Part shown: in pieces, positions 1 through 64,000 of the stretch
Numbering within the stretch: the first letter of the stretch is position 1
Layout of the letters: every line of letters begins with the position of its first letter
Source of the DNA: an uncultured Chloroflexia bacterium
GTDB lineage: Bacteria > Chloroflexota > Limnocylindria > Limnocylindrales > CSP1-4
NCBI GenBank assembly: GCA_963783055.1
Contig: CAWAMB010000004.1
Location: 1,763,368 to 1,827,367 of the forward strand
Direction: 5' to 3'
Length of the DNA: 64,000 nt
The notes under the pieces: model-generated
Told to the model about the DNA's origin: nothing
Seen by the model: the letters and a program-made list of their open reading frames with translations, nothing else
Databases searched by the model: none
Position numbers and translations under genes: made by a program

Positions 1-484
1 GTTCGAGCACTACGGCCACGGCCCGGCCGATCAGGCGATCGTCGGCCTCGGCGGGCAGGTGTTCATGCGCCCGAGCTCGCAGGACGCCATCCGCGAGTTC
101 CGGCCGTACTTCGACCATGCTCCGGTCTACGGCGGTGGGCCGTCGCTGGAGGACTTCATGGCTCAGACCCCGCTGACCGTCGGCACGCCCGACCAGGTGA
201 TCGAGCGGACGCTCGGCTTCCGCGACGTCGTCGGCGACTATCAGCGCCAGCTGTTCCTCGTCGACCATGCCGGACTCCCGCTGGCGGTCGTGCTCGAGCA
301 GATCGAGATGCTCGGCGAGCTCGTCGTGCCGGTCCTGCGGCGCGAGTTCGCGGCGCTCAAGCCGGCCCACGTGCCGGAGGCGCCGGTCCATCCGCGGGTC
401 GCCGCGGCCCGGGCCGCCCGAGACGGATCCGTGGACCTGGACGCCTCGGCGACGGCCGTCCTGCCGACCCCGGTGCCGGCGTGA
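1..484 (+). CDS. LLM-class (luciferase-like) flavin-dependent monooxygenase, C-terminal fragment; the 5' end lies upstream of the window
   Basis: The frame is open from nt 2. The tail ...TVGTPDQVIERTLGFRDVVGDYQRQLFLVDHAGLP... resembles luciferase-like monooxygenases. A GTGA stop/start overlap links it to the FMN reductase gene that follows, as in two-component systems. Confidence 0.7.
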   Translation, partial: FEHYGHGPADQAIVGLGGQVFMRPSSQDAIREFRPYFDHAPVYGGGPSLEDFMAQTPLTVGTPDQVIERTLGFRDVVGDYQRQLFLVDHAGLPLAVVLEQIEMLGELVVPVLRREFAALKPAHVPEAPVHPRVAAARAARDGSVDLDASATAVLPTPVPA

Positions 485-1119
485 CCACGTCGATCCGGTC
501 GATCGTCGTCGTCAGCGCCGGTCTCGGCCAGCCGTCCTCGACCCGCCTCCTGGCCGACCGCCTGGCGGCGGCCACGGAACGCCACTCCCGGGACGCCGGC
601 GTCACGCCGCGGATCACCGTCCTCGAGCTTCGCGACCATGCCCAGGACCTCACGAACCACCTGCTGACCGGCTTCCCGAGCCCGAAGCTCCAGGCGGCGA
701 TCGACTCGGTCCTCGGAGCCGACGGGCTGATCGCCGTCAGCCCGATCTTCAGCGCCTCGTACAGCGGGCTGTTCAAGCTGTTCTTCGACGTGGTCGAGCG
801 GGATGGGCTCGCCGAGATGCCGACCATCATCGCGGCGACCGGCGGGACGGCCCGCCACTCGCTGGCGCTGGAGCACGCGCTGCGGCCCCTCTTTGCCTAT
901 CTCAACGCCGCGACGGTCGCGACGGCCGTGTACGCCGCGTCCGAGGACTGGGGCACGGCCGGGCTCGCGGCGGACGGTCGTCTCGTGGCCCGGATCGACC
1001 GGGCCGCGCGCGAGCTGGCGACGGCGATCGAGGCGCGCGAGCCTCGTGTGGCGGCCGATCCGTACGCCGATCCGGTCCCGTTCGAGCAGATCCTGCGCGA
1101 GGGCGGCCGACCCGACTGA
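481..1119 (+). CDS. NAD(P)H-dependent FMN reductase, partner of the preceding monooxygenase
   Basis: 212-aa ORF. IVVVSAGLGQPSSTRLLADRL and LIAVSPIFSASYSGLFKLFFD are typical of the NADPH-dependent FMN reductase fold. It is translationally coupled to the upstream LLM gene. Confidence 0.8.
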   Translation: MTTSIRSIVVVSAGLGQPSSTRLLADRLAAATERHSRDAGVTPRITVLELRDHAQDLTNHLLTGFPSPKLQAAIDSVLGADGLIAVSPIFSASYSGLFKLFFDVVERDGLAEMPTIIAATGGTARHSLALEHALRPLFAYLNAATVATAVYAASEDWGTAGLAADGRLVARIDRAARELATAIEAREPRVAADPYADPVPFEQILREGGRPD

Positions 1120-1133
1120 GAGGCGGTCGCGCC

Positions 1134-1691
1134 CTACCAGACGTCGCCGGGTCGCCAGTCGCAGCTGATCGGGGCATCCAGGTCGAGCGGTGGCGTTCGC
1201 GTCGTCCGGCGGACCATGATGAAGCCGTCGTCGTCGGGCGTCGGGCGATCGCCGGCCGGCGTCCGGACCGATGCCGGGCCGCGCCACGTCTCCCAGCCGA
1301 GTCGCTCGTAGAAGTGGTGGCTGCCCGTGCCGAGGGCACCCAGCTCGTCGGTTTCGTCGATGATGGCGCCGATCTCCACCATCGCGACGGTGCCCAGGCC
1401 CGTCCCCTGGCGATCGGGGACCGTCGCGACCGCCTCGACGTAGCCCGTTCGCAGCGGCCGGCCCGCCAGGTGGAGCTCGCGCTCGACGACGGCGGCGTGG
1501 GCCACGATCACGCCGCCGAGGTCGACGACGACGTGGACGCCGCCCAGGGCGTGGTCCCAATCGGCGTCATCGAACCGGTCCTCTTCGTCATCGCCGAACG
1601 CAACGGTCATGAGCCGCCGGATCGCCTCGATCTCGTCGGCGGCCAGGTCCGATGAGGCAAGGCGGCGCACGCGGGGCCCATTCGATGACAT
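1134..1691 (-). CDS. GNAT acetyltransferase, aminoglycoside 2'-N-acetyltransferase AAC(2')-like
   Basis: 185 aa from the ATG at 1691; the listed ORF runs to 1898, but that part is Arg-rich shadow. It has the acetyl-CoA motif VPDRQGTGLG and the C-terminal YERLGWETWRGP...TPDDDGFIMV seen in AAC(2') proteins. Confidence 0.7.
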   Translation of the reverse strand: MSSNGPRVRRLASSDLAADEIEAIRRLMTVAFGDDEEDRFDDADWDHALGGVHVVVDLGGVIVAHAAVVERELHLAGRPLRTGYVEAVATVPDRQGTGLGTVAMVEIGAIIDETDELGALGTGSHHFYERLGWETWRGPASVRTPAGDRPTPDDDGFIMVRRTTRTPPLDLDAPISCDWRPGDVW

Positions 1692-1699
1692 GGCGACCG

Positions 1700-1705
1700 A
1701 GTCTA
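1700..1705 (-). promoter_or_regulatory. -10-like hexamer TAGACT 8 nt upstream of the AAC(2')-like ATG (candidate leaderless promoter)
   Basis: Minus strand reads gcgTAGACTcggtcgccATG, with no Shine-Dalgarno in between. The same layout recurs at five other starts. Confidence 0.35.
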
Positions 1706-1778
1706 CGCTGCCGTCGCCCGCACGTCGGCCCGCACACGCCCCATTGCGGCCGCCGACCGGGCGGCGCATCATGCGGCC

Positions 1779-1985
1779 ATGGCTGAGTACGGAAACGGCG
1801 TGGGCCAGGCGACGGGCGTGGCCGGCGGCTCGGGTGGCGGCGGACAGACGATGGACGCCGGAGCGGCCCTCGGACAGTTCGTCGGGAACGCGGCCCACAC
1901 GATCTCGACGATGCCGCCGACGCAGCTGGCGCTGCTCGTCATCGTGATCGTCGTCGGGTTCGTGATCCTGAAGCGCGCGTTCTGA
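1779..1985 (+). CDS. Small hypothetical membrane protein (Gly-rich N-terminus, one C-terminal TM helix)
   Basis: 68-aa ORF ending ...PPTQLALLVIVIVVGFVILKRAF. It is divergent from the AAC(2')-like gene, and TACGCT lies 70 nt upstream on the plus strand. No homology was recognised. Confidence 0.4.
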   Translation: MAEYGNGVGQATGVAGGSGGGGQTMDAGAALGQFVGNAAHTISTMPPTQLALLVIVIVVGFVILKRAF

Positions 1986-2012
1986 GCGCGGGACGCCCGG
2001 CGGACGGCCGGC

Positions 2013-2531
2013 CTAGCCCGGGATCGCCTTGCTGAAGTAGACCAGATCCGTGCCGCGATACGGCGCGCGATGCGTCTCGCGGTAGCCGTACCGCTCGTAC
2101 ATCGCGATGTTCGCGAGATAGCGCTCGTTCGTCAGGAGCCCGATGGCCGGCAGGCCGAGCCGGCGCGCCTCCACGTCGGCGAACTCCAGCAGACGGCGCC
2201 CCAGGCCGCGGCCCTGGAACGCCGGATCGATCGCGACGTTGTCGACCCACAGCTGGTCGGGCCGGGCGACCAGCTCGAGGACCCCGACGAGCCGCTCGCC
2301 GTCGGCGAGGACCCACACGTCGTGGGTTCGGACCGCCGCATCGAAGTCGGTCAACATCGGCGTCGGCGTCCGACCGAGCAGGGGCGTGTAGTCACGATAC
2401 GCCGCATCCACGAGCGCCCCGATCGCCGCGACGTCGGCACTGGTCGCCCGGCGCAGCGTCGGGACTTCGGTCCCCGCACCCGTCTCGGGGCTCGTCCCGG
2501 ACCCCGTGCCGGGGCCCGTCTGGTCAGGCAT
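2013..2531 (-). CDS. GNAT family N-acetyltransferase
   Basis: 172 aa from the ATG at 2531. It has the motif VAIDPAFQGRGLGRRLLEF (Q/RxxGxG/A). It overlaps the upstream YcaQ-like gene by 8 nt (ATGCCTGA). The listed 294-aa ORF is an over-extension. Confidence 0.8.
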   Translation of the reverse strand: MPDQTGPGTGSGTSPETGAGTEVPTLRRATSADVAAIGALVDAAYRDYTPLLGRTPTPMLTDFDAAVRTHDVWVLADGERLVGVLELVARPDQLWVDNVAIDPAFQGRGLGRRLLEFADVEARRLGLPAIGLLTNERYLANIAMYERYGYRETHRAPYRGTDLVYFSKAIPG

Positions 2532-3555
2532 GGAACGCCTCGAGGGCCTCGCGCTCCCGCTCCACGGCCCGCCGATCGCGGGCTCCGATCGCTTCGTAGG
2601 GGTCGAGGACGATCCGCCCCTCGCGCAGCGACCAGGCCGCGACGACCCGGCCGTCGACCAGGACCGTCCCGACGGAGAACGGGTTCTTCGTGCGGAACAC
2701 CTTCGGGCGGTGCTCCTCGGGCAGGAGCCCGGTCCGGCGGGCGTGCACCAGCAAGGCCGCGTCCCAGTGCGGCAGGAAGCGGACGGGTGCCGGCGTGTCG
2801 GGATCCGGAAGGGGCGCGCCCGGGACGTCGAGGAGCTCCTTGCCGGCCTCGTCGCGATAGCGGACCAGGGTGATGCCCTCCCCTCCCCGTTTCGCATCCG
2901 TCACGCTGATGCCGGCCCACAGGCTGATGTCGCGCCACGGCGCCGGTCCGTAGGCGCGGAGATACGCCCGGACCAGGTGTGCCAGACCTTCGTCCTCGGT
3001 GGCATCCGGTGGACCGACCCAGTCCTCCGCGAGGCCGAGGCGATCGGCTCGCCGGCGCTGCCACGTGCCGGACGGCGGCACGCGGACGACATCGACCCAC
3101 AGGCTGGCATTGCCGACGAACCCGCTGACGAGGCCGTCGAGCTCCTTGACGGTCCGCGGGCCGGCCGCGAGCGCCGCCCGAAGCCGATCCGCGGCGGCGA
3201 CCAGCGTCGCCTCGTCGGCGGCGTCGGGTCCGAGCCGCAGCGCCCACGTTCGGCGCGCCTGGCGGATGCCCATCGCGTAGCGCCAGAACTCGCGACCCGA
3301 GACCATGTGGATCGTCGTTCGCAGGAGGGTCGCCTGGATCACCGAGCGGTCCTCGAGGGCGGCCGTCAGGGCGTCACGCGGGAAGTCCGCGATTCGGCTC
3401 CACAGTCCGACGTAGCCCGACGGCGCGTACTGGGTCTGGAGCGCGCCGACCTGCTCGATCGCGGCGACGATGGACAGCGGCGAGCGCTCGAGCAGCAGCT
3501 GCCGGGCGAGCAGGGCTCGGTTCAGGGCGCGGGCGGTCAGGATTCGCTCGGTCAC
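2524..3555 (-). CDS. Winged-helix DNA-binding protein, YcaQ/AlkZ-like (DUF1006; crosslink-repair DNA glycosylase family)
   Basis: 343-aa ORF. The N-terminus LTARALNRALLARQLLLERS...VGALQTQYAPSGYVGLWSR and the C-terminal FLPHWDAALL...VLVDGRVVAAWS are characteristic of this family. Confidence 0.7.
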   Translation of the reverse strand: MTERILTARALNRALLARQLLLERSPLSIVAAIEQVGALQTQYAPSGYVGLWSRIADFPRDALTAALEDRSVIQATLLRTTIHMVSGREFWRYAMGIRQARRTWALRLGPDAADEATLVAAADRLRAALAAGPRTVKELDGLVSGFVGNASLWVDVVRVPPSGTWQRRRADRLGLAEDWVGPPDATEDEGLAHLVRAYLRAYGPAPWRDISLWAGISVTDAKRGGEGITLVRYRDEAGKELLDVPGAPLPDPDTPAPVRFLPHWDAALLVHARRTGLLPEEHRPKVFRTKNPFSVGTVLVDGRVVAAWSLREGRIVLDPYEAIGARDRRAVEREREALEAFHA

Positions 3556-3575
3556 CGGCTCATTCTGGCGGGTGA

Positions 3576-3884
3576 CGGCCCGGACAGGCGGGGTTCGTCC
3601 TCGATCACGACCACGCCGTCAACGAGCACCTCCGCTTCGTTCAGCTCACCCCGCCCGGATCGGCCTGCTCGATCACGATCGGGACCGGCATCTCCGACAA
3701 GGCGCCGGGCTCGGTGGGCGGGCTCCAGCTGGTGGTGACCGACGCTGACGCTGCCCGGGCCGAGCTCGTGAGCCGGGGCGTCGACGCGAGCGAGGTCCAG
3801 GACTTCCCGTGGGGGCGGTTCACGTTCTTCAGCGATCCGGACGGCAACGGCTGGGCCGTCCAGCAGATCGTCCGTCCGAGCTGA
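3576..3884 (+). pseudogene. VOC/glyoxalase-family gene remnant; the N-terminus is missing and there is no canonical start
   Basis: Manual translation of the frame ending at TGA 3882-3884 gives ...RFVQLTPPGSACSITIGTGISDKAPGSVGGLQLVVTDADAARAELVSRGVDASEVQDFPWGRFTFFSDPDGNGWAVQQ. The frame is closed by TGA at 3573. The only ATG/GTG/TTG in it (GTG at 3714, 3732 and 3735) lie inside the conserved domain, so none can serve as the start, which is why it is absent from the ORF track. Confidence 0.55.
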
Positions 3885-3910
3885 CCGAGCTCGCCGTCCG
3901 GGTCGCGACG

Positions 3911-5182
3911 CTACGCCAGGATGGTTGTGCCGCCGACCCGGACGCCGTTGTGGAGGACCAGCCGGATCCGGTCGCGGTCCCCGAAGATCCCCGGGTCGTC
4001 GAGCGGGTTGCCATCGAGCGCGACCAGGTCCGCCCACAGACCGGTCCGGATCGTCCCGACAGCGGACCCGATCCCGAGTGCCGTCGCGCCGCCGCGGGTG
4101 GCTGCGGCCAGCGCCTCGCCGGCGCCGAGTCCGTGCTCGACGAGGCGGGCCAGCTCCCGCGCCACCCCGTCGGCGGCCACACCGTCCGAGCCGACCGCGA
4201 GCGTGACGCCGGCGGCCCGCGCGGCATCGAGCGTCCGCTGGGCGTGGTCGAGGTTGGCGATCCCCTGCCGCTCGAGCTCCGGCGTCCACGCATCCGACTC
4301 GGCCACGTGGTGGAGGAAGTCGAGCGTCGGCACCAGGACGGTCCCGCGTTCGGCCATCCGGTCGAGCAGGTCGGGCCGTTGGTGGAGATGGAAGCCGTGC
4401 TCGACCGTGTCGACGCCGGCCTCGATCGCGAGCGCCGTCCCGTCGAGTCCCTCGCAATGGGCGGCCGCTCGGTAGGTCAGCCGATGGGCCTCGTCGACGA
4501 ACGCGCCCATCTCGGCGTCTGTCAGCTGGGCCGGCAGCGGGTTCTCGAGCTCGACCGAGCGGGCTCCCGTGCTCATGACCTTGACGAAGTCCGCACCCGC
4601 CCGGATCTGCTCGCGGACCGCGCGCCGGATGTCGTCGGCGCCATCGGCCTCGCGGTACATGTCCGGGAAGAATCGAGCGCCCGGTGCCGTCGCCGACACG
4701 ATCCGGCCGGACAGGAGCATCCGCGGCGCCGCGAACGCCCCGTACCGGACGGCCTGGCGGGCGTCGAACAGGACATCTCCGTGCGCGCCGACGTCGCGGA
4801 TCGTGGTGACGCCGAAGGCGAGCAGCTCGCGCAGCGTTCGAGCGACAAGGTGAGCCTCGACGCCCGGCCGGATCGGCTCGGCGCCCTTGGCCGGCGCGGG
4901 ACCGCGGCCGGCGTCGGCGAGCATCGAGACGTGGACATGGGCGTCGATCAGTCCCGGCACGACGGTCAGCCCGGCGACGTCCACGATCGTGGCCCCGTCG
5001 GGGACACCGTCGGCGAGCCCGGCGACCGCATCGATACGGCCGTCACGGACCAAGATCGTTCGTGGCTCGTCGGTCCGGCCGCGGGCAGCGGCATCGTCGA
5101 TCACGACGGCGCCAACGAGCGCGAGCAGTCCGGATGCCGGTGCCAGGTCGTTCAGGAACGCGGGCAGCCGGTCGACATCCAT
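3911..5182 (-). CDS. Metal-dependent amidohydrolase (imidazolonepropionase/prolidase-like superfamily)
   Basis: 423 aa from the ATG at 5182 (MDVDRLP...). It has the HxH metal motif GLIDAHVHV, plus later AAHCEG and VGSDG motifs. The upstream part of the listed 505-aa ORF looks non-coding. Confidence 0.8.
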   Translation of the reverse strand: MDVDRLPAFLNDLAPASGLLALVGAVVIDDAAARGRTDEPRTILVRDGRIDAVAGLADGVPDGATIVDVAGLTVVPGLIDAHVHVSMLADAGRGPAPAKGAEPIRPGVEAHLVARTLRELLAFGVTTIRDVGAHGDVLFDARQAVRYGAFAAPRMLLSGRIVSATAPGARFFPDMYREADGADDIRRAVREQIRAGADFVKVMSTGARSVELENPLPAQLTDAEMGAFVDEAHRLTYRAAAHCEGLDGTALAIEAGVDTVEHGFHLHQRPDLLDRMAERGTVLVPTLDFLHHVAESDAWTPELERQGIANLDHAQRTLDAARAAGVTLAVGSDGVAADGVARELARLVEHGLGAGEALAAATRGGATALGIGSAVGTIRTGLWADLVALDGNPLDDPGIFGDRDRIRLVLHNGVRVGGTTILA

Positions 5183-5188
5183 CGAGCC

Positions 5189-5194
5189 ATCGTA
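5189..5194 (-). promoter_or_regulatory. -10-like hexamer TACGAT 6 nt upstream of the amidohydrolase ATG (candidate leaderless promoter)
   Basis: Minus strand reads gatcgcTACGATggctcgATG, with no RBS. Confidence 0.3.
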
Positions 5195-5208
5195 GCGATC
5201 GGGCACGG

Positions 5209-5217
5209 TGCTACGCT
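5209..5217 (+). promoter_or_regulatory. Extended -10-like nonamer TGCTACGCT upstream of the GTPase gene
   Basis: A plus-strand member of the recurrent TGCTAYNNT motif, in the divergent intergenic region about 205 nt upstream of the start at 5416/5422. Confidence 0.35.
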
Positions 5218-5421
5218 GCCACCCATGACCCGACCGAAGGGCCGGCGTCCACGCGACGCCTGGCTCGCCACGATCGCCAACAGGAACGGCTGAGCGGCCC
5301 CTTCCAGCACCAGCGTCGATGGAAGGGGCGGGAACGGACGCGTGCCGCTCGTCGCAGTCGCTGGAGACCGCGCGCCACGTGCCGACCCGCCGATCTTGTT
5401 CGAAGGAGTCGTGCCGTGCCG

Positions 5422-6347
5422 ATGCCACATCGGACGTTTGCCCAGGTCGCCAAGAGGAGACTCGTCGGGAAAGAGGGCCGGGATCGCATCCGCGAGGTCC
5501 GCGCCCTCCTCGCCGAGCTGCCCGACTACAAGAACGGTCCGTACGCCGATCTCCGCAAGTCGTTGCTCGCCGAGATCGAGGACACCCGGGTCCGGTCGAG
5601 CGCCGTGCACCGCGACTCGATCGCCGTCCGGCGGGAAGGTGCGGCCCAGATCGCCCTCGTCGGCCCGCCGAACGTCGGCAAGTCGTCCCTGCTCCAGGCC
5701 CTGTCGGAGATCCAGATCAAGACCGGTGACTACGCGTTCACGACGCTCCGTCCGACCCCGGCCCTGACCCGGATCGGCGGGGTTCTCGTCCAGCTCGTCG
5801 AGATCCCCGGGCTGATCGAGGGCGCGGCGGACGACCGTGGCGGGGGACGGGCGCTGCTCGGGGTGCTCCGGGCCGCCGACGCGATCGTGTACTGCGGCCG
5901 TGCCGACGGCGACGTCCGGGACATCGCGGTGGTTCGCGGCGAGGTCGCCGCGGCCGGCATCGACAAGCCATCGATCCTGGCCGCGACGCGGGCCGACGAG
6001 GCGCCGGACGGGGTCCTTCGACCGCCTGGCCGCGGCGCTACCGGATCTGGAGGTCGTCCCGGTCTCGATCCTCGACGAGGCATCGCTCGACGCGATCCGT
6101 GCCGCGATCTGGCGCCTGACCGGCCTGATCCGGGTGCGGCTCCGGACGAACGGGGTCACCGAGGACGAGCCCATCGCCCTCGAGCCGGGCTCGACCGTTG
6201 CCGACGTCGCCGACTGGGTCCATCACGACCTCGGCGGCGGCGTTCAGTGGCGCCCGCGTCCGCGGTCCGTCGGCCCGGTTCGACGACCAGCGGGTCGGGC
6301 GCGAGCATGTCGTCGCGGACGGTGACATCGTCGAGATCCTGCGCTGA
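5422..6347 (+). CDS. Obg/DRG-family GTP-binding protein with a C-terminal TGS domain; needs two +1 frame corrections as sequenced
   Basis: G1 is GPPNVGKSS and G3 is EIPGLIEGAADDRGGG. The protein continues in the +1 frame after about 6010 (SFDRLAAALPDLEVVPVSILDE...VADVADWVHHDLG) and in the next frame after about 6240 (AAFSGARVRGPSARFDDQRVGREHVVADGDIVEILR*). GAAGGAG lies at 5402-5408, and GTG 5416 is an alternative start. Confidence 0.75.
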
Positions 6348-6399
6348 TCGGGCGCCGACCCGACACGGGTTCGCGTCAGCTAGGCGCGCGACCGGTACG

Positions 6400-7365
6400 A
6401 TGCCGTCTGCCATGCAGCCCATCCCCGAGCTCGCCGAAACGGCCATCCGGGCCGCCCACGCCACGATCGATCCGGCGTTCCGCGACAGCCCGCAGTACGT
6501 CCACGAGACCCTGTCGGGGCGGCTCGGCGTGCCGGTCATCGTCAAGGTCGAGACCGTGAACCCGATCCGGTCGTTCAAGGGTCGCGGGACCTGGGTCGTC
6601 GTCCACGCCCTCGCCGCCGACGGAGCGATCGGGCCGGACCGGCCGATCGTGTGCGCGTCGGCCGGGAACTTCGGGCAGGGCGTCGCGTACGCGGCGCGGG
6701 CGCTCGGTCTTCCGTCGATTGTCTTCGCCTCGCGCCGGGCCAATCGCGCCAAGATCGCCCGGATGCGGGCGCTCGGCGCGGAGGTCATCGAGATCGGCGA
6801 GGACTTCGACGATGCTCGCGAAGGGGCCGAGGCGCATGCCGCCGGGCATTCTGCCCATCTCCTGGTGGACGGCGAGGACGCGCGGATCTCGACCGGCGCG
6901 GCGACGCTCGCCCTCGAGATCACCGATGCGGTCGCGAACGGTTCGCTGCCCGCCCCCGCCGTCGTCTCGGTTCCCGTCGGGAACGGCGCGCTGATCAACG
7001 GGGTTGGCGCGTGGCTGCGCAGCGCGGCGCCCGACTGCCACGTCGTCGGCGTCCAGGCGGAAGGCGCGGCCGCGATGACCCTCAGCTGGCGGGCGGGTCG
7101 CGCGATCGACACGCCGACCGTCTCGACCTACGCGGACGGGATCGCCTCACGGGTCGCGATCCCGGCCGCCGTGGAGCTGATGGCCGGGCGCGTCGACGAC
7201 ATGCGGGTCGTCCCGGAGGATGCCCTGCACGAGGCCCAGGCCGAGCTGACCGCGGAGCTCGGGATCACGGTCGAGGGCGCCGCCGCCGCGTCGTGGGCCG
7301 GCCTGCTCGCCGGGCCGCAGCCCGCTGGCCCTGCGGTCGTCATCATCACGGGCAGCAACATCTGA
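6400..7365 (+). CDS. PLP-dependent threonine/serine dehydratase-like enzyme (tryptophan synthase beta superfamily)
   Basis: 321 aa. It has the PLP-lysine motif NPIRSFKGRG and the glycine loop SVPVGNGALINGV. The start is ATG 6400 or 6412. It shares a frame by chance with the upstream GTPase 5' part, which produces the 767-aa listed ORF. Confidence 0.8.
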   Translation: MPSAMQPIPELAETAIRAAHATIDPAFRDSPQYVHETLSGRLGVPVIVKVETVNPIRSFKGRGTWVVVHALAADGAIGPDRPIVCASAGNFGQGVAYAARALGLPSIVFASRRANRAKIARMRALGAEVIEIGEDFDDAREGAEAHAAGHSAHLLVDGEDARISTGAATLALEITDAVANGSLPAPAVVSVPVGNGALINGVGAWLRSAAPDCHVVGVQAEGAAAMTLSWRAGRAIDTPTVSTYADGIASRVAIPAAVELMAGRVDDMRVVPEDALHEAQAELTAELGITVEGAAAASWAGLLAGPQPAGPAVVIITGSNI

Positions 7366-7445
7366 CGCGAGGCGGCGGCCCGCGAACGCCGCCGTCGGTC
7401 CGTCTCCGGTTGACGCGCCCGTCCTCCGGCCCGACGATCTCGGCG

Positions 7446-7652
7446 ATGTCCGAGGACCAGCCGCTCGATCCCCGCGAACAGGAGCGCCTCCGCCGCCGCG
7501 ATCGCGAGGCGCAGGCGGCTCAACGCGACCTGCTCCGACCGGGCATGGGCAAGGTCTTCAAGCAGATCCAGGACGCCCAGCGCAAGGCCGCGGCCGCCGA
7601 CGAGGCGGGTCCGCGGCGGCGCACGGGACCGGCCAAGCGCCGGCGCGCCTGA
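7446..7652 (+). CDS. Small basic hypothetical protein
   Basis: 68-aa tail of the listed ORF 6651..7652, starting MSEDQPLDPREQERL...; predicted helical and Arg/Lys/Ala-rich. No homology was recognised, so coding status is uncertain. Confidence 0.3.
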   Translation: MSEDQPLDPREQERLRRRDREAQAAQRDLLRPGMGKVFKQIQDAQRKAAAADEAGPRRRTGPAKRRRA

Positions 7653-7677
7653 ACGCGCGCCGCGGCGGGTCCGTGCG

Positions 7678-8556
7678 CTAGCCGCGGAACCGGCGAATCG
7701 CCTCCAGGACGGTCGCGTACGTGGATTCGGTCGCGGGCCGGACGCCGAGCTGGACGTGATCGACCCCTTCGGCCTGCCAGGCGGCGAGCCCCGCGACGAT
7801 CGCGTCGACGTCCATGGGCAACGAGTTCGGACCGCTCGGCGCCTCATCGACGTCGACCCCGACCGTGATGCCGACCGTCGCCGGATCGCGGCCGACCGTC
7901 GCGCAGGCGGCGAGAAGGTCGCGGTGGCGGCCCCGGTAGCGCTCGTCCGGCAGGCCGAACCAGGCGGTCTGCCACAGGTCGGCGTGCTCGGCGGTCAGCC
8001 GGAGCATCCGCTCACCCTTGGCCGCGACCAGGATCGGCAGGCGCGGCCGGATGGGGGGCGGATCGATGGCCGCCTCACGGACCTGCTGCCAGGTGCCGTC
8101 GATCGTCACGCGCTCGCCGCGGGTGAGCGGAGCGATGATCCGGAGCGCGTCCTCGAACCGCCCGACCCGGTGATCGAACGGGTAGCCGAACGCGGTGTAC
8201 TCGGGCTCGTGCCAGCCGCAGCCGAGGCCGAGGATCAGGCGGCCGCCCGACACGTCATCGGCGGTCGCGGCCATCTTCGCCAGCAGCCCGGCCGGCCGGA
8301 ACGACGTCGACAGGACGAGCGTCCCGAGCTCGACCCGGCTCGTGACGGCGGCGAGGGCGCTCAGCACCGTCCACGCCTCGTGAAACCCGGTTTCCGAGCC
8401 AATCGCGGCGTCATCCTCGCGATAGAAGAAGTGGTCGATCAGCCACAGGCTGTCGGCGCCGCCGGCCTCGGCCTGGCGGGCACGATCGGCGATCCCGGAC
8501 CACGTGTCGCCGGAGCCGTCCGATGCCGATTGGGGAAGCAGCAGGCCGATCTTCAT
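7678..8556 (-). CDS. LLM-class F420/flavin-dependent oxidoreductase
   Basis: 292-aa ORF. MKIGLLLP..., ADSLWLIDHF, GRLILGLGCGWHEPEYTAFGYPF and RFEDALRII are typical of luciferase-like F420-dependent oxidoreductases. Confidence 0.8.
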   Translation of the reverse strand: MKIGLLLPQSASDGSGDTWSGIADRARQAEAGGADSLWLIDHFFYREDDAAIGSETGFHEAWTVLSALAAVTSRVELGTLVLSTSFRPAGLLAKMAATADDVSGGRLILGLGCGWHEPEYTAFGYPFDHRVGRFEDALRIIAPLTRGERVTIDGTWQQVREAAIDPPPIRPRLPILVAAKGERMLRLTAEHADLWQTAWFGLPDERYRGRHRDLLAACATVGRDPATVGITVGVDVDEAPSGPNSLPMDVDAIVAGLAAWQAEGVDHVQLGVRPATESTYATVLEAIRRFRG

Positions 8557-8563
8557 GGACGGC

Positions 8564-8569
8564 AGTCTA
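8564..8569 (-). promoter_or_regulatory. -10-like hexamer TAGACT 7 nt upstream of the LLM oxidoreductase ATG (candidate leaderless promoter)
   Basis: Minus strand reads cccgTAGACTgccgtccATG, with no RBS. Confidence 0.35.
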
Positions 8570-8618
8570 CGGGCGGCCGACGGCCGGCGCGGACCCGCCG
8601 GTCAGCCAGCGGACGCGG

Positions 8619-9350
8619 TCAGGCGCGGCGCCGGCGGGTCGATTCGAGCAGGATCGGGCGGCCATCGCCGTCGACGAGGCGCCAGCGCACGCCCAGGCGC
8701 TCGTCCTTGCCGTCGGCGAGGAGCTCCGCGATGGTGCCCGGCGCCGCCTTCTCACCGAGCTCCGCGAGCCGTCGCGCGATCGCGTGCGCGGCAAGGGCCG
8801 GTACATCGCCGACGACGTCGCGCCGGACCAGCCCCTCCGCGTCGGCGATGCCGTCCTCGTCCAGGCGCGCCATCAGCCGGCGGGCCCGGCCGCGCTCGGT
8901 GGCGCCAAGGTCCGTCAGCCAGGCCGGCTCGCGCGGCTCCTCCTCCGTCGGCGCCGCCTTCGGGCGCTTGGTGGCGCCCCGGGCCGGCGCCTTCCCGGAG
9001 TCCTCGCGTTCGGTCCGGGTGGGCTTGGTCTTGGGTGTGGGCGCATCCGCGGTGGCGCGCTCGTGCGCCGCCGGGCGCGTTCGCCGCTCGATCTTGCCGG
9101 CCAGCGGCGACGTCGCCGGGTCGCTCGATCGGGCGGACGCGATGGCTTCCTTGGCGCTCGTCAGGCTCGGGAACGGGCCGCGCACGAGCGGCAGGCCGAA
9201 GTCATCGGACTGCTCCGCGTCGACGATGACCCACGTCCCCGATTGGGGCTCGATCGTGAACCGCTCGTCGCGGGTCTGCCAGCGACCCCCGCCGAGGCGC
9301 TTGAGCGGCGCGTCGTCGGGGTCGACGGGGGGCTTGGTCGCGCGAGGCAT
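8619..9350 (-). CDS. Hypothetical protein with a central Lys/Pro/Thr-rich disordered linker
   Basis: 243-aa ORF with ordinary composition in its N- and C-terminal thirds (WQTRDERFTIEPQSGTWVIVD...; GVRWRLVDGDGRPILLE). No family was recognised. Confidence 0.55.
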   Translation of the reverse strand: MPRATKPPVDPDDAPLKRLGGGRWQTRDERFTIEPQSGTWVIVDAEQSDDFGLPLVRGPFPSLTSAKEAIASARSSDPATSPLAGKIERRTRPAAHERATADAPTPKTKPTRTEREDSGKAPARGATKRPKAAPTEEEPREPAWLTDLGATERGRARRLMARLDEDGIADAEGLVRRDVVGDVPALAAHAIARRLAELGEKAAPGTIAELLADGKDERLGVRWRLVDGDGRPILLESTRRRRA

Positions 9351-9356
9351 GGCCAG

Positions 9357-9362
9357 ACGATA
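9357..9362 (-). promoter_or_regulatory. -10-like hexamer TATCGT 6 nt upstream of ATG 9350 (candidate leaderless promoter)
   Basis: Minus strand reads gcgcggTATCGTctggccATG, with no RBS. Confidence 0.3.
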
Positions 9363-9372
9363 CCGCGCGCCG

Positions 9373-10803
9373 TCAGCGCCGGCGGCCGGGCAGGCCGGCG
9401 GACGCGACGACGATGCCGACCGCCACGGCCGTCAGCAGCCCGAACCCGAGGCTGACGCCTCCGGCAGTCACCGCGCCGCCGAGGACGGCCCCCGCCAGGC
9501 TCGCACCGAGCACGCCGCCGAGGTAGCGGGCGGTGTAGTACGTCCCGGCGGCCATGCCGACCCGATCGGGACCGACCGTCTCGAGCGCGGCCGCCTGGCG
9601 CGGCGAGCCGGCCAGCCCCATCCCGGCCCCCACGATTGCCAGCAGGCCGCCCAGCACGACCAGGGACGCGACCGTGGACACCTGCCAGAGGGCGGCCAGC
9701 CCGATCGCGCTCGCCAAGGCTCCGACGACGGCCGGGCCGCGCCGCCCGACGCGGTCCGACAGCCGTCCGCCGAACGGCGCGGCGACCGCCCCCAGGGCAC
9801 TGATCCCGAGCAGGACGAGGCCCGTCGTCTGCGGGCTCCCGCCCTGGAGGATCTCGACCAGCAGCGGAACGAGGACGAGCGTCGCGTGCAGGACGATGGT
9901 CGAGAGCAGGATCCCCACGACGGCGGCGGCGAACGGCCGCGACGCGAAGAGACGCGGGTCGACCGCCGGATGATCCGTCGCGAGCTCGAGCCGGACGAAG
10001 GCGATGAGCAGGAACGGAACCGCGACTGCCGCGACCGTGTCGATCACGCCGTCGCGACCGCCCCGCAGGGCGAGGAGGAACGACACGAGCAGGAGCGCAA
10101 GGACGGCGAGACCGCGGCCGTCGATGGGCCGCGGGACGACGGCCTCGCCGCGTCGCTCGGCCTCGGCCATCGGGTCGGGTCGGAGGCCCACGGCGACCAC
10201 CGCCACGATGGCGATGGGTGCCGCGAGGACGAACATCGCTCGCCAGTCGAACGTGCCGACGATCAGGCCGCCGACCAGCGGACCGAGCGCGGCGCTGGTC
10301 GAGACGAGCATGTCGAACAGCCCGAACGCCGCGCCGCGGCGGCTTGCCGGAGCCGTCGCCCGGACGAGCGCCACGGAGCTCGTCGATACGAGCGCGCCGC
10401 TCGCCGCCTGCAGGATCCGGGCGACCACGAGCACGCCGAACACGGGCGCCAGGGCCGCGACGAGCGACGCCAGGCCGAACCCGGCCACCCCGATCAGGAA
10501 CGCGCGTCGATGTCCGAAACGATCGCCGATGCTGCCACTGATGGGGACCGCGATCGCGACCGCTCCGAGATACACCGTCACGAGGGTGGCGGCCGCGTCG
10601 GGCGTCACCGCGAACGACGCCATGACGCTCGGCAGGGCCACCGCGAGCATGGTCGAGTTGAGCGGGACGAGGATCGCCCCGCTGGCCACGCCGATCATCG
10701 TCGGCGTCAGGAGCCGCCCATCCTCCCCGGCGCCGGCCGGCCCGTCCGCCGGCGGCGCGGCGTGCGAGGTCGGATCCTCGGCGTCGACCGGCCGGTCCGT
10801 CAC
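9373..10803 (-). CDS. MFS transporter, 14-TMS DHA2 (EmrB/QacA)-like efflux permease
   Basis: 476-aa hydrophobic ORF with MFS motifs (GSIGDRFGHRRAFL, GRLSDRVGRR). A 4-nt overlap joins it to the upstream PEP-utilising gene. Confidence 0.8.
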   Translation of the reverse strand: MTDRPVDAEDPTSHAAPPADGPAGAGEDGRLLTPTMIGVASGAILVPLNSTMLAVALPSVMASFAVTPDAAATLVTVYLGAVAIAVPISGSIGDRFGHRRAFLIGVAGFGLASLVAALAPVFGVLVVARILQAASGALVSTSSVALVRATAPASRRGAAFGLFDMLVSTSAALGPLVGGLIVGTFDWRAMFVLAAPIAIVAVVAVGLRPDPMAEAERRGEAVVPRPIDGRGLAVLALLLVSFLLALRGGRDGVIDTVAAVAVPFLLIAFVRLELATDHPAVDPRLFASRPFAAAVVGILLSTIVLHATLVLVPLLVEILQGGSPQTTGLVLLGISALGAVAAPFGGRLSDRVGRRGPAVVGALASAIGLAALWQVSTVASLVVLGGLLAIVGAGMGLAGSPRQAAALETVGPDRVGMAAGTYYTARYLGGVLGASLAGAVLGGAVTAGGVSLGFGLLTAVAVGIVVASAGLPGRRR

Positions 10804-12446
10804 CCGAGGCGCACGTAACCGGTCGCGCCGTCGAGCTCCACGATCTGGCCGTCCGTGATCCGGCTCGTCGCATCCCCCGTTCCGACCACGGCCGGAACGC
10901 CGAACTCGCGGGCAACCACGGCCGCGTGCGACAGCACGCCACCCGTGTCCGTCACGAAGCCGCCCGCGATCGAGAACAGCGGCACCCAGCCGGGATTCGA
11001 CGCGCGGGCAACCACGATGTCGCCGGGTCGGACCCGGTCGAAGTCGTCCGGACCATGGACGACTCGGGCCACCGAGCGGACCACACCGGCCGACGCGCCC
11101 GTGCCGCGGACCACGGCGGCGTCCGTCGAGGCGAAGCGGGCCCCATCGAACCGATCGGCGTCGTCCGGATCCTTCGCCTTGCCCAGCGTACGGGGCGGCG
11201 GCGTCAGGGCCGATCGCCAGGCGTGTTCCGCCTTCCGCTCGGCAACGAGCGCGCGCTGGTCAGCCGGTGCCCGGAGAAGCGGGCCCACCTCGTCGCGCGT
11301 GAAGTGGCAGATGTCGTCGGCGTCGTCGATTGCCCCGGCCGCCACGAGGTGCGCTCCGATCCGACGCGTGAACCGGCGCAGGCGGTCGCCGCACATTCGA
11401 TCGAGCCAGTAGTTGTGGCCCTCCGTCAGCCAGCCGACCGCCCGGGCCGCCGCGAGCGCGCGCTCGAAGGTGGCCAGATCGTCGGGCCGCCCGGCGAGGG
11501 CCATCCGGATCCGGCTCTCCAGCTCCGCGGCCGCGGCCTCGCGCAGGGCCCGGCGATGCCCGGGCGTCCGATCGTCGCGCTCCGTCCGGATGGCGAGGTC
11601 GGCCAGGAGGCGGCCCGGAGTCTCGTTCCAGGACGGTTCGCCGAGATCCTCGGTCAGGTGTCCGAGGTGGCCGTGGGCCCCGAGAAACTCGTCCACCGCG
11701 GCCGCGAACGTCGCGGCCCCGGGCAATGGCAGGCCGCGGAGCTCGGCGATCGATGCGGGGGCGGCCGTGCGCAGGCGTTCGGCCAGGTCGGGATGCGCGG
11801 CGAGGAGCGCGGCGAGGTCTTCCAGGCCGGCCTCGACCGCAGCGAGCTCCCGGATCTCGCCGCTGGCGAGGCCCAGGACGTCGGCGTCGGCGATGTCGTC
11901 CAGCCGGGCCTTCACGACGTCGACGAGGTCGTCCAGTGCCTCATAGGCGCCGACGATGACCCGGAAGTGGATCTCCCAGATCCGATCGGCCATCTGCCAG
12001 GCTCGGTCCCATGCCGCGGCGAGACCCTCGGGGCCGGTCCCGGCCACGGGCAGGCCCTCGAGCTCGCGATAGATCGCCTGGGCCTCGGGCTTGGCCACAT
12101 CACGCCACCAGTCGCCGACCACCGCGATCTCGGCCTTGCGCGCCTGCGCGGCCCGTTCCAGGACGGCGGCTCGCTCGTCGGCCGGCGCGTCGACGGAGAA
12201 GGCGAAGTAGGCATAGCCGTTGACGATCATCAGCACGGTCCGGACCGGCAGCCCGAGGGCACGCGGCCGGACGTTCATGCCGGCGTTCAGCAGCTCGAGA
12301 TAGGACTGGCTCAGCCGGTGGAGGGCCCGCGGCGCATGCATGTCGTCCCAGTCCCACGTCAGCTCCGCGAACGCAGGCTCAGCCCACGCGATCTGATGCC
12401 AGGGGTCCGTGGCGGGGGCTGGCTCGGATCGGGGCGGGACGGACAT
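10800..12446 (-). CDS. PEP-utilising enzyme, C-terminal two-thirds of a rifampicin-phosphotransferase/PEP-synthase-like protein (substrate domain plus swivel phosphohistidine domain)
   Basis: The C-terminus GGFVTDTGGVLSHAAVVAREFGVPAVVGTG is the PEP-utilisers mobile-domain signature. This ORF lies directly downstream of the ATP-grasp half. Confidence 0.75.
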   Translation of the reverse strand: MSVPPRSEPAPATDPWHQIAWAEPAFAELTWDWDDMHAPRALHRLSQSYLELLNAGMNVRPRALGLPVRTVLMIVNGYAYFAFSVDAPADERAAVLERAAQARKAEIAVVGDWWRDVAKPEAQAIYRELEGLPVAGTGPEGLAAAWDRAWQMADRIWEIHFRVIVGAYEALDDLVDVVKARLDDIADADVLGLASGEIRELAAVEAGLEDLAALLAAHPDLAERLRTAAPASIAELRGLPLPGAATFAAAVDEFLGAHGHLGHLTEDLGEPSWNETPGRLLADLAIRTERDDRTPGHRRALREAAAAELESRIRMALAGRPDDLATFERALAAARAVGWLTEGHNYWLDRMCGDRLRRFTRRIGAHLVAAGAIDDADDICHFTRDEVGPLLRAPADQRALVAERKAEHAWRSALTPPPRTLGKAKDPDDADRFDGARFASTDAAVVRGTGASAGVVRSVARVVHGPDDFDRVRPGDIVVARASNPGWVPLFSIAGGFVTDTGGVLSHAAVVAREFGVPAVVGTGDATSRITDGQIVELDGATGYVRLG

Positions 12447-12459
12447 CAGGCGAGCCTCG

Positions 12460-13434
12460 TCAGCTGGTGGTGATCGGTCGCGATTGGAGGAGGAACCAGG
12501 TCGAGGCAGTTCGCGCGGCCTCGATGTCGACGGCGTGGCCCGCGGCCGCCTCGACCGCGAGCGCGAGTTCGACGAGCTCGGTCAGCGCGCCGTCGGAGAG
12601 CACAGGGCCGGATGAGGGGTCCGGCCGCTCGACGATCCGGCCATCCGCGACGAACTGGCGCATGCCGGGACGACCGGGCGATCGCTCGATGACGCGCCGG
12701 CTCGCGCGCTCGACCTCGATCGTGTCGGGCGTCGCCTCGCCGGAGACCATCGGTTCGCCGAGGCCGCGGATCGCGGTCAGCAGGATCCGATCGTCGCGGC
12801 CGCTCACGGGATGGCGAGTGAACGCGACGGCCGACGCCTCGGCCGGCACGAGCGCCTGGACGACGACCGCCATCGCGAGCCGGTCGACGGGGAGGCCCCG
12901 TCGAGCGCGATAGCTGACGGCCGGGATCGACCAGAGCGACGCCCAGCAACGGCGTACGGCCGGCTCGATCTCCGGTGCCGTTCGCCCGAGCTCCGTGTCA
13001 TGGAGGCCCGCGAACGACGCGACGGCCCCGTCCTCGTCGAGGGCCGACGAGCGGACGGCGAAGGACGCCACGTCGGTCGCCCCGGGGGTCAGCGCAGCCA
13101 TGTCTCGCACGAGCCCGCCGACCGCGTCATCGATCGCGTCCCGCAGCGCGGGAACGGTCGGCGTCGCCTCGAACGCGGCGACGATCGCGGTGCGTGCTTC
13201 GGGGGCGGGCAGTGCAGCCAGGAGCTCACCGATCGGGAAGCGTCCGGCAACGGCCGCGAGCTGGTCGCGGAACGCATCGGCCGTGACGCACACTCCGGGT
13301 GGCACGGCCCAGCCGAGCCGGGTCAGTCGATCGAGCGAGGCACCCTTGCCCCCGGCCTGATCGGCGGTCAGGGGCGGGCCGATTCCGATGTGGACGACTC
13401 GGGGGTCACGCGGCGCGATCGCCGGGATGGGCAT
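12460..13434 (-). CDS. PEP/pyruvate-binding (PPDK_N, ATP-grasp) domain protein, N-terminal third of the same RPH/PEP-synthase-like enzyme
   Basis: 324 aa from the ATG at 13434. It has GGKGASLDRLTRLGWAVPPGVCVT, AVRSSALDEDG and a terminal LLQSRPITTS. The stop lies 13 nt before the next ATG, and a single-base change would fuse the two ORFs. Confidence 0.75.
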   Translation of the reverse strand: MPIPAIAPRDPRVVHIGIGPPLTADQAGGKGASLDRLTRLGWAVPPGVCVTADAFRDQLAAVAGRFPIGELLAALPAPEARTAIVAAFEATPTVPALRDAIDDAVGGLVRDMAALTPGATDVASFAVRSSALDEDGAVASFAGLHDTELGRTAPEIEPAVRRCWASLWSIPAVSYRARRGLPVDRLAMAVVVQALVPAEASAVAFTRHPVSGRDDRILLTAIRGLGEPMVSGEATPDTIEVERASRRVIERSPGRPGMRQFVADGRIVERPDPSSGPVLSDGALTELVELALAVEAAAGHAVDIEAARTASTWFLLQSRPITTS

Positions 13435-13469
13435 GCTCGGAATGCCTCGTCGGGACGGTGTGGCGCGGG

Positions 13470-13478
13470 AGTGTAGCA
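13470..13478 (-). promoter_or_regulatory. Extended -10-like nonamer TGCTACACT 36 nt upstream of the RPH-like gene
   Basis: An exact copy of the nonamer also found upstream of rpsB and acpP, followed by the GC-rich CCCGCGCC. Confidence 0.45.
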
Positions 13479-13531
13479 AACGGCCGGGGCGCCGATCGTA
13501 ACGCGCCGCAGCGACCGCAGCGAGCCGACGG

Positions 13532-13882
13532 CTAGGCTTCGAAGGGCAGGAACGTCCCGTCCGCGGCGCGCGGCGCGGGCACGACCGCGACGATCGCCGC
13601 TCGATCGATCGGGCCGAAGATGTGGGGGTAGATCCGGCCCGGGTCCTCGACGCTCCACGGGCTCGTGATCCGGTCGAGATCGACGGTGAGGACGACGAAC
13701 TCCCGGGAGTCGGTGGCGTAGTGGCGGTTCGCCGTCGCAACCATCGCGCTGGCGCCGTCCGTGCAGTGGATGAAGCCCTCGGTCTCGAGCGACGGCGCCG
13801 ACAGCGGGGCCGCGGGATCGGCAGCCGCCCACCACTCCCGCGGCGTCAGGTGGTACGTCCGACGGGGAGCGGGATCAGCCAC
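13532..13882 (-). CDS. DUF952 domain protein
   Basis: 116-aa ORF with ETEGFIHCTDG and FVVLTVDLDRI..., typical of DUF952. It overlaps the end of the upstream ThDP enzyme by 8 nt. Confidence 0.7.
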   Translation of the reverse strand: MADPAPRRTYHLTPREWWAAADPAAPLSAPSLETEGFIHCTDGASAMVATANRHYATDSREFVVLTVDLDRITSPWSVEDPGRIYPHIFGPIDRAAIVAVVPAPRAADGTFLPFEA

Positions 13883-15957
13883 CGGCGACGAACGGTCGAT
13901 CCGGCGAGACCCAGCCGCGGTCGAGGGCCACCTGGATCACCGTCGGGCGGTCGTTGGCCAGCGCCTGCCGCACGGCCTGCTCGAAGGCCGTGTCCGTCTC
14001 CACCCGGATCCCGCGCGCGCCACAGGCCCGGGCGATCGCCGCGAAGTCGATCGGTCCGAGGTCGGTCGCGATCGCACCGGCCTCCCCTCCCCCGCGCCCG
14101 TCCTGGTGCATCCGGATCGTGCCGTAGCGTTCGTTGTCGAACACGACCGCGATGACCTTGACCTTCTCGCGGACGGCGGTCTCGAGCTCGGCCATCGTCA
14201 TCGCGAAGCCGCCGTCGCCGGCGATCGCGACGACGGTCCGATCGCGGTGGACGAGGCCGGCCGCGATCGCCGCCGGAAGCCCGTAGCCCATGGCCCCGGA
14301 CGTCGGGTCCGAGGAACGTCCCGGGCCGGCGGAACCGGAAGTGGCGGGCGACCCACAGCCCGAAGTTGCCGGCGTCCGTGGTGATGATCGCGTCGTCGGG
14401 GATCAACCGACGGAGGGCGGTGACCGCGTGGGCGGGGTGGACGCCGGGGCCGGTCCAGGGAGCGGCGTCGGCGGTCGTGGCCTCGTCCCAGGCGGCGCGA
14501 TCGGCCGTATTGGTCGCCTCTCGCGCGTCCGCCCCTGCGGCGTCCAGGACCGCCTCCTGGAGGCGCGACACGGCCGCCCGCAGGAACGCCCGGGCGTCCG
14601 ACCGAATCGTGCGCCGCGGGGCGGGCAGGCCGGGCCGCTCGTCGGCCGGCTCGACGTCGACCTGCATCCAGGCCTGGCCCTCGGCTGGGAGGGTGTAGCC
14701 GAACGAGGTGATCTCGGACAGGCGGCAGCCCAGGACGAGGATGGCGTCGGCCCGCTCGAGCCGCTCGCGGACCACGGACGGGCTGCCGTAGCCGGCCATC
14801 CCGAGATACAGCGGGTGGTCGTTCGGGATGACGTCGCCGCGACGCCAGCCCGCGATCACCGGCACCCGGAGCAGCTCGGCGAGGCGTACGAGATCGGTCG
14901 AGGTCCGAGCCCGCAGGACGCCGCCGCCGGCGAGGATCACCGGTCGCTCGGCCGAGGCGAGGAAGTGGAGCACGGCCCGGACGTCCTCGGGCTCGGGCCG
15001 GACGGGCGCGGGACGTGAGGTGTCGAGCTGGGTGTCGGCCGGCAGCTCCTCGTCGAGGATGTCCTCCGGCAGGGAGAGGAACGCTGGGCCGGGCCGCCCG
15101 ACGAGAGCCGCACGCACGGCGTCCCCGACCATCCGCGGCACGTCCGCGACGGCTGTCAGCTCCGCGGCGTGCAGCGCCAGGCCGCCGATCGTCGTCGCCT
15201 GGTCGATCTCCTGGAACGCCTCGCGACCGCGGAACGCGCGCTCGACCTGGCCGACGAGCGCGAACATCGGCGAGGAGTCCTGGCGGGCCGTGTGAATCCC
15301 GATCGCGAGGTTGGCCGCGCCGACGCCGCGCGTCCCGATCGCCGCGGCGGGACGGCCGGTCAGCTGGCCGTGGGCCTCGGCCATGAAGGCCGCGCCGCCC
15401 TCGTGGCGCGTCGCGATCGACGCGGATGCCGGCTGCCTGGAGGCCTTCGAGCAGGCCGAGGAAGCTCTCGCCGGGGACCGTGAAGGCGTAGCGCACGCCG
15501 GCGGCGCGCAACGCATCGGCGATGAACCGCCCGACGGTGCGCGGGCCGGCTGGTTCGGCGGGCTCGGAGTCGGGCGCGTCTGCGCCAACGGGCTCCTCGG
15601 GCGCGTCTGCGCCATGGGCTCCGGGGCCGCGACCTCGTCGTCTTGACGCGCGCCTGCTTCGACGGCGTCGTCGACCGCCGACGGCGGGGCGACGGCCTCG
15701 GACGCGACGGGCTCGACCGCGGCGCTCGCCTCATCCTCGACGGCGTCACTGCGCGCGTCGTCGGTCTCGTCCGCGGACGCACGATCGGCTTCACCTGCCA
15801 GCGGGTCGTCGGGCGTCACTCCGTTCGCCGCGTCCGGACGACCGTCGACGTCGGCAGGCGGCGCCTCGTTGGCGTCGGCCGACGGGGCCGGCGGCTCCTC
15901 GTCGGCGGCCGTGGCCTCGCTCGGGTCCGCCTCGGTCGCCGTTCGCTCGTCGGTCAT
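13875..15957 (-). CDS. Thiamine-diphosphate-dependent enzyme (acetolactate synthase large-subunit-like) with an acidic N-terminal extension; three frame changes needed as sequenced
   Basis: The pieces lie in three frames. They are: the acidic MTDERTATEADPSE... block from ATG 15957; GRFIADALRAAGVRYAFTVPGESFLGLLEGLQAAGIRV; then IATRHEGGAAFMAEAHGQLTGRPAA...TDAGNFGLWVARHFRFRRPGTFLGP; then TSGAMGYGLPAAIAAGLVHRDRTVVAIAGDGGFAMT (the ThDP GDG motif), ending at 13875. Confidence 0.75.
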
Positions 15958-16061
15958 CAGGGAGCCGTCGGCATCGAGACGGTGCCGACGACCAGGCCGA
16001 GCGCCACGACGATCGCGACGATGATCATCAGGACGCGGGCGTAGCGCGCGCCGGGCATCAT
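15957..16061 (-). CDS. Candidate 34-aa single-TM micro-ORF coupled to the ThDP-enzyme ORF
   Basis: Found by manual translation; it is below the ORF-track cutoff. The product is MMPGARYARVLMIIVAIVVALGLVVGTVSMPTAP*. Its TGA overlaps the ATG at 15957 (TGATGA). Confidence 0.3.
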   Translation of the reverse strand: MMPGARYARVLMIIVAIVVALGLVVGTVSMPTAP

Positions 16062-16068
16062 GCCGGGG

Positions 16069-16563
16069 CTACCGGTAGTTCTCGAACTGGAGCGGAACCG
16101 GGAGCTCCTCGAGCTCGCGCAGCCGTCCGATCACCTTCTGGAGCTCGTCGCGGCTCTTGCCGGAGACCCGGACGGCATCGCCCTGGATCTGCGGCTTCAC
16201 CTTCGGGAACTCCTCGCGGATCAGCTTGCTGATCTTCTTGGCGAGCTCGTCGTTGAGACCGCGTCGGAGGGTGATCGCCTGGCGGACCTTGTTGCCGCCC
16301 GACGGCTCGATCTTGCCCCAGTCGAAGATCTTGAGCGACAGGTTGCGACGGACGGCCTTCGACTCGATCAGGTCCTTGATCGCGGCTGCCCGATGCTCGT
16401 CGTCGGTGACGAGGGTGAGCTCGTCCTTGGTCTGCTCCAGCTCGACGGTCACGCCCTTGAAGTCGAACCGCTGGCCGACCTCGCGACGGACCTGGTCGAG
16501 CGCGTTGCGCAGCTCCTGCTCGTCGAAGTCGCTGACGACGTCGAACGAAACGTCTCCGGCCAT
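16069..16563 (-). CDS. yajQ: YajQ family (UPF0234) nucleotide/cyclic-di-GMP-binding protein
   Basis: 164-aa ORF with SFDVVSDFDEQELRNALDQVRREVGQRFDFKG and LQFENYR, matching the YajQ family throughout. GGGAGG RBS present. Confidence 0.85.
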   Translation of the reverse strand: MAGDVSFDVVSDFDEQELRNALDQVRREVGQRFDFKGVTVELEQTKDELTLVTDDEHRAAAIKDLIESKAVRRNLSLKIFDWGKIEPSGGNKVRQAITLRRGLNDELAKKISKLIREEFPKVKPQIQGDAVRVSGKSRDELQKVIGRLRELEELPVPLQFENYR

Positions 16564-16650
16564 GGGCCTCCCTGCGGTGTGGCGATCGGCGGCGCGTCGG
16601 TCCGGGGCGCCGCGATCCGGATGGACGCCAAGTATGCCCTGATCGGCCGA

Positions 16651-18237
16651 TCAGCGGTCGGCGAGCGCCTCGAGCAGGAGCTCGCCGATCCGGTAGCTCC
16701 GGCCGCCGCCCATCACGAGCACGGCGTCGCCGGCGCGGACCTCGTCGGCCAGCCACGCCGCCGTCGCTTCGACCGATCCCGGTGCGGCGACGGGGATCGC
16801 CGGATTGCGGGTTGCGACGGCCTCCGCCAGGGAGGCGGCCGAGGCGATCGTGGTGTCCGGGTCGCGGCCGGCCCAGATGTCGGCGATCGCGACCGCATCG
16901 GCCTCGGCCAGGGCGGCGGCGAAGTCGTCGAGCAGGGCCGCCGTCCGGTGGAACGTCAGCGGCTCGTACACGGCCCAGACGCGCCGGCCGGGAGCCCGCT
17001 GGCGGACGGCCGCCAGCGTCTCGCGGATCGCGGTCGGATGGTGGCCGTAGTCGTCGAACACGACGACGCCGCCCGCCTCGCCCTTGCGCTCGAGGCGCCG
17101 TCCGACGCCCGTGAACGAAGCGAGCCCGCGGACGATCGCGTCGGGCTCGAGGCCCGCGGCGTGGGCCGCGCCCGCCACGCCGAGCGCGTTCGCGGCGTTG
17201 TGGCGGCCCGCGGTCGTCAGTCGGGCGGTGAGCGGCCCGCGGAGGTCGTCGAGGCCGTGGATCTCGATCGTCGTCGCGTCCGGGTCCTGCCGGACGATCC
17301 GGCCGAGGACGGTCCGGGCCGGTCCCGCCGCCGTCGCGAACTGCTCGGCGATCCCGCGTCCGAAGCTCGCGACCCGCGCGGACTCCGCGTCCACGATGGC
17401 CGTGGCGAGGATCGTGCCCGGCCAATCGCGGAGGCGCGCGGCGAGCTCGGCGGCACCCGTGTCGGCGACGTTGATCACGGCCACGGGCGGCGGGTTCAGC
17501 CCAGGCTGGACGGCGGGGTCCGCCACGGCCGCAGCGCGCAGCCAGCGCTCGAAGGTCGCCACGACGGCCGCGCGATCGACGAAGACGTCGGGGTGGTCCC
17601 ACTCGGCCGAGGTGACGACGGCGATGGCGGGCCGGTAGGCGTCGAAGTTGCCGGCGTACTCGTCGGCCTCGACGACGAAGGCCGATCCCGCACCGCGCCG
17701 CGCCGTTGCGGCCGGGCCGCCCGTCAGCTCCGGCCCGAGCAGGGCGCCGACGAAGGCCGACGGATCGGCGCCCGCCGCGACGAGGACGTGGACGAGCCAG
17801 CCGGCCGACGTGCTCTTGCCGTGCGTGCCCGCCACGCCGATCAGCGTCCGGCCCGAGGCGGCGTCGGCGATGACCTGCTGCCAGGGCTCGATCGGGATGC
17901 CGGCCCGCCGCGCGGCGCGGAGCTCGGGATGATCGGGATCGATGGCCGTGAGGGCCTTGGTGACGGCCAGTCGATCGGGCGGTGGCGTGTGCGTGACGTG
18001 CGCGGCATCGTGCTGCCAGGCGAGCGCGATCCCGGCGGCTGCGAGGGCGGGCGTGTACGGCGATGCTCCGCCAGCATCGCAGCCGTCGGCCACGGCGCCG
18101 GCCCACGCGGCGTGGAGCAACGCGGCGCTCGCCCCGGCGCCCGCGCCGCCGACCACGTGGATCCGCTCACCCGCGACGATCGCGCGGGCAGGCCGGGCCG
18201 GGAGCAGGCCGACCCCCGGCGTCGCTGCGCCGGTCAC
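16651..18237 (-). CDS. murC: Mur ligase family, UDP-N-acetylmuramate--L-alanine ligase (MurC/Mpl-like)
   Basis: 528 aa from the GTG at 18237, with a GTGA overlap onto the cinA stop. It has GVAGTHGKSTSAGWL, EADEYAGNF and DDYGHHPTAIRETL. It is not in a dcw cluster, so MurC versus Mpl is unresolved. Confidence 0.7.
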   Translation of the reverse strand: MTGAATPGVGLLPARPARAIVAGERIHVVGGAGAGASAALLHAAWAGAVADGCDAGGASPYTPALAAAGIALAWQHDAAHVTHTPPPDRLAVTKALTAIDPDHPELRAARRAGIPIEPWQQVIADAASGRTLIGVAGTHGKSTSAGWLVHVLVAAGADPSAFVGALLGPELTGGPAATARRGAGSAFVVEADEYAGNFDAYRPAIAVVTSAEWDHPDVFVDRAAVVATFERWLRAAAVADPAVQPGLNPPPVAVINVADTGAAELAARLRDWPGTILATAIVDAESARVASFGRGIAEQFATAAGPARTVLGRIVRQDPDATTIEIHGLDDLRGPLTARLTTAGRHNAANALGVAGAAHAAGLEPDAIVRGLASFTGVGRRLERKGEAGGVVVFDDYGHHPTAIRETLAAVRQRAPGRRVWAVYEPLTFHRTAALLDDFAAALAEADAVAIADIWAGRDPDTTIASAASLAEAVATRNPAIPVAAPGSVEATAAWLADEVRAGDAVLVMGGGRSYRIGELLLEALADR

Positions 18238-18821
18238 CCGCCGTTCGACCGCGGCCGTGGTTCGCTGGCCGGCGCGCGATCCCTCGAACCTCCGGCAGCC
18301 AAACCGACCCCCTCGCCGTCGACCGCGTCGTCGTTCCCCGCGACCCGGTCGATGAGCGTCTCGAGGACCGCTCGGACGCTGTCGCGCCGGTTTGCGTCCC
18401 GATCCCCCGACCAGACGATCCGGCGGACATCCACCCCGTCGTCGTCGGCCACGGCGACGTAGGTCAGACCGACCGGCTTGGCAGGTGTCCCGCCGTCCGG
18501 TCCGGCGATGCCCGTGACGGCGGCCGCGACGGTCGCCCCGAACCGCGCCCGAGCGCCGAGCGCCATCGCCCGTGCCACCTGGGCGCTCACCGCTCCGTGG
18601 GCGGCGAGCACGTCCGGATCGACGCCGAGCAGATCGCGCTTGGCCTCGTTCGAGTACGACACGATGCCGCCGGCGAAGTAGCCGCTCGAGCCGGGTCGAT
18701 CGGTGATGGCCGCCGCGACGAGGCCGCCCGTGCACGACTCGGCAAGCGCCACCGTCGCGCCGGCCGCCAGACTGGCCGCCTGGAGGCGGTCGGCGAGCTC
18801 GTCGAGCGGATCGCCGCCCAT
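18234..18821 (-). CDS. CinA-family protein, C-terminal (PncC, nicotinamide-nucleotide amidohydrolase) domain only
   Basis: 195 aa from the ATG at 18821. It has LAESCTGGLVAAAITDRPGSSGYFAGGIVSYSNEAK and VTGIAGPDGGTPAKPVGLTYVA. Confidence 0.8.
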   Translation of the reverse strand: MGGDPLDELADRLQAASLAAGATVALAESCTGGLVAAAITDRPGSSGYFAGGIVSYSNEAKRDLLGVDPDVLAAHGAVSAQVARAMALGARARFGATVAAAVTGIAGPDGGTPAKPVGLTYVAVADDDGVDVRRIVWSGDRDANRRDSVRAVLETLIDRVAGNDDAVDGEGVGLAAGGSRDRAPASEPRPRSNGG

Positions 18822-18823
18822 CG

Positions 18824-20302
18824 TCAGGAGCGCTGGGTCAGGGCCGGGGCGGCGGGTGGCTTGAAGAGCCACGTCTCGGGGATCCCGCGTCTGCCGAGCG
18901 CCCCGAGAGACTGGCCGTTGAGCGTGAACAATGTCGCTCCCGACGAGCCCGTCCGGACCTCGACCGAGGTCGTGCCGGTGAACGTCAGGACCTAGCCGTC
19001 GCGATAGGTCTTGCCGCCCCGCCCGACGGTCTCGTCGATCGTGCCGTCGACCCAGACCTTGATCCAGGCTGCCCCGCCCTTGATCGTCACGACCAGGTTG
19101 ACGCCCTTGTAGGCGACGGACACGTGCCGCGTCTGGGTCTGCGTTGCGGACGTGGCCGCGTTCGAGGCGGTGATCGTGAGCGTCCAGCGCCCGGTCGTGA
19201 GCTGGAGCGGGTTCGAATCGGTGTCCCAGGCGCCGTCGCTGCCGACGGCCACGGTGATGGGCGCCGGCGCGGCCGGACCCGACGGGGCGCCGGAGGGGCG
19301 GGCACTGGGAGCGGGAGCGCCGCCGACGGGACCGTCGTAGGTCGCCGCGATCTTGACGGCCGTGGCGTTGACGGCGGTGCCCTGGATCGGAATCGCGCCG
19401 TTCTCGAAGGTCGTGCCCTCGGCGGGCTGGTCCACGGTCAGCTTGGGCGCTTGGTTCTCGATGACCGGGACCGTGATGACGACCATCGCCGACGACTCGG
19501 ACGGCTTGCCGGTCTCGGGGTCGGTCGCGTCGAACTTGAACTCGTTGGGCCCGCGGCGAAGGTCGACCGTCATGCTCCAGTGACCCGTCGAGTCGGCTGA
19601 CGCCGTACGGGTCCCGCCGGCCATCTCGACGCTGATGACGGCGCCCGGGATCGACGTGCCCTCGAACGTCCATGAGGTGGCGTCCTGGTCGAGCTCGATC
19701 GTGGCTTCGCGCGGCGACGTGATCTCGAGCGTCGGTGGCTTGGCGTAGCGCATGACCTGGAGGCCGAGCCACACCCCGACGCTCACGATCAGGATCGTCA
19801 GGAGGGCCGCGACCACGATCCCGGGCGAGAACTGGAGCCCGGGCCTGGGCTGGGCGATCGGCCGCGGGACGGTCAGGACCGTCCGGGTCGGGGTGTTGTC
19901 GCCGCGCTCCCGCCGCCACTGCCCCACGACCTCCTCGGGGTCGAGCCCCAGGTAGAGCGCGTAGTTGCGCAGGAATCCCTTGGTGTAGACGTCGCCCGGC
20001 AGCTCGCGATACTCGCCGCGCTCGAGGGCAGCGAGGTAGCGGGCCCGGATCTTCGTATCGCGCTCCGCCCGGTACAGGTCGACGCCTTTTCGCTCGCGGG
20101 CGGCATAGAGCCGTTCCGGAAGGGGCGCCGGCCGGCTCGCGGAGGCGGATCGCTCGCCGTCGGAGCCCGGGCCCGCATCGCGGTCGGGGTCCGTCAGGCG
20201 GTCCAGGCCGGATGGACGCGGATCCGGGCGCGGCGGAACGAGGCGCAGGCCTTCGGCCCGCGGCTCGGCTGCCGTCCGTCGCGCGTCATCCCTCGTCGTC
20301 AT
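18824..20302 (-). CDS. rodZ: RodZ-like morphogenesis protein (HTH, TM helix, C-terminal DUF4115) interrupted by an in-frame TAG at 18992-18994
   Basis: It has the N-terminal RodZ HTH region (ERKGVDLYRAERDTKIRARYLAALERGEYRELPGDVYTKGFLRNYALYLGLD) and a TM helix. After the TAG the same frame continues for 56 codons (VLTFTGTTSVEVRTGSSGATLFTLNGQSLGALGRRGIPETWLF...) to TGA 18824-18826, 2 nt before the cinA ATG. Confidence 0.7.
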
Positions 20303-20412
20303 CGAATCCTGTCCTCAGTCGTCCGCGCCCGGGCGCGCGCCGGCGACCCACCTCGGCCAAGAGGATACCCCGTCATCGGTGACGGTCCAGACGGCGCGGA
20401 TGGGACGATCGT

Positions 20413-22782
20413 TCATTCGTCCGAGCCATCTCCATCGTCGATCGTGCGGAGCCAGTTGTCCGGACCGTAGATCTGGCGCGGCGAGGCCGGGTTGCGCGGA
20501 TCCTGGGGACCGATGATCCCGTAGCGCTCGAGCTCGTCCATCACCCGGCTCGCCCGGGCGAACCCGAGCTTGAGCTTGGTCTGGAGCATCGATGTGCTCG
20601 CCCGCTGCGAGGTCGCCACGAGCTCAGCCGCGGGAACGGTCATCTCGTCGACACCGTACTTGCGCAGCCAGCCGAACTGGCCGCCGTCGCCGCCACCGCC
20701 GTCCTCGGCATCGGTGAACGCCAGGATGTCCTCGTCGTAGAAGGTCCGGCCGCCGGTCTGGCCGAGCCAGTGCTTCGTGATCTCGCCGACCTCGCGGTCG
20801 CCGACGAAGACGCCCTGCATCCGGACCGGCCGCGGCAGGTCGACCGGCTGGTAGAGCATGTCGCCACGCCCGATCAGGTCCTCGGCGCCGGGCGAGTCGA
20901 GGACCGTCCGCGAGTCGATCATCGAAGCCATCGCGAACGCGATCCGCGACGGCACGTTGGCCTTGATCAGGCCGGTGACGACGTTGACCGACGGACGCTG
21001 GGTCGCGAGGACCAGGTGGATCCCGACGGCGCGCGCCTTCTGGGCGATCTTGACGATCGGGTCCTCGACCTTGCGGCCCTCGCGCATGATCAGGTCGGCC
21101 AGCTCGTCGATGATCAGGACGATGTACGGCATCCGCTCCTCGTCGCCGTCCTCGGCCAGGATCTCGGGCCGGGCGTTGAACGACGCGATGTTGCGGACGC
21201 TGTGGGCAGCCAGGATCTTGTAGCGGTCCTCCATCTCGCGAACCGCCCAGTTCAGGACCGCCTTGGCCTCGTTCGGCTCGACGATCACGTGCTGGAGGAG
21301 ATGGGGCAGCCCGTCGTACGGCGCGAGCTCGACCCGCTTGAGGTCGACCAGGATCATCCGGACGTCGTCGGGCCGGGCGCGCATCAGGATGCTCGTGATC
21401 AGGGCGTTGATGCAGACGCTCTTGCCCGAGCCCGTGGCGCCGGCGACGAGGAGGTGGGGCATCTTGGCGAGATCGACCGCGTAGGCCGTGCCCGATACGT
21501 CGCGCCCCAGGGCGAACGTCAGCGGGCTCGTCGCGTCGAGCATCTTGCTCTCCTCGACCAGCGGCCGGAACCCGACGATCTCGCTGACCGCGTTCGGGAT
21601 CTCGATCCCGACGACGTCCTTGCCCGGGATCGGCGCCTCGATCCGGATCGAGCGGGCGCTGAGCGCCATCGCCAGGTCGTCGGCCACGGCCTCGATCCGG
21701 GCCACCTTGACGTGATGCTGCGGCTTGACCTCGTACTGCGTCACGACCGGCCCGGAGTTGACCGCCACCACCTCGGCCGGGATCGCGAAGCTCAACAGCT
21801 TCTCCTCGATCCGTCGCTTGTTCGGGCCATGGTCGAAGCCGGCCCCGATCACCGCCACCGGACGGGCGTCGAGGAGCTCGACCGGGGGCAGCGTCCAGTC
21901 GATCGCCTGGAGCGACTCGAGGGCGGTCGCGGCGACCGCGGTGGCCGTTCCCGCCGCGCCGTCCTGCCCGATCCCGCGCACCCGGCGGCTGGCGACACCG
22001 TCGCCGATCCCGGTCCAGACGGTCTGGCTCATCGGCGGCGGACCGCCCCCGACGGCCGGCTGGTCGAGGATGCTGACCCGGGCGGCGTCCGTGCCAGCCG
22101 TGGCGATCGGCTCCAGCTTCGAGGGTGCGACCGGCTTGGCCGCGGTTGCGCGCGTCGGCACTTCCTCCTCGCGGTGGAAGGATGCTGCCGCCGTGGCCCG
22201 CACCCAGTGGCTGAACGCGCCCAGCGACCGGAAGACGGGCCGGAGCAGCTCCTTGAACTGGAGGTTGAACGCGATCATCAGCCCGACCGCGAAGATCGCG
22301 GCGCACACGACGAACGCGCCCGGCCTCGTCAGCAGCGGCTCGAGCAGGCCGGCCAGGAACCGCCCGATCCGGCCGCCGCCGCGATCGGCGTCGAGGATCG
22401 TCAGGTGGAGGACCTCGAAGGCCCCGAGGAACCCGACATACGCGACCGCGACGCCGGCAATGGTCGAGCCCCAGCCGGAGTTGGGGCGCTTGCCCGGCCC
22501 GACCTCGAGATAGGCACCGGCGCCGAGCAGGAGGAACGGCAGGAGCCAGCGGCCGGTCTCGAACCACGGGGCGATCGAGTCGCGCCAGATGTCCGTGAGC
22601 CGGCCCTCCCCGGGCAGCGCAAGGGCAATCAGCGTCACGGCGCCGAGGACCAGGAAGATGATGCCCAGGATCGAGCGGGCGACCTCCGGCCCGACCGACG
22701 GCAGGGGGATCGTCGGCAGGTTGGTGCTGGATCGGCGGCGCGGACTCGGCCGGCGCGTCGGCGTGCGGCGCTTCGTCGCCAC
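20413..22782 (-). CDS. ftsK: DNA translocase FtsK/SpoIIIE
   Basis: 789 aa from the GTG at 22782, 2 nt after the rnj stop. It has N-terminal TM helices, Walker A VAGATGSGKSV, IIDELADL, QRPSVNV and a C-terminal gamma winged-helix (MLQTKLKLGFARASRVMDELE). Confidence 0.9.
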   Translation of the reverse strand: MATKRRTPTRRPSPRRRSSTNLPTIPLPSVGPEVARSILGIIFLVLGAVTLIALALPGEGRLTDIWRDSIAPWFETGRWLLPFLLLGAGAYLEVGPGKRPNSGWGSTIAGVAVAYVGFLGAFEVLHLTILDADRGGGRIGRFLAGLLEPLLTRPGAFVVCAAIFAVGLMIAFNLQFKELLRPVFRSLGAFSHWVRATAAASFHREEEVPTRATAAKPVAPSKLEPIATAGTDAARVSILDQPAVGGGPPPMSQTVWTGIGDGVASRRVRGIGQDGAAGTATAVAATALESLQAIDWTLPPVELLDARPVAVIGAGFDHGPNKRRIEEKLLSFAIPAEVVAVNSGPVVTQYEVKPQHHVKVARIEAVADDLAMALSARSIRIEAPIPGKDVVGIEIPNAVSEIVGFRPLVEESKMLDATSPLTFALGRDVSGTAYAVDLAKMPHLLVAGATGSGKSVCINALITSILMRARPDDVRMILVDLKRVELAPYDGLPHLLQHVIVEPNEAKAVLNWAVREMEDRYKILAAHSVRNIASFNARPEILAEDGDEERMPYIVLIIDELADLIMREGRKVEDPIVKIAQKARAVGIHLVLATQRPSVNVVTGLIKANVPSRIAFAMASMIDSRTVLDSPGAEDLIGRGDMLYQPVDLPRPVRMQGVFVGDREVGEITKHWLGQTGGRTFYDEDILAFTDAEDGGGGDGGQFGWLRKYGVDEMTVPAAELVATSQRASTSMLQTKLKLGFARASRVMDELERYGIIGPQDPRNPASPRQIYGPDNWLRTIDDGDGSDE

Positions 22783-22784
22783 CC

Positions 22785-24452
22785 TCAGACCTCGACCACG
22801 ACCGGGAAGACCATCGGGCGGCGTTTCGTCTGCTCGTACAGGAAGCGCGACACGCCGTCCTTGATCTGGGTCTTGAGGAGCGCGATCTCGCTGATGTGAT
22901 CGCCCGGGTTCTTGATCGAGGTCAGGATCCGCTCGATCGCCTCGGCCATCATCGGATCCTGCTCGTTCTGGTGGACGAAGCCGCGGGTGATGATCTCCGG
23001 CCGGCCGACCACGTTGCCGGTCTGCTTGTCGATCGTCACGACGACCATGAACATCCCGTCGTTCGCGAGCGACTTGCGGTCGCGCAGGACGACGTCGCCG
23101 ACCTCGCCGACCGACAGCCCGTCGACGTAGACGTAGCCGGCCGGGACCGGCTGGCCGCGATGGGCGACCCCGTCCGTGTCGATCTCGATCGGCTGGCCGT
23201 TCTCGATGATGAACACGTTCTCGGGCGCGACGCCGGTCTCGATCGCGAGCCGGCCGTGCTGGACCTGCATCCGGAACTCGCCGTGCATCGGGATGAAGTA
23301 CTTGGGCTTGGTCAGCCCGAGCATCAGCTTCAGCTCTTCCTGGCTGGCGTGGCCGGAGACGTGGGCGCGCTTGATCGTGTGGTAGAAGACGTTCGCGCCG
23401 GCCTTGAACAGGTTGTCGATCGTCCGGCTGACGTATTCCTCGTTGCCGGGGATCGGGCTGGCGCTGACGATCACCGTGTCGCCCTGCTGGATCTCGACGA
23501 AGCGGTGATCGCGGTTGGCCATCCGGGCGAGACCGGCCATCGGCTCGCCCTGGGCGCCGGTCGTGCAGATCACGAGCTTGTCGGCCGGGATCTCGTTGAG
23601 CTTGTCCTTGGCCACGATCATCGACGGGTCGTAGGACAGGTAGCCGAGATCCGTCGCGATCCGGAAGTTCTGCTCCATCGACCGACCGATGACGGTCGTC
23701 TTGCGCCCGAACGAGGCGGCGGCATCGAGGACCTGCTGGACGCGCGCGATGTTGCTCGCGAAGGTCGCGACGATGACGCGGCCGTCGAGCGGCTCCATGA
23801 TCTCGCGGAACGCCTCGCCGACGGTCCGCTCGGACGGCGTGTAGCCCGGGTTCTCGGCGCGGGTCGAGTCGGACAGCAGGCACACGACGCCCTCGGCGCC
23901 GAGCTTGGCCAGGATCGCGAAGTCGGACAGCTTGCCGTCGACCGGCGTGTGGTCGAACTTGAAGTCGCCGGTATGGACGACGACGCCGGCCGGCGTCCGG
24001 AGGGCGATCCCCATCGCGTCCGGGATCGAATGGCCGATCCGGAAGGCGACGACCCCGAACGGCCCGATCTGGACCTCGTCGCCGGGCTCGAGAGCGAGGA
24101 TCGGGTTGTTGTGGAGCTTGTGCTCCTTGATCTTGTTGCCGAGCAGGCCACGGGCCAGCGTCGAGGCGTAGACCGGCACGCCCGGGAACTCGGGCAGGAC
24201 GTACGGCAGGGCGCCGACGTGGTCCTCGTGGGCGTGGGTGATGAGGAAGGCCTTGACCTTGGCCTTGTTCTCCTTGAGATACGTGATGTCGGGGATGACG
24301 AGGTCGATGCCGAACATCTCCTCGTCGGGGAACATCAGGCCGCAGTCGATCACGACGATGTCGTCGCCGTACTCGAACACGTACATGTTCTTGCCGATTT
24401 CGCCGACCCCGCCGAGCGGGATGATGCGAAGGGAATGGTTTGCGGTTGGCAT
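22785..24452 (-). CDS. rnj: Ribonuclease J
   Basis: 555-aa ORF with the metallo-beta-lactamase/beta-CASP motifs ITHAHEDHVGALPY and HVSGHASQEEL. It resembles RNase J over its full length. Confidence 0.9.
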   Translation of the reverse strand: MPTANHSLRIIPLGGVGEIGKNMYVFEYGDDIVVIDCGLMFPDEEMFGIDLVIPDITYLKENKAKVKAFLITHAHEDHVGALPYVLPEFPGVPVYASTLARGLLGNKIKEHKLHNNPILALEPGDEVQIGPFGVVAFRIGHSIPDAMGIALRTPAGVVVHTGDFKFDHTPVDGKLSDFAILAKLGAEGVVCLLSDSTRAENPGYTPSERTVGEAFREIMEPLDGRVIVATFASNIARVQQVLDAAASFGRKTTVIGRSMEQNFRIATDLGYLSYDPSMIVAKDKLNEIPADKLVICTTGAQGEPMAGLARMANRDHRFVEIQQGDTVIVSASPIPGNEEYVSRTIDNLFKAGANVFYHTIKRAHVSGHASQEELKLMLGLTKPKYFIPMHGEFRMQVQHGRLAIETGVAPENVFIIENGQPIEIDTDGVAHRGQPVPAGYVYVDGLSVGEVGDVVLRDRKSLANDGMFMVVVTIDKQTGNVVGRPEIITRGFVHQNEQDPMMAEAIERILTSIKNPGDHISEIALLKTQIKDGVSRFLYEQTKRRPMVFPVVVEV

Positions 24453-24484
24453 GGGTGGATGGTGGTCCTTCGTGTGGGATGGAT

Positions 24485-25258
24485 CTAGAAGATCGTGATG
24501 TCGGGCGCCGGCTCCGGTGCGGGAGCGAACGCGAGAGCTGGTTCGAGGGCGCGCGGGTCGTCGGCGACCGGCTGGGATTCGGCGGAGGTGGTGGTGGCGC
24601 GTTCGGTGCTGCCCGCCGCGGCAGGAGCGGCCGACGCGGCGGCGGCCGACGCGGCGGCGGCGTCCCGGCGAGCGCGCACGTCGAGCAGGACCTGTGGCAC
24701 CTTCGCCACGTCGGCGTAGCTCTGGCGCTCGACCTCGGCGCCGCGCAGTGCGGCTGCCGGGTGGTACATCGCGAAGACGGTCGCGTCGCGGGCGCCGCTC
24801 GCCGGATCGACCGGGCCGATCGTGCCGTGGGCCTGGCTGATCCGGGCGCCCGGCATGAAGCGGCCCATCGAGTGCCGGCCGAGCGTGACGATCAGGGCCG
24901 GATCGAGGATCTCGAGCTGGCGCTTGAGATACGGCGCGCAGGCCGCGACCTCATCGGGCTCCGGATCGCGGTTGTCGGGTGGCCGGCACTTGACGACGTT
25001 CGTGATGAAGACGTCCTCGCGCCGCCACTCGATCGAGCCGAGGAGCTTGACGAGCAGGTCGCCGGCCCGGCCGATGAAGGGCCGTCCGAGGCGATCCTCG
25101 TTGAACCCGGGCGCCTCGCCGACGAGGACGACCTCGGTGTCGGGGCTGCCCTCGCCCGGCACGGCGTTGGTCCGGCCCTCGGCGAGCCGGCAGCGGGTGC
25201 ACGTCCGAACCTCCGATGCGACCGCGTCGAGCGCCGCGCGGCGCTCGGCCTGGGTCAT
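24485..25258 (-). CDS. Uracil-DNA glycosylase, family 4, with an Ala-rich C-terminal tail
   Basis: 257 aa from the ATG at 25258. It has CTRCRL Fe-S cysteines, GEAPGFNEDRLGRPFIGRAGDLL and HPAAALR. An ATGA overlap joins it to the asd stop. Confidence 0.85.
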   Translation of the reverse strand: MTQAERRAALDAVASEVRTCTRCRLAEGRTNAVPGEGSPDTEVVLVGEAPGFNEDRLGRPFIGRAGDLLVKLLGSIEWRREDVFITNVVKCRPPDNRDPEPDEVAACAPYLKRQLEILDPALIVTLGRHSMGRFMPGARISQAHGTIGPVDPASGARDATVFAMYHPAAALRGAEVERQSYADVAKVPQVLLDVRARRDAAAASAAAASAAPAAAGSTERATTTSAESQPVADDPRALEPALAFAPAPEPAPDITIF

Positions 25259-26355
25259 GCCGGGGCCCCGATCGCGGTCCCCTCCACGTGGTACGGCGTC
25301 GCACCCCGGACGGCGGCCGAGCGGACCCAGTCGCGGGCGACGAGCGCCTCCGCGATCTGGACGGCGTTCGTGGCCGCTCCCTTGCGGAGGTTGTCGCTGA
25401 CGACCCAGAACGCGATCCCGCGATCGTCCGCGATCGACGGGTCCTGGCGCACGCGCCCGACGAAGATCTCGTCGCTGCCGGCGGCCTCGGTGGCCAGCGG
25501 ATATGTCGAGGTGGCCGGATCGTCGCGGACGAGGACACCGTCGACGGCGGCGAACAGCTCGCGCGCACGATCGGGCGTGATCGGGTCGCGGGTCTCGACG
25601 TGGACGGCCTCCGAGTGGGCGACGAAGACCGGCACGCGGACGGCGGTGCAGGACACGCGGAGATCGGCGAGGTGGAGGATCTTGCGGCTCTCCTCGACGA
25701 CCTTCCACTCCTCCTTCGTGTAGCCGTTGGGCAGGAACACGTCGACCTGGGGCAGCGCGTTGAACGCGATCTGGTGGGGATAGACCGATACGCTCTTCGC
25801 CTCGCCGGCGACGTGCGCCCGAATCTGGCCCTCGAGCTCGCGGATCGCCTCGCCGCCGGTGCCGGACACAGCCTGATAGGTGTCGACGACGACCCGCTCG
25901 AGACCGACGGTGTCGCGGAGGGCCATGAGGACGGGGACGAGCTGCATCGTCGAGCAGTTCGGATTGGCGATGATCCCCGGGTGGCCTTCCAGGTCGGCGG
26001 CGTTGACCTGGCTGACGACGAGCGGGATCTCCGGGTCCATCCGCCACGCGGACGAGTTGTCGATGACGGTGGCCCCGCGAGCGACCGCGAGCGGCGCGAG
26101 CTCGCGCGACGTGCCGGCGCCGGCCGAGAACAAGGCGATGTCGACCCCCTCGAATGCCTCGTCGGTGGCCGCTCGGACCTCGAGGGTCTGCCCGTCGACG
26201 GAGATCATCCGGCCGGCCGACCGCTCGGAGGCGAGCAGGCGCAGCTCGCCGACCGGGAACTCCCGTTCGAGCAGGATCTGGATCATCGTGCGCCCGACGA
26301 CGCCAGTGGCGCCGACGACCGCGACGGTGAGGGATGGGCGTGTCATGTCGGGCAT
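25255..26355 (-). CDS. asd: Aspartate-semialdehyde dehydrogenase
   Basis: It has VAVVGATGVVGRTM (the NAD(P) fold), the active-site IIANPNCSTMQL and VSDNLRKGAA. The start is ATG 26355 or 26346. Confidence 0.9.
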   Translation of the reverse strand: MPDMTRPSLTVAVVGATGVVGRTMIQILLEREFPVGELRLLASERSAGRMISVDGQTLEVRAATDEAFEGVDIALFSAGAGTSRELAPLAVARGATVIDNSSAWRMDPEIPLVVSQVNAADLEGHPGIIANPNCSTMQLVPVLMALRDTVGLERVVVDTYQAVSGTGGEAIRELEGQIRAHVAGEAKSVSVYPHQIAFNALPQVDVFLPNGYTKEEWKVVEESRKILHLADLRVSCTAVRVPVFVAHSEAVHVETRDPITPDRARELFAAVDGVLVRDDPATSTYPLATEAAGSDEIFVGRVRQDPSIADDRGIAFWVVSDNLRKGAATNAVQIAEALVARDWVRSAAVRGATPYHVEGTAIGAPA

Positions 26356-26392
26356 GGCTCCGCTGTCACTGTCGCTGGCAGGGCACGGCGGG

Positions 26393-26401
26393 AGTATAGC
26401 A
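26393..26401 (-). promoter_or_regulatory. Extended -10-like nonamer TGCTATACT 38 nt upstream of asd
   Basis: It lies in the 56-nt gap between the GNAT stop and the asd ATG, and is followed by CCCGCCG. Confidence 0.45.
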
Positions 26402-26411
26402 GCGGGTCGTC

Positions 26412-26858
26412 TCAGCCCGGCCGATGGGTCGAGCGCTCCATCCACCGCTCCGGCGCCGCCAGCGGCTCGAACCCGAAGCGCCGGTACACGTCGTGCGCGT
26501 CGCGGGTTGCCAGAACCATCCGGCGCAGACCCGCGAGACGGGGATCGCCGACAACCGCCGCCATCAGCCTGCTCCCCACCCCGCGTCCGCGCTCGTCCTC
26601 GGCGACGAAGACGTCGCAGATCCAGGCGAAGGTCGCTCCGTCGGTGATGACGCGGGTGAAGGCGATCTGCCGGCCGGCACGGTGGGCGCTGAAGCAGAGT
26701 GACCCGGCGATCGCGGCGTCCATCCGCTCGCGCGTGCGGCCCAGCGCCCAGTAGGCCCGCTCGGAGAGGGCGTGGAAGATCCAGTCATGGTCGAGATCGG
26801 CCGGATCGGTGCTGATGCGGACGGCATCATCGCCACCTGCCGCGAGGTCGTGCGTCAC
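26412..26858 (-). CDS. GNAT family N-acetyltransferase
   Basis: 148-aa ORF with VFVAEDERGRGVGSRLMAAV (the acetyl-CoA motif) and a C-terminal YRRFGFEP. Confidence 0.8.
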   Translation of the reverse strand: MTHDLAAGGDDAVRISTDPADLDHDWIFHALSERAYWALGRTRERMDAAIAGSLCFSAHRAGRQIAFTRVITDGATFAWICDVFVAEDERGRGVGSRLMAAVVGDPRLAGLRRMVLATRDAHDVYRRFGFEPLAAPERWMERSTHRPG

Positions 26859-26894
26859 GCGCGGACTCCAGGAGGATCGGACGGGGGAATCGTC

Positions 26895-26919
26895 GAGCCG
26901 CCGGCGGGGCCGGCGGCTC
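26895..26919 (-). terminator. GC-rich hairpin downstream of pnp (candidate rpsO-pnp operon terminator)
   Basis: A perfect 11-bp stem, GAGCCGCCGGC-nnn-GCCGGCGGCTC, sits 26 nt after the pnp stop. On the minus strand it is followed by gacgauucc, a weak U tract. Confidence 0.5.
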
Positions 26920-26944
26920 GCTGCGCCTGTGGCGCGATTGCGGG

Positions 26945-29530
26945 CTAGCTGGACACCGGCTCCTTGGCGAGATGGCGCTGCATCGCCGCCTTGCGGGACA
27001 GGTTGACCCGTCCCTGGCGATCGACTTCCATCACGACGACCATCACCTCGTCGCCGACGGACACGACGTCCTCGACGGTCGGCACGTGGTAGTCGGCCAG
27101 CTCGCCGATCCGGACGAGGCCTTCCTTGCCCGGCAGGATCTCGACGAACGCGCCGAAGCCCATGATCCGGGTGACCTTGCCGAGGTACAGCGCCCCGACC
27201 TCGACCTCGCGGGTGAGGCTCTCGATCCAGGTGATGGCCTTGCGGGCGTTCTCGCCGGAGACGGCCGCGATCTCGACCGTGCCGTCGTCCTCGACATTGA
27301 TCTCGGTCGAGGTCTCTTCCTGGATCTTGCGGATCATCGATCCGCCCTTGCCGATGATCTCGCGGATCTTCTCCGGGTTGATCTTGATCGTGGTGATGCG
27401 CGGCGCGAAGTCGCTCATCTCGCCACGGGCCTCGGGCATGACCTCGGTCATCTTGTCGAGGATCTCGAGGCGGGCCGCCAGGGCCTGCTTCAGACCGTCG
27501 CGGATGATGGCCTCGTTGATGCCCTGGACCTTGATGTCCATCTGGAGGGCGGTGATCCCGTCGCGGGTGCCGGTGACCTTGAAGTCCATGTCACCGACCG
27601 AGTCCTCCTTGCCGAGGATGTCGGTCAGGACGACGAACCGGCCGTCGGGCTCGCTGATCAGGCCCATCGCCGCGCCGGCGACGGGAGCCGAGATCGGCAC
27701 CCCGGCATCCATCAGGGCGAGGGTCGAGCCGCAGGTCGAGGCCATCGAGGTCGAGCCGTTGGAGCTCATGCACTCGGACACGAGCCGGATGACGTACGGG
27801 AACTCGTCGTGCGGCGGGAGCACCGGGATCAGCGCCCGCTCGGCGAGGTTGCCGTGCCCGATGTCGCGCCGGCTGGGGCCGCGCATGGGCTTGTTCTCGC
27901 CCGTGGAATAGGGCGGGAAGTTGTAGTGGTGGATGTACTTCTTCTCGGTCTTCGGGCTGATCGTGTCGATCCGCTGGACGTCCGAGGACGCCCCGAGGGT
28001 CGCGATCGTCAGGACCTGCGTCTCGCCGCGGGTGAAGAGGCCGGAGCCGTGGGCCCGGGGCAGGATGCCGACATCGACCGAGATGTCGCGCAGCTGCGTC
28101 GTGCCGCGGCCGTCCATCCGGATGCCCTCGTCGAGCGCCAGCGTGCGGCACGTCTTCTTGTAGACGAGGCTCCACAGGTTCTTGCTGAGGCGGGCCTTGC
28201 GGCGAGCGTCCTCGAGCTTGGTCTTGGCCTCGTCCTTCGAGGTCCGGTTGGCGCGGACCGCGTCGGAGATCTCGGCCTTCGCGGTGGCGATCCGGCCCGG
28301 CAGGTCGGTTGCGAAGCGGAGCAGCAGGTTGGCCGTGGCCTCGGCGTCCGGCACGGCCCGGTGGCTCTGGGTCAGATCGACCCCGAAGAACCCGGCCAGG
28401 GTGTCGAGCTTGTAGTTCTGGAGATCCGGATAGCCCTCGCGGGCGATCGTCAGGGTGTCGAGGTAACGGTCCTGCGCGTAGCGCGGGGCGCCGGCCTCCT
28501 CGAGGAACCCGAGGTCGAACACGACGTTGTGACCGACGACGATGGCGTCACCGATGAAGTCGACGGCCTGCTTGGCCGCGTCGGCCGGGCTCGCCCCCTT
28601 CGCGACGTCCTTGTCGGTGATGCCGTGCATCTGGTTGCCGAGGATCGGCTGTGACGGCTTGACGAACGTCGACCAGCGATCGCTGATCTTGCCGCCCTTG
28701 ACCTTGACGACGCCGATCTCGAGGAGGTCGGACATCTTCGGGTCGGTGCCGGTGGTCTCGACATCGACGATCGCGAACTCGCGCTTGGCGTCGACGGCGG
28801 CCACGAAGTCGAGGACCGAGCCGGTACCGGGCTCGAGGTAGGGCGAGCGCTTGGGCTTGCCGACGGCCTCGCGGAGCTGCTCCTGGATGTCGATGAGCGG
28901 CTGCAGCGCGCGGTGGCCGAACAGGATCGCCTCGGCCATGACGTCCTCGGGCAGGAGCTTGGCGCCCGCCTCGACCATCATGATGGCGTCGCGCGTGCCG
29001 GACACGATCAGGTCGAGCTCCGAGTCGGCGAGCTCGCTGAAGGTCGGGTTGACGACGAACTCGCCGCCGATGCGGCCGATCCGGACGGCGCCGACGGGGC
29101 CGGCGAACGGGATCTCGCTGATCGTCAGGGCGGCCGACGCGGCGATCGTGCCGAGCACGTCGGGCTCGTTCTCCTGGTCGGTCGAGAGGACCGTGATCAC
29201 GAGCTGGATGTCGTCCTTGTAGCCCTCGGGGAAGAGCGGCCGGATCGGGCGGTCGGTCAGGCGGGCGGCGAGCGTCGCGGCCTCGGAGGCACGCGCCTCA
29301 CGCTTGATGAAGCCGCCCGGGATCTTGCCCGCGGCGTACATCCGCTCCTCGAACTCGACCGTCAACGGGAAGAAGTCGAGGCCGGGCCGGGGGTCCGACC
29401 GGTTGGCCGTCCCGAGGATGAAGGTGTCGCCGTAGCGGACCGTGACGGCCCCGCCGGCGAGTCGGGCGAGCTTGCCCGTCTCGATGGTCAGCGTGCGACC
29501 ACCGATCTGCGTCTCGAATGTCTGAGACAA
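26945..29530 (-). CDS. pnp: Polyribonucleotide nucleotidyltransferase (PNPase) with an inserted DEDDh 3'-5' exonuclease domain
   Basis: 861 aa from the TTG at 29530, with AAGGAGG 8 nt upstream. It has two RNase PH domains (second PH motif [16 protein letters not shown]), KH ([11 protein letters not shown]) and S1 ([23 protein letters not shown]). Extra ExoI/II/III motifs lie at about 28310-28790. Confidence 0.9.
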
Positions 29531-29672
29531 GGGAATGTTCCTCCTTGGTCGTGGAGGAAGGAAGCGACCTGCTGCAGGTTGGCCGTCTGCGCCTGGCTGA
29601 ACGTCGAGTGCGGTCGGACCCGGATGGCCCGGGGTCAACTACCCCGGATCCCTTCGGGGTTCCGTGCTGACG
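29531..29672 (-). promoter_or_regulatory. rpsO-pnp intergenic leader with stem-loops (candidate attenuator/processing region)
   Basis: The minus-strand RNA can form GGAACCC-CGAA-GGGAUCC (about 29646-29663, right after the rpsO stop) and CCGGGG-UAGUUGA-CCCCGG (29629-29647). The function is inferred only by analogy with rpsO-pnp leaders elsewhere. Confidence 0.4.
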
Positions 29673-29942
29673 CTAGCGGCGGAGTCCGAGCCGTCCGATG
29701 ACGGCGCGGTATCGCGTGTTGTCCTTCTTGATCAGATAGGCAAGAAGGCGCCGACGCTGGCCGACGAGCTTGAGGAGGCCGCGACGCGAATGGTTGTCCT
29801 TGGGGAAGCTGCGGAGATGGTCGGTCAGGCTCCGGATCCGCTCGGTCAAGAGCGCGATCTGGACCTCCGGCGACCCGGTGTCACCTTCCTTGGTGGCATA
29901 CCCGGTCATGATCTCCTGCTTCTGTTCCCGCGCGAGCGGCAC
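29673..29942 (-). CDS. rpsO: 30S ribosomal protein S15
   Basis: 89 aa from the GTG at 29942, with a GGAGGA RBS. It has [51 protein letters not shown]. Confidence 0.95.
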
Positions 29943-29995
29943 TCGTTCCTCCGAAACACGAACTTCTTCGTTGCTGTTCTTTCTATGACCGGCGA

Positions 29996-30004
29996 ACGGT
30001 AGCA
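29996..30004 (-). promoter_or_regulatory. Extended -10-like nonamer TGCTACCGT about 53 nt upstream of rpsO
   Basis: The same nonamer sits immediately upstream of the DUF3291 gene. The leader between it and the GTG is unusually AT-rich (cauagaaagaacagcaacgaagaaguucg). Confidence 0.45.
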
Positions 30005-30055
30005 CGAGTCCGGTTTGGCGGGCAAGCGAAGAGGTACGTGGTTCGCCTTGCCCGA

Positions 30056-30574
30056 TCAGGCCGGAACGGGCGTCGGCCAGCAGAACTCCGCGTCGATCTC
30101 GGACGGGTCGGGGGCGGCCGATCCGGGCGGGCCGAACGGCTGGCGGAAGGTGAAGGCCTCCGCAGTGGGGCCGTCGCGGCGGAGGCGCTCGACCCGTTCG
30201 AGGGCCTCCTGCGGGCTGGGCAGCGCCCCGGCTTCGATCCACCACAGGGCGAAGTGCGGCTCGATGTGGCGCTCGAACCAGGCCCGGCGCTGGCGGAGAA
30301 CGTCCGTGTGCGCCGTGGCGTACGTGAAGTCGCGGAGCGTCTCGATCGACTCCCAGACGGACAGGTTGATGATGAACAGCTCGTCGTCGGTCAGGTGGAT
30401 GTCGGTGGCGTTGCCGACATCGGATTTGAGGCGCCAGACATAGCCGGGACTCGCCTCGGCCAGCCGGTTGATCGGGTCGAGGCCGGCGACGAAGCCGGCG
30501 ATCCGGGCGTCATCGATCGGGGCGAGGAGCCGGCCGACATTGATCTGAGCCAGATGGAACGGTTTGTCGCTCAT
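30056..30574 (-). CDS. DUF3291 domain protein
   Basis: It has [17 protein letters not shown]...VWRLKSD...[20 protein letters not shown], typical of DUF3291. I prefer ATG 30574 (MSDKP...), 7 nt after a -10 nonamer, which would make it leaderless. The listed ORF starts at GTG 30583. Confidence 0.75.
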
Positions 30575-30581
30575 GGCGGGC

Positions 30582-30590
30582 ACGGTAGCA
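30582..30590 (-). promoter_or_regulatory. Extended -10-like nonamer TGCTACCGT 7 nt upstream of ATG 30574 (candidate leaderless promoter of the DUF3291 gene)
   Basis: Minus strand reads ggTGCTACCGTgcccgccATG. The nonamer is identical to the one upstream of rpsO. Confidence 0.45.
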
Positions 30591-30642
30591 CCGGGCGCGG
30601 GCCGTCGCCGTCGATCCGGTCCGAGCCCGGCAGCTCCGGCGT

Positions 30643-30800
30643 CACCAGCCAGGCTGGTGCTCCGGCCATCGTCGACACCGTCATGTCCGGGTCACCAGCC
30701 GGGCTGGTGCGCGGGTGGGACCTCGGGGCCGGGTGCCCGAAACACCAGTTGGACTGGTGGTATCGGGGATCAGCTCGAGGTAGCACCACCCGAGGTGGTG
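30643..30800. repeat. Array of four related 17-bp palindromes (CACCAGCC-N-GGCTGGTG type), three of them exactly 50 bp apart
   Basis: The copies are CACCAGCCaGGCTGGTG at 30643-30659, CACCAGCCgGGCTGGTG at 30693-30709, CACCAGTTgGACTGGTG at 30743-30759 and CACCACCcgaGGTGGTG at 30784-30800. The last lies inside the 3' end of the HTH-nuclease ORF. Confidence 0.8.
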
Positions 30801-31552
30801 TTCCGGTCAGTCAGGGCGGTCGACGAGCGTGGCCGCGCACGAACGCGTTGCCCTGCCCCCAGTCGAGCCACCGGAGCACCAGCCGCACCGGTAGCCCGAA
30901 GGAACCAGATCGAACGCAAATCGCCAATCGGCTCCTGGATCCAGCGCCGCGTCTGGACCGTCCGGCCCGGCAGCGTCGTCGCGAACGTGGCGGTGTGCGC
31001 CGCGACGGCATCGCGAGACGTTGACGACGCTGGCAACACGAGGATCCTGGCGAGGCTCGCTGGGCGCCAACCCCGCTCGCCCGGCAGGACTTCGCGCGCG
31101 ACTCGGACCTTCCGGTCGAGCGTCCCGAGCAACTCCTGGAGGTCGACGATCCTCGTCTTCACCTCGATCACCGCAAGCGCAGCTCGGGCCGGATGCCAGG
31201 CCAAGACGTCGACGGCCCCGCGCTCGCCGAACCGATTGAACGACCACTCGACCTCGCTGAACCAACCGCCAGTACGAAACTCAGTGACGACTGCCTCGAC
31301 GATGGCGGCGTGCCCCGCGTCGAGCAGCCGATCGAGTTCGGGGCCGCGCCAGCGTGGCGCAATCGAGGTCTCGATCCCGAGGACGGCGCAGACCCGACGA
31401 AGGGTGGCCAGATCGACCTCCTCGAGGCGTCCGAGATCGATGATCGAGACCGTTTGCTGCGAGACGCCGGCTCGTCCCGCAACGTCCCGCTGGCGTAGCC
31501 AAAGCCGCCTGCGGATCGCGCGGATGATCGAGCCGACCCGGATGTCGTCCAC
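30770..31552 (-). CDS. XRE-type HTH protein fused to a PD-(D/E)xK-like nuclease-fold domain
   Basis: 260-aa ORF from a GTG start. The N-terminal HTH is IRAIRRRLWLRQRDVAGRAGVSQQTVSIIDLG. The central GERGAVDVLAWHPARAALAVIEVKT fits D-x13-E-x-K. The domain call comes from the motif only. Confidence 0.6.
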   Translation of the reverse strand: MDDIRVGSIIRAIRRRLWLRQRDVAGRAGVSQQTVSIIDLGRLEEVDLATLRRVCAVLGIETSIAPRWRGPELDRLLDAGHAAIVEAVVTEFRTGGWFSEVEWSFNRFGERGAVDVLAWHPARAALAVIEVKTRIVDLQELLGTLDRKVRVAREVLPGERGWRPASLARILVLPASSTSRDAVAAHTATFATTLPGRTVQTRRWIQEPIGDLRSIWFLRATGAAGAPVARLGAGQRVRARPRSSTALTDRNTTSGGATSS

Positions 31553-31609
31553 TCCGGAGAGGTTGGACGGCCCTCCTGATGCAGGGCTGCGTTCCGGCTA
31601 GATCGTCGC

Positions 31610-32374
31610 TTACCCCTCGATCGACCCGAACTCGACCCGGAGACTCGATCGCGCCCTTCCGGGGTGATCGGCGAGGATCAACATGTCGTTCTCCCGGCGC
31701 GCGGTCGTCGCTGGCCCGTCGAAACCCGTCACGCGGTAGTCGCCCGGCGGCGGCAACGCGACCGGCATGCCGAACGTCATCCGTCCGGAGTCGTCGAGAT
31801 CACCGATGACGGCGTACGGACGCCCGAGCAGCCGTGTGGCAACCGCCAGGTCGCCCGCCGCAATGGCCGCGCGGATCTCCGAGGACCGGACTTCGCGACC
31901 ATCCAGCGCGAAGGGTGGCACGACGACGACCTCGAACCCGTCGGCAGCGCCGAGCGCGGCCACCGTCTCGGGCGTCCCGGCGCGATCGTGCCCGAACGCC
32001 GCATCGGGCGTCATGACGAGCCCGGCGAGCGCGCAGTGGTTCGTGATCCCGTGGAGGAACGCGTCGTACGGCGTCTGGCGCAGCGCTTCGTCGAAGTGCT
32101 CGACGACGACCACCTCCACGCCGAGCGCGGCGAGACGCTGGAGCCGCTCCGCCGGATCCATGAGCAGCGGCGGCGCATGGCCGAGCAGGACGGCGTCGGG
32201 ATGGGCGTCGAATGTGATCACCGCCGGTCGGGCGTTGCGGGCCGCGGCCTCACGGACGAGATGCTCGAGCAGCCAGACGTGGCCGAGATGGAGGCCATCG
32301 AACACGCCGACGACGACCATCAGCGGTCCGTCGGCCGCCTCGAGCTCTCCCCGGCCGAGCGCCGTCCTCACCAC
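31610..32374 (-). CDS. ribF: FAD synthetase (RibF) with a short, degenerate riboflavin-kinase domain
   Basis: 254 aa. The N-terminus VVGVFDGLHLGHVWLL and ITFDAHP are FMN adenylyltransferase motifs. After LLGRPY the kinase part is only about 70 aa and lacks the usual GFPTAN motif (it reads FGMPVAL instead). Confidence 0.75.
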   Translation of the reverse strand: MVRTALGRGELEAADGPLMVVVGVFDGLHLGHVWLLEHLVREAAARNARPAVITFDAHPDAVLLGHAPPLLMDPAERLQRLAALGVEVVVVEHFDEALRQTPYDAFLHGITNHCALAGLVMTPDAAFGHDRAGTPETVAALGAADGFEVVVVPPFALDGREVRSSEIRAAIAAGDLAVATRLLGRPYAVIGDLDDSGRMTFGMPVALPPPGDYRVTGFDGPATTARRENDMLILADHPGRARSSLRVEFGSIEG

Positions 32375-32387
32375 GTGCCCTCGGCGC

Positions 32388-33338
32388 TCAGGCGGGCTCG
32401 GCGCCGGACGGCGCGTCGATCAGGACCTTGTCGGGCGCGAGCTTGCTGCCGGCAAGACGGGCGATCGCGAGAAGCCGGCCTGATTCGTCGACGAGCCGGA
32501 TCGGCGTCTCCGGAGCGAGCACCGGTGTCCCGGCCGGGACCCCGATCGCCTGGCCCCGGCCGATCGCCACGAACGCGGCATCGGGGACCACGACCGTCGG
32601 GAGATCGAGCCCGGCATCGATCGGCAGGAGGAGTGCGGCAACCGCCTCCGGCCCGTCGACGGCGGCGGCCCGGACCGCCTCCAGATCGATGGCGCCGGCC
32701 AGCTCGAATGGCCCGCTCGCCGTCCGCGTGAGCGCTCCGAGATAGGCGGCGCTGCCCACCGCCTCCCCCAGATCGCGAGCCAATGAGCGGATGTACGTGC
32801 CGGCCGAGCACTCCACGTCCACGATCGCCACCGGCTCGCCGTCGGTGGTGGCATCCCATGACACGAGATCGAGGGCGTGAATCGTCACCGCTCGCGCGGC
32901 CAATTCCACCGTCTCGCCGGCCCGGGCCAGGGCGTACGCTCGACGGCCGGCGACCTTGATCGCGCTGTACGCCGGTGGCCGCTGCTCGATCGGACCGCGG
33001 AAGCCGTCCAGGGCCGCCTCGACGACGTCGCGAGTGGGGACCGGGCCGTCAGCCGGCGTCAGCGCGCCCTCGAGGTCGTCCGTCGTCGACGAAGCGCCGA
33101 AGCAGACGGTCGCTCGATAGCGCTTCCGATCGCCGAGATGGAACTCGACGAGGCGCGTCGCCTTGCCCAGGAACACGGGCAGGACGCCGCTGGCGAACGG
33201 ATCGAGGGTGCCGCCGTGGCCGACCCGCTTCGTGGCGGACAGGCGTCGAACCAGGCCGACGACGTCGTGCGAGGTCGGGCCGACCGGCTTGGCGACGACC
33301 AGGACGCCGTCCAGCGCCGACCCTCCGGTCCGCTTCAG
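32388..33338 (-). CDS. truB: tRNA pseudouridine(55) synthase TruB; the 5' end is uncertain (no canonical start upstream of the catalytic motif)
   Basis: The listed ORF starts at GTG 33176, but the in-frame upstream sequence reads LKRTGGSALDGVLVVAKPVGPTSHDVVGLVRRLSATKRVGHGGTLDPFASGVLP and contains the catalytic-Asp motif. The only plausible start is CTG 33338, in a CTGA overlap with the nrnA stop. Confidence 0.75.
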   Translation of the reverse strand: MKRTGGSALDGVLVVAKPVGPTSHDVVGLVRRLSATKRVGHGGTLDPFASGVLPVFLGKATRLVEFHLGDRKRYRATVCFGASSTTDDLEGALTPADGPVPTRDVVEAALDGFRGPIEQRPPAYSAIKVAGRRAYALARAGETVELAARAVTIHALDLVSWDATTDGEPVAIVDVECSAGTYIRSLARDLGEAVGSAAYLGALTRTASGPFELAGAIDLEAVRAAAVDGPEAVAALLLPIDAGLDLPTVVVPDAAFVAIGRGQAIGVPAGTPVLAPETPIRLVDESGRLLAIARLAGSKLAPDKVLIDAPSGAEPA

Positions 33339-34351
33339 CGGGCCACCGCGGCGACCATCCGCTCGGCCTCGGCCAGGACCGCGCGCCGTGCCTCGGCCAC
33401 CGGAAGCGGGATGGTCGCTCCGGCCGCGCGTGCGTGACCGCCACCGCCGAAGGTCCCGGTCAGGACCGTTGCGTCGACACCGCCGGGCTTCGTCCGGACG
33501 CTGATCCGGGTCCCCTCCCCCGCCTCCTTGAAGACGATCGCGACCTCGGCCGCCTCGGACTGGGCGAGCAGGTCGATGATCCCCTCGGAATGCGGCGCGC
33601 TGGCGCCGGTTGCGAGGAGGTCCGCGTCGAGCAGGGTGGAGTGGATGATCCGGCCGTCGGCGGCGGTCTCGAGCCGATCGAGCACGCGGCCGAACAGCTT
33701 CAGCTGGGCATCCGGCTTGGAGCGATACAGCCGGCGCGAGATGTCCGACAACGGAGCACCCGCCTCCACGAGCGCGGCCGACACGGCCAGCGTCCGCGGC
33801 GTCGCGTTCGGGTGGGCGAACGTCGCCGTGTCCATGACGATGCCGGCCATCAGGGCCGCGGCGAGCGCTCCCTCACCCGCGCCGAGCGACACCCCGAGGC
33901 GGGCCGCGAGCAGCGTCACCATCTCGCAGGTGGCGGCGCTGTCCGGCTCGATCCAGTCGGTCTCGCCCGCGGCGTCATTGGAGGCATGGTGGTCGATGAC
34001 GACCCGCGGCAGGCGCTCGAACAGCTCCGGATGGCGACCGCGAACGGACCCGATCCGATCGAGCGAGCCGCAGTCCGACACCACGAGCAGGTCGTAGTCG
34101 ATGGCCGGGTCGGGGTCCGTCCGGGCGCGTGCGGTGTCCGCCAGGAAGTCGTACAGCGGCGGCACGGGGTCGGCAAAGACCGCGGTCGCCGTCGCGCCGC
34201 CGAGCTCCACGAGACGGCAGATCGCGAGCGTCGCGCCGAGCGTGTCGGCATCGGGGTTCTCGTGACCGACCGCCAGCACGCGTCGGGCGGTCGTCAGGCG
34301 ATCGACGACGCGCTGCGGAACGGCGTCGAGCCAGGGGGTGAGGTCGATCAT
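33335..34351 (-). CDS. nrnA: DHH/DHHA1 phosphoesterase, NrnA-like bifunctional oligoribonuclease/pAp phosphatase
   Basis: 338 aa with the DHH motifs HENPDADTLG, VVSDCG and IDHH, and the DHHA1 motif GGGGHARAAG. Confidence 0.8.
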   Translation of the reverse strand: MIDLTPWLDAVPQRVVDRLTTARRVLAVGHENPDADTLGATLAICRLVELGGATATAVFADPVPPLYDFLADTARARTDPDPAIDYDLLVVSDCGSLDRIGSVRGRHPELFERLPRVVIDHHASNDAAGETDWIEPDSAATCEMVTLLAARLGVSLGAGEGALAAALMAGIVMDTATFAHPNATPRTLAVSAALVEAGAPLSDISRRLYRSKPDAQLKLFGRVLDRLETAADGRIIHSTLLDADLLATGASAPHSEGIIDLLAQSEAAEVAIVFKEAGEGTRISVRTKPGGVDATVLTGTFGGGGHARAAGATIPLPVAEARRAVLAEAERMVAAVAR

Positions 34352-34887
34352 CGCCGGCGCTTGCCGGGCACGGTCCGGTTCGTGCGGGAGCCCGGCCGGA
34401 ACGTGCGGCGCTGGAGCTGGGCCCGTTCGGCGGCACCGAGGGCATCCGCCGCGGCGCCGCCAAGGCCCTCGGTCACCGACGGCTCGCCGCGCAGCGGCGT
34501 CGGCTTCGGCAGGGACTCGCCGTCATCGGGCTTGCCCTCGGGCTCGCGCCCGGCCTCGATCTCGTCGAGCAGGTGGAGGATCCGGGTGCCGCGCTCGAGG
34601 GTCTCGTCGAGCTCGAGATGGAACTCCGGGATGCGCTTCATCCGGAGCCGCTTGCCGAGCTCGTGGCGGACGAACGGCATCGCCCGGCCGATGGCGGCGA
34701 GCGTCGTCCGCCGCTCCTCGGGCGAGCCGATCACGCTGACGCGGACCTTGGCGTGGCGCAGGTCGGGCGCGGTCTCGACCGCGATGATCGTGGCGAAGCC
34801 GATCCGGCGATCCTCGACATCGCGGCTGAGGATCGACCCGATCTCCTGCCGGAACAGCTCGTCGATCCGGTCAGTTCGCGCGGTCAT
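34348..34887 (-). CDS. rbfA: Ribosome-binding factor A with a C-terminal low-complexity extension
   Basis: It has RIDELFRQEIGSILSRDVEDRRIGFATIIAVETAPDLRHAKVRVSV and IPEFHLELDE. A 4-nt overlap joins it to nrnA. Confidence 0.85.
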   Translation of the reverse strand: MTARTDRIDELFRQEIGSILSRDVEDRRIGFATIIAVETAPDLRHAKVRVSVIGSPEERRTTLAAIGRAMPFVRHELGKRLRMKRIPEFHLELDETLERGTRILHLLDEIEAGREPEGKPDDGESLPKPTPLRGEPSVTEGLGGAAADALGAAERAQLQRRTFRPGSRTNRTVPGKRRR

Positions 34888-34908
34888 CGAGGCATCAGCC
34901 GGTTCGCG

Positions 34909-36813
34909 TCAGCTCGGCAGGACGCGCGAGACCGACTGGGACGTGAAGCACTCGATGATGTCGCCTTCCTCGAGGTCGTTGTATCCGGCGAGGCCGATGC
35001 CGCACTCGTAGTTCCGCTCGACCTCGCGGACGTCGTCGCGGAAGCGCCGGAGCGACTCGATCTTGTCGGTGACGACGATCTTGCCGTTGCGCCAGACGCG
35101 GGCGCCGCCACGAACGATCCGGCCGTCGGTGACGAAGCAGCCGGCGATGACCGTGCTCTTGCCGACCCGGAAGATCTGGCGAACCTCCGCCCGGCCCTCG
35201 ACGACCTCGACGATCTCCGGCTCGAGCAGGCCCTGGAGGGCGGCCGAGATGTCGTCGGTCAGCTTGTAGATGATGTCGTACAGGCGGACGTCGACCCCCT
35301 CCGCGTCGGCGGCGCGCCGGGCGGTCTCGGTGATCTTCGTGCTGAAGCCGACGATGATCGCGTCCGAGGCGGACGCGAGCATGATGTCGTTGTCGGTGAT
35401 GTCGCCGGCGCCCTCGTGGAGGACGTTGATCCGGATCTCGTCCTGGTTGAGCTGGTCGAGCGCGTGGGTGATCGCGCCGAGCGAACCCGACACGTCGGCC
35501 TTGAGGATGATCCGCAGCTCCTTGGCCTGGCCGGCCTGGATCTGGCGGTAGAGGTCCTCGAGCGTCGCCCGGCCGCTGCCGTCGCCGCTCTTGGCGGCCG
35601 CTTCGGCCTGACGCGACTCGACCATCGCCCGGGCGGCCTTCTCGTCGGCGACGACCCGCAGGATGTCGCCGGCTTCGGGCACGGCCGACAGGCCGAGCAC
35701 GACCACGGCCGACGACGGGCCGGCCTTCGTGATCCGCTTGCCCTCGTCGTTCTCGAGCGCGCGGACCTTGCCGAACGTCTCGCCGACGACGATCACGTCG
35801 CCGACCTTGAGCGTCCCGGTCTGGACGATCGCGGTGGCGATCGCGCCGCGGTTCTTGTCGAGCTGGGCCTCGACAATGGTGCCGACGGCCGAGCGCTTCG
35901 GGTTGGCCTTGAGCTCCTGGAGATCGGCGACGAGCTGGATCATGTCGATCAGCTCGTCGAGCCCGATCCGGGTCCGGGCGGACACCGGGACGAGCGGCGT
36001 ATCGCCGCCGTAGTCCTCGACGATGACGCCCGCCTCGGACAGCTCGGTCTTGACCCGGTCCTGGTTGGCGTCGGCCTTGTCGATCTTGTTCAGGGCGATG
36101 ATGATCGGCACCTTGGCCGCCTTGGCGTGGCTGATCGCCTCGAGCGTCTGGGGCATGACGCCGTCGTCGGCGGCGACGACGACGACCGCGATGTCGGTCA
36201 CCTTGGCGCCGCGGGCGCGCATGGCCGTGAAGGCCTCGTGGCCGGGGGTGTCGAGGAAGACGACCCGCTTGCCGTTGCGCTCGACCTCGCTCGCGCCGAT
36301 GTGCTGGGTGATGCCACCGCGCTCGCCGGCCGCGACCTCGGTCGTCCGGATCGCGTCGAGGAGGCTCGTCTTGCCGTGGTCGACGTGGCCCATGACGGTC
36401 ACGATCGGCGCGCGCGGGACGAGGTCGGCCGCATCGTCCTCGTCGAACAGGACTTCCTTGGCGGCCGGAGCGGGAGCCCGCTCCTCCTCGCCCTCGACGG
36501 CCACGCCGGCGGTCGGGGCGATCGTCTCGGCGACTTCGTAGCCGAGCTCGCCGGCGACGAGCGACGCGGTGTCGCGGTCGATCAGCTGGTTGATGGTCGC
36601 GAAGATCCCGCTCTTGATCAGCTCGCGGATGACGTCCGCCGGGTTGACCGCGAGGAGCTCTGCCAGCTCCTTGACGGTGATCGTCGTCGGCAGCTCGATC
36701 GCGCCGCGCTCGCGCGGGTCGATCGTCTGCACCTGGGAATTCGCGTCGCCGGGACGACGCGGCGGCTTGCGGGGTCCGCGTCGGCCGCGGGTGCCGCTCC
36801 TACTCCTGGCCAC
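34909..36813 (-). CDS. infB: Translation initiation factor IF-2 (short N-terminal form)
   Basis: 634 aa with the G domain [27 protein letters not shown] and NKIDK. It resembles IF-2 over its full length. Confidence 0.95.
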
Positions 36814-37081
36814 GGGCTCCTCCTGTCGTTGTCATCATCGCCGGTCCGGCCAGGAGCGCCTCGCGGAGCTCCGGCGGAACGGATGCCGCGAGGGCGCGCC
36901 CAAGGGCACCACGCTCGGCAGCGATCGTCCAGCAGCCGGCATCCCGACAGAGGTAGGCACCCCTGCCGGCCAGCCGGCCGGTTTCATCAATGGTCAGCTG
37001 CCCGTCCGGAGTCCGGACCACCCGGACGAGATCCCGCTTGGGGCGGGCTGTCCGGCAGGCAACGCACGACCGGGTCGGGAC
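36800..37081 (-). CDS. ylxR: YlxR/DUF448 family RNA-binding protein; the 5' end is uncertain
   Basis: The listed ORF starts at GTG 37021, but the conserved R-x-C-V-A-C-R...KRDLVRVV motif lies in frame just upstream (VPTRSCVACRTARPKRDLVRVVRTPDGQL), with no ATG/GTG/TTG before it. Confidence 0.7.
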   Translation of the reverse strand, partial: VPTRSCVACRTARPKRDLVRVVRTPDGQLTIDETGRLAGRGAYLCRDAGCWTIAAERGALGRALAASVPPELREALLAGPAMMTTTGGARGQE

Positions 37082-37110
37082 ACGCCGCGGCGCGTCCGGT
37101 CGCGGCCGCG

Positions 37111-38544
37111 CTACGACGCCACCTCCTCGGTGGCAGGGGTCTTCTTGGCGCGGCTCTTCTTCACCGGCGCCGCGTCGGCGGGCTCGGCGTCCACGGCCGC
37201 TGCGACGGGCTCGTCGGCTGCGGCTGCCTTCTTGGCGCGGGGCTTGGCGGCCGCCTTCGGCTTCGCGGCCGCCTTCGGCTTCGCGGTGGGCTCGGCCACC
37301 GCGGCCGACTCGGCGACGGCCTCCGTGGCATCGACTTCAGGCTCGGCTTTCGCCGTCGCCTTCTTCGCTCGCGTCTTCGGAGCCGGCTTCACCGGCGTCT
37401 CGGCAACACCAGCCGTGGCGGCCGTCTCGGAATCAGCCGCGGGCGCTTCGGGCTCAGCGGCTTCGGCGACGGGCGTCGTCGTCGCGGCCTCGTCCTCGGC
37501 CACCTTGGCCGCGACCGACACGTCGCTCCGGATGTCGATCCGCCAGCCGGTCAGGCGGGCGGCGAGCCGGGCGTTCTGGCCTTCGCGGCCGATCGCCAGC
37601 GACAACATCCGCTCCGGAACCGTCACGTTGGCGATCCGCTTCTCCTCGTCGATGTCGACGCTGATCACCTGGGCGGGCGAGAGCGCGTTGGCGACGAAGA
37701 CGCTGGCGTCGTCGTTCCACGGGATGATGTCGATCTTCTCGCCGCCGAGCTCCGCCACGACGGCCTGGACCCGGGCGCCGCGCTGGCCGACCGTCGCGCC
37801 GACGGGGTCGAGCCCCTCCTGGCGCGAACCGACGGCGACCTTCGAGCGCGAGCCGGGCTCGCGCGCGATCGCCTTGATCTCGACCGTGCCGCTGTGGATC
37901 TCGGGGACCTCGAGCTCGAACAGGCGCTTCAGGAAGCCCTTGTGGGTTCGGCTGACGAGGATCTGCGGGCCGCGGCTGGAGCGGCGGACCTCGAGGACGT
38001 AGGCCTTGACGTTCTGGCCGATCCGGTAGTGCTCGACCGCCGACTGCTCGGAGGTCGACAGGACGGCCTCGACGTTGTTGCCGACGTCGAGGATGATCGC
38101 CCGCGGCTCGACCCGGTTGACGGCGCCCGTGATCATCTCGCCTTCGCGGTTGGCGAACTTGTCGAAGACCTGGTCGCGCTCGACCTCGCGGATCCGCTGG
38201 AGCACGATCTGCTTGGCGGTCTGGGCGCCGATCCGGCCGAACACGTCGTCCGGGAGCTCCTCGGTCTCGATGAGCTCGCCGGCCTTGGCCTCGGCGTTGA
38301 ATCCGCGCGCCTCCTCGAGCGTGAACTCGATGAGCGGGTCCTCGACCTCGTCGACCGCGACCTTGGCGCGGAACACCCGGATCTTGCCCGTCTCGGCATC
38401 GATCCGGACGTGGATGTCCTCGTCGCCGGCGACGCGGCGGTAGGCGGACTGGATGCCGTCCTCGACCGCGTGGATCAGCTGCTCGCGCGAGACCTGCTTC
38501 TCGGCGTTGAGCTGGAGGAGGGCACCGACGAAGTCGCGACTCAC
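37111..38544 (-). CDS. nusA: Transcription termination/antitermination factor NusA with a Lys/Ala/Pro-rich C-terminal tail
   Basis: 477 aa from the GTG at 38544, with GAAGGAGG 4 nt upstream. It has the S1 and KH domains (SRTHKGFLKRLFELEVPEI, AIGREGQNARLAARLTGWRIDI). The tail reads ...AKPKAAAKPKAAAKPRAKKAAA... Confidence 0.9.
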   Translation of the reverse strand: MSRDFVGALLQLNAEKQVSREQLIHAVEDGIQSAYRRVAGDEDIHVRIDAETGKIRVFRAKVAVDEVEDPLIEFTLEEARGFNAEAKAGELIETEELPDDVFGRIGAQTAKQIVLQRIREVERDQVFDKFANREGEMITGAVNRVEPRAIILDVGNNVEAVLSTSEQSAVEHYRIGQNVKAYVLEVRRSSRGPQILVSRTHKGFLKRLFELEVPEIHSGTVEIKAIAREPGSRSKVAVGSRQEGLDPVGATVGQRGARVQAVVAELGGEKIDIIPWNDDASVFVANALSPAQVISVDIDEEKRIANVTVPERMLSLAIGREGQNARLAARLTGWRIDIRSDVSVAAKVAEDEAATTTPVAEAAEPEAPAADSETAATAGVAETPVKPAPKTRAKKATAKAEPEVDATEAVAESAAVAEPTAKPKAAAKPKAAAKPRAKKAAAADEPVAAAVDAEPADAAPVKKSRAKKTPATEEVAS

Positions 38545-38807
38545 GATGCCTCCTTCACTGCATTCGTTCGTTGGCCGACAAAAAGAAACGCGAGGGGGGT
38601 CACCCACGCGTGGAGCGGCCGTTCAGTTGCCCGGAACTATACACCCGGATGGGTGGACGCCTCAAACGCGCGACGAGCGCGGATCACGTTGGGCCGCCGC
38701 CGCCGCTGCCCGACTCCGCGCATCCTGCCCGCTCATCTGACAGCCACCACGGCCGTATCCAAGGCTTGGACGCACGCGACCTGCCAAACATGCTCATGCG
38801 CCACCAA

Positions 38808-38893
38808 GGCTGTCATTTGATCGCGAATCGTGATCCGAGAGGTCCGGCGCGCCCAGCATGGTGGCGTACGGCGATCCTGGCTGTCGTTTGATC
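38808..38893. repeat. Direct repeat GGCTGTCRTTTGATC (two copies, 71 bp apart) in the long nusA upstream region
   Basis: The copies are ggctgtcatttgatc at 38808-38822 and ggctgtcgtttgatc at 38879-38893. They lie in a 380-bp, visibly less GC-rich non-coding stretch. Confidence 0.5.
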
Positions 38894-38925
38894 CTGAATT
38901 GGTCCAGAGGGCCGCTCCGCCGGCT

Positions 38926-39513
38926 TTATCGTTCGACCTCCGCGAGGTCCTCGAGCTGTTTGCGGAGCTCCGCCTGCACGACCGGGTGCACGAGGGCTCG
39001 AATGAACTCTTCGACGTCGCCGGTCGCACCCCGACCGGCCGCCTCCTCGTCGGCGACCGCGAACGCGAGATCGGCGACACACGAAGCGGCCCACACGGCA
39101 GCTTGCACGGCCCCGGTTTCGAAGCACTCAGCGGCGTAGATCGCCGCGTGCGCGGCGGCATCGTCGGTCTCGCTGTCCTGGTCGTCGATCTGGTTGAACG
39201 GGCCGGTCCCGAACGTTTCCAATGCCGTCAAGATGTCGCGCCGCGCGTCCGGACCCCCACCATCGAGACCAGCTTCGACCCGATCCAGGACCGACTCCCA
39301 GCCAAGGGTGAACGCCCGCTGGTCCAGGGCGGGCTGCGTTCGATGGATCGCCATGGCTCGTCGAGCGCACCGCAACGCAAATCGTTGGCGCCGTTCCGGA
39401 CCGAATCGCTCCAAATCCGCCCGGACCGTTGCCTCGACGTCCGGAGAGAACAGGAGGCCCGTCGCTCGGACCCGCGGGCCGGCGATCTCTCCCCAGGTTC
39501 GGTCCGACGACAT
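38926..39513 (-). CDS. Hypothetical acidic, helical protein
   Basis: 195 aa from the ATG at 39513 (MSSDRTWGEIAG...). Its composition is normal, unlike the Arg-rich upstream part of the listed 319-aa ORF. No family was recognised. Confidence 0.5.
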   Translation of the reverse strand: MSSDRTWGEIAGPRVRATGLLFSPDVEATVRADLERFGPERRQRFALRCARRAMAIHRTQPALDQRAFTLGWESVLDRVEAGLDGGGPDARRDILTALETFGTGPFNQIDDQDSETDDAAAHAAIYAAECFETGAVQAAVWAASCVADLAFAVADEEAAGRGATGDVEEFIRALVHPVVQAELRKQLEDLAEVER

Positions 39514-39524
39514 CGCCGCAGAGC

Positions 39525-40898
39525 CTATCCGGGCTCTGCGCCGACGGCGGACTCCCGGGCGTGAAGCGGCGTCGGATAGCGCCGCTCGACGTAGTCCTCG
39601 AGGATGCCGATGAACTCGTCCACTAGGCCCTCGCCGCGGAGCGTCCGGTCGAGCTTGCCGTCGATGAACACCGGCGCCACCGGGTCCTCGAAGGTGCCGG
39701 GCAGCGAGATCCCGATGTCGGCGTGCTTCGACTCCCCGGGGCCGTTGACGACGCAGCCCATGACCGCGACCCGCATCTCCTCGACGCCGGGGCGCGTCTG
39801 CTGCCACTCCGGCATCCGGGCCTTCAGGTGGGCCTGGATCTGCTGGGCCATCTCCTGGAAGAACGTCGAGGTCGTGCGCCCGCAACCGGGGCAGGCGCTG
39901 ACCTGGGGCAGGAACGAGCGGAGGCCCATCGACTGGAGGACCTGCTGGGCGATCTCGACCTCCTCGGTCCGATCGCCGCCCGGGGCGGGCGTGAGCGAGA
40001 CGCGGATCGTGTCGCCGATGCCCTCGTTGAGCAGGATCGCCAGACCGGCCGTCGAGGCGATGATCCCCTTCGAGCCCATCCCGGCCTCGGTCAGCCCGAG
40101 ATGGAGCGGGTAGTCGGAGCGGGCGGCGAGGAGGCGATAGACGTCGACGAGGTCGCGGACCTGCGACACCTTGGCGCTGATGATGATCTGGTCGTGGCGG
40201 AGGCCGGTCTGCTCGGCCAGCTCGGCGGACCGCATCGCCGACTCGATCATCGCCTCGATCATCACGTCGCGGGCATCGCGCGGGCTGCCCGCCCGGGAGT
40301 TGGCGTCCATGAGCTCGGTCAGGAGCTGCTGGTCGAGCGAGCCCCAGTTGACGCCGATCCGGACCGGCTTGTCGTTCTCGATCGCGACCCGGACGATTGT
40401 CGCGAAGTGCTCGTCGTGGCGCTTGGCGCCGACGTTGCCGGGGTTGATCCGGTACTTCGCGAGTGCCTTGGCCATCGCCGGGTAGTCGACCAGGAGCTTG
40501 TGGCCGTTGTAGTGGAAGTCGCCGATGACCGGGACGTCGACGCCGAGGTTGTCGCGGAGCTTCTGCATCATCGCCGGGACGGCCGCGGCCGCCTGCTCGG
40601 TGTTGACCGTGATCCGGACGAGCTGCGAGCCGGCATGGGCGAGGCGGGCGGTCTGGATCGCCGTCGCGTCCGGGTCGGCGGTGTCGGTGTTCGTCATCGA
40701 CTGGACGACGACCGGGTGGGCGCTTCCGACGAGCACGCCGCCGACGTCGACGCTGACCGTCGGGCGACGGCGGGGACGGAGCGAGTCGGGGCTCGTGACC
40801 GGTGGTCGGGCGTCGAGCGGGATCGGGCTCGCCGGGCCGGTCCGACCGGACGGGTCCTCGACGAGCGGCAGATGGTCGACGCCGTCGGCGTCAGGCAT
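39525..40898 (-). CDS. ispG: 4-hydroxy-3-methylbut-2-enyl-diphosphate synthase (IspG) with an N-terminal extension
   Basis: 457 aa from the ATG at 40898. It has [21 protein letters not shown] and CPGCGRT...[10 protein letters not shown] (the Fe-S cysteines). The listed 836-aa ORF is a frame coincidence with rseP. Confidence 0.9.
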
Positions 40899-42017
40899 CA
40901 CGAGCCGCCGGACAGGATCCGGACGATGTCGAAGCCGCTCACCCAGATCAGGAATCCGAACAGGAAGACGAAGCCGACCATGTACGTCGCCTGCTCGGCG
41001 CGCAGGCTGATCCGCGTCCCGAAGACGCGCTTCAGGACGATCATCAGCATCCGCCCGCCGTCGAGCGGCGGGAACGGCAGGATGTTCACGAGGGCGAGGT
41101 TCGCCGACAGGATCCCGGCGACGTAGAGCGTCAACACGAAGCCCTGCCCGAAGAAGATGTCGGAGATCTGGGTCGCGATCCCGATCGGGCCCGACACGGG
41201 TGGGGCCGCGGTCGGGTTGCTGATCACCTGCCGCGCGAGATCGCCGAGGCCGCCGAGGATCACGCCGAACCAGCGGACCGTCTCGTTGGCCCCGACGCCG
41301 ATGGCGGCCGGCAGGTCGCGGGTGAACGTCCCGTACAGGCGGGTCTCGTACTGGCTGATCCCGAGAGCGCCCTTCTGCGGGATGCCGTCCTTGTCCTTCG
41401 AGGCGTCGATCTCGGACTGGGTCCGGAGCGTGACGGGGATCTGCTCGATCGATCCCGTTCGGGTGCTCGATCGTCAGCGTGACGGTCTTGCCGACGTTGG
41501 ACCGGAGGTCCGTGAGGATGTTCGCGGACCCGAAGAACTCGTTCTGGCGGCCGTCGACCGCCAGCACGGCGTCGCCCGACTGGAGGCCGACCGAGGCCGC
41601 CGGCGAGTTCGGCTGGACCTCGGCGAAGCGGACGCCGACGAACGGCGTCGCCAGCCAGGCGATCAGGGTGAAGATCAGGAACGAGACGACGAGGTTCATC
41701 GCGACGCCGGCGACGAGGATGATCAGCTTGACGGGCAGCCGGGCCCGGGCGAACGAGCGCGGGTCGTCGTTCTCGTCGCCGTCCTCACCCTCGAGCTTGA
41801 CGAAGCCGCCGATCGGCAGCCAGTTCAGCGTGTAGAGGGTCTCGCCGCGCGCCCGCAGGACCTTCGCCCGGGGCGGGAAGCCGATCCCGAACTCGAGGAC
41901 GCGGATGCCGGCCAGGCGAGCCGTGATGAAGTGGCCGATCTCGTGGATCAGGACGAGGCTGCCCAGGACGACGATGAACAGGACGATCGTGACGAGGACG
42001 CCGAGGGGACCGGTCAC
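40898..42017 (-). CDS. rseP: RIP site-2 metalloprotease (RseP/Rip1-like, M50 with PDZ); one net +1 frame break as sequenced
   Basis: It starts at GTG 42017, in a GTGA overlap with dxr. It has HEIGHF, a PDZ domain ([19 protein letters not shown]), and then the frame changes at GATCGATC (41447-41454). The C-terminal part continues in the listed ORF 40898..41263 ([13 protein letters not shown]). The total length is 1120 nt, which is 3n+1. Confidence 0.8.
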
Positions 42018-43201
42018 GCGCGGGCCTCGCGCCACGTCGTGGCGAACGCTCGGACCTCGCCGTCCAGGGCGATGAGGGTCTCAAGATCGGGGGCCTGGTC
42101 GGCGCCGGTCCCGAACCGCTCCACGGCGGCGCCGAGGAGGGCGGGGATTCCGGTGAAGCCGAGGCTGCCGGCCAGGAACCGCTCGACGGCGATGTCGTCG
42201 GCGGCGATCAGGGCCGTCGTCGCCCGCTGACCGATCCGGCCGGCGTCGCGCGCGATCCGGAGCGCCGGGAAGCGCGCCTCGTCCGGCGCCCGGAAGTCGA
42301 GCCGGCCGGCCGCGACGAGGTCGACGGCGGCGGTCGCTGCGGGGCGGCGGTCGGGGAATGTCAGGGCGAACTGGATCGGGGTGCGCATATCCGGGGTGCC
42401 GAGCTGAGCCTTCAGGGATCCGTCCACGAACCGGACCGCTGAGTGGACGACGCTCTGCGGATGGATGACGACCTCGATCGCGTCATCGCCGACATCGTAC
42501 AGCCAGCGTGCTTCCACGACCTCCAGGCCCTTGTTCGCGAGGGTCGCCGAGTCGATCGTGATCTTGGCGCCCATGGTCCAGGTCGGGTGGCGAAGGGCCT
42601 GCTCGCGGGTCACGCTGGTGAGGTCCGCCGGAGCGTCGAGGAACGGTCCGCCCGAGGCGGTGAGGACGAGCGATGCGACCGTCGCCATCGATTCGCCGAC
42701 CAGGCACTGCCAGATCGCGGAGTGCTCGGAATCGATCGGGCGGAGCCAGGCAAGCGGGCTCGCGAACGGATCGCCCGGGTCCATCGACGCCCGCTCGTCG
42801 GCGCGGGCGCGGGCCAGGGGCATGACGAGATGGCCGCCGGCGACGAGCGTTTCCTTGTTCGCGGTTGCGACGATCTTGCCGGCCGTCAACGCCGCCAGGA
42901 CGGGCCGGAGGCTGACGATGCCACCCGTCGCGACGACGACGAGGTCGACGTCGGCGCCGGTCGCGAGATCGACCAGGGCCTCATCGCTGGCGCCCGCGAC
43001 CGCCACCCCGACCTTGAGGCGGCCAGCCTGCTCGGCCAGCAGCGTCCGGTTGGATCCAGCGGCGAGCGCAACGACCTCGAACGCGTCCGGGTGCGCCGCC
43101 AGGACGTCGAGCGTCTGGGTCCCGATCGAGCCGGTCGAGCCCAGGACGGCAACCCGGCGACGCCTCGCCGGATCGCCGTCAGCGGACGCCGGCGAGGACA
43201 T
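42014..43201 (-). CDS. dxr: 1-deoxy-D-xylulose-5-phosphate reductoisomerase
   Basis: 395 aa with [35 protein letters not shown] and [17 protein letters not shown]. Confidence 0.9.
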
Positions 43202-43991
43202 ACAGCGCCAGCACCGGGGCCGCGAACAGGAAGGAGTCGACGCGGTCGAGGACGCCGCCGTGGCCCGGGATCAGGTTCCCCGAATCCTTCGCTCCGGCGG
43301 CGCGCTTCAGCATCGACTCGGCGAGGTCGCCGGCCTGCGCCGCAAGCGAGATGAGCGGCCCGACGATCAACGCGGTCACGGGCGCCTGGCCGAGCCCGAC
43401 GAGGACCAGGGCGCTGACCGCGGTCGCCGCAACGATGCCGCCGATCAGCCCGGCCCACGTCTTCGACGGCGAGATGTGGGTCAGGAACTTCCGCCGCCCG
43501 AACCGCTTGCCGATGAGATACGCGCCAGTGTCGTAGGACCAGACGGCGAGGACCAGCAGCACGATCCAGCCGCGGTCCGAGCCGAGCGCGGCCAGCGGCG
43601 CACCCTCGGGCAGCGGCGGCGCCTGATGCCCGAGCCGGATCACGAAGCCGAGCATGGCTGCGTAGAACGCCCCGAACACGGTCGTGAACCACGTCGGCAG
43701 GCCGTCGCGCGGGTCCGTCCGGGTGAATGACCCGACCGCCGCAAGGACCGTGCCGGTCGCGATCAGGAGGACGCCACTGCTGTCGATCGCGGGCACGATC
43801 GCCGCGTCGAGCACGAGCGCGACCGCGAACGCCACGCCGAACCAGCCGAGGGACGGGTAGCCGGCTCCGGTCAGGAGCTGGAACACCTCGCGCGCGGCGA
43901 GCGCGGTGGCGGCGACCAGGACGGCCACGATCCAGGGCCCGCCCAGGAGCAGAGCGATGACCAGGGGCGGGATCAGGACGGCCGCGCTCAT
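43179..43991 (-). CDS. cdsA: Phosphatidate cytidylyltransferase
   Basis: 270 aa from the ATG at 43991. It is polytopic, with the C-terminal signature SMLKRAAGAKDSGNLIPGHGGVLDRVDS. Confidence 0.85.
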   Translation of the reverse strand: MSAAVLIPPLVIALLLGGPWIVAVLVAATALAAREVFQLLTGAGYPSLGWFGVAFAVALVLDAAIVPAIDSSGVLLIATGTVLAAVGSFTRTDPRDGLPTWFTTVFGAFYAAMLGFVIRLGHQAPPLPEGAPLAALGSDRGWIVLLVLAVWSYDTGAYLIGKRFGRRKFLTHISPSKTWAGLIGGIVAATAVSALVLVGLGQAPVTALIVGPLISLAAQAGDLAESMLKRAAGAKDSGNLIPGHGGVLDRVDSFLFAAPVLALYVLAGVR

Positions 43992-44035
43992 CGCGCGCTG
44001 GCGGAGCGACCCGGCGGGGAGCGGCGTCGTGCCGT

Positions 44036-44842
44036 TCAGCGTCCGAACCGGCGGGTCCGGCTGGCGAACTCGAGGAGCGCCGCGTCGAACGCGTCCGCCC
44101 CGAAGTCGGGCCACAGGACCTCGGTCGTGTACAGCTCGGCGTAGGCCGCCTGCCAGATGAGGAAGTTCGACAGGCGCTGCTCGCCACCCGTCCGGATCAC
44201 GAGGTCCGGGTCCGGCAAACCGGCGGTGTAGAGCGCCTCGGCGATCGCCGACTCGTCGATCGATTCGGCCGTCCGGCCACTGGCCACGATCCGCCGGACG
44301 GCATCGACGAGCTCGGTCCGGCCGGCATAGTTGAACGCGACATTCAGGAGGAGCCGATCGCCGCCGGCCGTCTCGGCGAGGGCCTCGCCGATCGAGCTGC
44401 GCGTGTCGTCCGGCAGCTCGTCGAGGCGGCCGAGGAGGCGGATCCGGACGCCCTGGGTCTTGAGCTCCGCGGTCTCGCTCCGGATCGCGTGCTCGAGGAG
44501 GGCGAAGAGGCCGCGGACCTCGTCGTCGGAGCGGGCCCAGTTCTCGCGGCTGAAGGCGTAGACGGTGACGACCGGGACGCCACGCTTGACGGCGTGGCGG
44601 AGGAGGGTCCGGATGGCCTCGACGCCGGCGGCATGGCCGTCGAGCTCGGCGAGGCCCTGCTGGCGGGCCCAGCGGCGGTTGCCGTCCATGATGATCGCGA
44701 CGTGGCGCGGCAGCTCGCTGTCCGGCAGGAGCGGTTCGGTGTCGGGCGCGGTCGCAGGGGCGGCGCCGGACGCAGCCTCGGCGTCGGAACGATGCGCCGT
44801 CGGCGGCGCGTCGGTCGGACGGGCGAGGGGCGGACCGGCCAC
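44036..44842 (-). CDS. uppS: Isoprenyl transferase (undecaprenyl/decaprenyl-diphosphate synthase family)
   Basis: It has HVAIIMDGNRRWA, AFSRENWARS, IRTGGEQRLSNFLIWQAAYAE. Confidence 0.9.
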   Translation of the reverse strand: MAGPPLARPTDAPPTAHRSDAEAASGAAPATAPDTEPLLPDSELPRHVAIIMDGNRRWARQQGLAELDGHAAGVEAIRTLLRHAVKRGVPVVTVYAFSRENWARSDDEVRGLFALLEHAIRSETAELKTQGVRIRLLGRLDELPDDTRSSIGEALAETAGGDRLLLNVAFNYAGRTELVDAVRRIVASGRTAESIDESAIAEALYTAGLPDPDLVIRTGGEQRLSNFLIWQAAYAELYTTEVLWPDFGADAFDAALLEFASRTRRFGR

Positions 44843-45399
44843 TAGACCTCCATGACCTCCTGCTCCTTGCCGGCGCCGACCCGATCGACCTCGCCGATCC
44901 AGCGATCGGTCGTCTTCTGGAGCTGGTCGAGCTGGCGATGCGACTCGTCGGTGCCGACGGTCCCGTCGCGCTCTTCCTTCTTCAGGTCGTCCGCCGCGTC
45001 ACGGCGCAGATTGCGGATCTCGACCTTGGCCTCTTCCATCCGCTTGTGGACGCTCTTGACGAGGTCCTTGCGACGATCCTCGGTCAGCGGCGGGATGTTG
45101 AGCCGGACGACCGTGCCATCGACGTTCGGCATCAGGCCGATGTCGCTCTTCTGGATCGCCTTCTCGATGGCCCCGAGGACGCCGCGGTCCCACGGCTGGA
45201 TGACGATCTGGTGCGCTTCGGGGACGCTGATCCCGGCCAGCTGATTGAGCGGGGTCTGGGTGCCGTAGTAGTCGATCATCAGGCGCTCGACGAGGGCCGT
45301 CGAGGCGCGACCGGTCCGGAAGGCCTGGAAGTCACGCTCCATCGCCTCCACGGCGCGGCCCATCTTGTGATCGGCGGACGGGATCGTCTCGCTGCTCAT
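44842..45399 (-). CDS. frr: Ribosome recycling factor
   Basis: 185 aa with [19 protein letters not shown] and [14 protein letters not shown]. Confidence 0.95.
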
Positions 45400-46184
45400 G
45401 GGGTTCCTCCGATGGCGCCCTTGGCGCCGGAGATCCGGGTCCCGACCGGCTCGCCGGCGGCCACCCGGGTGATGTTGTCGGGCTTGTTGAGGTCGAAGAC
45501 GACGATCGGCAGATCGTTCTCCATGCAGAGCGAGACCGCCGCTGCGTCGAGGACCTTGAGCTGGTCTCGGAGCAGGTCCGCGTATTCGAGCGCAGCGTAG
45601 CGCCGCGCGTCCGGATGGGTCGCCGGATCGGCGTCGTACACCCCGTCGACCTTCGTCGCCTTGAGGAGGACCTCGGCGCCGATCTCGACGGCCCGCAGCG
45701 CCGCCGCCGTGTCGGTCGTGAAGTACGGGTTGCCGGTGCCGGCCACGAACAGGGCGACGCGGCCCTTCTCGAGGTGGCGCACGGCGCGGCGCCGGATGTA
45801 GGGCTCGGCGACCTCGTTCATCGCGATCGCGCTCATCACCCGGGTCGGCACGCCGGCTCGCTCGAGGGCGTCCTGGAGGGCCAGGCCGTTCATGACGGTC
45901 GCGAGCATGCCGATGTAGTCGCCGGTCGCGCGGTCCATGCCGCTCGCCGCGGCCGCGAGGCCGCGGAAGATGTTGCCGCCGCCGACGACGATCCCGACCT
46001 GGACGCCGAGCCGGTGGACCTCGGCGACCTGCCGGGCGATGAACGCGCAGAACGCGGGGTCGACGCCGTAGGAACGGTTGCCGAGGAGGGCCTCGCCGGA
46101 CAGCTTGAGCAGGATCCGCTGGTAGCGGACCCCGTCATGCGCCGCCGGGCTCGCGGCCGCGGTCGTTCCGGTGGCGTCGCTCAC
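45396..46184 (-). CDS. pyrH: UMP kinase
   Basis: 262 aa from the GTG at 46184, in a GTGA overlap with the tsf stop. It has [20 protein letters not shown] and [17 protein letters not shown]. Confidence 0.9.
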
Positions 46185-46780
46185 AGCTCCTCCCCGAGGG
46201 CATAGCGGACGAAGCGGCGGACGCGGATGTTCTCGCCGATCGTCGCGATCTTCTCGGTGACGAGATCGCGCACGGAGCGCTCCTCGTCGCGGAACGGCTG
46301 GTCGAGGAGGCAGACCTGCGAGTACCACTTCTTGAGCTGGCCCTCGACGATCTGGGGCCGGATGTTCTCGGGCTTCTTCTGGGTCGCCGGATCGGCGAGC
46401 AGCTCGGCCTTCTTGGCGTCGAGGACGTCGGCCGGGATGCCGTCCGCGTCGACGTACAGCGCGTTCATCCCGGCGACCTGGATCGCGAGGTCGCGGACCA
46501 GCTTCTGGAACTCGTCGGTGCGGGCGACGAAGTCGGTCTCGCAGTTGATCTCGATCAGGACGCCGAGCCGGCCACCGGTGTGGAGGTAGCTCGAGACGAG
46601 GCCCTCGCGGGCGTCGCGATCGGCCCGCTTGGCGGCGGCCGCGAGGCCCTTCTCGCGCAGCAGCGCGACGGCCTTCTCGACGTCGCCGTCGCTCGCGACG
46701 AGGGCGTTCTTGCAGTCCATGAAGCCGGCTCCGGTCATCTCCCGGAGGTCCTTGACCGCCTGCGCGGTGATCTCTGCCAT
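46181..46780 (-). CDS. tsf: Translation elongation factor Ts (short form)
   Basis: 199 aa from the ATG at 46780. It has [20 protein letters not shown] and [13 protein letters not shown]. Confidence 0.9.
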
Positions 46781-46912
46781 GTGGTGGGTTCGCTCCTGGT
46801 TCTCGGTGGGCGGCGGGCCGGAGCCCGCGGTTGGGTCGGGTGGTCGATCGAGCACAGGGTGCCCGATCGGTCGAGCGGCGCGCCGGTCCGTCCGGTCGTC
46901 GCCGCCCGAGGG

Positions 46913-47866
46913 TCAGACGTTGGCGGGCTCGGCCTTCTCGGCGGCCTCGCGGGCGAGCTCGGCGGCGATCTCCTCCGGGCTGGCCTCGGCGGCGGGTGCC
47001 GCCTCGGCGACCGGGGCGATCGGGCGGGCGCCCGGGAGGAGCTCGTCCTCGTCGGCGTCGGGCTCGAACGAGAGCGCCTTGCCGCCGGCGAGCGCGGCGA
47101 CGAGCTCATCCGAAGCGGTCTCGTCGAACTCGGGCTCGGCCGACTGGACGACCTCGGGCTCGGGCTCGCTGGCGCGCGCCGCGCGCTCCTGCTGGCCTTC
47201 GATGCAGGCATCCGCGATCAGCGTGCACAGCAGGCGGATCGAGCGGATGGCGTCGTCGTTGGCGGGGATGATGTGGTCGATCTCGTCGGGGTCGACGTTC
47301 GTGTCACCGGTCGCGACGACCGGCAGCTCGAGCTTGTTCGCCTCCGTGACCGCGATCCGCTCGCGATGCGGGTCGATGATGAAGATCGCGCCGGGGACGC
47401 GCTTCATCTTGCGCATCCCGCCGACCGTCAGGGTCAGCTTGTTCATCTCGTCGGTGAGCTTGGCGGCTTCCTTCTTCGTCATCCGCTCGAAGTCGCCGGC
47501 CTGCTGGCGGGCCTCGAGCTGCTCGAGCAGAGAGATCCGCTTCTTGATGGTCGTGAAGTTGGTGAGCATGCCGCCGAGCCAGCGCTTGTTGACGAAGGGC
47601 TGGCCGGCCCGGTTCGCCTCCTGCATGATCGGCTCCTGGGCCTGCTTCTTCGTGCCGACGAACAGGACGTACTCGCCGTGGGCGACCGTCTCGCGGACGA
47701 AGTCGAGGGACGACTCCAGGTGCTTGACCGTCTGGGCGAGGTCGATGATGTGGATGCCGTTGCGCTCGGCGAAGATGAAGGGCTTCATCTTCGGGTTCCA
47801 GCGCCGGGTCTGATGTCCGAAGTGGACGCCGGCTTCGAGCAGCTGCCGCATGGAAACGTTCGGCAC
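46913..47866 (-). CDS. rpsB: 30S ribosomal protein S2 with an acidic C-terminal extension
   Basis: 317 aa from the GTG at 47866, with an AGGAGG RBS. It has [22 protein letters not shown] and [12 protein letters not shown]. Confidence 0.95.
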
Positions 47867-48077
47867 GGGGAGAGGCCTCCTGTCGGTGTGTTCCTCCGCG
47901 GACTTCTGTCGCCGGGTCTCCGGTCCCGTCGCGTGTCGAGACGCCTGCGCGCTCGGTCGTGAGGGTCCGGCACCGCCCCGGTCGGAACGGTCCGCGTGTG
48001 ATCTCCGTCGCCTCGGCGGTTGCCTGCGGCGCGGGTGGTGTCTTGGTCGGTCCCGGGCGTGCCCGGAGCCGGCGCGG

Positions 48078-48086
48078 AGTGTAGCA
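48078..48086 (-). promoter_or_regulatory. Extended -10-like nonamer TGCTACACT about 210 nt upstream of rpsB
   Basis: An exact nonamer followed by CCGCGCC. It would give a long rpsB leader. Confidence 0.4.
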
Positions 48087-48128
48087 CGGGCCCGCTTCCG
48101 GGCCGAACGGAGCGCCTCCCGGCCGCGG

Positions 48129-48500
48129 TCAGAAGGCGGCTCGGTGATGGCGAATCCGCTGACCGGCGGCGTCGTTGGACGGCTCGACGACGACGAGGTC
48201 GAAACGGACGGGGAGGCGTGGGCCAGAGGACGCATCCAGCCAGCGGCGCGCCCCATCGTGGAGGCGGGCACGCTTGCGATGGTCGACCGTCTCCTCGGCG
48301 ATCCCGAAGGCGCGCGATCGCCGCCACCGGACCTCGACCACCACAAGCTCGCGCGGCGGGCCAGGATCGATCGCCACGATGTCGAGCTCCGCGCGCCCTG
48401 CGTGCACCTGGCGAGCGAGAATCGTCCAGCCGGCGGCGGTCAGGCGGTCGGCGACGGACGCCTCGGCAGCGTCGCCGGCGCGTTGTGCAGGGGTTCGCAT
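48129..48500 (-). CDS. yraN: YraN family (UPF0102) endonuclease-like protein
   Basis: 123 aa with [24 protein letters not shown]...ELDIVA...LVVVEVR, matching the YraN pattern. Confidence 0.8.
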
Positions 48501-48524
48501 CGGCCGATGATGCTCGGCGACCCT

Positions 48525-49049
48525 TTAGCGCGGGTTCGCTGGCGCTTCTCCGGCGACCGCGACGTCCGTCACGGGTTCGGCGACGAGCCGGCCGCCGCGG
48601 ACCGTCGCGCCGAGCACGATCGCCGCGGCCACGAGCACGACGTTCTTGATGATGTACTGGCCCTCGAGAGTCGGGGCAATCGGGAATTGCGTCCACGTCT
48701 CGGAGGGGAAGAGCACGAGCGGTGTCACCGTCCCGAGCATCTGCACGAACAGCAGCAGCAAGACCGCCCGCATCCAGCGGCCCACGAGCAGACCGATGCC
48801 GATCGCGACCTCCCACGTCGCGAGGACCGGCAGCGACACCGATGGCGCGATGAGCCCGCCGCTCAGCGCCTCGATCGTCCGACCTGCAAGCTCCTCAGCC
48901 GGGCTCAGGTTCGGGGCGAACTTCAGGGCGCCGAACCAGAGGAACACCACCCCGAGGGCGATCCGGAGCACGGTCAGGCCGTGGTCGGCCATCCAGGCGG
49001 TGATCCGGCGGTCGATCGGCTGGAGCGGCTGGATCGGGATGTCGGCCAC
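48525..49049 (-). CDS. DoxX/DUF417-like integral membrane protein
   Basis: 174 aa with about four TM helices. It has [17 protein letters not shown] and [14 protein letters not shown]. Confidence 0.6.
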
Positions 49050-49052
49050 GGG

Positions 49053-49874
49053 TCAGGCGAAGGCGGGCAGCTCGGCCGTCTCGAACGGGGCGGCCTCGTC
49101 GCCGTCCGGGATCGGGTCGAGCGCGGCCAAGTCGCTCGCATCGAGCATCGCGTCGTCCGCCATCACCGGGACGGCCTCGCGGTCGAGCAGCTCGTGGAGA
49201 TCGGAGGAGGCGGCGGGGTCGCCGAGCAGGTCGAAGTCGAGCTGATCGCCCGCCAGCGTTCGCTGGAGCGCCAGGAACGACCGGCGGTGGAACGGCGTGA
49301 GGCCCATCGCCCGGATCGCCATCCGGTGATCGAGCGTCGCGTAGCCCTGGTTGTGCTCCCAGCCATAGCCCGGGTAGCGGGCGGCGAGGCGGATCATCAT
49401 CCGGTCGCGGACGACCTTGGCGACCACCGACGCGCAGGCGATCGAGTACACCTTTGCGTCGCCGTCGACGATGTTCGTGTACGGCCCGACGAGGTGCTCG
49501 AACCCGACGATCCGGTTGCCGTCGACCATCACGTGCTCGTGGCCGCCGAGCCGGGCGATCGCCCGGCGCATCGCGAGATGGGTGGCGTGGTAGATGTTCA
49601 GCTGGTCGATCTCGCGGACCGACGCGGCTCCGACGCCGACAGCCACAGCCCGCGCCCGGATGATCGGGGCGAGGCGCTCGCGCTGGGCCATCGAGAGCGT
49701 CTTGGAGTCGCGCACGCCGGGAATCCGATGGCAGCCGGGCTTCATGATCACGGCCGCCGCGACGACGGCGCCACAGGTCGGGGCAACGCCGACCTCGTCG
49801 ACACCTGCGACCCGGGTGAGGCCGTCGTTCCAGAGGCGGCGCTCGTGACGTAGGGTCGGGACGATCACGGCCAT
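49053..49874 (-). CDS. rnhB: Ribonuclease HII with a C-terminal acidic extension
   Basis: It has AGVDEVG, VRDSKTLS, VMVDGN and ASVVAKVVRDRMM. The usual GRG after DE(A/V) is replaced by GVA. Confidence 0.85.
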   Translation of the reverse strand: MAVIVPTLRHERRLWNDGLTRVAGVDEVGVAPTCGAVVAAAVIMKPGCHRIPGVRDSKTLSMAQRERLAPIIRARAVAVGVGAASVREIDQLNIYHATHLAMRRAIARLGGHEHVMVDGNRIVGFEHLVGPYTNIVDGDAKVYSIACASVVAKVVRDRMMIRLAARYPGYGWEHNQGYATLDHRMAIRAMGLTPFHRRSFLALQRTLAGDQLDFDLLGDPAASSDLHELLDREAVPVMADDAMLDASDLAALDPIPDGDEAAPFETAELPAFA

Positions 49875-49882
49875 CGGAGGTC

Positions 49883-49888
49883 AGGGTA
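49883..49888 (-). promoter_or_regulatory. -10-like hexamer TACCCT 8 nt upstream of the rnhB ATG (candidate leaderless promoter)
   Basis: Minus strand reads gGCTACCCTgacctccgATG. Confidence 0.3.
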
Positions 49889-50179
49889 GCCGGTCGGTGA
49901 TGGTGCCGCCTCCGGGCCCGGTCGATGGCTCGTACCGGCAAGATCGATGCGATCGATATCGGCTGGCCAGGACCGTCGACAAGGGCCCGCACCAGCAGCT
50001 CAGCTGGGCTCGGATCTGCGCTTGGGCACGCTTCTGCGAGCGTGAGGTTCGCCAACCGCAGACGTCCGCGATGGAGTCGCCCGTCCGCAAACCCACCCGC
50101 AACCCCTGGGATAGCGATGCGGGTCAATATCGCCAGCCGGAGGGCACAGATCAGAGGCGCCCGAGGGCCGGGAATCGAA

Positions 50180-50203
50180 CGACCCCGGCGCAGGCCGGGG
50201 TCG
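50180..50203 (-). terminator. Hairpin downstream of rplS (candidate intrinsic terminator)
   Basis: A perfect 10-bp stem, CGACCCCGGC-cugc-GCCGGGGUCG, sits 38 nt after the rplS stop and is followed by UUCGAUUCC. Confidence 0.5.
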
Positions 50204-50240
50204 ACAGGTGGGCGCGAGCCCGACTGACAGGCAGTCCGAT

Positions 50241-50591
50241 CTAGCGGGCGGTCCGCCGCTCGCGGAGGGTCGCGGCCTTGCCGACCCGGTCGCGCAGGAA
50301 GTAGAGCTGGGCCCGGCGGACCTGGCCGTGGCGGACGACCTCGATCTTCTCGATCCGTGGGCTGTGGATCTTGAACGTCCGCTCGACGCCGACGCCGCTC
50401 GCGATCCGGCGAACCGTGATCGAGCGGGTGATCCCGCCGCCGCGCAGGCGCATCACGATGCCTTCGAAGACCTGGACCCGCTCGCGGTTGCCCTCGACGA
50501 CCTTGGCGGACACCTTGACGGTGTCGCCGGAGGCGAGCTCGGGAAGGTCCGTGCGGAGCTGGTCGGAGACGATTTCGTCGAGAACGGTCAC
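50241..50591 (-). CDS. rplS: 50S ribosomal protein L19
   Basis: 116 aa from the GTG at 50591. It has [32 protein letters not shown] and [22 protein letters not shown]. Confidence 0.95.
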
Positions 50592-50677
50592 GTGGGCGAT
50601 CCTTGGTTCGTTCGTCGGCAGCGCGAAGCTGCGGGTCGGTTGCACGAGGAACGGCCGAACGATTCGACCGGCGGCGG

Positions 50678-50686
50678 AGTATAGCA
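50678..50686 (-). promoter_or_regulatory. Extended -10-like nonamer TGCTATACT about 87 nt upstream of rplS
   Basis: It lies in the 184-nt trmD-rplS gap and is followed by CCGCCGCC. Confidence 0.45.
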
Positions 50687-50775
50687 TGGCGACCGCGTGC
50701 GCCCGGACGCCCATGGAGGAGATGTCCTGCGGCGCCGCGGTCGCAACCCGGCCGCCGGCGCGGCGAACCGCCCGG

Positions 50776-51456
50776 TCAATCCGACGGCGGCTCGAGCAGG
50801 TCGGGCCGCCTGGTCCGGGTCCGCATCCGGGACTGCTCCGTTCGCCAGCGCGCCACGGCACCGTGGTCGCCGGACGTCAGGATCGGCGGCACGTCGACGC
50901 CCCGAAAGGTCGGCGGCCGGGTGTATTGCGGGTACTCGAGCAGTCCGTCGGCGAACGACTCCTCCGTCGTCGAGAGCTCGTCGATGGCGCCGGGCAGGAG
51001 CCGGATGACGGCGTCGATGACGACGAGGGCCGGAAGCTCGCCGCCGGTCAGGACGTAGTCGCCGATCGACAGCTCGACGTCGACGAGGGATCGGACCCGC
51101 TCGTCGACGCCCTCGTAGCGGGCGGCGACGAACACGAGGTGTGACCGGGCCGCGAGGTCATGGGCGCGGGCCTGGTCGAAGACCTCGCCGCCGGGGTCCA
51201 TCAGGATGACGAGCGAGTCGGGGCGGCGGACCGAGTCGATGCCGTCGGCGATCGGCTCCGGGCGCATGACCATCCCGGCCCCGCCGCCGTACGGCGCGTC
51301 GTCGACGCTCCGATGGCGGCCGATCCCCCACTGCCGCAGGTCGTGGGTCCGGATCGTGGCGATGCCGCGCTCCTGGATCCGGCCCGGGATGCTGGCGGCG
51401 AGCGGCCCGCTGACCATCTCCGGGAACAAGGTCAGGACGTCGATCTCGAGCCCCAT
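50776..51456 (-). CDS. trmD: tRNA (guanine37-N1)-methyltransferase
   Basis: 226 aa from the ATG at 51456. It has [32 protein letters not shown] and [14 protein letters not shown]. Confidence 0.9.
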
Positions 51457-51469
51457 CGGCGGCTCCCGG

Positions 51470-52174
51470 TCAGTCCTTGAGGACGTCGAACGGGTTCGGG
51501 CGGGGTGCCTCGGGGTCCGGCGTGGCCTCCGCGGCGCGGGCCGGACCCGTCGACGGCTTGGCCTTGCGCGACCCCGGCCGACGACGCGGCGCGCGCGGCC
51601 GCTCGGGATCGTCCGGGGCACGACGGCGCTTCGGCGGGGCCAGGTCGAGGGCCACCGGATCCACGACGATCTCGCCACGGCGCGGCGCAAAGATCCGGAT
51701 GAAGTCGCGCACGGCCGGCACGTCGAACTCGCCGTAGTCGCCGCCGGACACGACGTAGACCTCGGCCCCGCCGGAACGGTAGACGTCCTGGACCGTGCCG
51801 AGCACCGTCCCGTCGGTCGACGTCACGGTCGTCCCGACGACCTCGTGCCAGAAGTAGGCCCCGCGCGGGAGTGCCGCAACAGGCCCGGCGTCGATCTCGA
51901 GATAGACGCCCTTGAGATCCTCGGCTGCGGACCGATCGCGGACCTCGGCGAACTGCAGCCGCCACCCGGGACCGTCGGCGACAGCCGATGACCAGGTGAC
52001 GGTCAGCGGCTCGTTACTGCCCTCCCGCCACAGGCGCGAGCCGACCGCGTAGCGCTCCTCGGGCTTGTCCGTGAGGATCTCGACCCGGACGGCCCCGCGC
52101 AGACCGTGGACGCCACGGACCACGGCGACGGCGAGACGCTCGGGCGCCGCCCCGCCCGGCGCCGATTCGGTCAT
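51470..52174 (-). CDS. rimM: Ribosome maturation factor RimM with a basic C-terminal extension
   Basis: It has [29 protein letters not shown] and a PRC-barrel part. Confidence 0.85.
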
Positions 52175-52182
52175 GACGACGC

Positions 52183-52416
52183 TCAGAGGATCTCGAGCGA
52201 GATCGGCTCGCCGTCGCGGGCGGCCGTCACCTTGAGGAGCGTCCGGAGCGCCTTCGCGACGCTGCCGTTGCGACCGATCACCTTGCCCATGTCGTCCTCG
52301 GCGACGTGGAGCTCGATGACGGTTCCGCCCTGGTCGCGGATGACCTCGACCTTGACCGCGTCGGGGTCGTCGACGAGGGACTTGGCGACGTATTCGACGA
52401 GTTCGGCTGCTGCCAT
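52183..52416 (-). CDS. KH-domain RNA-binding protein (UPF0109/YlqC-like)
   Basis: 77 aa with the KH GxxG motif MGKVIGRNGSVAKALRTL. It occupies the conserved position between rpsP and rimM. Confidence 0.85.
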   Translation of the reverse strand: MAAAELVEYVAKSLVDDPDAVKVEVIRDQGGTVIELHVAEDDMGKVIGRNGSVAKALRTLLKVTAARDGEPISLEIL

Positions 52417-52424
52417 CGGGTTCC

Positions 52425-52682
52425 CTACTTCTTGGCGGCGGGCACGATGCCGGCCGAGCGCATGAGGCGGAGGACGGTGTCGGACGGCTGAGCGCCCTTG
52501 GCCAGCCAGGCCTTGGCCTTGTCCTCGTCGATCTTCAGCTCGATCGGCTCGGTGCGGGGGTTGTAGTGGCCGATGATCTCGATCGCGCGGCTGTCCCGGG
52601 CGGATCGGCCGTCAGCCACGACGACGCGGTAGGTCGGCTGCTTGGTCGCGCCCACGCGCGTCAGCCGGATGCGGACTGCCAT
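52425..52682 (-). CDS. rpsP: 30S ribosomal protein S16
   Basis: 85 aa: [42 protein letters not shown]. Confidence 0.95.
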
Positions 52683-52755
52683 CTGGTTCTGGTTCCTCCT
52701 GGTTGCTCCGCCGGCCTCTGGGGGGCCGGCTGGGCGAGCGGTGTCGGGCGGCGCC

Positions 52756-54771
52756 TCAGTGCGCCGAGAAGAGGCCGGTCCCCCGGTCGAGGGCGCCGTC
52801 CTTGCGGATGGTCGAGATCAGCACATCGAGCGGCTTGAGATAGGGCTGGATCTCCGTGGTGTAGTGGGTCCAGACTTCGGCCGGAACCTGCGTCTGGGCG
52901 AGCGGCTCGACGAGGGCACGGATCGCGGCGATGTCGAGGAACGTCACCCCGAGATTCTCGGCGCCGACGCGGCCGAGGAAGCCCTTGAACCGGGCATCGT
53001 CGCCGAGCGACTTGCCGGGCCCGGCATCGAGGACCTCCTTGACGAAGGTGCTGCCGTAGCCGATGACGGACACGTCGGCATTGGACGCCCATGCGAGCTC
53101 CGGCTTGTACCCCGCCGGGAGGCCCGTGGCGCCGCCCATCCCGGCGGCCTGGCTGACATCGATGATCGTGATCTTGGTCCCGTTGTGATCCTCGGTCCGG
53201 GTCGTGACCCCGGCACTGCCGCCGGCGAGCGCCAGGAACCCGTTGAGGGTCGTGAACAACCGGTCGGCCTTGGCGGCGTCGGTCGGATGGATCACCAGTC
53301 CGCCACCGATCGTGCCGTCGGCCAGGGGCGAGACGACGAGGGCAGCTGTCGCCCCACCAGCCGTACACCGCGTCCGGGCCACCGAGCAGGCTCAGGGCCT
53401 GGTCGAGCTGGGCGAACGCGGGCTTGGCTTCCTCGAGACCGCGGAACTTGGCGAGCAGCGCGCTGAGGTTCGGGCCGACGTCATGGATGTCGACGTAGAA
53501 GACGGTCTTGGCCGGCACGTGTCCGACGAGCTGGCTGGTCCGGCTCGTGCTCTCGTAGCCGATCGACCACGAGGGACCGGCCGTCGTGGCGACGATCGCA
53601 TCGTTCTCGAACCGGGCGGTGTTGGCCTGCCAGGCCGGGATCAGCGCGAGGACCGTCTCGTCGATCTGGGTCTTGTCGAGCGCGCCCGGCTGGTTGACGG
53701 CGAACATCTTGACCATCGCGTCGGCGTACAGCCGCGTCCGGGTGACGCCGAACAGGACGTAGTCCTTGTCGAGCGTCGCGAGCGCCGCCTTGACGTCGGC
53801 GTTCTGGTCGAACGTGCCCTTGCCACCCGTGTCGATCGCGGCCTTCACCGCGACCGCGGAGCCGGCGAGCATCACCTTGTCGTTGACCGCGAGCCCCCAG
53901 CTGCCATCGCCGGCCGGCGTGAAGAAGTCGGCGTCGCCGTACGTGCTCTGCGTGAGCGACGCGCCGTCGGCGGTCGCCTTCAGCCAGGCGATCGCCTTGC
54001 CCCGATCGGAGATCGAGACCGCGAACAGGCTGTCGTTGATCCCCGACATCCCGATGGTCGACGTCGTCGCGCCCGACGGGGCGCCGATGCCGAACGCGAT
54101 CTGGCCGCCGAACCACGGCTTGATGTCGGTGGTCCAGGTCTGCTTGTCCTTGGTCGCGGCCTTCACGATCCGATCGAAGATCTCGTCGATCTTGGGCTCG
54201 ACCGCGCTCTGATCCTTGAACCCGGGGAAGGCCTGGAGGAACGTGGCGAGCTTCTGGCGCTGGTCGCCCGGCAGATCGAGCCGGACCTCGTTGTAGCTGA
54301 ACGTGTTGGCGGGCATGTAGCCCATCGCCGGCGAGGTCGACGGCCGGCCACCGACCAGCGAGACGATCGCGAAGGACGCGGCGGCGACGATCACGACCCC
54401 GAGGATCGCGAGGCCCCAACGGAGACGGGAGCCGCTTCGCTGGGGCTCGGAGGCGCCGGACGGGCCGGTCTCGCCGACCGCCCCGACCCGGGCCGCCGGA
54501 AGGCTCTCGGCGGGTTCGTACGGTGACGGGCGCGTGATCGGCGTGTCCAGCGAGCGGATCGGAGCTCAGCGACGGGCCGGTTGAAGCCGCGGCAGATGCG
54601 GCGCTCGCGCTTGCGTTCGCGGGCGGCGTGGCCAGCGACGGCCACGCCTGGGTCGGGCTGTCAGCGGCGTCGATCGACGGTGCTCCGGTTGTCGTCGGCG
54701 GCGAATCCGCCTCAGACGGCGTGGCGCCGCTGTCGATCGGTTGATCGTCGGAGCGTGCGAGGCTCGGTCAT
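52756..54771 (-). CDS. Membrane-anchored secreted protein, DUF3352-like; one clear +1 break, and the 5' end is uncertain
   Basis: It has a TM anchor ([24 protein letters not shown]) and a long extracytoplasmic part. The frame changes at a GGGG run (53352-53355) between ...AVYGWWG and [12 protein letters not shown]..., continuing in the listed ORF 52756..53382. The TM helix starts upstream of the first canonical start (GTG 54394). The DUF assignment is from memory of the family. Confidence 0.6.
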
Positions 54772-54787
54772 GGCGCGAAGTCTCCCC

Positions 54788-56122
54788 TTACCGCCGGCCC
54801 ATGAGGCCGGCCATCGCGGCCTTGCGGCCACCGCCACCGCTGAGCTGCTTCATCAGCTTCGACAGCTCGGCGTGTTGCTTGATCAGTCGATTGACTTCCG
54901 TCAGGTCGGTCCCGGCGCCGGCCGCGATCCGCCGCCGGCGGGAGCCGTTGAGGACCGCCGGGTCGCGCCGCTCGCGCGGCGTCATCGCCCGGATGATGGC
55001 CTCGACCCGGCGCAGGTCGCCGCGATCGACGGCTTCCTGGGCCTGCTTGGCCATGCCGCCCATGCCCGGGATCATCCCCATGAGCTGACCCATCGGGCCC
55101 ATCTTCTGGACCTGCTGGATCTGCTCGAGGAAGTCCTCGAGGGTGAACTGCGACTTGCGCAGCTTCTCCTCGAGCTTGGCGGCCTGTGAGGCGTCGACGT
55201 GCTCCTGGGCGCGCTCGACGAGGGTCATCACGTCGCCCATGCCGAGGATCCGGCCGGCGAGGCGGTCGGCGTGGAAGACCTCGAGCGCGTCGGTCTTCTC
55301 GCCGGTGCCCATGAACTTGACCGCGAGCCCGGTCACGGCGCTGATCGAGAGCGCGGCGCCGCCGCGCGCATCGCCGTCGATCTTGGTCAGGATCAGGCCG
55401 GTCAGCGGAACGGCCTCCTTGAACGCGGTCGCGACGGCCACCGCCTCCTGGCCGGTCATCGCGTCGACGACGAGCAGGGTCTCGATCGGCTTGACGGCGG
55501 CGTTGACGGCCGAGATCTCGTCCATCAGCGCCTGGTCGACGCTCAGCCGCCCCGCCGTGTCGAGGATCACGACGTCGCGCGACAGGCGCTGGGCCGCCGC
55601 GACACCGCCCTTCGCAATGTCGACGACGGACGTCCCGACGGGCGCGCGGTGGACCGGGATGTCGAGCGCCTTGCCGAGCGTCTCGAGCTGGTCGGCGGCG
55701 GCCGGCCGATACGGGTCGGCGGCGACGAGAAGCGGCCGGCGACCCTGGCGCACGAGGTGCCGAGCGAGCTTGGCCGACGACGTGGTCTTGCCCGAGCCCT
55801 GAAGGCCGACCATCGCGACGACGGCCGGGTTGCCCGACAGGTGGAAGGTCTTGTCCCCGGCTCCCAGCAGCGCGACGAGCTCGTCGTTGACGATCTTCAC
55901 GATCTGCTGACCGGCGCTGAGGCTCTGCAGGATCTCGGCCCCGAGGGCCTGCTCGCGGACGCGGCCGATGAAGTCCTTGACGACCTTGAAGTTGACGTCG
56001 GCCTCGAGGAGGCTCAGCCGGATCTCGCGCATGGCGGCATCGACGTCCGCCTCACTGACACGGCCGCGGCCAGTCAGGTCGGAGAGCGTCTTGCGCAGGC
56101 GTTCAGAGAGGCTGTCGAACAC
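54788..56122 (-). CDS. ffh: Signal recognition particle protein Ffh
   Basis: 444 aa from the GTG at 56122 (VFDSLSERL...). It has GLQGSGKTTSSAKLA, DTAGRL, TKIDGDARGGAALS and a Met-rich M domain. Confidence 0.95.
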   Translation of the reverse strand: MFDSLSERLRKTLSDLTGRGRVSEADVDAAMREIRLSLLEADVNFKVVKDFIGRVREQALGAEILQSLSAGQQIVKIVNDELVALLGAGDKTFHLSGNPAVVAMVGLQGSGKTTSSAKLARHLVRQGRRPLLVAADPYRPAAADQLETLGKALDIPVHRAPVGTSVVDIAKGGVAAAQRLSRDVVILDTAGRLSVDQALMDEISAVNAAVKPIETLLVVDAMTGQEAVAVATAFKEAVPLTGLILTKIDGDARGGAALSISAVTGLAVKFMGTGEKTDALEVFHADRLAGRILGMGDVMTLVERAQEHVDASQAAKLEEKLRKSQFTLEDFLEQIQQVQKMGPMGQLMGMIPGMGGMAKQAQEAVDRGDLRRVEAIIRAMTPRERRDPAVLNGSRRRRIAAGAGTDLTEVNRLIKQHAELSKLMKQLSGGGGRKAAMAGLMGRR

Positions 56123-56221
56123 GGTTCGGGTAGGACTCCAGCATGGAACGGACCGAGCGGCGCGCCGTGGGGCGGGAACCGTCCGGGTGGTGCACGAGTT
56201 CTGGCGCACCGAGGCGCGGTG

Positions 56222-56230
56222 AGTGTACCC
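56222..56230 (-). promoter_or_regulatory. -10-like element GGGTACACT about 100 nt upstream of ffh
   Basis: The TACACT hexamer is followed by CACCGCGCC. It lacks the TGC of the full nonamer. Confidence 0.35.
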
Positions 56231-56389
56231 CATGGTCCGGCAGAATCCGCCACGTGACGATCGGCGGGTTGGGGCGTGCCGATCGGATGCCGCGGCTGCC
56301 TCGGTTGACTTACTGGTCGAGTCACATCGGCTCCGAGGGAGCGTGGCTCGATCCGATTCGCCGCCGACCCATGCACGCTGAGCCGGGAT

Positions 56390-56410
56390 CTGACCCACGC
56401 ACCGGGTCAG
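56390..56410 (-). terminator. Hairpin downstream of the lipoprotein gene (weak terminator candidate)
   Basis: A 7-bp stem, CTGACCC-n7-GGGTCAG, sits 30 nt after the stop at 56440. There is no U tract. Confidence 0.3.
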
Positions 56411-56439
56411 GGTCGCGCCTCAGGCTGACGTCGGCTCGG

Positions 56440-57630
56440 TCAGAGGTCGGGAGGGATCGCCGCCAGCACGACGTTGACGAGGGCAGGGTCGTCCGCGATC
56501 ACCTCGACCGCCGCCCGGCCGGCTGCGAGGAGCCCGATCGTCTGGCCGTTCGACGCCGTCGCGTGCCAGATCGGTCGGTCGCCGGCCGCACGCACGGGAC
56601 CCCTCGGAATGAGGGTCGCGACGGCGTCGATCCAGCCCGCGTTCGTGGCGCGATCCGCGCGGCACACGAGGATGCTCGCATTCGGCTGGCCCGCGACCGG
56701 AGCCATGGCGCCGATCCCCAACCCGATCTCGTCCACGGTGGACGCCATCGAGAGGCACAGATCGAACACGTTGCCGACGCCGAGCAGGTTCATCTTCACC
56801 ACGGTGGGCTGAACGAGCAGGAAGCGACCCGGCGCGGGGTGCGCGTTGAGATCGCGGTCGCCGACCTTCGCCGGCAGCCAGCCGGCCAGCGGCAGGTCGG
56901 GCAGTGGCGTCGTGCTATCCAGTCCGATGTGACCGACCGTCGTCGCCGGGGGGCCGATCGGCTCGATCGAGCGGATGAGCCGGGCCGCAAGCTCATCGGC
57001 CGGCGCGGGGGCCTTCGCGCTGGTGCGGACGCCGACCGCGAGCGACCAGTCCGGTTGGACGCGCACGAGCGCGTACACGTCGGTCGGAGTCGTCGCATCG
57101 AGCTTTGCCGCGCCCGCCGGCGACTCGACGTCGACCGCGCCGGCGTCGTCGCGCTGCGACGCGTTGCGAACCTCCAGGACGACGAACCCCGTCTTGTCCG
57201 GGGCGACCGCAAACAGCGCGTAGCTGCTCACGATGCTGCCCGAGAGGGCTGGTGCTCTGAAGGCAAGGCGGAGGTCGGCGCGCGTATCGAGGTCAAGGCG
57301 CTGCAGCGCCGGGTCGTCGCGTTCGTCGAGCGTGACGACGTGCCAGTCAGGCGGCACGGCGACGCGCAGTCCGATGTGGTGCAGCTCATGTGTCGTCCAG
57401 CCGGCCGGGACGACGGGAACGATCCCGGTGGCCGGGAACGGCGTCGGATCGACGGCACCGGCCGATGGCGCGGCCGATACGACCGCTGGCCGTGACGGCT
57501 CGACCGATGGACCGGACGTGCTCGATGGCCCCGCCGCCGCAGCCGGCGCGGTTGAGGATAGGCCCGTCCCGCTGCCGCACGCGACCGCGACGAGCGCGAG
57601 GATCGTCGCCAGGATCGCGGGGTGGCGCAT
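56440..57630 (-). CDS. Hypothetical lipoprotein
   Basis: 396 aa. It has a signal peptide with a lipobox-like LVAVAC-GSG, followed by a Ser/Pro/Ala linker. No family was recognised. It abuts the ftsY stop. Confidence 0.65.
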   Translation of the reverse strand: MRHPAILATILALVAVACGSGTGLSSTAPAAAAGPSSTSGPSVEPSRPAVVSAAPSAGAVDPTPFPATGIVPVVPAGWTTHELHHIGLRVAVPPDWHVVTLDERDDPALQRLDLDTRADLRLAFRAPALSGSIVSSYALFAVAPDKTGFVVLEVRNASQRDDAGAVDVESPAGAAKLDATTPTDVYALVRVQPDWSLAVGVRTSAKAPAPADELAARLIRSIEPIGPPATTVGHIGLDSTTPLPDLPLAGWLPAKVGDRDLNAHPAPGRFLLVQPTVVKMNLLGVGNVFDLCLSMASTVDEIGLGIGAMAPVAGQPNASILVCRADRATNAGWIDAVATLIPRGPVRAAGDRPIWHATASNGQTIGLLAAGRAAVEVIADDPALVNVVLAAIPPDL

Positions 57631-58772
57631 CAGCCGAACAGCGCCGCCACGAAGGCCTCGGGGTCGAACGCCAGGAGGTCGCCGGCTTGCTCCCCTACCC
57701 CGACGAACCGGACCGGCACCCCGAGGTCGTGCTCGATCGCGAACACGATCCCGCCCTTGGCGGTCGAGTCGAGCTTGGTCAGGACGATCCCCGTCAGCCC
57801 AACCGACTCGTGGAAGGCCTTCGCCTGGTGGAGCCCGTTCTGACCCGTCGTCGCGTCCAGGACGAAGAACGTCTCGGGGACGGCGCCGGGCAGGCGCTTG
57901 TCGATGATCCGCCGGATCTTCGTCAGCTCGTCCATCAGGTTCGACTTCGTGTGGAGCCGGCCGGCGGTGTCTGCGATCACGAGGTCCGCGCCGCGGGCGA
58001 CGGCGGCGTCGAGCGCGTCATAGACCACGGCACCGGGATCCGCGCCGGGGGCATGCGAGACCACCTGCACCCCGGCCCGATCGGCCCAGATCATCAGCTG
58101 GTCGATCGCCGCGGCCCGGAACGTGTCGGCGGCGGCAAGGAGGACGTGGCGACCCTCTGCCATGTAGCGGGTCGCGAGCTTGCCGATCGTGGTCGTCTTG
58201 CCCGTCCCGTTGACCCCCACGATCAGGATGATCGCCGGTCCGCCGGCGACCGCGGCCCGAGGCTCCCAGCCCGGCTCACGCTGGACGAGCAGAGCCGTCA
58301 GCTCGGCCCGGACGGCCGCCTCCGCCCCGTCCGGATCGCGCCGGCTGCGCGCTCGCTCCACGAGCTCCATCGCGAGCGCTGCCCCGACGTCGCCGCCGAT
58401 CAGCGTCTCCTCGACGTCATCCCACGACGGCCCGCTGCCATCGTCGCCGACGAGGAACCCGCGCAGCTTCGACATGAAGCCGCCGCGGGTCCGCGCCAGG
58501 CCCTGGTCGATGGAGCCACCCGGTTCCAGGACCGGGACGACCGGCTCGGGCTCGGGGTCGAAGAAGATCGGGCCGGTCGCCCGCTCCGGCTCGGCCTCGA
58601 TGGTCGGGGCTCCGCCGGCACCCCACGCGGCGTCCGCCTCGAAATCGGCCGGATCGGGCTCCCACGGTCCGTCGTTGGCGATGGCGTCGTCGTCCGGCGG
58701 CTCGGCTGCGTCGGGTTCCTCGAGGAGAGCGTCATCGGCCGGCGGGTCCTCGCGCTTGCGGCGCCAGAACAT
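57630..58772 (-). CDS. ftsY: Signal recognition particle receptor FtsY with an acidic N-terminal region
   Basis: 380 aa from the ATG at 58772. It has [22 protein letters not shown] and [10 protein letters not shown]. Confidence 0.95.
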
Positions 58773-61700
58773 CAGCCGACCTCGGCCAGTTCGCTCGCCC
58801 GATCCTCGCCGTGGTCCGCCTCGTCGCTCGCGGCCAGCGGGTCGTCGCCCAGCCCGGCCGCGGCGCCCTGGCGATCGGCGATCGCGCGCGCCTCGTCGAG
58901 CCGAAGGCTGATGACCCGGCTGACCGAGTCGTCGCCGACCGTCACCCCGTACAGCGCATCGGCCGCCTCGATCGTGCCCCGGTTGTGGGTGATGACGATG
59001 AACTGGGTCCGGTCGGCGAGGCTCCGCAGCGCGTCCGAGAACCGCCCGACGTTGGCCTCGTCGAGGGCCGCATCGACCTCGTCGAGGACGCAGAACGGCA
59101 CCGGCCGGACCTCGAGCATCGCGAAGAGCAGGGCGACCGCGGTGAGGGCGCGCTCGCCGCCGGACAGCATCGCGAGGGCCTGGGCCTTCTTGCCGGGTGG
59201 CCGGGCGACGATCTCGACGCCGGTCGCGGCCAGGTCGGTCGGGTCGGTCAGCGACAGCCGCGCGAAGCCCCCGCCGAAGAGCTGCTGGAACCGGGCATCG
59301 AACGCGGTCTCCAGCGCGGCGAACGTCGTCCGGAACTGGTCCGCGATCATCGTGTTCAGCTCGGCGATCAGCTCGCGCGTCTTGTCGATCGCGGTGCGCA
59401 GGTCGCGCTGCTGGGTGTCGAGGGTCTCGAGACGCTGGCGCAGCTCGTCGTACTCCTCGACCGCGAACGGATTCGCGGCGCCCAGCTCGTGGTAGCGCCG
59501 ACGCAGGGTCCCGAGCCGGCCGGGCGAGGGAACATCGCCGCTCGGCGACTCGGTCGCCCAACGCGCGACGACGACATCGAGGGCCGACTCGAGTGCGGCG
59601 GTCTCGTCGGATTCGGCGGCGTCGTCGGCGGAGGCGACGTCGGCGGAGGCGTCGGGCGTGGCTGCCTCGCCATCCATCGGCTCGACACCGACCGGGCCCG
59701 GACCGACCGCGACCGGCACCACGCCGGCCTCGCGCTCGAGATGGCGCCGTCCGAGCTCGCCCAGCCCGGCCAACTCGACGAGGAGCTGTTCGCGCAGGGA
59801 ATCCCGCCCGAGCCGGGCCTCGAGATCCGAGCGATCGGCGGCCCGGAGGCGGTCGTCGGCCGCGCGCAGCCGTTCGCGCGCCTGCGACGCCGCGCGCTCG
59901 GCCCCCGCCAGCCGATCCCGCGCGGCGGCGTCGGCAGCACGGACCTCGCCCAGCACCGCGGCAGCGCGTTCCTCGCGCTCCGAGGCCGTCGTCAGCTCGG
60001 CCACGAGGCGCCGGCGATCCGCGGCGATCTGCTCCTCGCGCTCCGCGAGAGCGATCGCGTCACGCTCCGAGCGGACGATGCGCTCCTCGTCCATCGCGAC
60101 GGTGGCCTCGGCCCGGGCGCGGCGGCCCTCGACGTCACGTCGCGCGGCATCGGCCTCGGCCTGCTGGGCGGCCAGCCGATCGCGGCGCTCGCGGAGGTCG
60201 GCGGCGCGGCGCTCCCAGGTCGCGATCGCGGCGGCTTCGTCGGTCCCGGTCGAGCCGGCCGGCACGGCCTCGCCGGATGGTGCGTCGCCCCACAGCCCGC
60301 CCGTCTCGTGGGCCGTGACGGCCTCGCGGGCCCGATCGACGTCGGCGGCGAGCCGCTCGAGCTGGGCGACATGCCAGCCGGCCTCCCGGACAACCGCCTC
60401 GAGCTCACGTGCCGCGGCCCGCTCGGCCTCCTCCGCGCGACGCCGGTCGGCGCTGGCCCGGGCCTCCTCGGTCGTGGCCGCATCGAGCGCGGCGCGCGTC
60501 GTGGTCGCCGCCCGTTCGGCGTCGGCGGCCTCGGCCGTGGCGCTGTCGGCCTCGGCGGCCAGGCGGGCGACCTCGGTCCGGAGCCGATCGGCTTCGGCCC
60601 GGCGCTCCAACGGTGCATCGCCGCGGCCAAGCCGAACCGCGAGCTCCGTGACGAACGCCGATCCGTCGCGGGTCGCGACGGCCCAACCGGCCGGCAGGTG
60701 CGGCTGGAGGGCCAGCGCGGCCGTGAGATCGTCGACGACGACCGTCCGGGCGAGGACCTGGGCAACCGATCCGCTCGGATCGCGCCGGATGGCGTCGGCC
60801 AGGGGCGACCCGCCGGCCGCCGCGAGACGATCGAGGAAGCGCCGCGTGGCCGTGTCGGACGCAGCCGCGGGTGAGCCGGACGCCGCGCGCTCCCGGATCA
60901 CGAGCATGCCGCGCTCGGTTGCGAGCGTTCCGGCCGCCGCCTCGTCCACCAGGTACGCCCGGGCAAGCTCGTCCAACGCCGCTTCGACGGCCGCCCGGAG
61001 TCCCGGCTCGATCACGAGCTCCTCGTCCAGCCGGCGACCGCCGCGGCGCTTGGCCGCTCGCGCGATCCCGCGCTCATCGTCCTCGCGGATGCGGGTCTCG
61101 AGCGCGTCCAGGCGGGCCTCCTGGGCGGCTCGTCCGGCGCCGGCGGCTCCAGCGCGCTCGGCGGCGGTCCGGCGGCGGGCGTCCGCCTCGGCGGCCGCGG
61201 CACGGGCCGTCTCGCGGGCTGCCGACGCCGTGGCGGCCGCGGTCGTCGCGCCCTCGAGCGCGGCACGGGCGCCGGCGAGGCGTGCTTCGAGCTCGGACCG
61301 GCGCGTCGCGACCTCGGCGGCAGCGGCTGCCTCGGCATCGTGGCGACGCGTTCCCTCGGTCAGCCGGCGACGGGCGGTCTCGACCTCGGCCTGACGGGCG
61401 GCCTCCGCGCGACGGATCGCGGCCGCTTCCTCGCCCCGTGCCCGGCTCGCGGCCCGGAGCGACGCCAGCTCGCCATTCGCATCGGCGAGCAGCCGCTCGG
61501 CCTCGGCCAGTGACGCGTCGAGATCGTGGTCCCGGGCCGGCAGCGGGATCGCGAGGCCGCGCCGCTGGACCTCGAGGGACAGTTCGGCGGTTTCGCGTTC
61601 GGAGCGGAGGCGGAGCCGGTCGCGCCCGATCGCCTCGAGGTCGCCGGCCAGGCGGGCCTCCCGCAGGCGGAGCTCGGTCACGGAGCCGCGCGCGGACTCG

Positions 61701-62578
61701 TGGGCCGCCAGGTGCTCCCGTTCCGTGGCCGCGCGCGCCCCGATCTCGGACGCCACCGCGGTTGCCGCTTCCTCGGCCGCCTGGAGGTCGGCCATCGCCC
61801 GGTCGGCGTCCGCCCGTTCGCGCTCGACCCGTGCGGCTGCCGCGGCTGCGGCACCCGCCGCATCGTGCCAGCGAACGTGGGCGGCGGCCAGGAGCGCCGC
61901 CGCCAGCTCCTCGCCGGCCGACAGGCGGGTCGTCTGCTGCTCCGCCTGGGCCGCGAGACGGCGGGCCTGTGGCCGGAGCTCGGCCAGGATGTCCTCGACC
62001 CGGGCGAGATTCGTCTCCGATTCGGTGAGCTGCTCCTCGGCCTTCCGCCGGCGACGCTCGTGGCGGCGGACGCCGGCCACTTCCTCGAACAGCGGCCGCC
62101 GTTCCTCGGGCCGGAGCGCCAGGGCCTGGTCGACCATGCCCTGGCCGATGAACAGGAAGGCGTTGTCCGCGAGGTGCGCGCCGTCGAGCAGGTCGACGAG
62201 ATCGCGCAGGCGGATCCGCTGCTTGTTCAGGAGATAGTCGTTCTCGCCGCTCCGATACAGGCGCCGGCCGAGCTCGAGGACCGAGAAGTCGACCGGCAGC
62301 AGGCCGTCGGCGTTGTCGAGGACCAGCGTCACGTCGGCCATCCCGAGCGCCTTGCGCTTCTCGGAGCCGGAGAAGATCACGTCCTCGGACTTGCGGCTGC
62401 GCAGCGCCCGACCCTGCTCGCCCAGTGACCAGCGCAGGGCGTCGGCGAGGTTGCTCTTGCCCGACCCGTTCGGGCCGACGATGGCGCTGATCCCGGGCCC
62501 GAACTCGACCACGGTCCGCTCGGCGAACGACTTGAATCCCTGCAGCCGGAGCGCGAGGAGGCGGGCGGGTGCGCTCAC
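58772..62578 (-). CDS. smc: Chromosome partition protein Smc
   Basis: 1268 aa from the GTG at 62578 (VSAPARLLALRLQGFKSF...). It has Walker A GPNGSGKSN, long coiled coils, the signature LSGGERALTAV and Walker B FCVLDEVDAALD. As sequenced it is in frame with rnc, with no stop between them. Confidence 0.9.
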   Translation of the reverse strand: MSAPARLLALRLQGFKSFAERTVVEFGPGISAIVGPNGSGKSNLADALRWSLGEQGRALRSRKSEDVIFSGSEKRKALGMADVTLVLDNADGLLPVDFSVLELGRRLYRSGENDYLLNKQRIRLRDLVDLLDGAHLADNAFLFIGQGMVDQALALRPEERRPLFEEVAGVRRHERRRRKAEEQLTESETNLARVEDILAELRPQARRLAAQAEQQTTRLSAGEELAAALLAAAHVRWHDAAGAAAAAAARVERERADADRAMADLQAAEEAATAVASEIGARAATEREHLAAHESARGSVTELRLREARLAGDLEAIGRDRLRLRSERETAELSLEVQRRGLAIPLPARDHDLDASLAEAERLLADANGELASLRAASRARGEEAAAIRRAEAARQAEVETARRRLTEGTRRHDAEAAAAAEVATRRSELEARLAGARAALEGATTAAATASAARETARAAAAEADARRRTAAERAGAAGAGRAAQEARLDALETRIREDDERGIARAAKRRGGRRLDEELVIEPGLRAAVEAALDELARAYLVDEAAAGTLATERGMLVIRERAASGSPAAASDTATRRFLDRLAAAGGSPLADAIRRDPSGSVAQVLARTVVVDDLTAALALQPHLPAGWAVATRDGSAFVTELAVRLGRGDAPLERRAEADRLRTEVARLAAEADSATAEAADAERAATTTRAALDAATTEEARASADRRRAEEAERAAARELEAVVREAGWHVAQLERLAADVDRAREAVTAHETGGLWGDAPSGEAVPAGSTGTDEAAAIATWERRAADLRERRDRLAAQQAEADAARRDVEGRRARAEATVAMDEERIVRSERDAIALAEREEQIAADRRRLVAELTTASEREERAAAVLGEVRAADAAARDRLAGAERAASQARERLRAADDRLRAADRSDLEARLGRDSLREQLLVELAGLGELGRRHLEREAGVVPVAVGPGPVGVEPMDGEAATPDASADVASADDAAESDETAALESALDVVVARWATESPSGDVPSPGRLGTLRRRYHELGAANPFAVEEYDELRQRLETLDTQQRDLRTAIDKTRELIAELNTMIADQFRTTFAALETAFDARFQQLFGGGFARLSLTDPTDLAATGVEIVARPPGKKAQALAMLSGGERALTAVALLFAMLEVRPVPFCVLDEVDAALDEANVGRFSDALRSLADRTQFIVITHNRGTIEAADALYGVTVGDDSVSRVISLRLDEARAIADRQGAAAGLGDDPLAASDEADHGEDRASELAEVG

Positions 62579-63370
62579 GATGCCGACGCCGAGGCGACGC
62601 CGTCGTCGAGGTCGGCGTCGTCGGCGCGTCGGGCGCTTGCCCGTCGAAGCGTCCGGCCGGGACGGACGCCGATCGCCGTCCTCCGATCGCAGCGTCTCCA
62701 TCGCCAGCTGCGCCGCAGCGGTCTCCGCGATGCGCCGCGACGGCCCGACCCCGACACCGAGGGCGCGTCCCTCCACGCGGACCTCGACCTGGAACAGCTT
62801 CTCGTGATCCGGCCCGGTCGAGTCCACGACGTGGTACTCGGGCCGGCCGCCGGTCCGTCGCTGGGTGAACTCCTGGAGCCGGCTCTTGGGGCTCTTCAGC
62901 GTCGACAGCGGCGCATCGAGGCTGATCTCGGGCGCGGCGATGGCGAGCAGCCAGTCGCGGGTCCGGTCGAAGCCGATGTCGAGGTAGAGGGCGCCGGCCA
63001 GCGCCTCGAAGGCCGAAGCGAGGATCGAGGGCCGAAGCCGGCCGCCGCGGCGCGCCTCGCCTTCGCCGAGCGACAGCGACTGGCCGAGGTCGATCCGGCC
63101 GGCGAGCCGGGCAAGGCCGACCGTCGACACGATCGAGGCACGGCGGGCGCTGAGCATGCCCTCATCATCGCCGGGATGGGCCGCGAACAGGGCCTCGGAG
63201 ATCGCCAGGTTGACGACGGCGTCACCCAGGAACTCGAGGCGCTCGTTGTGACCGGTCGCGGCCTCGGGATGCTCGTGCAGCCAGCTGGTGTGGACGAGAG
63301 CCTGCTCGACGAGATCCGAATCGCCGATGGGGAGGCCGAGCTGGGCCGCGAGCGCAGCGGCGGGTCGCAC
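62575..63370 (-). CDS. rnc: Ribonuclease III; the 3' end needs a +1 correction to reach its probable stop at 62575
   Basis: It starts at GTG 63370. It has the RNase III signature NERLEFLGDAVVNL and a dsRBD (PKSRLQEFTQRR...GPDHEKLFQVEV). The probable true tail ...DDADLDDGVASASAS* lies in the next frame (listed ORF 62575..62757) and ends in a GTGA overlap with the smc start. Confidence 0.85.
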
Positions 63371-63395
63371 GGCTCCCGGGTCGACCGAGCGGGTG

Positions 63396-63632
63396 CTAGG
63401 TGGACCGCTCGTCGATGTAGTCGACCGCGTCCTGGACCGTCCGGATCTTCTCGGCGTCCTCGTCCGAGATCTCGGTCCCGAACTCCTCCTCGAGGCTCAT
63501 GATCAGCTCGACCAGATCGAGGGAGTCCGCGTTCAGGTCGTCGACGAACGATGCTTCGGGCTTGACCTCGTCTTCTTCGACGCCAAGCTGCTCGACCACG
63601 AGCTTCTTCAGTCGCTCGTACGTGGTGGACAC
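63396..63632 (-). CDS. acpP: Acyl carrier protein
   Basis: 78 aa from the GTG at 63632, with a GAGGAGGG RBS. It has the phosphopantetheine site [21 protein letters not shown]. Confidence 0.95.
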
Positions 63633-63663
63633 TGGGAACTCCCTCCTCGGAGCTGGGAGCCGA

Positions 63664-64000
63664 CTACCGGTCGACCGTGCTGGCGATCCGCCCGAGAACG
63701 CCATTCATCAGGCGCCGCATCGGGTCTCCACTGTAGGTGCGGGCGAGCTCGACCCATTCGGCGATCGCCACCCGGGCCGGCGTCGGCGAGTGTAGCACTT
63801 CACCGATGGCGCAACGGAGGAGCGCGCGATCCATCCGGGGCAATCCACCGACCGGATACTGGGGCGCCGTGGTGGTGATCCGGGCGTCGATGGTGTCCCG
63901 ATGGGACAGGACATTGGCGACCAGGCTGCGGGCCAGCTCGGCGGCTTTCGGGTCACCCTCGGTCTCGGCCAGGTGGCGCTCGAGGATCGCGTCGGCCGTG
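63664..64000 (-). CDS. nusB: Transcription antitermination factor NusB, C-terminal part; the 5' end lies beyond the window
   Basis: Manual translation of the frame ending at TAG 63664-63666 gives ...[73 protein letters not shown]. It is not in the ORF track because no start lies inside the window. Confidence 0.8.
63789..63797 (-). promoter_or_regulatory. Extended -10-like nonamer TGCTACACT about 157 nt upstream of acpP, inside the nusB 3' end
   Basis: This is the third exact copy of the nonamer. It is correctly oriented for acpP-rnc-smc-ftsY. Confidence 0.4.

Follow-up and report, generated by a model that had tools for sequence, protein, structure and literature searches.

We have found that the pnp gene in a 64-kb stretch of DNA from a soil Limnocylindria (Chloroflexota) bacterium, analysed here as a whole (the window), encodes a PNPase with a folded DEDDh domain of about 155 aa in its interior. 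The product is the single housekeeping PNPase of this bacterium, and the extra domain is a pure nested insertion in the alpha-helical linker, behind the first helix of the linker. An earlier note on this DNA had located the domain between the two RNase PH domains, which is correct and can now be refined to this position within the linker. The architecture is not special to one genome and represents the normal PNPase of the large uncultured clade Limnocylindria. We propose that the ancient insertion of a PolC/DinG-like DEDDh domain gave rise to a bifunctional, phosphorolytic and hydrolytic PNPase that would finish its own leftovers, and we give this reading an even chance of being right.

By its profile scores, the pnp product is a true PNPase that clears the curated equivalog thresholds by a wide margin. 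The whole 861-aa protein reached 939.4 bits with TIGR03591 (cut-off 525), in a match that is split into two stretches by the insert, and 933.5 bits with NF008805 (cut-off 471). Pfam recognised RNase_PH twice, RNase_PH_C twice, KH and S1, plus RNase_T. The phosphorolytic residues H559, S593-T594-S595, D643, D649 and K651, which correspond in the alignment to H403, S437-439, D486, D492 and K494 of E. coli PNPase, were invariant in 26 homologues. The enclosing open reading frame of pnp extends over 26945..29638(-), and the earlier note had read an 861-aa product from a TTG codon preceded by a ribosome-binding site. Considering that GGAGG is present 9 nt before this codon, and that the homologues share the start residue and have lengths of 860-864 aa, this product length is right. 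The rpsO-pnp arrangement is canonical, with the gene order truB-ribF-rpsO-pnp of the housekeeping locus, and S15 is encoded upstream of pnp in 74 of the 80 related loci. An Rfam scan of positions 26000-31000 gave no match to an rpsO or pnp leader RNA. An ORF of the UDG family is located near pnp, and no further linkage to DNA-repair genes was seen.

The extra length in comparison with ordinary PNPases, on which the earlier note had remarked, is real. The linker between the PH halves has 232 aa here and 77 aa in the structure 5yjj, corresponding to a net gain of about 155 aa. Beyond the insert, the match to the PNPase profile picks up again with its second stretch at profile position ~251-258. 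Alignment with insert-less PNPases showed that the helical linker is poorly conserved across all PNPases, and Pfam gave no match to the helical linker domain model PF03726 in the pnp product. Based on the AlphaFold secondary structure, the insert is flanked by predicted helices at aa ~237-247, 405-427, 432-446 and 450-468. The ExoIII motif starts a single predicted helix of ~36 residues that continues into the linker domain, and linker helix 1 and strand 1 of the insert are ~4 residues apart. This continuous ExoIII helix and the short connection of ~4 residues suggest that the DEDDh domain is a rigid graft on the PNPase. A full-length AlphaFold model, built with 26 close homologues, was set aside; it gave no usable PH core (mean pLDDT 46), and the Foldseek matches of the core were meaningless (TM ~0.1).

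The insert is related to DEDD exonucleases both in sequence and in predicted fold. The earlier note had placed such a domain at 28310-28790, and within this region the full protein gave a highly significant match to RNase_T (PF00929) at aa 254-403 (nt 28322-28771), with E=7.4e-25 and 88.8 bits (cut-off 24); the insert alone reached 91.1 bits. The three DEDDh motifs that had been claimed were confirmed in the right order, with D256/E258 in ExoI (quoted earlier as [10 protein letters not shown], the D256 codon at 28763-28765), D339 in ExoII and H390/D395 in ExoIII. Among 26 homologues, one sequence was garbled at ExoII, apparently by a frameshift. The NCBIfam exonuclease families PRK07883, PolC and DinG matched the insert with E=1e-35 to 1e-38 (E=3e-38 by NCBIfam for the domain), and DinG matched the insert alone with E=7.5e-35. 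In these matches, the exonuclease module alone is found, with 128.6 bits for the PolC equivalog (cut-off 873) and 115.8 bits for DinG (cut-off 789). In a phmmer search of the PDB, the PolC exonuclease structure 2p1j matched with E=4e-25, and its catalytic motifs align residue for residue with the Exo motifs of the insert.

The AlphaFold model of the insert alone (pLDDT 87.7, pTM 0.84) has the RNase H-like alpha/beta fold of the DnaQ type. Foldseek superposed this model on the exonuclease domains of DinG, PolC and epsilon with TM of 0.69-0.71 and rmsd of 2.3-2.7 Å. The S. aureus DinG exonuclease was the top match, with the PolC exonuclease and Pol III epsilon also ahead of RNase T, which had a lower TM of ~0.62-0.65; Orn structures appeared only at about rank 49-50. 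No Orn, REXO2 or RNase T chain of the PDB matched the insert by phmmer at E<=1e-3, and no Orn model was among the 25 top NCBIfam matches that were listed for it. Judged by sequence, the insert thus appears to fall outside the Orn/REXO2 and RNase T families, though it matches the generic PF00929.

Table 1. Positions of the pnp gene, its domains and motifs, and adjacent elements in the window.
Feature	Position (nt)	Strand	Basis or remark
pnp gene, 861-aa PNPase with nested DEDDh domain	26945..29530	(-)	TTG start 29530, stop 26945-26947
Shine-Dalgarno GGAGG	29540-29544	(-)	read from sequence; 9 nt upstream of TTG at 29530
rpsO (ribosomal protein S15), directly upstream of pnp	29673..29957, start approximate	(-)	Pfam Ribosomal_S15 E=3e-34
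First RNase PH-like domain, aa 1-223	28862..29530	(-)	Pfam RNase_PH + RNase_PH_C; aligns to 5yjj residues 18-238
N-terminal remnant of alpha-helical linker domain, aa 224-250, helix ~237-247	28781..28861	(-)	AlphaFold secondary structure (predicted); alignment with insert-less PNPases
Nested DEDDh (DnaQ/PolC/DinG-type) 3'-5' exonuclease domain, aa 251-405	28316..28780	(-)	Pfam, NCBIfam, PDB, AlphaFold
ExoI motif D256-V-E258 (DVETTG)	28757..28765	(-)	invariant in 26 homologues and 80/80 species loci
ExoII catalytic D339 (GHNVVFD; VVGHNVVFD)	28514..28516	(-)	kept in 80/80 species loci
ExoIII motif H390-x4-D395 (HRAVPD; SHRAVPDAE)	28346..28363	(-)	invariant in 26 homologues and 80/80 species loci
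C-terminal remnant of alpha-helical linker, aa 406-455; three predicted helices with aa 392-468	28166..28315	(-)	AlphaFold secondary structure (predicted); alignment
Second (catalytic) RNase PH-like domain, aa 456-700	27431..28165	(-)	Pfam
KH domain, aa 713-770	27221..27394	(-)	Pfam KH_1 E=6e-11
S1 domain, aa 776-847	26990..27205	(-)	Pfam S1 E=3e-17

The insert was present with the same in-frame junctions in all of the 120 best homologue clusters, from JGI, ENA, NCBI and Logan assemblies, and in all 80 species-level genomes inspected, which are MAGs of Candidatus Limnocylindrales and of other Chloroflexota, freshwater Limnocylindrus among them, some on Mb-scale long-read contigs. Since the window stems from one assembled sequence, we weighed whether the insert could be a chimera of the assembly, or else a mobile or intein-like insertion gained recently and confined to this contig, and no support for either was found. 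Because the junctions are repeated across independent assemblies from many projects and platforms, an artefact is excluded even without mapping of reads. Also, the base composition of the insert matches the host gene (GC3 of 0.94, with 0.94-0.98 in the remaining pnp), and neither a donor paralogue nor a second copy was found in the 64-kb window or in the flanks of the 80 related loci. The chance of a chimera or of an insertion limited to this contig is negligible. The sole weak paralogue match in the window and the related loci was the rpsB gene.

Based on its GC3, which is like that of the rest of the gene, and on its presence in both soil and freshwater lineages (Limnocylindrus at 69% identity), the insert was not recently acquired and represents an old insertion that has been retained since. 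The catalytic pentad D-E-D-H-D (D256, E258, D339, H390, D395) was kept in 80 of 80 species-level genomes, while the identity of the insert falls to ~63% across lineages. The insert is under purifying selection, with a dN/dS of 0.32; the values were 0.15-0.20 for the PH, KH and S1 domains, 0.57 for the N-terminal linker remnant and 0.44 for the C-terminal one. In five long-read MAG loci, the pnp ORF is interrupted, but a pseudogene reading was rejected, as the interruptions are single frameshifts after which an identity of ~86-94% continues in another frame; we judged them to be sequencing errors. Outside the clade, no DEDDh insertion was found in 10 unusually long PNPases (899 to 1,219 aa) that were examined from the top 150 of a search of 1.84 billion representative proteins. 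These long PNPases were rejected as analogues, and showed only extra S1/KH domains, terminal tails, and helical or low-complexity linker expansions.

Considering that a complete DEDDh domain is kept within the housekeeping PNPase, each protomer would have two intact 3'-5' exonuclease sites. The usual one, in the second RNase PH domain, depends on phosphate and would release NDPs, and the DEDDh site would use Mg2+ for hydrolysis and release NMPs. The KH and S1 domains would catch RNA and feed its 3' end through the ring as far as the site of phosphorolysis, as for any PNPase. In E. coli PNPase, S1/KH and the helical domain are located on opposite faces of the ring, and the helical domain lines a side pore that leads to the active site (PMC2723993). 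The three DEDDh domains may be placed on the corresponding face of the trimer, held by short and largely helical connections beside the side pore to the phosphorolytic site, where they would hydrolyse the 3' ends left over by phosphorolysis. The likeliest substrates would be the limit products released by PNPase, oligonucleotides with a length of a few nucleotides; as a wider option, any single-stranded 3' end could be attacked when phosphate is scarce or when the reaction tends to run in reverse. The earlier note had claimed one polypeptide combining phosphorolytic and hydrolytic activities with KH and S1 domains. On the one hand, this claim holds for the domains and for both catalytic sites, which are intact. 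On the other hand, we infer the hydrolytic activity of the insert as well as any interplay with phosphorolysis, and the same applies to RNA rather than DNA as the substrate, to the position on the trimer and to the hand-over between the sites.

In other systems, this finishing step is the task of separate DEDDh enzymes such as Orn, REXO2 and RNase T. In the human PNPase-SUV3 degradosome, the products of 4-5 nt need the DEDDh enzyme REXO2, and their removal sustains the action of PNPase (PMC7261184). If the Limnocylindria PNPase has such a finisher built in, Limnocylindria genomes would be predicted to be without Orn, NrnA, NrnC, RNase R or RNase II. A stronger form of the proposal is a self-contained, exosome-like machine, in which a 3' end or limit oligonucleotide passes between the phosphorolytic site and the grafted DEDDh site, so that RNA is converted into mononucleotides without phosphate or a separate nanoRNase. 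We regard this form as possible but doubtful. In this case, the DEDDh site would be located at the distal face or the side pore, the enzyme would be a covalent bacterial counterpart of exosome-Rrp6/Rrp44 and PNPase-REXO2, and the enigmatic pore of the helical domain would obtain its first function.

The insert is most closely related to exonucleases that are associated with DNA, namely PolC (E=4e-25), DinG, Pol III epsilon and Cas2-DEDDh, and not to Orn or RNase T, which speaks against a finishing role; dinucleotidases of the Orn type form dimers and have a dedicated pocket for the 5'-phosphate. Accordingly, the DEDDh domain might act on DNA or RNA:DNA hybrids, in hydrolytic 3'-end resection or R-loop clearing during repair or replication stress, and not in bulk RNA decay. 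DNA 3'-end activities have been reported for the PNPases of B. subtilis and mycobacteria, which would fit such a role. The DinG of B. subtilis would fit as well, as it is reported to degrade linear single-stranded DNA 3'-5' and is called an exo(ribo)nuclease (PMC12525004). However, the insert is carried by the canonical PNPase of RNA decay, which is encoded at the rpsO-pnp locus and has its KH and S1 domains intact, and the UDG-family ORF is the only link to DNA repair nearby. Also, DEDDh domains of this group often take both RNA and DNA, so that the likeness is compatible with either substrate. We consider a role on DNA to be unlikely.

The PolC exonuclease is itself a nested insertion, and the likeness of the insert to polymerase-attached exonuclease domains (PolC, epsilon) could also mean that the DEDDh domain polices the reverse, polymerising reaction of PNPase by trimming heteropolymeric 3' tails, resulting in net degradation or in control of tail length. 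The arrangement beside the pore for NDPs and phosphate would then resemble a polymerase with an attached proofreading exonuclease. The helical domain does line a pore that is thought to carry NDPs and phosphate, but productive use of that pore by RNA was argued to be unlikely (PMC2723993). Policing of tails is a purely inferential idea and the sequence carries no sign regarding tails; we consider this role improbable. The dN/dS of the insert, about twice that of the core domains, would be compatible with a catalytically silent module that serves only in structure, RNA binding or partner docking. Considering that inactivated DEDD domains usually lose their catalytic residues, the retention of all five residues in the 80 species, down to an insert identity of ~63%, makes a silent module very improbable.

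In comparison with canonical PNPases (TIGR03591; E. coli 3cdi/7ogk, 5yjj and Caulobacter 4am3), the enzyme shares the order of PH1, linker (here with predicted helices), PH2, KH and S1, the invariant phosphorolytic residues and the rpsO-pnp locus, but differs in the folded 155-aa DEDDh domain in the helical linker and in the lack of a match to PF03726. The PolC exonuclease domain (2p1j, 9qpc) matched best in sequence (E=4e-25 to 5e-21) and shares the DEDDh motifs, with a fold TM of 0.71. Like the insert, it is a DEDDh domain that lies within another domain of a larger enzyme; whereas the host in PolC is a templated DNA polymerase, the host here is a phosphorolytic RNase. The N-terminal exonuclease of Gram-positive DinG (S. 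aureus 8zef/9ii8; B. subtilis DinG), the top Foldseek match (E=2e-12, TM 0.69), is similar in that a DEDDh module is fused to a nucleic-acid motor or processing enzyme, but it is terminal on a helicase and not nested in an exoribonuclease.

The eukaryotic RNA exosome has a ring of PH domains and an S1/KH cap with the hydrolytic exonucleases Rrp6 (DEDDy) and Rrp44; one hydrolase belongs to the DEDD superfamily, and one is located at the channel end opposite the cap. The ring of the exosome has no catalytic activity and its hydrolases are subunits in their own right, whereas here the ring appears phosphorolytically intact from its residues, and the hydrolase is covalently nested and is of the DEDDh and not the DEDDy type. 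The same two chemistries also meet in one pathway when PNPase works with a DEDDh oligoribonuclease, as with E. coli Orn or with human mitochondrial PNPase-SUV3 and REXO2, where PNPase leaves products of a few nucleotides and the DEDDh hydrolase finishes them (PMC7261184; PMC9779919). The enzymes of that pathway are separate, in contrast to the one polypeptide found here, and the insert is not an Orn/REXO2 orthologue.

The earlier note had been aware of no described PNPase of this architecture. No description of a DEDDh-bearing PNPase was found in full-text searches of the literature, nor in a 2026 genomics paper on Limnocylindria, and to this extent the claim stands; however, the architecture is clade-wide and is already present in public databases under plain names. 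The proteins are named there either 'polyribonucleotide nucleotidyltransferase' or 'DNA polymerase III epsilon subunit family exonuclease'.

The domain architecture of PNPase is among the most constant in bacteria and organelles. Our study indicates that Limnocylindria, an environmentally abundant class of uncultured Chloroflexota, gained and kept in this enzyme a second catalytic domain of different chemistry, and that the addition falls in the helical linker, the least understood part of PNPase. The routine label 'polyribonucleotide nucleotidyltransferase' masks this clade-wide change of architecture. If the domain is active, phosphorolytic and hydrolytic 3'-5' decay would be joined covalently in one natural enzyme, and this fusion would provide a 'Rosetta-stone' link in favour of PNPase and DEDDh finishing enzymes being directly coupled in function. 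The fusion would also offer a handle on the role of the helical domain and its side pore, and a compact enzyme that could perhaps carry out the full degradation of RNA without phosphate.

The pnp gene of the window (minus strand, 26945-29530) encodes a PNPase of 861 aa. We consider this product correct because a GGAGG sequence at 29540-29544 precedes the TTG start at 29530 by 9 nt and because homologues of 860-864 aa start at the same residue, which upholds the start and length proposed in the earlier note. Pfam recognized RNase_PH and RNase_PH_C, each in two stretches, together with KH_1 and S1. NCBIfam assigned the whole protein to PNPase, with a TIGR03591 score of 939 bits (cut-off 525) split over two stretches, the listed (second) of which starts at profile position 258, corresponding to aa 418. 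In the window, pnp belongs to the canonical truB-ribF-rpsO-pnp arrangement, and S15 is found upstream of pnp in 74 of the best 80 related loci (from at least 398); this pnp encodes the housekeeping PNPase. The rpsO-pnp intergenic region (29531-29672, minus strand) is a 140-nt leader, matching no Rfam family, with a GC-rich hairpin-like stretch at approximately 29640-29660, ccccgaagggatccgggg, which may act as a terminator for rpsO or as a site where the pnp leader is processed. Among the other genes of the window, the complete RNase J gene suggests RNA-decay machinery centered on RNase J, and the extension of the rpsB ORF is probably an overextended call in a high-GC genome.

Coordinates of pnp and other genes in the window
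Feature	Position	Strand	Remark
pnp-containing ORF	26945..29638	-	ORF call
RNase J gene, full (beta-CASP, RMMBL, RNase_J_C domains)	22785-24452	-	2.5 kb downstream of pnp
Uracil-DNA-glycosylase-superfamily ORF	~24485-25250	-	directly downstream of asd
asd (aspartate-semialdehyde dehydrogenase)	25255-26445	-	
Small GNAT acetyltransferase	26412-26858		between asd and pnp
rpsB (ribosomal protein S2) ORF	46913-48346	-	as called, long Arg/Pro-rich N-terminal extension

Between the two PH halves, Pfam placed an RNase_T domain (PF00929) at aa 254-403 with an E-value of 7.4e-25 and 88.8 bits (gathering score 24), far beyond chance. The earlier note had read a DEDD exonuclease here from its motifs; the profile search bears this out, and the motif strings and the D256 codon at 28763-28765 were exact. 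The insert alone matched the exonuclease modules of PRK07883-type DEDD proteins, PolC, and DinG in NCBIfam (E=1e-35 to 1e-38). In a search of solved structures, the Thermotoga PolC exonuclease domain 2p1j aligned across the full insert (E=4e-25) with the DxE, HNxxFD, and Hx4D motifs in register. The AlphaFold model of the insert alone was confident (pLDDT 87.7, pTM 0.84), and its nearest structures were the exonuclease domains of S. aureus DinG, PolC, and Pol III epsilon (TM 0.69-0.71), followed by RNase T and ExoX, with Orn far behind. Score, motifs, and fold all assign the insert to the DEDDh/DnaQ-like superfamily. Orthology with Orn, RNase T, PolC, or DinG was ruled out, as the membership tests fail.

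The PH halves are separated by 232 residues in the window PNPase versus 77 in PDB 5yjj. This net gain of ~155 aa corresponds in size to a single DEDDh domain, indicating a pure nested insertion rather than a replacement. Alignment with insert-less PNPases and the AlphaFold secondary structure place the insertion point after helix 1 (aa ~237-247) of the alpha-helical linker domain, and the first DEDDh strand is predicted to start ~4 residues past that helix. On the C-terminal side, the ExoIII helix with H390 and D395 runs on into the linker as a single predicted helix of ~36 residues (aa 392-427), with the remaining linker helices predicted at aa 432-446 and 450-468. Because the modeled connections are short or helical at both ends, they suggest that the domain is rigidly grafted, not tethered. 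In the full-length AlphaFold model, the PH core was poor (pLDDT 46) owing to a shallow alignment. The Pfam model of the linker found no match in the window PNPase; by every other sequence test applied, the protein is a family member.

We then consider whether the gene is real. PF00929 lay within a PNPase of ~861 aa in all of the best 120 homologue clusters (83-96% identity), which came from JGI, ENA, NCBI, and Logan assemblies, several of them within contigs of 0.3-2.8 Mb. When one genome per GTDB species was scanned using an alignment of the insert, at least 398 loci encoding a relative emerged; in each of the best 80, which were inspected, the whole insert was covered (63-92% identity) and the pentad D256-E258-D339-H390-D395 was intact. 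A chimera, about which the earlier note had asked, or a recent mobile insertion is excluded: the junctions are replicated across independent assemblies, which makes read mapping largely moot, the insert does not differ in GC or GC3 from the remaining gene, and no paralogue of the insert occurs either elsewhere in the window or flanking the related loci. The insertion is old. In the five long-read MAG loci with an interrupted pnp that were examined (L047, L048, L051, L071, and L072), single frameshifts, after which the gene resumes in another frame at ~86-94% identity, speak against pseudogenes and are probably sequencing indel errors. One MAG carries two insert-bearing pnp loci on separate contigs (CAYMTJ010000019.1 and CAYMTJ010000068.1) with equal identity to the window, which could mean that the gene is duplicated or that the bin mixes strains. 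Across 300 pairs among 62 full-length genes, the Nei-Gojobori dN/dS was 0.16 for PH1, 0.20 for PH2, 0.15 for KH-S1, 0.32 for the insert, and 0.44-0.57 for the linker remnants. At 0.32, the insert is under clear purifying selection, looser than the core and tighter than the surrounding linker.

Named matches were Candidatus Limnocylindrales, Limnocylindria, or generic Chloroflexota/'Chloroflexia' MAGs. Three short contigs with the taxonomic labels Verrucomicrobiia, Patescibacteria, and Thermomicrobiales (L033, L067, and L076) carry the PNPase insert at 63-66% identity and are probably misbinned Limnocylindria. When 1.84 billion representatives clustered at 50% identity were searched exhaustively with HMMER, the single-stretch architecture appeared in only one other full-length cluster, P0121 (864 aa, 69% identity, motifs intact), whose members include the freshwater genus Candidatus Limnocylindrus sp.; the remaining full-length proteins among the top 150 were ordinary PNPases matching in at least two stretches, the nearest at 59% identity. 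None of ten unusually long PNPases checked has a folded enzyme domain in the linker; they carry extra S1/KH domains, terminal tails, or helical or low-complexity linker expansions. In P0151 (899 aa) and P0196 (944 aa), two PNPases from this search, the corresponding linker region is expanded by 55-150 aa; the added sequence is helical, coiled-coil-like, or low-complexity and includes no folded domain. The PNPase linker appears to be a hotspot tolerating length change. The nested architecture is a Limnocylindria lineage trait, common inside the lineage and unseen outside it at this search depth. A full-text literature search and a 2026 Limnocylindria genomics paper yielded no description of it, and in databases the protein appears as plain PNPase or as 'DNA polymerase III epsilon subunit family exonuclease'. 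We therefore regard it as a clade-wide form of a very familiar enzyme, one that has so far gone undescribed. The novelty suggested earlier holds within this literature search, whereas the architecture itself is common in one clade and present in databases under generic labels.

The E. coli residues H403, S437-439, D486, D492, and K494, whose roles are described (PMC2723993), correspond to H559, S593-T594-S595, D643, D649, and K651 of the window protein. These are invariant in 26 homologues, as is the DEDDh pentad apart from one sequence garbled at D339, apparently by a frameshift, and judged by these residues both active sites are intact. The E. coli helical domain occupies the ring face opposite S1 and KH and contributes to a side pore through which NDPs and phosphate probably reach the phosphorolytic site (PMC2723993). 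By analogy, the three DEDDh domains of the trimer would sit on this distal face near the side pores, not on the RNA entry side. PNPases stop at short limit oligonucleotides. Those of human mitochondria, 4-5 nt in length, must be cleared by the DEDDh enzyme REXO2, which sustains PNPase (PMC7261184), and the essential finishing step in E. coli falls to the DEDD enzyme Orn (PMC9779919). The window protein may work like such a pair. In the simplest reading, Limnocylindria would have built the hydrolytic finisher into PNPase itself, giving each protomer a second, phosphate-independent 3'-5' exonuclease site.

The insert's nearest relatives (PolC, DinG, epsilon, and Cas2-DEDDh) are DNA-associated, and B. 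subtilis DinG is reported to degrade single-stranded DNA 3'-5' (PMC12525004); these points make a role on DNA or R-loops a serious alternative, although we regard it as rather unlikely. The domain might also trim tails made by the PNPase reverse reaction, which we consider improbable, and a catalytically silent module is more improbable still, given the intact pentad in all of the best 80 loci.

We conclude that a real, ancient, and catalytically competent DEDDh domain is very probably nested in a functional PNPase, whereas the full statement, in which the domain acts on RNA as a finisher or back-up, is about evenly balanced. In the eukaryotic exosome, the hydrolases Rrp6 (DEDDy) and Rrp44 act together with a PH ring capped by S1/KH domains; the window PNPase is close to this in concept, but its ring is active and its hydrolase is covalently nested. 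No concept would be overturned unless a hand-over between the two sites is demonstrated; for the RNA-decay specialist, the finding is notable and easily tested.
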